Below are positions 1-29,199 of a stretch of 29,199 bases of DNA, piece by piece. The DNA lies in IMG/VR virus record IMGVR_UViG_3300012952_000087, positions 1 to 29,199 of that record; one strand, written 5' to 3'. The position numbers and the translations under genes were made by a program. The notes beneath the pieces are model-generated. The model made no database searches and was not told where the DNA came from. It saw only the letters and a list, made by a program, of their open reading frames with translations. The DNA is from a virus (Duplodnaviria; Caudoviricetes). Within the stretch, counting starts at the first letter, position 1. Every line of letters starts with the position of its first letter.

Positions 1-1113
1 TTCTCCTGGAGCAGATGTTAAATATCCAGCACTGGCATGATTACCCCATCCATGTGCAGTATTCCAATTATTTTTCTCGGATGTAGTTAAATCTACTGGA
101 GTATATTCAAATTGTCCTGTAGCACTATCATAAGTTAATCCACCAGTAAGTGATGATGTTGCAGCATTTGAAACTCCTATTCCTTGTCTAGATTGAGATA
201 AACTAACATAGTTCACTCCACCAACACTAGAACTACCAACTTCTAGATAAACTTCACTCCCTCCACCCATTCCAAGATCAGTAACTACAATATATGCAGA
301 TGTAATAGTTATTGAAGTAGTTGTACTTATGGTATTATTTGCACCTTGATAAACCCAGTTTTCACCATCAGTTGATGTCCAACAACGGCATTGATTACCT
401 GATGTTAAACTAGTATTAGGAGAAGTACTATGTAATTTTAATTCCCAATTAGTCTCACTATTATCAGATAAAGTAAAGAATAGTAGACCATCACCTTGCT
501 GTCCTCCTGCATTCCAAGGATTTATCCACCCACCCCAATTATTCCAAGATTGAGACTGGAATCCTGTAGGGTAATTTGTATCATATTGATAATTTGCATA
601 ACCACCTTGAACTCCAGTAAAGTAACTGATGTAGTTATTGTTAGCAGGACCAGTCTCTTGTAAATATTTAACGGTTAATGTAGAACCACTACCACCACCA
701 GATTCAGAACCAGAAATCCATTCACTATTAGTATGATCCCATTTTAATATGTCACCTTCAATAGGTGATGTATTAACATTATTTAAATCATTAATATTAA
801 CTGGTACTGTTGGTTTATTTAAAATCTCTCCAAGAGTTCCACTAGCATTCCAATCTGATTGAACCTGTGCTGCTGGAATAACTGGTGGAGTATATGTAAA
901 CTCTCCTGTAGTATTGTCATAAGTAAAATCCCCACTACCAGAAGCAGTAGGATTTGGTTTAACAACAGAAAATGATGTCAAATTTTGTGAGGCAAGATAA
1001 GATCCCTGTTTAGACCAAGACGTACCATTCCATACCCATGTCAATCCATTATGAGCATGAGTAAACGACCCATCAGTTGCTTGTCCGTTTGTTGAAGGAA
1101 AATCTATTGCCAT
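1..1113 (-). CDS. Tail-fibre-like modular structural protein, runs off the window edge (>371 aa; not in the ORF track)
   Basis: ATG at 1113, 4 nt after the TAG of the 1081-aa gene, and open to position 1. Manual translation: MAIDFPSTNGQATDGSFTHAHNGLTWVWNGTSW...FSVVKPNPTASGSGDFTYDNTTGEFTYTPPVIPAAQVQSDWNASGTLGEILNKPTVP...NWNTAHGWGNHASAGYLT. It carries the same fibre modules as the neighbouring gene. Confidence 0.85.
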   Translation of the reverse strand, partial: MAIDFPSTNGQATDGSFTHAHNGLTWVWNGTSWSKQGSYLASQNLTSFSVVKPNPTASGSGDFTYDNTTGEFTYTPPVIPAAQVQSDWNASGTLGEILNKPTVPVNINDLNNVNTSPIEGDILKWDHTNSEWISGSESGGGSGSTLTVKYLQETGPANNNYISYFTGVQGGYANYQYDTNYPTGFQSQSWNNWGGWINPWNAGGQQGDGLLFFTLSDNSETNWELKLHSTSPNTSLTSGNQCRCWTSTDGENWVYQGANNTISTTTSITITSAYIVVTDLGMGGGSEVYLEVGSSSVGGVNYVSLSQSRQGIGVSNAATSSLTGGLTYDSATGQFEYTPVDLTTSEKNNWNTAHGWGNHASAGYLTSAPGE

Positions 1114-1117
1114 TATA

Positions 1118-4100
1118 CTAATAAGTTGTGTTTACTCGTTGTACTTTTTCAAAGGTAAGTACTGGTTGTGTACCACCACTGACACTAGCACCATCACCAA
1201 TCGGTGAACCACCTGACACAGGATGATGAAAGTTTGCAATTGCAACAGTACATATTTGAATCTTCTGCTTAGTTGCATCTTTAATATTTAAGGTATATAA
1301 TATACTCAGAACCTGATCAATATTGTTAGCAACTAGCTGTCCTTCTGCCCTAGCAATATAATGCCAGTTAGTCCCATCATTATCAGTATACTTAAGATAT
1401 AATCCATACTCATGAGTTGTCTGATTACCAGCAAACGGAACCCTAAGATCTAATTTCCATACACCTGGAGATGGGAATGTCCATATACCGTTAGAATCAA
1501 CTTCCATCCCTTGACTACCAACAAGTTCAAATGGGAATCCAACTCTTTGTACACCTCTACCAGCACCAGCAGTACTTAAAGGTGCTGGTGGATTACCTCC
1601 ATTGATTGTCACACCATCATTAATATACCATTGATCAAGAACATATTCATCTAATGCTGAAGGATCTTCATTCCTATCATATGTTAACTCAATTAAATCA
1701 CCATTACTCTTCTTTAATTTTATATAATAAAGATTGGTAATGAAATCACTTGCTGTACCTGATGACCAGTTACCATAAGTAGCAGGGTTTTGTGTATTAG
1801 GATCATCAACTGGTGTAAACATCAAATGCCTAAGAGTCGTTGACCATCCTTCATGTATGATAACTTCCTGTGCTGCTCCAGATAATCCAGCGTAAGGAGC
1901 ATCTATTCTACCAAGTAATGAACCAGCTTCTGATTGTTTACCTGCACTAGTTGTACCATTCCATATAGCACCACTAAGACCCACTCCATTATATCCAGGA
2001 GAAGCCCAACCATCCATTCCAAGACGTATCTCAATAATATCTGATATAGGAGTATCAAATACTAACATAAATGTACTTTGAGAACTTCCATTATTTGCAA
2101 AAAGATTAGTCTCATGATCTGTTATCTTAACAAATGTACTATTATCACCATCAAATATAGTACTTAAATCTGCACCTGTCCTATTAGTCTTATTTGCAGA
2201 TCTATAAACTCCATATCTTTGATTGCCAGGAATAGTATTTGAATATAGTGTTAATTTATCCCAGTCAAATCTAGGGAAACTCTGCTGTCCAAAGTTTGAT
2301 GTTAAAGTATTTGTAGTATCAATATTAGTAGAAACTCCAGGATTAACTCCACTCGCTTCTACCCACTGCGAAGTATCAACATCTTCATAATATACATGTA
2401 ACTTACCACTTTGAGAATCCCACCATAGATCACCATCACTAGGTGAAGTTGGTGGAGTATCATCTGTACTTACAGTTAATCCACCACCACTAGTGGAGAC
2501 AGTAGCCCACTCTAAACCATTAGTAGTAGATTTTAAATACTTGCCATCATCCCATGCGTTTGGAGTATCAGTTTGTTCTAGGAATGTGGTGGATCCACTA
2601 GTTCCAGTAGCATCTGTTTGGTTAGTCCACTCAGATCCATCATATTTTAATACTTCATTTAATTGTGGATTATTAATAGTAACATCGGTTAATCCATCTA
2701 ATGCTGTAGCACCTCCACTAGAACTAGCAGCACCAATTACAATAGATCCAGCCATGCTTGCATGATACTGACAATTGTAATAAAGAGTAGTTCCTGATAA
2801 ACTAGATGTATAAAGTGTTACTACTCCGTTGGATGCACCACCACCAATACCATTCCCATCTACACCACCACCAGTAAAATCAACTCCATTAACGTAAGTT
2901 GGAAGTTGATTACCAGTACCAGTACCACTAACAGTCTTAACTAAGAATGGGTGACCAGTTGTATTAACATTGAATTGAACTATATCACCATCATTAATAT
3001 TGATAGTGATATTATTACCAGAAACAGTACCAGTTCTATCCGATCCTGAAAAAGTATATGCACCCGTTCCACTATTAGTGACATCAATTGAATATGTTAT
3101 CGGACCAGAAGATCCACCAGTGGAATTAATTCTAAATCCATTAGCAGTTATCTGATCAAATGAAATACCACTGCCAGATGATATTGTTATACTATCAGCA
3201 GTTCCAACAGAGGGAGTTAAATCCCATTGAACACTTCCTGAACTAGATGTAATTGATTGACCATATGTTGTGTCAGTATCAGCAGAAATTGTTTGAGGAG
3301 ACCACTCACCATTAATATGATCCCATCCAAGATATGTGTTGTTAGCAGGGGTTCCTGATATTACAACATCTTGAAGATCATTAAGTGAATAATTATGTCC
3401 ATGAGTGGATATTGAATAACTACCTAAATCTGGTGGAGTATATTGAAATTCACCACTAGTATCGTCATATGATAGACCACCAGATGCAGATGCAGCTGCA
3501 TTAGCTATTACTGAAAATGATGTTAGATCAATACTACTACTGCCACCAGATGTAGAAGTACCAGGAGTAAAGGTTAGTACACCTGTACTATTATCATATG
3601 ATAAACTAAGATTTGTACCAACATTATCTGTTATTACTGATATATCACCTAATTGAATACCTGCTGGTAATGCATCTACCCACTGACTACTATCAACATC
3701 CTGATACCATATTTTTAATTTTCCTTCATCAGACTTCCACCACATCTGACCATCATAAGGAGTTGATGGTGCATTATCATCTGTACTAACTTTTGTTGCA
3801 AGATTACTTAGGTCTGGTGGGGTATATGTAAACTCACCATTTGTGTTATTGTATGTAACATCACCTGATGCATTTGCAGTTGGATTTGGTTTAACTACTG
3901 ATAGATCAGACCTAACAATTCCAACATCAGATGATGGAACCCACTTTGTATTATTCCATTTTAATACTGAATTTAGTACTGGTGCATTAGTTGTTGTGTC
4001 AACATCTAATAATGAACCAATACCAAGATTACTAATACCAGTTATATAACCTTCAACTCCATGATCACCCCAACCATGTGCTTCATCCCAATTAGCAATT

Positions 4101-4363
4101 TTTGCAGTATCTTCTATCCAAAAAGAACTTAGATCTGGTGGAGTAAATGAAAATCTACCGATCTCATTAGGAAATGAACCTACTATCTGATAATTTAAAC
4201 TACCACTACCACTGGCAGTAAGAGATATAACTTCAAAATCATTAAGTTCTACATCATTCTCTTCTTGCACATCAAGATCATATAGATCCTGAGCAATCTC
4301 ATTAATTTCTATCCTTTGTTGTTCAAAGGTAAATGTCTTTGGTACATTTCTAAGAGTTGGCAT
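1118..4363 (-). CDS. Modular virion fibre/structural protein (1081 aa) with an internal cupredoxin-like domain and a probable C-terminal beta-sandwich (C1q/TNF-like) head
   Basis: N-terminus KTFTFEQQRIEINEI is typical of cyanomyovirus fibre anchors. Repeated F(T/Q/S)(Y/F)TPPDL modules, two DGxxWWxSxxGKLxxxYxDVDxSQWV modules and LxxLxDV...LK(W/Y) modules. Central GHPF...YYNCQYHASMAG motif and C-terminal GIWTFPSPGVW motif. Confidence 0.8.
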   Translation of the reverse strand: MPTLRNVPKTFTFEQQRIEINEIAQDLYDLDVQEENDVELNDFEVISLTASGSGSLNYQIVGSFPNEIGRFSFTPPDLSSFWIEDTAKIANWDEAHGWGDHGVEGYITGISNLGIGSLLDVDTTTNAPVLNSVLKWNNTKWVPSSDVGIVRSDLSVVKPNPTANASGDVTYNNTNGEFTYTPPDLSNLATKVSTDDNAPSTPYDGQMWWKSDEGKLKIWYQDVDSSQWVDALPAGIQLGDISVITDNVGTNLSLSYDNSTGVLTFTPGTSTSGGSSSIDLTSFSVIANAAASASGGLSYDDTSGEFQYTPPDLGSYSISTHGHNYSLNDLQDVVISGTPANNTYLGWDHINGEWSPQTISADTDTTYGQSITSSSGSVQWDLTPSVGTADSITISSGSGISFDQITANGFRINSTGGSSGPITYSIDVTNSGTGAYTFSGSDRTGTVSGNNITININDGDIVQFNVNTTGHPFLVKTVSGTGTGNQLPTYVNGVDFTGGGVDGNGIGGGASNGVVTLYTSSLSGTTLYYNCQYHASMAGSIVIGAASSSGGATALDGLTDVTINNPQLNEVLKYDGSEWTNQTDATGTSGSTTFLEQTDTPNAWDDGKYLKSTTNGLEWATVSTSGGGLTVSTDDTPPTSPSDGDLWWDSQSGKLHVYYEDVDTSQWVEASGVNPGVSTNIDTTNTLTSNFGQQSFPRFDWDKLTLYSNTIPGNQRYGVYRSANKTNRTGADLSTIFDGDNSTFVKITDHETNLFANNGSSQSTFMLVFDTPISDIIEIRLGMDGWASPGYNGVGLSGAIWNGTTSAGKQSEAGSLLGRIDAPYAGLSGAAQEVIIHEGWSTTLRHLMFTPVDDPNTQNPATYGNWSSGTASDFITNLYYIKLKKSNGDLIELTYDRNEDPSALDEYVLDQWYINDGVTINGGNPPAPLSTAGAGRGVQRVGFPFELVGSQGMEVDSNGIWTFPSPGVWKLDLRVPFAGNQTTHEYGLYLKYTDNDGTNWHYIARAEGQLVANNIDQVLSILYTLNIKDATKQKIQICTVAIANFHHPVSGGSPIGDGASVSGGTQPVLTFEKVQRVNTTY
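2354..3790 (-). repeat. Two diverged copies of a ~39-aa Trp-rich module (about 3671-3790 and 2354-2473)
   Basis: STDDNAPSTPYDGQMWWKSDEGKLKIWYQDVDSSQWVDA versus STDDTPPTSPSDGDLWWDSQSGKLHVYYEDVDTSQWVEA. Confidence 0.9.
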
Positions 4364-4562
4364 CGGACTTCACTATCTGCTTGAGTAGGGATTTGATCTC
4401 ACTTATCTCACTCTTCACAAAATCCAATTCTTGTTCCATGTTTTGAAATTTCTGTGTAGACTTTTTATATTTCTCAAAGGAAGACCTATCGGTATTTATG
4501 GTTGCACCAGTGTTTGCATCACGGTACAGATGATCATTGTCCTTGACTTTTAAATGGTTCAT
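4350..4562 (-). CDS. Small cyanophage-type protein with a C-terminal coiled coil (70 aa)
   Basis: TAATG-coupled to the 2822-aa gene and overlaps the start of the fibre gene. LYRDxxTGAxINT motif followed by the heptad-like stretch MEQELDFVKSEISEIKSLL. Confidence 0.8.
   Translation of the reverse strand: MNHLKVKDNDHLYRDANTGATINTDRSSFEKYKKSTQKFQNMEQELDFVKSEISEIKSLLKQIVKSDANS
4493..4500 (-). promoter_or_regulatory. Possible internal T4-type late promoter (CATAAATA)
   Basis: One mismatch from TATAAATA, about 130 nt upstream of the fibre gene start. It lies inside a coding region, so it could be a chance match. Confidence 0.4.
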
Positions 4563-7500
4563 TAGTATGACGCTACAGCCCTAAGATCTTGAATCTTCGG
4601 TACAAATGCAGGATTTGATGATTTCATCACAACCTTGATGGCAAATGATGAGAACTCAGGAAGATCTTCAACACTGTATGACAGTTCTTGATAAGACTCT
4701 TGCCTTTCTGTAATACCACTAATAGAATTTTCAGCAGTTGCAATTACATCAATATCTGGTAATCCAGTACCATTAAAATGTATCCACTCAATATCTTCAA
4801 AGTTCTCTTGTGAAGAAGACTTCTTAAATCTATACAAGAGTTCAATATTTTTAATATCTGTTGTGTTGGCAGTTAACTTAACATCAATTGTTGTTCCAGG
4901 ATTCTCAATTGAAACCTCTTTAGTTACATATTTAGCAAGACTTGAACTATTCTTAGATTGACTTTCTGAGGTAAATTCAACTCCATCTGTGTAAGATACT
5001 TTAGATATTTCTAACCATCCATATTCATCAGATGCTTGTCCTGTATATGAGATAATATCATTTACACGGAAAACATCATTTGCCATATTAGAAACATCTT
5101 CTGTTCTAGCAAGTGCTCCTGATTGCCAAGGACTAGTATAGTCATCATTAATTGGATTCTTATCATTAACCAATTCTAATACCTTGGTAATAGGATTCCA
5201 TAGAATTACTCTACCTGATATTTTACCAGTATATAACTCTGATAACTTATTATTCTCCCAAGTTCTAGATGGATTTCTAGCAGTAATATATGTTGCTGGT
5301 GAAGTAGTCCAAGGAATGTTTATATCTTCTTTAGATACTGGAGTTGATCCACTAGTACTGATAGTAACATCTCCAACGAAAGCTTTAGCAGCAGTAGCAG
5401 ATTGTTCAAATGTTAATTTTTCACCTGCTGAAAATACAGAAACTGTCTTCAATTTAACCCATATAGATGCATTATTTACTTTAACAATTTCACCTGAAGC
5501 ATTACTTGTTTGACCTGTTACTGTTTGATAGAGATCAATTGATTCTCCACCAGCAATATCAACACCACTAGTTTGGAAGGAGTATATATCATAGAACTCA
5601 ATTAACTGATTTCTACGTCCAAAACGATTCTCCTGACCTTTAGCATTTTCAATTCTATTTGATATAAGTTTAAGTGAAGACCTAGACAGATCAATGAATG
5701 GAGATAGATGAGAAACATCACTATCCAATGTTAACTTATATTCCAAAGATCTATCAATGTTATTAACAGTTTGATTGATCTTAGATGCAATAACCTTTTG
5801 ATTAATAAAGAAGAAATCTTCATTCAAGAAAGTTTTTTCGTAAGTATTTGTCTGATCATAAGAAGTAAACGTACCTACATTATCATCTATAGGAGCAATT
5901 GGCGTTGTCTTAATTTCAGTATCAATACTAGTAGTACTAAAGGTCAGATTAGGAACAACTGCATGTAACTTTTCAGACTTTCTATTGTATGATGCTAGTA
6001 CACCTGTACCACCACCAATAGCATTTGTTGTTGCTCTTGAAGTTGTTGTTACATTATAATGATCAGTGCCAACATTCGTTACTTTATATAATTCTGTATT
6101 TAATTTAGATGATGTTAATCCACCAACATCTACTATTCCATTAAAGAATACATGAGAATTAGTATTCTCAAATCCGTTATTAGGATGATTTACTTTAACT
6201 ACTATATTATTATTTCTGAATAGTGATGATGTAGAACCTGCGTCAGAACTTGAATCAGTTTCAATAGGATCTGCATCAAGTAATGTATACCCAAGATCTT
6301 CATTTGTAAGAAGAAGTTCTGCTGGTCTATCAATACTAAACTCAGCACGATGTAAACTAAATTTAACATCTTCAAATAAATCTTCTGTCCAAGCATTAGT
6401 ATTCTGAGACTTGAATAAAGAACCTAAAGAAGGTTGTGTAGTTACTATAGTACTTGTGGCAATTTCAGTTTCACCTAGTTTAGATGCCCATATATCATAT
6501 TCAACAGAATCTGTTTCTATAGCAAGTGCATACTCAGTGTCATTCTGTAAATAAACAGGATAATCAAACTTGAAGTTAGTTGGAGTTATTGATGCAGTTG
6601 TTCCTGCTTCATCAATTGCGATACCCATTCTTACTGCTGGACTATCAATAGTAATGAATGATTCAATTTCAGCACCAGCATTACCAGTACCCGTTCCACG
6701 TATAACAACAGCAGGTGGTTCTGTATACTCTGAACCAGAAAGAACTAAATCAGAATGATAAACTTTTTTACCAGAAACTCTTACTGTAGCAGTAGCATTA
6801 CCACCACCAGGTAGTTGTGGACTTTCAATAGTTACAACTGCTGAATCATAATCATATCCAGTATTTTTAATATTGAGATTTGTTACTCTACCAGAATCTT
6901 TAACTATCTTGAGTGATAAAGAAGTATTATTTGCGTTGTTGTATTGTGTTATTGATGAAACAGAAAGTATTTCATCCTGAACAAAATCAGTTCCGTTATA
7001 ATTACTCAATACTAAATTATAAACCTGATCACTAGTTAATGTTATTTGTCCAGTTGCTGTTGAAGCTACCTCAATACCATTTCTATCAATAACACGTGAT
7101 ATAGGACCAGAAGCATTTGAAGCAGTTCCAGTTACTTTTTCTGCCTTAGTAATAGTGAGTGTATCACTAGCAACTACTCTTAAGTAAGTATCAGGAGAAA
7201 CAACAGTTTGTGTTCCTGGAACAATGTTCTTACCAGGCTTACTATTCTGTACATCAGTAAGATATACTCTAATAGGAATAGTATTACTCTTCTGTGCAAA
7301 GAATAAATCAATACCTGTTGTGAATACTCCTCCTTCAAATCCTTCTACAGTAAATGTTTGTGCAAGAGGATTTGGTCTAATTGGATTTGATGTATTACTA
7401 TCAGTTATCTGAGTACCTTCATTTGCTTTGAAATATGCTGGAGTAGTAGATATAATAGAAGATGGATTCTCTGGTAACGTACCTGTAGCATAATACTGTA

Positions 7501-10500
7501 CTTCAGCATATGTATCTACAGTGTCTTTATCAGCATCAGTAGAACTTGATGTAAATCTAATTGTTTTAACACCAGCAGTAAACTTGATTTCATCTGCATC
7601 ATTATCATATAAAACAGTATCAACATTACCAGTCCATGTACTATTTTCTCTTGGTGGTTTTCCACAAGGTATTAATACTATTCCACTAGCACTACCATTA
7701 GAATCTGTAACAATAGAACTATTAAACGTTGACAATGAGTTACCAGCAATACCAGTATATCTAAAGTCAGGATTGACCCAACGAGAAATATCTTGTCCTT
7801 CCATAAAGACGCTGATATTTGTATTAGGTTTCAAACGATTTATTACAAACTTAACTGGAATACTTCTAGCAAAGAATGATAGTGAAGTAGCAACAACACT
7901 AGAACCAACTCCCTTAGTTACTAATCCTTTACCAATCTCATTATTTTCAGGACTGATATTTGATGAACTACCAACAGAAGCTTGTGTTACAGATGAATCT
8001 GATATATCACTGTTAACATCTGCAAATGATCCTATATTAAAGAATGCTCTATTAGCACCAAGCCAATTTATCTTATAAGAATTGTATAGACTTGAGAATG
8101 CATCTCTTACTTTATTTTTAGCAATAAAGATAGAATATAAATTTGTATTATTATCTTTTACTAATGGGGTAGTTGACGTATCATACCAAGAATCTGCAAC
8201 TGGACCAATAAATGAATCACCAACGTATTGAAGAACAACAAATGGGTTTGGATTAATAGTCTTAGTAGCAAATGAATTGCCAAGTAATTCTAATTCTGAA
8301 TATGGTAAAGTAACACGGTCTCCATTTCTCACATAACCAGCAGTAACTCTCTGATCTTCTCTTGTATTTACTTCTTTCAGTTCTAGAGATTCTTCATTGG
8401 ATTGAGGTCTCATAACAGATTGTTGTGTATCAACAGAACACTTATAATCAAGTGAACTAAGAGATCCAATCTTATGTGTCTCAAAATTGTCCACTATGAA
8501 ACCACTCTTAAACCTATTAACACCATTACTATTAGTAATGTGCATATTCAATGCTTGCTGTTCAAGAATGCTTAACGTTGTGTAATATTCTAGTCTCTCA
8601 ATGCGTTTTTCTAACTTACCAATATCACGCATTGTGTAACGCTTATTATCAACAGGAACTATCCTTACATCCTTACTACTGTATGTGTATGCAGGAACGT
8701 ACATATAGTATAGAGAAATTGCATCACTAATAGGATCTGGTTTAGATGGGTTTAAAGATGAATTTCCTTTCTTAATAATAAATTCTCCTTTCTTATTCAA
8801 GAATAAGGCATCAATTCTATTAAGGAACTGAGTCTGTGTAAACGAGAATGTATATTCAAGATTTGAATCAGGAGCAGGAGTACTAGTAACTACACCACCA
8901 GCACCTGTAAATGATCTTGTGTTTGATGCAGATAGAAGAGCATTGTTATTAAAACCAGAAGTAATACAATCATTATCAACTTTTGGTCTAAAGTCAAGGA
9001 CATCAGATAATGATACCTTACCTAAAGCTGGTGAATTAAATGATGGAATATCTTCAGATCCAACACCTGCTTCATGTAAATATGAATCAACAGTACAGAA
9101 ATCGCCTTGAGTATGTTCAAAGTAATCAAATGCTATGAGAAGTTTACCTACTGGAGATTCTGTTCCTGGTTTTAAAACAATTCTAGAAATATCATATACT
9201 GTATCTCTTTGTCCATCATCAAAGGTAAATCTATTAGTAACATCAGTTCCATTTATAATATTACCGTTTATATCAACACTAGGTGCTGCTGAAATAGTAC
9301 CTTCATAAACATACCTTAACTTATATGCATCAGCATAACTGAATACATCAGTACTATCTTGATCATAATCTTTTCCACGGAAAGGAGTAACCTTATCTCC
9401 AACAGAATCAATAATAATCCTCTTATTAGCAACAGCAGTCTTAAGTCTTGGTTTTGCCTTAGTAACTTCTAAAGTAGCAGTTACTTTAAGTGTTGGAAAC
9501 TTAGTATAAGTATTTGGTTCTGCTCCAAAGAAATTACTTGGTAGATTTAAAGTAACACTACCTGCTTGCAATCCACTAGCAGAATCAACAGACGAAGCAA
9601 TAGATACTTGATCTGGTCTTATATACAGAACATCACCATCTTCAACTAATGATGTTCCTGTAGTAATTCCTTTGTTAAGAACTGTTACAAGGAAGTTACT
9701 TTCACTGAATGAAACAAACCTTTGTGTTCCATATGGCAAGTCTGCAACAAAAGTAATACCTCCACCAGTACCAGCAGCACCAGCAGCAGTAAAATCTTTT
9801 CTTAGATAGTAAGTTATTTTAGAATCTTCACTACCTGCAACAACTGAACTTACTTGCTTAGTACCTGTTTTGTATAGAAGAGTTCCTTTGTTAAAATTAT
9901 TAATTGAAGGACGTATTCTAACAACGTTAGCATTAGTTAAACCAGATGGTAATGATCTATCAAGATAAATTCTTGATTTGTTTATACCCTGTGGTTTTGT
10001 TGCTTGTTGAACTACAGCACGAAGAGTTCTATCTTCATTGTCAGTAAACTGTACAAGATCTCCTTGTAATAAAAACTTACTGGCATCTCCACCAAATCCA
10101 TTACATTCAATATATTTTCTTCCTTGATCACCACTAAAGGTAGAACTAGTAATAGCAGTAACTTCTGAATATTCTTCCTTATTCACTTCAATATCTGAAG
10201 TAAATAGATTTTCATTACCAGAACTATACTTACAGAAGAATGACTTAACATTCTGTGGTGTGTATGTTGTTACTGAATTTCTAACAAGAACAGGTATAAT
10301 TATAGCAGCAGTTGGAGTACCACCTGAAGAAACACCAATAACTACTGGTGGTTTTGCATATTCAGTTTTAAAAGATTCTATATCTTCAATATTAACTTTA
10401 TAGATTCCACCACCAATAAGACCAACACTAACCTTATCTGAACCGTAATGTATACCATCTATACTAATAGTACTTCCAGTTGCATAATTACCACCACGGT

Positions 10501-13030
10501 AAGGAACAACAAAATGAGAAATAGTATTGTCTTTAGCAATTCTCTTAGTGTTATTAGATTCGTCTCTAATTGCTTCACCAGATTTGAAATTACCAAATAT
10601 GGTTTTAACCATCAAGATATTATTAGTACTATACTTACCAGATGGATATGCTTCACCCTCTACAACACCATAAGCACCACTCTCAAGACCATATACGTAC
10701 ATACCAGGAGTAAACGTAGTTAAATCTGTATTTGGTGCATCCAGTACGATTTTAGTAAAAAACTGTGGGTCAAAATATGATAGTCCAAATGTACTATTGT
10801 AACTTGATTTACCATCAGAAGATCTTCCACGTGAAACTATAATATCAGTATCAACATTAAAACCAGTTCCTCTTTCAACTAAGGTAATGTTACTTGGTTT
10901 CGCTGTTCCTATAACTGGTGTTATAACTTCATTGTAGTCAACTATATGACCAAAGAAAGTTGTGTTATCTTTTACTTTAGCATCAGCTTCGGTTAAGAAT
11001 AACTTTCTTGTTTTTAGACTTTCTCCATCATCATAATCAAGGAATTTTGTTATAAGATCATCTTTAGGTCCAGAAATAGTTAGTTCTAAGTAAGTATCTG
11101 AAGTAGATGTACTTACTTCTTTTCTATTAACTTTTGAAAATGCAAGTGAATTTATTTTTTTAACATCATTTGGAGTATCAGTATCATCTCTTGCAGAAAC
11201 ATACCATAGTTCTCCTATAGTATTTTGCCAATCTATATCACTAACTGATGCTAAAGTTACTGTTAATGATGTTGAAGCACCTGTTCCTAGTTGAGCAGCA
11301 GGACATGTGACAGTTTCATTATTGGCATAACCAACACCACCATTACTTATTGCTACACCTGTAACTGCACCATTACTATCAATAGTAACACTAAGTATCA
11401 AACCATTACCCGAACCACCTTCGGGAGTTACTGTATGAGTATCTGCTTGACTTGCAAGTCCTGTGTAAGCACCAGGTGTTACAGAAAGAACAACACCAGC
11501 AGCAAGACCTAGATTATTATAGAGTTGTGTAGATGATGAATTAACTTTGAGATAAACTGTCTTAGTTGCAGCATTTACATCAAGAAACTTTCCTCTGCGA
11601 TCCAAAGTTTGCTTAAGGTCTGTATCTCCTTCACTATCATTCAAACCAATTGATCCATCATTAAATGTACTACAAAGAAATACATTTGGATATGCAGTTA
11701 AATCAGTTCCTGTAGAATTGATTATACCAGCCTGAGCATTTAGTGGTACAGTTCCATATACATTAGTAACATTATAAGTAGGAAGTCCTTGAGTCTTTAA
11801 GCGAATATCTGCTCTATCAAGAGTCTCCCTTGCTTTATCAATTGGATAATACTTTGTCTCTTTATTGACAATCTCATATCCTTTAACATATGCCTTACCT
11901 GGTCCAACACTTGCTACTAACTTATCATCTGCCTCAGTAGTAGTTAATCCATTTATTTTACCAAAAGAATCAGCAGAGTATACACCTAAGTTTCCACCTT
12001 GCTTACGGTACTCTCTTACATCAAGAGAAAAATTGTCAACAATATAATCTCCAGACTCATCATAAGTTCTTCTTGCTAAAGTATTCTCAAGAAGATTGTA
12101 GTCTGTTTGTACTATTTGACTTTGTACAGCACCATTTCTTACAGTCAACAACTGTATAAAATTCTTATCAGTTACTTGAGATAAAGAATATTGTACAAGA
12201 GTAAGAGTTATCTTTAACCTATTAGCACCTGGTGCAGTATAATTACTAGATCCAATTGAATTGTCATATAAAGATTCTTCTTCTTCTGCTGTTACAACAC
12301 TCTCTTCAATCTTAAATCCAACTTTAGTTGATGGTTTATCATAATACTTGTCAATAACCACTAACTGTGAACTATTCTTTACAAAATATCCATTTACAAA
12401 ATAAATTCCTTCTTCTACTTTAACAGCAGAAGCATATCCCATTGCAGGACTCTCTAACGCTGTTGATGCACCTGTGTCAGGATCAGTAATAGAAATACTA
12501 GTAGGAAGTACGCTTCCATCGGTTCCAACCACTAAGAGTGGTGTATTAACGCCATCTACGACCTCTAGGGTCTCACCTTGTCGGAATGTATCCTCATTAC
12601 CTGCATCACCACTATTTGTATAGTTTATATAAATTACATCTGATGTAGTTTCTGTTGCTGTGTGAGAATCAACTACATTACCAGTAACACCAGAAGTTAA
12701 TCCTTTAATTACTTGTCCTTTTAACTGTGATATATCATACTTTTTGTAAACAACCTGTCCATCTTGGTTTACAGGTATTTCAGACACAGAAGATAACTTA
12801 ACATAGTTAAGTTTGGTATTAAGCCCAACTTCTCCAGGAATGACAAGTTCACCTTGTTTAAAGGCATACTTACCAAAACTTTCTATCTGATTTTGCAGAA
12901 TAGACTGTAACTGGGTTAACTCTCTCGCTTGGATAGAATATCCAGGGCGAAAGAGCACCTTGTAAAAGTTCTTATCCTGTGAAAAATCATCGTAGTATGG
13001 AGCTACATTTAGGTTCGTCTTCTGAGGCAT
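4562..13030 (-). CDS. Large virion structural protein, DUF4815/VrlC-like (2822 aa)
   Basis: N-terminal motif NLNVAPYYDDF...FRPGYSIQARELTQLQSILQNQIE; LARRTYDESGDY; RYTMRDIGKLEKRIERLEYYTTLSILE; PLAQTF; C-terminal FAIKVVM...PKIQDLRAVA. It lies directly downstream of gp8, as is usual in cyanomyoviruses. Confidence 0.85.
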   Translation of the reverse strand: MPQKTNLNVAPYYDDFSQDKNFYKVLFRPGYSIQARELTQLQSILQNQIESFGKYAFKQGELVIPGEVGLNTKLNYVKLSSVSEIPVNQDGQVVYKKYDISQLKGQVIKGLTSGVTGNVVDSHTATETTSDVIYINYTNSGDAGNEDTFRQGETLEVVDGVNTPLLVVGTDGSVLPTSISITDPDTGASTALESPAMGYASAVKVEEGIYFVNGYFVKNSSQLVVIDKYYDKPSTKVGFKIEESVVTAEEEESLYDNSIGSSNYTAPGANRLKITLTLVQYSLSQVTDKNFIQLLTVRNGAVQSQIVQTDYNLLENTLARRTYDESGDYIVDNFSLDVREYRKQGGNLGVYSADSFGKINGLTTTEADDKLVASVGPGKAYVKGYEIVNKETKYYPIDKARETLDRADIRLKTQGLPTYNVTNVYGTVPLNAQAGIINSTGTDLTAYPNVFLCSTFNDGSIGLNDSEGDTDLKQTLDRRGKFLDVNAATKTVYLKVNSSSTQLYNNLGLAAGVVLSVTPGAYTGLASQADTHTVTPEGGSGNGLILSVTIDSNGAVTGVAISNGGVGYANNETVTCPAAQLGTGASTSLTVTLASVSDIDWQNTIGELWYVSARDDTDTPNDVKKINSLAFSKVNRKEVSTSTSDTYLELTISGPKDDLITKFLDYDDGESLKTRKLFLTEADAKVKDNTTFFGHIVDYNEVITPVIGTAKPSNITLVERGTGFNVDTDIIVSRGRSSDGKSSYNSTFGLSYFDPQFFTKIVLDAPNTDLTTFTPGMYVYGLESGAYGVVEGEAYPSGKYSTNNILMVKTIFGNFKSGEAIRDESNNTKRIAKDNTISHFVVPYRGGNYATGSTISIDGIHYGSDKVSVGLIGGGIYKVNIEDIESFKTEYAKPPVVIGVSSGGTPTAAIIIPVLVRNSVTTYTPQNVKSFFCKYSSGNENLFTSDIEVNKEEYSEVTAITSSTFSGDQGRKYIECNGFGGDASKFLLQGDLVQFTDNEDRTLRAVVQQATKPQGINKSRIYLDRSLPSGLTNANVVRIRPSINNFNKGTLLYKTGTKQVSSVVAGSEDSKITYYLRKDFTAAGAAGTGGGITFVADLPYGTQRFVSFSESNFLVTVLNKGITTGTSLVEDGDVLYIRPDQVSIASSVDSASGLQAGSVTLNLPSNFFGAEPNTYTKFPTLKVTATLEVTKAKPRLKTAVANKRIIIDSVGDKVTPFRGKDYDQDSTDVFSYADAYKLRYVYEGTISAAPSVDINGNIINGTDVTNRFTFDDGQRDTVYDISRIVLKPGTESPVGKLLIAFDYFEHTQGDFCTVDSYLHEAGVGSEDIPSFNSPALGKVSLSDVLDFRPKVDNDCITSGFNNNALLSASNTRSFTGAGGVVTSTPAPDSNLEYTFSFTQTQFLNRIDALFLNKKGEFIIKKGNSSLNPSKPDPISDAISLYYMYVPAYTYSSKDVRIVPVDNKRYTMRDIGKLEKRIERLEYYTTLSILEQQALNMHITNSNGVNRFKSGFIVDNFETHKIGSLSSLDYKCSVDTQQSVMRPQSNEESLELKEVNTREDQRVTAGYVRNGDRVTLPYSELELLGNSFATKTINPNPFVVLQYVGDSFIGPVADSWYDTSTTPLVKDNNTNLYSIFIAKNKVRDAFSSLYNSYKINWLGANRAFFNIGSFADVNSDISDSSVTQASVGSSSNISPENNEIGKGLVTKGVGSSVVATSLSFFARSIPVKFVINRLKPNTNISVFMEGQDISRWVNPDFRYTGIAGNSLSTFNSSIVTDSNGSASGIVLIPCGKPPRENSTWTGNVDTVLYDNDADEIKFTAGVKTIRFTSSSTDADKDTVDTYAEVQYYATGTLPENPSSIISTTPAYFKANEGTQITDSNTSNPIRPNPLAQTFTVEGFEGGVFTTGIDLFFAQKSNTIPIRVYLTDVQNSKPGKNIVPGTQTVVSPDTYLRVVASDTLTITKAEKVTGTASNASGPISRVIDRNGIEVASTATGQITLTSDQVYNLVLSNYNGTDFVQDEILSVSSITQYNNANNTSLSLKIVKDSGRVTNLNIKNTGYDYDSAVVTIESPQLPGGGNATATVRVSGKKVYHSDLVLSGSEYTEPPAVVIRGTGTGNAGAEIESFITIDSPAVRMGIAIDEAGTTASITPTNFKFDYPVYLQNDTEYALAIETDSVEYDIWASKLGETEIATSTIVTTQPSLGSLFKSQNTNAWTEDLFEDVKFSLHRAEFSIDRPAELLLTNEDLGYTLLDADPIETDSSSDAGSTSSLFRNNNIVVKVNHPNNGFENTNSHVFFNGIVDVGGLTSSKLNTELYKVTNVGTDHYNVTTTSRATTNAIGGGTGVLASYNRKSEKLHAVVPNLTFSTTSIDTEIKTTPIAPIDDNVGTFTSYDQTNTYEKTFLNEDFFFINQKVIASKINQTVNNIDRSLEYKLTLDSDVSHLSPFIDLSRSSLKLISNRIENAKGQENRFGRRNQLIEFYDIYSFQTSGVDIAGGESIDLYQTVTGQTSNASGEIVKVNNASIWVKLKTVSVFSAGEKLTFEQSATAAKAFVGDVTISTSGSTPVSKEDINIPWTTSPATYITARNPSRTWENNKLSELYTGKISGRVILWNPITKVLELVNDKNPINDDYTSPWQSGALARTEDVSNMANDVFRVNDIISYTGQASDEYGWLEISKVSYTDGVEFTSESQSKNSSSLAKYVTKEVSIENPGTTIDVKLTANTTDIKNIELLYRFKKSSSQENFEDIEWIHFNGTGLPDIDVIATAENSISGITERQESYQELSYSVEDLPEFSSFAIKVVMKSSNPAFVPKIQDLRAVASY

Positions 13031-13062
13031 CTCACTTTATCTCTAGTTTTTTGGGATAAGAA

Positions 13063-14829
13063 TCAGAATTCAATTACAAGTTTAATGTCCTCTATCTGAT
13101 CAGGAGCACGTGTAATCTGTCTTCTATTCTCTATGTATACGATATCCCCAGAGTTAGCAGCGATTTCAGGAGATGCTAAACCTCCAGTAAATCCAATATC
13201 TGATAGAACTGTATTCTGTGCAGTATCAACTGTTCCTGAAGCGGTTGAAGTACCACCAACAACTGCATTAGCAGCATCAGAAGCAAATGCTAATACAGTA
13301 CCAGCATCAGTATGTGTTGTAGGAGATTGGAAATACTTTAATATACCATTAGTAGAATCCCAAGAAACTACAGTAGCTTTAGCAGTACCACCAGTAACTG
13401 TCTGTGTAATCGTTTCATCAGCAACATAATCAGCAGTAGCACCATTGATCTTCAATACAGAAGTTCCACGTAATGTACTATTTGTAGCAAAATTAGTAGT
13501 ACCAAAATCAAATGGATCTTGAATAATACCAATTCTACGGAAATCATTATCTACAGGGAAGTCTCCAGAACCTTCTGCATAAGTCAGACGAATATTCGTC
13601 ATAACTCTCTTAGCAAATAATTCTGCTTCAGCACTAGAACCGTGACCGCCTTCAGGTGAAATAACAACTTCAATTCCACCAACAGCAGTAAACGCAGCAG
13701 GGTTAGTTGTCAATCCAGTATCAGTAAATACTGTGGATGTAGATAGAATTACATTACCATAGGTATATCCAGAACCTACAGATTCCATACCAATAGTAGA
13801 TACAGCACCGCCAGCAGTTGTTTCAATTTTAACAACAGCACCATTTCCATCACCCTTAACAGGTGTGTATAAAGTTGCGGATGCAGGTAATCCACTAGTT
13901 CCTACATTATTATCCAATGCTACATGAATAGCACCAGCAACAGCAGCACCCTCAACAGAAACTCTAGATGCTTCTCCAGCAGCAGCGATGGGGATAAAGT
14001 CTGTAGATAAGAAGGAAAGCACGTCACCTGTTGTCAAGGTGTACATATGCTTCCAAACATAATTACCTGTTGATTCAGTATAAACTCCATTAGCAAATGT
14101 ACCTGCTCCAGCACTAGGAGAAGAAGTTGGTTCACCGTTGGCAGCAACGTTTACACCAGTTGGGTTAGCAGAACTCTGTCCATTATAAAGACACTTAAAG
14201 ACTTGATAATTAGAATTCATAACATAAAACTTAGATCCAGGAAGACTGCTTGATCCACCAGTAGCAGGTTGTATACCAATCGCTCCACCACCAGCAGGAG
14301 TTGCTGAATAGTTTGGACGGTACATATCAAACTTTGGATTAATAGTTGTGTTCCAGTTGTAACGGGGAACAACTAAACGAGCAAAAGTATCAGTAATACG
14401 CTTGGCAGCAATTAACTCTTCATAAACATCTTGTTTTTCAGCCTGGTTGTCTATGGGAGTAGGGGGAACTTCCTCAGTAGCGTATCTATACGCTCCAGAA
14501 GCAGCAGTAGCACCTGAAGTACCACCAGTGATGGTAGTTCCAAATGCGGGTGTTGTAGTCGCTGTAGGAAGGATTGTAGTAAGTAGTAGACTGTTCGCTT
14601 GAACTTCAGATACTACTCCACTCCATCCACCGCCACTAACGGTTTCTCCAACAGAAAATGCGGTTGCACTCTGATTGAAGATGTCAAGGTGAGCGTCCCA
14701 TTTAGTTGAACGTCCCACAAAGAAATACATTCTTGTACGATCAGCAGTTCCTGCGGTTCCTTCACTAAGGGACTCTAAGAACTGCTTCGCATTGAAGATT
14801 CTAAATTTTTCTGAAATAATAGCTGCCAT
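13063..14829 (-). CDS. gp8: Baseplate wedge subunit, T4 gp8-like (588 aa)
   Basis: MAAIISEKFRIFNAKQFLESL; FYVMNSNYQVFKCLYNG; YVWKHMYT; C-terminal SGDIVYIENRRQITRAPDQIEDIKLVIEF. Gene order gp25-gp6-gp7-gp8. Confidence 0.9.
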   Translation of the reverse strand: MAAIISEKFRIFNAKQFLESLSEGTAGTADRTRMYFFVGRSTKWDAHLDIFNQSATAFSVGETVSGGGWSGVVSEVQANSLLLTTILPTATTTPAFGTTITGGTSGATAASGAYRYATEEVPPTPIDNQAEKQDVYEELIAAKRITDTFARLVVPRYNWNTTINPKFDMYRPNYSATPAGGGAIGIQPATGGSSSLPGSKFYVMNSNYQVFKCLYNGQSSANPTGVNVAANGEPTSSPSAGAGTFANGVYTESTGNYVWKHMYTLTTGDVLSFLSTDFIPIAAAGEASRVSVEGAAVAGAIHVALDNNVGTSGLPASATLYTPVKGDGNGAVVKIETTAGGAVSTIGMESVGSGYTYGNVILSTSTVFTDTGLTTNPAAFTAVGGIEVVISPEGGHGSSAEAELFAKRVMTNIRLTYAEGSGDFPVDNDFRRIGIIQDPFDFGTTNFATNSTLRGTSVLKINGATADYVADETITQTVTGGTAKATVVSWDSTNGILKYFQSPTTHTDAGTVLAFASDAANAVVGGTSTASGTVDTAQNTVLSDIGFTGGLASPEIAANSGDIVYIENRRQITRAPDQIEDIKLVIEF

Positions 14830-14866
14830 TTGCCAAAGCTCGTGATTGTATAGACTGAATCTGGTT

Positions 14867-14874
14867 TATTTATA
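14867..14874 (-). promoter_or_regulatory. T4-type late (gp55) promoter TATAAATA
   Basis: Exact consensus in the gp7-gp8 intergenic gap, about 38 nt upstream of the gp8 ATG. Confidence 0.85.
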
Positions 14875-14879
14875 ATAAT

Positions 14880-17800
14880 TTATAAAGCGTTTCTGAGGTA
14901 CTCACCTATAGTGTGTGACTCAATAGGAGTGTTGTTTACTCCACGAGTACAACCTAAGAAACGATCATTCATTTTACTTGTATAAGAAATTTGTTCTCTA
15001 CCTAATAAAATTGTCCCTGTAGAAGGGAAGTTGGTAGTATTTGCATACACTGTTTCATTAGTAGCAAGATAACCACCACCACTCTCGTTTGGTAGATCAG
15101 AAGTATCTAGTTGACTAACATAATGATTTATAGAAGGATAACCAATATTAAATATGTAATCATTTGATGCAACCATACTCTGTGCTTGATCTTCAAAAGT
15201 ACGTAACTCTAGATCAAACCCCTCAAACTCCTGAATGGTATATGCGGAAACTGAGACACCACCAGTAGATAATATATCACCAGTAGTCATGAACTTAGCA
15301 CCTTCCCACTGAAGGAACCTTGGTCCCAATGTTCCCTGTTCATATACTGTTTGATATCCAATTCTCCGTAGATCAACAAATCCCATATTATATAATGCTT
15401 TCTTCTCCATAGGTAGTTGTATCCCTCCACCTCCAATAGGATTACCATCACCAGGACTACCATCAGGACGTACTCTTCTGTTACCATACTGATCAATCTC
15501 AATAACAGGTAATCTTAATTGAACAATAGTTTTAGTTTCAATTTCTAGAGTTACTTGTTTCTTAACACTAGGAGAAGGTATAGATGCTATTGCTGGTGGG
15601 TAGTACTTATTGATTTGTTGAGTAATAGGTTTAATATCTACACTAGATGAGGTTTGTATAGTAGTAGTAATCTTCTGCTTACATCCTTCTGGAGTGGTAA
15701 TTGTCATATTGAGATTACCCAATATAGTACCAACCTCAAAACCCTTGAATCTAGTAACTTCTGAATAAACAGCAACAGGAGATGGATATACAAGACTAGG
15801 ATTGAATTTTAGAGTAAACGTACTCGCAATCTTCCTACCACGCTGTTTGATGATCTTATATTGTCTTGCTGTAACAATCTTTGGTGCTTGTGTATAACCA
15901 CTACCACCATTAGTTAATACAATATCAACAATATGACCAGCAGAAACTATTACTTCTGCCGTTGCTCCACCACCATTTTGATCAACAGGTACAAAATGTA
16001 GTACAGGTGTACTATCATATCCAAACGCAGTTGATCCTTTAGTTACCTTCCACTCAGATTCTATCATCTCTATGGTTGCTTTATTCCATGAAACAGAAGA
16101 AACCTTACCACCATCAATCTCACATGTTGCACTAAGTCCAACACCCCTTGTGTCACCTGCATAATTGGTTGTAATAATTGTTCCAAAGAAACCAGTGGAC
16201 ACTTCCTCTTGTGGCACATAGGTCTTAGGATTTACATACCTAGGTAATCCATTAATTGTTCTGTAGTCATCTTCACCATCAATTTTAACTATATCACCAT
16301 CGTTTACATTTGATAGTAATCTATTCCTTACATAGAAAGCCTCATCTGCTCTTGGAGTACCGTATAACCACCTAGCAGAGTTTCTCTGCATTCTATAATT
16401 CTGATCACTATCTCTAACAACTGCTATAGTATTAGTTACACCAGTAAGTTCATACTCATCAGCAAAGTCAGAAGATCTAGCAAAGAAAACAGAAGAACCA
16501 TCTAGGTCTGGATTGTTACCAACCAAAGTAATAATTAATTTCTGATCTGTGGTTGTATATGTTTTAACATTACCAAGCATACGCTTAGTTCCACCAACCT
16601 TTTGGTATGCTACTTGGAAATAATCATATGATAAACCATACCAATCTTTCCAAGCACCAAAAGTATCAGTAGAACCTGCATCACAAGTAAGAATAATTTC
16701 ATTAAAATATTGCCCTGCCTCAAAATCATATAGAGTCATAGCAGGATCAATATCTCTACCATAAAGAACAATAATCTCTACATTGTTTTCTTTCTTTATC
16801 GTTTTATTGAATGTAATAGCAGGTCCAACAATATTATAAGAATCTTCTTCTCTTTGTAATACACCATCAATAAAGACCAGTACAAGTCTTGTATCATTTA
16901 TTACTTTTACTTTTTTGTCTGGATCTAATATTAAATAAGGTCCAGCAGAATCTTCCTCTGTAATAGAACATCTAAGATAACTACCAATACCATGACCAAA
17001 GAACTTTTCAACTGCTAATGGTTCCTGAAGAGTTTTTGTATTTTCTGTCTGATTCCATATAGGTGCTTCATCAAATACAATCTTGTTGGGAACATTAGTT
17101 CTATCAATTGTATATGCAGGATTATGCTGCAATACTCCACTTAATGCAATAAACAGATCTTCATTAACTTGTGTATCAACACCAGTTCCATCCTCATAAT
17201 ATAAATCAAATATTTTACTTTCTCCATTGAAATAGTCAGGATTAGTTAGTGTAGCAGCGTCTTCTCCATTAGTTAATATTAATGTTAGAACATTGGATAA
17301 TGTATCTAATGCAGAAAGAACATTAGCACATTTATTAGGAGCACTATCTTCTAATATATGAATATTCTCGTATCCATCACTCAGTTCGTTATTAACTGCC
17401 TGTTTAGCAAGACTAACAGCATATTGATATGCTTCCACTCCTGCTTCTAATTCCGAAGTTTTATCACCTGTCGCTGCATCAGTAAGAACTCCTTCTCCAG
17501 TTAAAGAAGAAAGAACACCACCAGTGTAATAAGATTTACCTTCATACACTGTTTTCCAGTTTCCACCAAATCTTATATCATGTGACCATGCATCTAAAAC
17601 CTGACCTATATTTCTAGAGAACTTACCTTCTGTAACATTCCAAGGTAACTCAGGATATGTAGATTTTATATAAGTAATAGTCTTATCTACTATAGTACTC
17701 CTATTACGTTCAATCTGATTAGCAGAATCAATCCACCTACCACTTCTTTGGAATATGTTCTTAATTTTCTTAAGATACTTTTGGTTAAAAGTATTATCTT

Positions 17801-20800
17801 TAAATTGAAAATATCTTCCATAGAAAGAAACACTAGGAATAGATTGACCACCCTTAACTCTTGATCCAAGAGGAGGTTGTGCAAAGGTTATCTTATCTCC
17901 ATTAATAGTATAAGATACACCTGGTTCTTGTAATATACCATCAAGAGTAATTACAAGAGCTTGTTCATTATATGGTCTAATAGAGTTTCCATTAGCATCA
18001 ACCATATTGAATAATGTTCTTCCTTCTAGATTTCCTTTGTTTGTCAATCCACCATCAAAAGGAAGGTTTAGAAATACATTACCAGCAGTAATCTCAGCAG
18101 TATTGATAGCATCTATAGAAATAGATCCAACACCCTTCTCTACTAAAGTTGGTTGAACAGTTACAATACTTTGAGTTAACTGTCTTCTGGTACTTTCTAC
18201 GGTAATCTTATTAACTACTGGATCCCATAGTTGTATAACACTGGTCTTAGAAGAAACAGTATTACTACTCATCTTGACTTCAGCAGAAGTATTAATACGT
18301 ACTTCTCCAAATAATTGGAATCCTGCTGGATGAGTGGTTTCCTTAATCAGGTTTCTCCATACATCAATTGAAGTTTCTGACTTAATTGTATATGAATAAT
18401 CTTGATAATAATAAGAATCTGTGATTCTTTGATTAGCATCACCAATCTTACCACTATCAGATTTATAATATCCCATATTGTCAAAATATGTCTTGACAAC
18501 AGGAGAATACTCTGTGTATGAAATACTTAAGACATTAGCAGTATTATTTTTAGCAAGACCTTTAATTTCTTTATTTTCTCTTAATATTCCTTGTATTCTA
18601 TCAACAACTAGAATGTTAGATCCTTTTCTCCAAGAAGTTACTCTTGCTCTTGCAACTTCAACAGAACCAGATTTCTGAACTACTGTTTCACCTACACTAA
18701 AAGCATTCTTATCAAAATTAGATAATGTGAGAATATAGTTAGAACTAAACGTAGAACTTAATGTATTATCATTATGATAAGATCCACCATTATTAACTAT
18801 CTTTATATTTCTAGGTGTTCCAATATCATTACTGGATAAGAAACAATTTACATTTTTATCAAGAACTCCATCTTTATCAAATATTCCTGTTACAATAGGA
18901 ATCTGTTTATAATCTACACCAACACTAGTAATCTTAACTGAATTGATTTCACCAACAGATGTCAACGATTTAGAAATATATGAAATTGATCCAGTACCAT
19001 CATTAGTAGCTTCTATATCAGTTGAATACAGAATCTTTGTTGGTGTTGAATATATAACATTCTTTGTTCCTTGTAAAGGATCATCAATAACATTTAAATA
19101 TGAACCTTCAGGATCAATTACGCCATCTCTATCATAATAATAATATTTGATATATGGTGATGGTTGTCTCTTAGTATAAAGATTATTTGTTGTTCTAGGT
19201 CCATAACCTAATTTCAAATCAACAATATTGTTTATCTCTGTTTTCTCTGGAGTAACTAAATTGTAATTAATACTTGGTGATATATCAAACCCAACACCTG
19301 CCATTGATGCATTAAGTGTATTAAAGGTATATTTGTAATACTTTTTAATATCAATTTGTTTATTTCTTTCTCCATCAATCTCAAAACAATACTTTGGATT
19401 AGAAATACTTGAAATTTCTACAAGTCTCTTATCTTGATCAGAATCTGGTTGATCAAAGAAAGTAGAACTTAAAGAAAGAGAAGTTATATTAGATAAAGTT
19501 TTACTAGTATTCCAAGTTATAACTAGTTTTTGAGTCTCTGAGTCATAAGAAACTACAGATCCATCCTCAACCACAAATCCTACAGGTAAATCATATCCAC
19601 CACCATACAAACTGACAGAAGCACCATTAAAATGATTCACTGCCAATGTATTCTTTTGTCCTCTTTGAACAGTAAATATATTCTCTGATCGTGATTGTAT
19701 TAAAACAACTTCACTACCAACATTAAGATAATCACCTTGTTTTAGACCATTCCCATTATCAATAATCAATTCTGTATTATCTGATGCAAATCCAACATGT
19801 TCAACACGAACTAACAATTCAGCAGTATCTACATTTGATTTAAATACAACACTAGTACCTATACTAAGTTCATCTCCTATTGCATACCCAGTTCCCTTGT
19901 CAGTTATCTTTATTTCAAAAATTATATTATCTGATGAAACTTTAATTGTACCTTTTGCTCCTGATCCTTTTCCACCAATTAAATTTACATTAGTGTACTC
20001 ACCCTGAGTATAATCAGCACCTCCATTCAATATAGATATTCTACCGATTCCACTATCACTAAGAACCCTTGCTATGACAGGGTTTTTAAGGATTACATCT
20101 TGATATATTCTTTTGTTTATATTATATGTCTTGGTAGAATTTACATCACTAGGATCAATATCAATATCAATTGTTTCACCAACACCAACACCGTGAGGAG
20201 TATCTGTAGTTAATAATGCTACATTATCCTGTAATTTGAAAATTGGTAAATTCTCACTTAAATTTGAGATAGAAACAATCTTTGCTCCAGGAGTATTCAA
20301 TAAATCAGAACTAGTTAAGAAATAAGTACCATCAACAACAAAACCAGTATCTGTAACCTTTACCTTAACTGTATTTTGTGCAGATGTTGCTTCTAATATT
20401 TCTCCAGCAGCAATAGGAGCATTTACTCCATCACTTAAAGAAAGAATAGCACCCTTTGTATAGGTAACATTAATGTCAAGTATCAATGATAAGACTTTAG
20501 TACTTGATGATAGTACATCAGTACTATTCATACTACCTGAGATATTTTCTATGGCAAAGTTTTTTCCTGAAAATACATTACCAACTATCTTACCACTAGC
20601 ACCTGTTACTGGTTGAGTTATAGTATCTCCATCAAACAAGTAGGCAGTTTTAGAAAGATTTACATATAGTACCTTCTCTTCTTGAGAATCTATAGATATT
20701 ACAGTTTTACCTTTAACAGATTCTACTTCACCAGAAGCACCAAAACCACCAGTATTACTATCATCTATTGATAACTTACAACCAACAGAAAAATTAGCAC

Positions 20801-23480
20801 CACTATTAGATATTAAAGCTGAAGATACACTTCCTCTATTAATATCTTCAATTTTAGCTATAGTTGCATCACCATTATTATCAATATCTGGTGTTCTTAA
20901 TCTTTTCGCTTTCTTTGGAATATCTGATTGTGATATTGAAGAATTACAATTAGAATCTAAAGGAAGTGAATAGTAGTTAACACCTAGAACATAAGGAAAT
21001 ACTGGATTATCTAAAGCATCAATAGTAATAAAATATGCATATGTTCCATTGGGATATTCTGGTGTTACACAATACCTTCCATTATTAGCATCTAAATGAC
21101 CACTTTCATCTTCGTAAACATAATCATTAATATATGTTCCAATAGGATCAGTAGGACCACCATCCCTAGAAGTAAGAGCAGTATAACTAGAATTCATCCT
21201 AACAATAGAAGATCCTGCATCTAGTGGATTCATATGACTATAAGCACCATATATGGGGTTACCATCATATGCAAATCCTAAGATAGGTGAATGTTGGGAT
21301 CCATTATCATTTGCTCTTAATGTAGTAGGAGATGCATAATAAGCATAACCAGTTCCTAATTCAGGTGAAAAGTTTTTAAAGAAATATCCATTCTCTGAAT
21401 CAAGATTATTCTTATTTTTAAAATACCTATCTTTTCTCCATTCCTTAATCTTAGCGGTTGCAGTTGCACCAGATCCAACAGGAATCAATTCTATTGATAT
21501 ATTATTCTGTGTATAAAGACTTCCACCATTAACTTTAACAAGTCCAGTAATCTCCCCTGTATTTGAAACTTCAGCAGTAAAGTCTGCAAATCTTCCTTTT
21601 CCAGCACCATCGGTTATCCTAACAATAGGTGGGGATGAATAATATTCACCAGAATTATCAATATTAATACTTGTTACTTCACCTGCTGTAACAACTGGTG
21701 TTAGAAGAGCACCTCTACCAGATACAATCTCAATAGTAGGATTCTCAGTATAATTTCCAACCTGATCAATACTTATTGATTCAACAACTTGTCCAGCAAG
21801 TTTAGCAGTTGCTTTATTAGGAAAACCATTTACTAATATAAATGGTTCCTTAACATAACCATTTCCTCTGTTACCTACAGTAATAGTCTCAAGAGCACCA
21901 TTATATACAACCTCTTCATCTTTATAACTTACAAAAGGCACTCCATTAAGAGCAATACCTAAGTCTCTATACTTAGTCTCATAAGTCTCAGTTGTAGAAA
22001 TAGGTGTTTTTCTAATAATTTTAAGAAGTTTCTGATCTTGTAAATCAATAGGTGGTGTACCAGTTCCAATAGAATGAGATGGGAATCCTGAAGAAGCAAT
22101 ATAATACCCTTCACCATCTTGATATATTGCTGAAACATTAGAAGGTAAATCAGCAACACTAGCAATTTGAGGATCTGTACTACTGAATACCCATCTATTA
22201 TTATTCTGTGCATCAACAATCTTTACATCATTTGTAATAAATCCAGGTTTTGATATTTCAATTACATCGTTTGGATTTGAATATGGTACTTTTGTATGAG
22301 GTTCTACGTTATATAAAACACCATAAACTAATAGACTAATAGTATCAGTACCAACATTATCTCCATATGTTACAGAAGTACCAATAGGGTAAGTTCCAGT
22401 TCCTGATCTAGTTTTTATCAAGAATTGATTTACATTTTTATCTTCATATGTTATGGTTTCACCACCTATATTAAATTCTCCTTTAGAATCCCATGCAATT
22501 GTAGAAGAAACATTAACTCTGTCACCAATAGTAAGTGAATTACTAATTTCTTTGGTTATTTTTGTTCTAGATGCAATTTTAAATTCACCATTTACAGTTG
22601 CTTCATTAAGAATGATCTCATATAACTCTTCGCCATCAAACTTACCAGAATACCTAACATTATCAACTACAGCAGAAGCATAATAACCTTCAATATCTTG
22701 TACTATCTTCTTACCAATTAAATCAGTTGGTGTACCTGAAATAACCTTTGCTTTAAGTGAATATGACTGTATCCAATTAGATTCTGAAGACTTTAAAGTA
22801 AAATCTCTTGGGTAAGTAACCTCAGGATTTGGTCCTTCAAGATCAATTAAACACTTAAATAAAAACTTGATAGAACTATCAGTTCCCTTTGATTCATAAA
22901 ATGATCTTATATTTTTAATAAGAGTTCTCTTATCTACATCACCCCTTAAGTATTCCTCTGGAAAATCTGATAGGTATTGCTTCTCAAAACTTTTTATAAG
23001 TGCATATAGAAACAGATTACTGATATTTTGTACAGTAGATCCATCTACATGACTTGCTGCTTGAGTAGTAATAAAAGTACTCTTTTGGTAAAGATCTCCA
23101 AGACTAGTATTACCACTTACTCCACGACTAATTTCTAAAAATTCTGTATTTGTTCTACTACCATAAAAACATATCTCATCATCTATCTTAATATATCCAC
23201 CCTTCTCTGGAAATGAAGTAGCATCATCTACAGTAATAGTAGTATCCGAATCAAGTACCAATCCATTCAATGTAGTACTCTGTACTAATATATTTTTTTC
23301 ATAAAAATCTACATCACGATATTGTTGAAGGTTATTAACAATATCATATGGTTGCCCTTGAATTTCAAGCTGCTCATAGTACTTCTTTATGAACTTACCA
23401 AAAAGTTCATACTCTTCATTAATGAAGTCAGGTAACTGAGTCTCAATTAGATATGAGACTTTATTCGCAGTTTTAGGCAC
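14880..23480 (-). CDS. gp7: Giant baseplate wedge initiator, cyanophage gp7-like (2866 aa)
   Basis: GTG start overlapping the gp6 TAG. QLPDFI...FIKKYYE; LIKNIRSFYESKGT; SYYYQDYSYTIKS...HPAGFQLFGEV. Many GxGY beta repeats and YHYH-like segments. Sits between gp6 and gp8. Confidence 0.85.
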   Translation of the reverse strand: MPKTANKVSYLIETQLPDFINEEYELFGKFIKKYYEQLEIQGQPYDIVNNLQQYRDVDFYEKNILVQSTTLNGLVLDSDTTITVDDATSFPEKGGYIKIDDEICFYGSRTNTEFLEISRGVSGNTSLGDLYQKSTFITTQAASHVDGSTVQNISNLFLYALIKSFEKQYLSDFPEEYLRGDVDKRTLIKNIRSFYESKGTDSSIKFLFKCLIDLEGPNPEVTYPRDFTLKSSESNWIQSYSLKAKVISGTPTDLIGKKIVQDIEGYYASAVVDNVRYSGKFDGEELYEIILNEATVNGEFKIASRTKITKEISNSLTIGDRVNVSSTIAWDSKGEFNIGGETITYEDKNVNQFLIKTRSGTGTYPIGTSVTYGDNVGTDTISLLVYGVLYNVEPHTKVPYSNPNDVIEISKPGFITNDVKIVDAQNNNRWVFSSTDPQIASVADLPSNVSAIYQDGEGYYIASSGFPSHSIGTGTPPIDLQDQKLLKIIRKTPISTTETYETKYRDLGIALNGVPFVSYKDEEVVYNGALETITVGNRGNGYVKEPFILVNGFPNKATAKLAGQVVESISIDQVGNYTENPTIEIVSGRGALLTPVVTAGEVTSINIDNSGEYYSSPPIVRITDGAGKGRFADFTAEVSNTGEITGLVKVNGGSLYTQNNISIELIPVGSGATATAKIKEWRKDRYFKNKNNLDSENGYFFKNFSPELGTGYAYYASPTTLRANDNGSQHSPILGFAYDGNPIYGAYSHMNPLDAGSSIVRMNSSYTALTSRDGGPTDPIGTYINDYVYEDESGHLDANNGRYCVTPEYPNGTYAYFITIDALDNPVFPYVLGVNYYSLPLDSNCNSSISQSDIPKKAKRLRTPDIDNNGDATIAKIEDINRGSVSSALISNSGANFSVGCKLSIDDSNTGGFGASGEVESVKGKTVISIDSQEEKVLYVNLSKTAYLFDGDTITQPVTGASGKIVGNVFSGKNFAIENISGSMNSTDVLSSSTKVLSLILDINVTYTKGAILSLSDGVNAPIAAGEILEATSAQNTVKVKVTDTGFVVDGTYFLTSSDLLNTPGAKIVSISNLSENLPIFKLQDNVALLTTDTPHGVGVGETIDIDIDPSDVNSTKTYNINKRIYQDVILKNPVIARVLSDSGIGRISILNGGADYTQGEYTNVNLIGGKGSGAKGTIKVSSDNIIFEIKITDKGTGYAIGDELSIGTSVVFKSNVDTAELLVRVEHVGFASDNTELIIDNGNGLKQGDYLNVGSEVVLIQSRSENIFTVQRGQKNTLAVNHFNGASVSLYGGGYDLPVGFVVEDGSVVSYDSETQKLVITWNTSKTLSNITSLSLSSTFFDQPDSDQDKRLVEISSISNPKYCFEIDGERNKQIDIKKYYKYTFNTLNASMAGVGFDISPSINYNLVTPEKTEINNIVDLKLGYGPRTTNNLYTKRQPSPYIKYYYYDRDGVIDPEGSYLNVIDDPLQGTKNVIYSTPTKILYSTDIEATNDGTGSISYISKSLTSVGEINSVKITSVGVDYKQIPIVTGIFDKDGVLDKNVNCFLSSNDIGTPRNIKIVNNGGSYHNDNTLSSTFSSNYILTLSNFDKNAFSVGETVVQKSGSVEVARARVTSWRKGSNILVVDRIQGILRENKEIKGLAKNNTANVLSISYTEYSPVVKTYFDNMGYYKSDSGKIGDANQRITDSYYYQDYSYTIKSETSIDVWRNLIKETTHPAGFQLFGEVRINTSAEVKMSSNTVSSKTSVIQLWDPVVNKITVESTRRQLTQSIVTVQPTLVEKGVGSISIDAINTAEITAGNVFLNLPFDGGLTNKGNLEGRTLFNMVDANGNSIRPYNEQALVITLDGILQEPGVSYTINGDKITFAQPPLGSRVKGGQSIPSVSFYGRYFQFKDNTFNQKYLKKIKNIFQRSGRWIDSANQIERNRSTIVDKTITYIKSTYPELPWNVTEGKFSRNIGQVLDAWSHDIRFGGNWKTVYEGKSYYTGGVLSSLTGEGVLTDAATGDKTSELEAGVEAYQYAVSLAKQAVNNELSDGYENIHILEDSAPNKCANVLSALDTLSNVLTLILTNGEDAATLTNPDYFNGESKIFDLYYEDGTGVDTQVNEDLFIALSGVLQHNPAYTIDRTNVPNKIVFDEAPIWNQTENTKTLQEPLAVEKFFGHGIGSYLRCSITEEDSAGPYLILDPDKKVKVINDTRLVLVFIDGVLQREEDSYNIVGPAITFNKTIKKENNVEIIVLYGRDIDPAMTLYDFEAGQYFNEIILTCDAGSTDTFGAWKDWYGLSYDYFQVAYQKVGGTKRMLGNVKTYTTTDQKLIITLVGNNPDLDGSSVFFARSSDFADEYELTGVTNTIAVVRDSDQNYRMQRNSARWLYGTPRADEAFYVRNRLLSNVNDGDIVKIDGEDDYRTINGLPRYVNPKTYVPQEEVSTGFFGTIITTNYAGDTRGVGLSATCEIDGGKVSSVSWNKATIEMIESEWKVTKGSTAFGYDSTPVLHFVPVDQNGGGATAEVIVSAGHIVDIVLTNGGSGYTQAPKIVTARQYKIIKQRGRKIASTFTLKFNPSLVYPSPVAVYSEVTRFKGFEVGTILGNLNMTITTPEGCKQKITTTIQTSSSVDIKPITQQINKYYPPAIASIPSPSVKKQVTLEIETKTIVQLRLPVIEIDQYGNRRVRPDGSPGDGNPIGGGGIQLPMEKKALYNMGFVDLRRIGYQTVYEQGTLGPRFLQWEGAKFMTTGDILSTGGVSVSAYTIQEFEGFDLELRTFEDQAQSMVASNDYIFNIGYPSINHYVSQLDTSDLPNESGGGYLATNETVYANTTNFPSTGTILLGREQISYTSKMNDRFLGCTRGVNNTPIESHTIGEYLRNAL

Positions 23481-25282
23481 TACTCTTTATACGCAACAAA
23501 TTTACTCTTTGACACATCTACATCTAGATATGCCTCACGTTTTACTTCAATATCTTTATTAGCAGGTTTGACTCGTAATTCAATACGATTATCAGAAAAA
23601 CTACCTTTTAAAATAGTGAAATCATAAAGTTGTATTTCCCCTTTATTATAATCAACAGTTCCTACCGAATCATTCAATAGAACCTTTTCACCACTTAAGG
23701 AATCTAGTCTATATAGGACTATTTTACCATCCCTATCTTCTAGATAAGTTGTATGATTAGGATGCTCAAATACTGTCATACCAGTAGATGATACAACAGG
23801 ATTATCACAATTTATAAGGAAAGGATTTTGATAGCATACTTCATAATATGAAGATGAATTTATCTGTGCTATAAAATCTTTTCTTAAAGTAATATCAGTA
23901 TCATTTGAATTAATAGAACGATCTGAACCATCAATAACACCGATAAACTTACTATATCTAAACTTTCCATTAAACTTCTCTGTACCAGAGGTTTTCAAAT
24001 ATGATATTATTCCTTTAGCAACCTTTGCTGCCATCTCAGCAGGAATCAATTTACTCTTTGTTGAATTGTAATATACCTTACTATCTAATTCAACATAAAG
24101 AACAGATGGATCTATAAACTCTGGTCTAATAGAAGCAATAGTATATTTCTTCAATTCTTCTGTTAACTGATTCTTAGTAAATGAAGATAGTGATGGTGCA
24201 TCATCAGGTTTAACAGAAAGAAATACTTTACCATATGAAGGTGGTTCTTGATCTTCTCCACCAAACACAATAATGTCACTTATTGCTGGATATAGATTTC
24301 TAGCAATAGCAGAAAAATCATTACCAGTTACTGCTCTATTCTGTGAACCATAGAACTTAGGAGCATTATATTTAATTTTTTCAATACTCTCAATTGATGT
24401 TCCACCACTAGATTTTGATACTACTGTTAGATTACTAACATTAAATGGTACTTGTATTGATGAACTATTCTCATCTACAATATTACCATTAAACCTAAAT
24501 GTGGATGCACCGTTAGTAGTATCTCCATTAGTTAATACTGTACCTATTTCAACTATATTACCATTATCAAGTTTTTTACCTAAAACACCATCACCAAAGA
24601 AGATTTCATATTTCTCATCTTCAATCTCATTAATAAAATAAACTTTATCATCAGAAGTAATATCTAAAATATTGTTAGCTTGTTCATATAGATTATACAC
24701 AGAAGAGTTCTGTGAATCCCATACCTTTACTTTAATTGTACTGACATCAGTAGAAGGATTATCTATTATAAATCTCTGATTATTTAAAGATGTGTCAACA
24801 ACAGTCTTTGTGCTAACATAAGAACCTTCATATACTATTAACCCATCAAATGATGCAACATTATTATTAACTATAGATTTATAGTCATCCTTAACTATGA
24901 AACGATATAGACTGCCATCAAAATTAGTAACAAATCCACTACCTGCCTTTATAGTAACAGAAACAGGAGCAGTTCCAGGAAATGTAATCTCTAAATCAAT
25001 TGTTGCACTTGGTGCAATTCTTGACTTTGGTGTATAACCTAATTGCTTTGCCAGAGAGACTACATTATCCCTGAGAGACGCTGAATCAAGGAACAACTCA
25101 TTTACCACCATGTTGGTGTTAAACGCTGTATAATACGTATTATATGCCAATACATCCAACAACTGACTGATAGCGGATCCTTCAAAATCGTAATCAGTGA
25201 AATCAGTCTGTGCTCTCATATAATCTTTGAGAGCAACTTTGATATCAACAAAGTCTAAATTGTTTAATTGAGTATATGGCAT
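23480..25282 (-). CDS. gp6: Baseplate wedge subunit, T4 gp6-like (600 aa)
   Basis: LDFVDIK...FTDYDFEGS...LLDVLAYNTYY...ELFLDSA..R..VVSLAKQLGYTP; YEIFFGDGVLGK; QNRAVT; YGKVF. Confidence 0.95.
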   Translation of the reverse strand: MPYTQLNNLDFVDIKVALKDYMRAQTDFTDYDFEGSAISQLLDVLAYNTYYTAFNTNMVVNELFLDSASLRDNVVSLAKQLGYTPKSRIAPSATIDLEITFPGTAPVSVTIKAGSGFVTNFDGSLYRFIVKDDYKSIVNNNVASFDGLIVYEGSYVSTKTVVDTSLNNQRFIIDNPSTDVSTIKVKVWDSQNSSVYNLYEQANNILDITSDDKVYFINEIEDEKYEIFFGDGVLGKKLDNGNIVEIGTVLTNGDTTNGASTFRFNGNIVDENSSSIQVPFNVSNLTVVSKSSGGTSIESIEKIKYNAPKFYGSQNRAVTGNDFSAIARNLYPAISDIIVFGGEDQEPPSYGKVFLSVKPDDAPSLSSFTKNQLTEELKKYTIASIRPEFIDPSVLYVELDSKVYYNSTKSKLIPAEMAAKVAKGIISYLKTSGTEKFNGKFRYSKFIGVIDGSDRSINSNDTDITLRKDFIAQINSSSYYEVCYQNPFLINCDNPVVSSTGMTVFEHPNHTTYLEDRDGKIVLYRLDSLSGEKVLLNDSVGTVDYNKGEIQLYDFTILKGSFSDNRIELRVKPANKDIEVKREAYLDVDVSKSKFVAYKE

Positions 25283-25674
25283 TATCTCGTTCTACTTAGG
25301 AAGAAGTCTACAGCAGTGGGTGAATTATCTAAACCTCGTATAGTATATACCAATGAAACATCAAATCCATTTTCATCATAGTTTGCATTAACCTTTACTT
25401 CTTCAATTTCAATTCTAGGTTCCCACTGACCTAGGGTATACATTATATTTTGTTTAATCTGAGCAGAAGTAGCATAGTCCATTGGTTCAAAAAGATAATT
25501 TCTTATATCTGAACCATACTCAGGATTGTAAAGTTTTTCTCCTTTATTTGTTAATAACAAATTTACAATTGCTTGTTTAATAGCAGAACCATCCTTACTG
25601 ACAACTAGGTCACCAGTAACAGGATGGTTTTTAAATGTCATATTAATGTCCTTGAAGGACAATGTAGCTGCCAT
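25282..25674 (-). CDS. gp25: Baseplate wedge subunit, T4 gp25-like (130 aa)
   Basis: AIKQAIVNLLLTNKGEKLYNPEYGSDIRNYLFEP...WEPRI is the gp25/GPW family signature. TAATG-coupled to gp6. Confidence 0.95.
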   Translation of the reverse strand: MAATLSFKDINMTFKNHPVTGDLVVSKDGSAIKQAIVNLLLTNKGEKLYNPEYGSDIRNYLFEPMDYATSAQIKQNIMYTLGQWEPRIEIEEVKVNANYDENGFDVSLVYTIRGLDNSPTAVDFFLSRTR

Positions 25675-25701
25675 TTACCGACAATATACGAAGTCAGTAG
25701 T

Positions 25702-25709
25702 TATTTAGA
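25702..25709 (-). promoter_or_regulatory. Late promoter variant TCTAAATA upstream of gp25
   Basis: Intergenic, about 28 nt upstream of the gp25 ATG, with the TAAATA core intact. Confidence 0.65.
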
Positions 25710-25713
25710 CAGT

Positions 25714-26310
25714 TTATACAGAGTATTGATATCCGTTCTTACTCACTAACTGAGTCTCTGAAATATTAAATGCCAAAGTTATCCTCTCTTCTTCCCCTCT
25801 AAATGGTAATACGGAATGTATTGTATCACTGGGGAACATAATCATAGTTCCATTCTTGCCTTCATACTCACAACATAAATCATTAAACGTAGTTGGGTGA
25901 TTATGGTTCTTATGGTATATCACACCTGATACAAACCCTGAGTGATTGTGCGGAGGATTGTCATCTCCTTTATACGCAAAGTTAGTCCACAGATCATATT
26001 TGTCAAAATAACCAGGCCAATTCTTTAATTGGAACTCACGGAGATTTCTTCCCTTACCCCAATGCTCTTGTGTTAATCTCAATACCCATGCCAACCAAAA
26101 CGAATCTTCAATCAAACGTGCAGGTACACCACATTGATATGAATTATGCTTTCTTCCATCACTAGAGAGATATGCAACATTCTCATGTGCTCGTATATCT
26201 GCTAAAGGGTGATTCTTAACTCTGATACTACAAGTAACCCAATAATCAATCTCTTCTTGTATAGATTCTGGAATATCAAAGATTAATATATTATCCTTTA
26301 GTTTTTTCAT
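25714..26310 (-). CDS. 2OG-Fe(II) oxygenase superfamily protein (PF13759/TIGR02466-like, 198 aa)
   Basis: W.N....GD.NPPHNH...SGVIY (HxH metal ligands); GTMIMFPS...HSV (distal His); RITLAFN (2OG-binding Arg). ATGA overlap with the SET gene. Confidence 0.88.
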   Translation of the reverse strand: MKKLKDNILIFDIPESIQEEIDYWVTCSIRVKNHPLADIRAHENVAYLSSDGRKHNSYQCGVPARLIEDSFWLAWVLRLTQEHWGKGRNLREFQLKNWPGYFDKYDLWTNFAYKGDDNPPHNHSGFVSGVIYHKNHNHPTTFNDLCCEYEGKNGTMIMFPSDTIHSVLPFRGEEERITLAFNISETQLVSKNGYQYSV

Positions 26311-26603
26311 ACTTTATAAAATGTATATTTTAAAAACAATTCCTCACCCTTCTTAATATCCTTAATCGTCTTCATATGATAAACATTACCCCATTCTTGG
26401 TCATCCGACCATTTAACGCAATTGGGGTCGTCAGAGTGGTTTACGAACCCTCCTAGGGGTGTTCTCATGATTTCTTTATCCACTACCACATGTGATATAC
26501 CAAGATACATCATAGCAGGTATGTCTTCTTTCGCAAAAAGACCTTGACCTGCTACTGAACTATTTTTTATATGTAATTCTTTAGGCAATGCCTGATATGT
26601 CAC
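26307..26603 (-). CDS. Minimal stand-alone SET-domain protein lysine methyltransferase (98 aa)
   Basis: All three SET signature motifs are present: SSVAGQGLFAKEDI (GxG), FVNHSDDPNC (NHSxxPN) and DIKKGEELFLKY (ELxxxY). GTG start overlaps the upstream TGA. Confidence 0.92.
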   Translation of the reverse strand: MTYQALPKELHIKNSSVAGQGLFAKEDIPAMMYLGISHVVVDKEIMRTPLGGFVNHSDDPNCVKWSDDQEWGNVYHMKTIKDIKKGEELFLKYTFYKV

Positions 26604-26737
26604 TTACCCTGTCCTCTATAACGCTTCTTTGGATTATTTCTAGAAGTTGCGGAAAGTTTTGTATTCTGTGAATTTCCCTGACGAGTCTTTTTAGGTTTCG
26701 CAGTAATTTGATCGTTTGTACTGTTGTATAATGCCAT
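26600..26737 (-). CDS. Small, highly basic protein (45 aa; below the ORF-track cutoff)
   Basis: ATG at 26737 to TGA at 26600 gives MALYNSTNDQITAKPKKTRQGNSQNTKLSATSRNNPKKRYRGQGK (7 K, 4 R, 1 D). It fills the gap exactly, lies about 22 nt after a -10 box and is GTGA-coupled to the SET gene. Confidence 0.85.
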   Translation of the reverse strand: MALYNSTNDQITAKPKKTRQGNSQNTKLSATSRNNPKKRYRGQGK

Positions 26738-26758
26738 ACTTAAATTTCAGTTTCTTAT

Positions 26759-26777
26759 ATTATAACACAGGTGTCAA
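26759..26777 (-). promoter_or_regulatory. Sigma70-type extended -10 promoter (TGtTATAAT) with a TTGACA hexamer only 7 nt upstream of TATAAT
   Basis: Minus strand reads TTGACA-CCTGTGT-TATAAT (TTGACA 26777-26772, TATAAT 26764-26759) in the gap between the PAAR stop and the basic-peptide ATG. Confidence 0.7.
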
Positions 26778-26778
26778 G

Positions 26779-27084
26779 TCACATAAAGACCGTATGACTT
26801 CCTGTAACAACTTGTGATCCATGATCTGTAGTAGATCCTTGAAATGCCATCATCTTGCCATCTGCAAAGACAGTTGGTTCTCCAGTGATTAATGTATCTG
26901 AATGTTCTGTTCCAACAAGAAACCCTAATGCTCTATGTGGAATGAATTTATCTCCCATACGGTGTACAGGTCTTCCATTAACAAATACAGTAGCAGACAT
27001 ACCCTTAGGTGCTGGTTCAGGCACTGGGGGTGGGTATATACCGTGTGGAGTTAATGGTAGTCCAGCTAATCCTATTGGTTTCAT
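26779..27084 (-). CDS. PAAR-domain spike-tip protein (T4 gp5.4-like, 101 aa)
   Basis: Three PAAR-like repeats (PIGLAG; TVFVNGRPVHRMGD; TVFADGKMMAFQG), terminal GSHTVF, and His residues at the putative metal site. Confidence 0.9.
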   Translation of the reverse strand: MKPIGLAGLPLTPHGIYPPPVPEPAPKGMSATVFVNGRPVHRMGDKFIPHRALGFLVGTEHSDTLITGEPTVFADGKMMAFQGSTTDHGSQVVTGSHTVFM

Positions 27085-28298
27085 GGTGCTATGTAACTAG
27101 GGTCACTATTACGTTTAAGACCAGCTCTATTTAGAAGGAATTCAGTACGTTGAGGACTAAACCTTGCTGAATGACGTACAGGTAAGTAGAAGTACCATAT
27201 TTGATTAGTTAAGTACGCTCCGTAAGTAGTAAGAGCATACGCTGCTAATCTTTCTGTCTCACTATCAATATCAGCACCCCACCAATCACTTTCGGGTATG
27301 TATACTACTTGACATGCTGTTTTAATTGTATAGACCACTGTATCCAGTTCAGTGGGTTTCATTTGTAACATCTGACCCATCCTAGGAGCCACGTCCGTCC
27401 CATCTACAATATATTTTGTATATTCATCCCATTTATCGTTACCGTAAGTTGCTGCTTTATCTCTATCAGTATTAACCCACTCATTATAAGTTTCTTGGTC
27501 GGAGTTCCATCCGCCGCCGTCATTTTGCAAGAATGGTTGAGACGGATATCCATTCACATCATTTGGAAACTCTAGTTTACCTTGTGAAGGAAGCTCGGCG
27601 TTACGGTACATCCAAGGTCCATCTTCTCTAATTCTGAATAACTCTTTATAATCCTCTAAAGACGGCGTAGGGTTTCCATCCTTATCAAAGTCCACAAATC
27701 TTGCTGCATCAACCTGCATGTTCGGTTGACCATAGAACATACCATTGGCAAATCTCAACTCCTGATCATAGAATGCATACTCAGAACAATACCCTGAAAG
27801 CTTTGAAATACCCAAAGCACCCAGAGTGGCAAGGTTCACACCTAGGACATTCTGAGTGATATTGACACCAGGATCAATAGATCCAGTTTGAGCCCATGCA
27901 TGATTGAGTGGATTGATATTACCCCAACCTCTACCCTGTGCCTGAGTGTCATACATGGTCTGCTCCCAGACTGGAAGACCATCTTCAGGGTCACGAGGCC
28001 ATAGGTCAATTCTGTCAATGCTTGTCTGAGTACTGACAATCTTTTCGCCTTTAAAAGCAGAGACCATCCAAATCTGAGTATCCTCTATATCTTCCCATGT
28101 AATCCAAGGAGGAGTCTGTGAGATTAGTCCTGGTTTTAATCCATCCCAAAACTTCGTATGATTCTTAGGATAGAACCTACCTGAATAAAATGGTACACCA
28201 TTACCAGATAACTGTCCCAACTTTCCAATATCAGCAAGTTCAACAGGACCAATACCTCCCATTGATGGTGCTAATATGTTAATGAAGGGAACAGTCAT
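27081..28298 (-). CDS. Hypothetical protein (405 aa), Trp/Pro/Asp-rich, translationally coupled to PAAR; possibly virion-associated
   Basis: Long ORF with ATGA overlaps at both ends. No catalytic motif recognised. Confidence 0.8.
   Translation of the reverse strand: MTVPFINILAPSMGGIGPVELADIGKLGQLSGNGVPFYSGRFYPKNHTKFWDGLKPGLISQTPPWITWEDIEDTQIWMVSAFKGEKIVSTQTSIDRIDLWPRDPEDGLPVWEQTMYDTQAQGRGWGNINPLNHAWAQTGSIDPGVNITQNVLGVNLATLGALGISKLSGYCSEYAFYDQELRFANGMFYGQPNMQVDAARFVDFDKDGNPTPSLEDYKELFRIREDGPWMYRNAELPSQGKLEFPNDVNGYPSQPFLQNDGGGWNSDQETYNEWVNTDRDKAATYGNDKWDEYTKYIVDGTDVAPRMGQMLQMKPTELDTVVYTIKTACQVVYIPESDWWGADIDSETERLAAYALTTYGAYLTNQIWYFYLPVRHSARFSPQRTEFLLNRAGLKRNSDPSYIAP
27128..27135 (-). promoter_or_regulatory. 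Possible late promoter TCTAAATA upstream of the PAAR gene
   Basis: Same octamer as the one before gp25, about 44 nt upstream of the PAAR ATG, inside the end of the 405-aa gene. Confidence 0.4.
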
Positions 28299-28498
28299 CC
28301 TTTTAACTCTTCTATACTATTATGTAAATAATCAAGAGTCTGTGCTATCGTCTGATGATCCTTCGCTAAGGGAGGTTTGTACATCAAACGAGGTTTCTCC
28401 AGTGAGGAGATTCTCTGCTCCATCGTGGTTAATCTCTCTGATAACTCTTGGAGTAACTCGTTGCACTGCTGCATTGTCAATTGGTTGTCTGCTGTCAT
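28295..28498 (-). CDS. Hypothetical coiled-coil protein (likely 67 aa from ATG 28498 rather than TTG 28558)
   Basis: AGGA Shine-Dalgarno (28509-28506) 7 nt before ATG 28498. Heptads LLQELSERLTTMEQRISSLE and QTLDYLHNSIEELK. Its TGA overlaps the ATG of the 405-aa gene. Confidence 0.7.
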   Translation of the reverse strand: MTADNQLTMQQCNELLQELSERLTTMEQRISSLEKPRLMYKPPLAKDHQTIAQTLDYLHNSIEELKG

Positions 28499-28598
28499 TA
28501 TCTTGTCCTGAGAATCTCTGTGCTGCTCCTGCTTCAAATCCATCGCAGAATTCTTCAAAGTTATCTAATATACGTTGGTAGTTCTTTCTAGGATCCAT
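28332..28598 (-). CDS. Hypothetical acidic protein (likely 88 aa from ATG 28598, MDPRKNY...)
   Basis: ATG overlaps the end of the 100-aa gene by 11 nt. The amphipathic N-terminus YQRILDNFEEFCDGFE covers a stretch that would otherwise be non-coding. The C-terminal 167 nt overlap the 67-aa ORF in another frame. Confidence 0.6.
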   Translation of the reverse strand: MDPRKNYQRILDNFEEFCDGFEAGAAQRFSGQDNDSRQPIDNAAVQRVTPRVIREINHDGAENLLTGETSFDVQTSLSEGSSDDSTDS

Positions 28599-28890
28599 AT
28601 TTAATACCTGATGGGGATTCGGGCGGACCATCGTGTGTAAACTTCGGAAATCTTGTCTGTGTTTCCAATTCGTTTAAACGATCTTCCATTTCGTTGAGTT
28701 TTATAGCAACGTTCTCTAAGGCATCCACAATTCTTGCGATTTGCTTGTCATGTACCACTACTGCGTACTTCGGATTCTCTAAGAGTTGCTGGTGGGCGAT
28801 TTCGTCAGGACTTTCTGCCTTTACGTCCACAATGTCTGTGTTAGGAGCCATAATTTTAAATGCTTTATTTGGTTCGTCTTTTTTCACCAT
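28588..28890 (-). CDS. Hypothetical coiled-coil protein (100 aa), first gene after the late promoter
   Basis: ORF with heptads IVDALENVAIKLNEMEDRLNELE, preceded by an A-rich leader and GATAAATA. Confidence 0.8.
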   Translation of the reverse strand: MVKKDEPNKAFKIMAPNTDIVDVKAESPDEIAHQQLLENPKYAVVVHDKQIARIVDALENVAIKLNEMEDRLNELETQTRFPKFTHDGPPESPSGIKYGS

Positions 28891-28948
28891 TTTTTTGCTG
28901 GAAAAATTTTTTGAAAATCAAGGTTTTGAAATTTCAATTTTGTAAAAC

Positions 28949-28956
28949 TATTTATC
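28949..28956 (-). promoter_or_regulatory. Late promoter GATAAATA at the head of the structural region
   Basis: NATAAATA match, intergenic, downstream of a terminator and about 59 nt upstream of ATG 28890. Confidence 0.65.
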
Positions 28957-29031
28957 TCTCGTTGGGATACTTTTGTAGACTTGCATATGGTTAGGAGTCC
29001 CACTCGGCATCGCCCCCACCGCTAAGGGCAA

Positions 29032-29060
29032 TAAAAAAACCCTGTCGTGTCGGACAGGGT
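29032..29060 (-). terminator. Rho-independent terminator
   Basis: Minus strand ACCCTGTC-CGACAC-GACAGGGT followed by TTTTTTA, 11 nt after the TAA at 29072. Confidence 0.85.
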
Positions 29061-29071
29061 GTGTTATACTG

Positions 29072-29199
29072 TTAGAAGCAACCGTTGCGACTGTCGCCCC
29101 AACCATTTCTGAAATACTCCTCACGTTCTCGGTTTCTGCATTGGGGGTCGCCCAAGTCATCCAAGACATCCTGTAAGAAATTCACTGGTGAAACCTCAA
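29072..29199 (-). CDS. C-terminal end of a small hypothetical protein entering from outside the window
   Basis: Open frame ...EVSPVNFLQDVLDDLGDPQCRNREREEYFRNGWGDSRNGCF* ending at TAA 29074-29072, immediately followed by the terminator. Confidence 0.7.
   Translation of the reverse strand, partial: EVSPVNFLQDVLDDLGDPQCRNREREEYFRNGWGDSRNGCF

What the first reader, a model, noticed from the sequence alone, without database searches (positions are those of the whole stretch)
26600..26737. Unannotated 45-aa basic peptide with histone-tail-like character directly upstream of a SET gene
Seen: net charge about +10, no hydrophobic core, 7 lysines. The segment K-L-S-A-T-S-R-N-N-P-K-K-R-Y-R-G aligns by eye with histone H3 K27-S-A-P-A-T-G-G-V-K36-K37-P-H-R-Y-R-P-G (shared K..SA, KK and RYR at similar spacing), and AKPKK recalls histone H1 tails. 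Established: the chlorovirus PBCV-1 minimal vSET methylates H3K27. From memory, similar peptides ending in YRGQG are common before gp25 in T4-like cyanophages and have no known function. Inference: a DNA/RNA-condensing or ribosome-binding peptide that SET may modify. The H3 likeness may be a coincidence of low complexity.
Basis: partly seen in the sequence, partly recalled or inferred. Interest (0 to 1): 0.7.

Follow-up and report, generated by a model that had tools for sequence, protein, structure and literature searches.

The report
Core cyanophage microprotein, not histone mimic
This 45-residue basic protein is a real, strongly conserved gene found in nearly all T4-like ocean cyanophage genomes checked, and its relative in one lab phage is made mid-infection; it likely binds nucleic acid inside the cell, its histone likeness is no better than chance, and the neighbouring methyltransferase is an optional passenger.

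Summary
The ORF is real (minus strand, 26737-26600, 45 aa, 7 K, net +10). It is a catalogued family, phrog_516 / T4-GC394: 449 cultured phage records, at least 5,063 metagenomic clusters, dN/dS 0.10. The Syn9 homologue g96 is a middle gene, detected by mass spectrometry in infected cells and not flagged as a particle protein. Here and in about half of relatives a host-type promoter motif lies directly upstream; late motifs sit before gp25 instead.

The H3 likeness fails: no PDB or Pfam histone hit, a hand score (about 20) below the median of unrelated basic 45-mers (22), and the best-kept residues (TRQG, YRGQG) lie largely outside the match. SET is intact but optional: 9 of 78 peptide-anchored loci, 7 cultured records. 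It hugs gp25 (60 of 80) more than the peptide (32 of 80). K27 is invariant in SET loci (59 of 59), but the signal vanishes once kinship is controlled.

A distant subfamily sits beside terminase or head genes in small non-T4 phages. Best guess: a disordered intracellular nucleic-acid binder, likely on phage DNA (0.4). The scan had not reported this family before.

The parts
26600..26737 (-). 45-aa basic microprotein, phrog_516 / T4-GC394 (P0001); conserved core K16-x-T-R-Q-G ... T26-K27 ... K38-x-Y-R-G-Q-G44 with a fixed C-terminus
26759..26767 (-). TGnTATAAT extended -10, host sigma70-type promoter-like motif; the TATAAT hexamer starts 27 nt before the ATG (promoter function inferred)
   Evidence: one of 3 such sites on the whole minus strand; same motif upstream in 37 of 138 relatives against 0.46 in shuffles
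26307..26603 (-). 98-aa minimal SET-domain protein (phrog_28741), GxG, NHS and ELxxxY motifs invariant in 30 aligned relatives; GTG start overlaps the peptide's TGA; optional cargo of the slot
25714..26310 (-). 2OG-Fe(II) oxygenase, second cargo gene of the slot
25702..25707 (-). TAAATA, T4 late-promoter-like core before gp25 (function inferred)
   Evidence: present before gp25 in 73 of 77 relatives and before the peptide in 0 of 77
25282..25674 (-). gp25 baseplate wedge subunit, downstream core anchor of the slot
26779..27084 (-). PAAR-motif gene upstream of the peptide

Best explanation
This is a near-core, purifying-selected microprotein of T4-like cyanophages (phrog_516), predicted to be disordered, that is likely made in the middle phase of infection as its Syn9 homologue is, and likely works inside the cell by binding a structured nucleic-acid site, probably phage DNA on its way from replication to packaging. 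Shown: the gene, its spread, selection, and the transcript and protein of homologues. Inferred: the host-type promoter works; the protein folds only on binding; its two basic Gln-Gly motifs and fixed C-terminus read a defined site rather than only neutralising charge; the ligand is DNA. The SET and 2OG-oxygenase genes are exchangeable cargo in the slot between this gene and gp25. They likely share its promoter, and likely stay in the slot by recombination between the conserved flanks rather than because SET needs the peptide.
For: Spread: 449 phage records, all named Synechococcus, Cyanophage, Prochlorococcus or Marine, against 374 Synechococcus and 61 Cyanophage records with a gp25 hit (peptide: 357 and 63). 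At least 5,063 clusters at 90% identity. In GTDB, only 12 MAG contigs, 8 of them with gp25. Selection: dN/dS 0.10 over 166 non-independent pairs from 136 distinct cores; third codon positions are the most variable. Expression: Syn9 g96 is 'middle', seen by MS in WH8102 and 4 of 5 resistant strains, and not flagged 'found in particle'. It is absent in MIT9215, where capsid, sheath and portal are present, the same pattern as gp32 and UvsX (PMC6708340 Table S3A). S-SSM5 SSSM5_091 RNA peaks at time point 1 in both treatments, gp25 and gp6 at 3-4 (PMC9723779 supplement tab 7). Promoters: sigma70-like motif upstream in 71 of 138 against 4.3 shuffled (pattern widened after seeing the data); late core before the peptide in 0 of 77. 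Specific site: uncharged T18, G21, T26, Y40, G42, Q43 and G44 are kept in at least 90% of 34 divergent members. DNA side: the distant subfamily lies within 1 kb of terminase in 61 of 80 loci and beside head-module or other very basic genes in 15 more (adding 9 DUF5872 loci that a label bug put under 'other'). It follows speD in S-TIM5 and a speD-like ORF in L033 (judged by eye). SET independence.
Against: No binding was measured and no structural homologue exists to suggest a ligand. The 80 distant loci are 47 distinct peptides from a few lineages, and the terminase queries came from those same loci. Those loci have no sigma70-like motif (0 of 78) and sit in late modules, which fits a virion role as well. 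The S-TIM4 homologue (ORF 97) is not among the proteins listed as detected. In S-SSM5 the upstream PAAR gene shows the same early peak, so the timing may belong to a longer transcript. Only 30 of 77 peptide-anchored loci have the motif directly upstream. SET is strongly slot-faithful (65 of 80 with the peptide in the flank), and K27 is 59 of 59 in SET loci against 60 of 73 without (Fisher p 5e-4 pooled). That g96 equals BSV9_gp96 is inferred from matching numbers.
Confidence: 0.4

Rival explanations
1. It binds ribosomal or other structured RNA, threading into a conserved pocket as the basic Gly/Gln-rich tails of ribosomal proteins do, and tunes host translation during infection.
For: Middle timing and intracellular detection. 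Invariant small and polar residues and a fixed C-terminus. The same motif in unrelated phage types, which suits a universal host target. The likeness to ribosomal-protein tails is recalled, from no call.
Against: No ribosomal protein or ribosome factor in Pfam, NCBIfam or PDB matches. The distant subfamily lies in packaging and head modules. No cellular homologue was found in isolate genomes (close-pattern search only).
Confidence: 0.25
2. It is a virion-internal, protamine-like protein that neutralises DNA inside the head.
For: Net charge median +12 in 284 family proteins. In small non-T4 phages it follows the major capsid gene among very basic ORFs (DUF5872, phrog_7595; charges +20 to +32) or precedes terminase.
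Against: Syn9 g96 is not flagged in particles although trypsin gives detectable peptides, and it does not behave like inoculum proteins in MIT9215. Early or middle timing. No capsid-targeting-like N-terminus in 0 of 284 (motif recalled). Sequence, not only composition, is conserved.
Confidence: 0.15
3. The C-terminal YRGQG[KR] is a short linear motif that plugs a host or phage enzyme (RNA polymerase, a protease, a nuclease or a defence protein).
For: Disorder. The chain ends 0-2 residues after GQG in all 148 loci. Middle timing.
Against: The +10 charge is spread over the whole chain. There is no partner gene in any context and no structural lead.
Confidence: 0.13
4. One reading: the peptide mimics a histone tail and is the substrate of the adjacent SET enzyme, a phage writer-substrate pair.
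For: GTGA overlap here and direct adjacency in 32 of 80 SET loci. SET is in this slot in most relatives, with at least 13 gains or losses on a gp25 tree. K27 is kept in all 59 SET-bearing cores and in all 16 rows of the distant alignment. One distant-subfamily locus, L242, has a divergent SET nearby. SET motifs are intact.
Against: H3 likeness is at background. The peptide has 449 cultured records and SET has 7, adjacent in 3. SET is directly before gp25 in 60 of 80. P-SSM7 SET lies after nrdB, about 113 kb from its peptide. Kolga-type SET has the peptide in 0 of 51 flanks; distant peptides have SET in 1 of 80. K27 against SET in peptide-anchored loci is 9 of 9 versus 56 of 69, p 0.34. N25, S29 and S32 differ as strongly as K27 in the pooled test, and independent pairs show no trend, though underpowered. 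vSET is not the nearest structure (15th by sequence, 29th by fold).
Confidence: 0.07

Closest known systems
phrog_516 = T4-GC394 (Sullivan et al. 2010, PMC3037559); Syn9 gp96, P-SSM4 PSSM4_075, S-SSM5 SSSM5_091
   Same: Sequence (E 1.5e-21), length, motifs and position upstream of gp25.
   Different: Nothing essential. The paper's table lists it in 8 of 16 cyanophages, while tblastn also finds it in records where it was not called (P-HM1, P-RSM6, Syn30). No function is assigned.
Histone H3 N-terminal tail (K27/K36 region) and H1 tails
   Same: Basic, disordered, rich in Lys, Ser, Thr and Gly.
   Different: No significant sequence match, no histone fold attached, and the family's best-kept TRQG and YRGQG motifs are not those of the proposed alignment.
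PBCV-1 vSET (A612L, PDB 1n3j/3kma), for the neighbouring gene
   Same: Minimal stand-alone SET domain; full-length profile match E 3e-5; SET fold.
   Different: About 22% identity, TM 0.48, ranked below MLL, SETD8 and S. pombe Set7. vSET acts on host H3K27 in a eukaryote (established knowledge); the cyanobacterial host has no H3. The phage SET's substrate is unknown.
T4 internal proteins IPI-III and other virion-internal basic proteins (recalled)
   Same: Small, basic phage proteins.
   Different: No capsid-targeting-like start (0 of 284); Syn9 homologue is middle-class and not flagged in particles.

Membership tests
phrog_516 / T4-GC394 | Profile match over the length of the protein | tested here: met
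   E 1.5e-21, residues 6-45 to profile 9-48 of 48
phrog_516 / T4-GC394 | Position upstream of gp25 in T4-like cyanophages | tested here: met
   gp25 is 926 nt downstream here; seen in 78 of 80 peptide-anchored loci
Histone H3-tail mimic | Sequence similarity to H3 above background | tested here: not met
   No histone in PDB at E<=10 or in Pfam; hand score about 20 against a background median of 22
Histone H3-tail mimic | Conservation of the H3-like context across homologues | tested here: not met
   K.SA in 167 and KK.{0,2}RYR in 145 of 389; K27 in 122, K37 in 95 and K38 in 136 of 136 cores. K27 and K38 themselves are well kept.
Histone H3-tail mimic | Recognised by a histone-modifying or histone-binding protein | not testable with these tools
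   Needs an in vitro methylation or binding assay
Dedicated SET-substrate pair | Obligate co-occurrence and linkage of the two genes | tested here: not met
   SET in 9 of 78 peptide-anchored loci; 0 of 51 Kolga-type SET loci have the peptide, and 15 of 80 near SET loci lack it in the flank
Dedicated SET-substrate pair | Target lysine co-varies with SET after allowing for kinship | tested here: inconclusive
   Pooled p 5e-4; unbiased set p 0.34; only 4 changes of K27 on the tree, too few for a sign test
SET-domain methyltransferases (neighbour gene) | PF00856 above cut-off, GxG / NHS / ELxxxY motifs, SET fold | tested here: met
   46.6 bits against 22.4; motifs invariant in 30 rows; pLDDT 82.5, all listed PDB fold hits are SET or PR domains
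T4-type virion internal proteins | N-terminal capsid-targeting sequence | tested here: not met
   0 of 284 family proteins match the recalled motif
T4-type virion internal proteins | Late expression and presence in the particle | tested here: not met
   From papers, for homologues only: Syn9 g96 middle and not flagged in particle; SSSM5_091 peak at time point 1

The most novel reading that the evidence does not exclude
A disordered nucleic-acid-binding microprotein shared by T4-like cyanophages and unrelated small marine phages carries a conserved lysine (K27 or K38) that an optional phage SET enzyme methylates, giving a virus of bacteria its own chromatin-like writer-substrate switch without any histone ancestry.
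Probability: 0.07. Interest if true: 0.85.

Novelty: new member of a known kind. Interest (0 to 1): 0.36.

Why it matters
The histone story would have been striking, but it does not survive testing. What remains is still useful: a gene present in about 95% of T4-like cyanophage records, often missed by gene callers, expressed as protein, with a motif shared by unrelated small marine phages, and with no assigned function in the papers searched. It is a compact, testable target in culturable phages (Syn9, S-SSM5, and P-RSM6 for the SET pair). The substrate of the cyanophage mini-SET is also open; two paper searches found no study of it.

Tried and rejected
Complex prediction of SET + peptide + SAH gave 'no answer'; it is not used for or against. 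ESM Atlas: nearest clusters are unnamed hypothetical proteins, with no usable named hit. Caulobacter tblastn hits to a distant member (three shown, E about 9-10, partial) were taken as noise; the 4 Streptomyces records in the tally were never displayed. One HMG14/17 hit in 1 of 34 members at E 0.012 was not pursued. Rfam over 25200-29199 gave one sub-threshold snoRNA hit, rejected. The promoter scanner needs a -35 box and so did not list the extended -10 site. RNA runs held only small shares as contigs and showed nothing on this locus's expression. Clustering of slot cargo gave an artefactual 47-locus cluster twice, so only the SET count (9) is used. Doron et al. 2016 is not held; its classes are cited second-hand from PMC6708340. 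PMC11726456 supplements had no g96 row, and one file was unreadable. A motif search of papers (YRGQG, KKTRQG, phrog 516, T4-GC 394) gave 7 listings, none on phage by title. Searches on ribosome-binding phage peptides and cyanophage promoters gave nothing I used (listings only). The peptide model was too poor for a fold search. A scan for a KKTSIG variant subfamily could not be run.

Full report
Observation. The ORF is on the minus strand at 26737-26600 and encodes 45 residues with 7 Lys, 4 Arg and 1 Asp, net +10. Gene order on that strand is PAAR (phrog_281), peptide, SET (PF00856; phrog_28741), 2OG-Fe(II) oxygenase, gp25, then a gp6-like gene. The SET start GTG overlaps the peptide's TGA. AlphaFold2 on a 34-row alignment gives coil throughout, pTM 0.23.

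Identity. The peptide matches phrog_516, unknown function (E 1.5e-21), and no Pfam or NCBIfam family. It is T4-GC394 of Sullivan et al. 2010 (PMC3037559; I saw passages and supplement rows), listed there in 8 of 16 cyanophages. tblastn finds it in 449 of 50,697 phage records, all named Synechococcus (357), Cyanophage (63), Prochlorococcus (24) or Marine (5). gp25 hits 374 Synechococcus and 61 Cyanophage records, so the gene is near-core, and it is missed by annotation in P-HM1, P-RSM6 and Syn30. A profile finds at least 5,063 clusters among 7,987 scored candidates and 158 representatives at 50% identity. GTDB gave 12 MAG contigs, 8 with gp25 beside the gene, and no isolate genome.

Selection. 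All 148 loci with a refined start had an ungapped 30-residue core, 136 of them distinct. K16, Q20, G21, K38, G42, Q43 and G44 are in 136 of 136; K27 in 122, K37 in 95, P36 in 2. dN/dS is 0.10 over 166 pairs at 80% or more identity, which are not independent. Peptide-anchored loci were fetched with these motifs, so that count is partly circular. The 59 SET-bearing cores, mostly fetched through SET, and the 34 divergent proteins of alignment A3 show largely the same conserved columns.

The H3 likeness. Neither P0001 nor three profiles hits any histone among 177,635 PDB sequences at E<=10. P0001 scores a median 22 against 75 unrelated basic 45-mers taken from fetched loci. In 389 family proteins TRQG occurs in 368 and K.YRGQG in 367, but K.SA in 167 and KK.{0,2}RYR in 145. 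The likeness is what basic, low-complexity composition gives. I did not run a shuffle test against H3 itself.

The SET link. SET is intact: motifs are invariant in 30 relatives, the model has pLDDT 82.5 and a SET fold, and vSET is a weaker match than MLL or SETD8 domains. It is optional: 9 of 78 peptide-anchored loci with the whole slot in view carry it, and 7 cultured records, adjacent to the peptide only in P-RSM6 (2 records) and AG-345-P14. In P-SSM7 it follows nrdB, about 113 kb from the peptide. In pelagiphage Kolga and 51 Kolga-type loci no peptide is nearby.

Against my reading, SET is faithful to this slot. The peptide is in the flank of 65 of the best 80 SET loci (of 328 found) and of 56 of 80 in an overlapping P-SSM7-anchored set. 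SET changes state at least 13 times on a gp25 tree of 129 rows. But SET directly precedes gp25 in 60 of 80 and directly follows the peptide in 32 of 80, with other cargo often between them. K27 is 59 of 59 with SET and 60 of 73 without (p 5e-4), yet N25, S29 and S32 differ about as strongly. The peptide-anchored set gives 9 of 9 versus 56 of 69, p 0.34, and K27 changes only 4 times on the tree, too few for a paired test. I read this as kinship plus exchange between conserved flanks (inference); it does not exclude methylation.

Timing and location. A TGnTATAAT motif lies at 26767-26759. The exact motif is upstream in 37 of 138 relatives against 0.46 shuffled, mostly 26-30 nt before the start; a wider pattern set after seeing the data gives 71 of 138 against 4.3, and 30 of 77 in the peptide-anchored set. 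TAAATA precedes gp25 in 73 of 77 (90 nt searched) and the peptide in 0 of 77 (70 nt). A terminator-like hairpin follows the stop in 17 of 80 against 1.4 shuffled. In PMC6708340 (passages and supplement parts 2-3) Syn9 g96 is a middle gene, detected by MS in WH8102 and 4 of 5 resistant strains, without the 'found in particle' note. It is absent in MIT9215, where capsid, sheath and portal are seen. The S-TIM4 homologue is not in that paper's detected list. In PMC9723779 (passages and supplement 2, tab 7 rows) SSSM5_091, confirmed as the homologue, peaks at time point 1, the authors' 'early', falling from log2 RPKM about 13.3 to 11.8, while gp25 and gp6 peak at 3-4. The upstream PAAR gene peaks early too. 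Doron et al. 2016 could not be read, and its supplements may hold start sites that bear on this.

Beyond T4-like phages. The gene is in S-TIM5 right after speD, with the same motif upstream; in L033 after a speD-like ORF and in L085 after a tail-fibre-like module (read by eye). A distant subfamily, still phrog_516, occurs in small phages with SU10-type capsid or other terminases. It lies within 1 kb of terminase in 61 of the best 80 loci (of 164 found) and beside head-module or very basic genes (DUF5872, phrog_7595) in 15, with no sigma70-like motif in 78. These are 47 distinct peptides from few lineages, with no cultured match. One of 80 has a divergent SET nearby.

Mechanism. Shown: a conserved, selected gene whose homologues are transcribed early or middle and translated. 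Inferred: a disordered chain with two basic Gln-Gly motifs and a fixed end binds a defined nucleic-acid site. I favour phage DNA between replication and packaging (0.4) because of the terminase, head and speD neighbourhoods, over ribosomal RNA (0.25), virion core (0.15), a protein-plugging motif (0.13) and a histone-like SET substrate (0.07). None has direct binding evidence.

Verdict. A new member of a catalogued family of unknown function; the histone framing is not supported. The scan's earlier notes held nothing on this family. Interest 0.36.

Noticed in passing
window 26307-26603 (-); loci L091-L169, L264-L391: The 98-aa cyanophage mini-SET is highly conserved (328 IMG/VR relatives) with an invariant RTPxGG segment before NHS, and a related form occurs in pelagiphage Kolga. 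Its substrate is unknown; two searches found no paper on it.
   Followed up: partly
L218:4490-4950, L249, L250, L207, L208:4643-4969, L214:4568-4837: Small non-T4 phages carry runs of very basic ORFs (net +20 to +32; DUF5872 split in two, DUF6321, phrog_7595) between the major capsid gene and the peptide, a candidate set of virion core proteins.
   Followed up: partly
L170:13130-13711 (S-SSM5 SSSM5_090): The PAAR-annotated gene peaks at the earliest time point at high level, unlike other baseplate genes; a TGnTATACT motif lies inside it 330 nt before the peptide.
   Followed up: partly
first 60 nt after the peptide stop in e.g. L031, L072, L099, L101, L114, L150: A recurring CCGAA(A)CGCCGA-like element follows the stop codon in 11 of 148 loci (ACGCCGA in 17). 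Function unknown.
   Followed up: no
proteins P0034, P0273, P0274: 68-69-aa forms score far above single copies against the profile; P0034 shows a tandem duplication of the C-terminal half. Possibly real duplications or assembly artefacts.
   Followed up: no
L001:2565-2789 (PHM1_084); P-RSM4 gene 103: In some genomes an overlapping out-of-frame ORF (T4-GC506) is annotated over or instead of the peptide gene.
   Followed up: no
L251-L262: Twelve GTDB MAGs of unrelated taxa (including an archaeon) contain contigs with this gene, 8 with gp25, which looks like binned cyanophage DNA.
   Followed up: no
window 27081-28298 (-): A 405-aa ORF upstream of PAAR has no PHROG or Pfam match.
   Followed up: no
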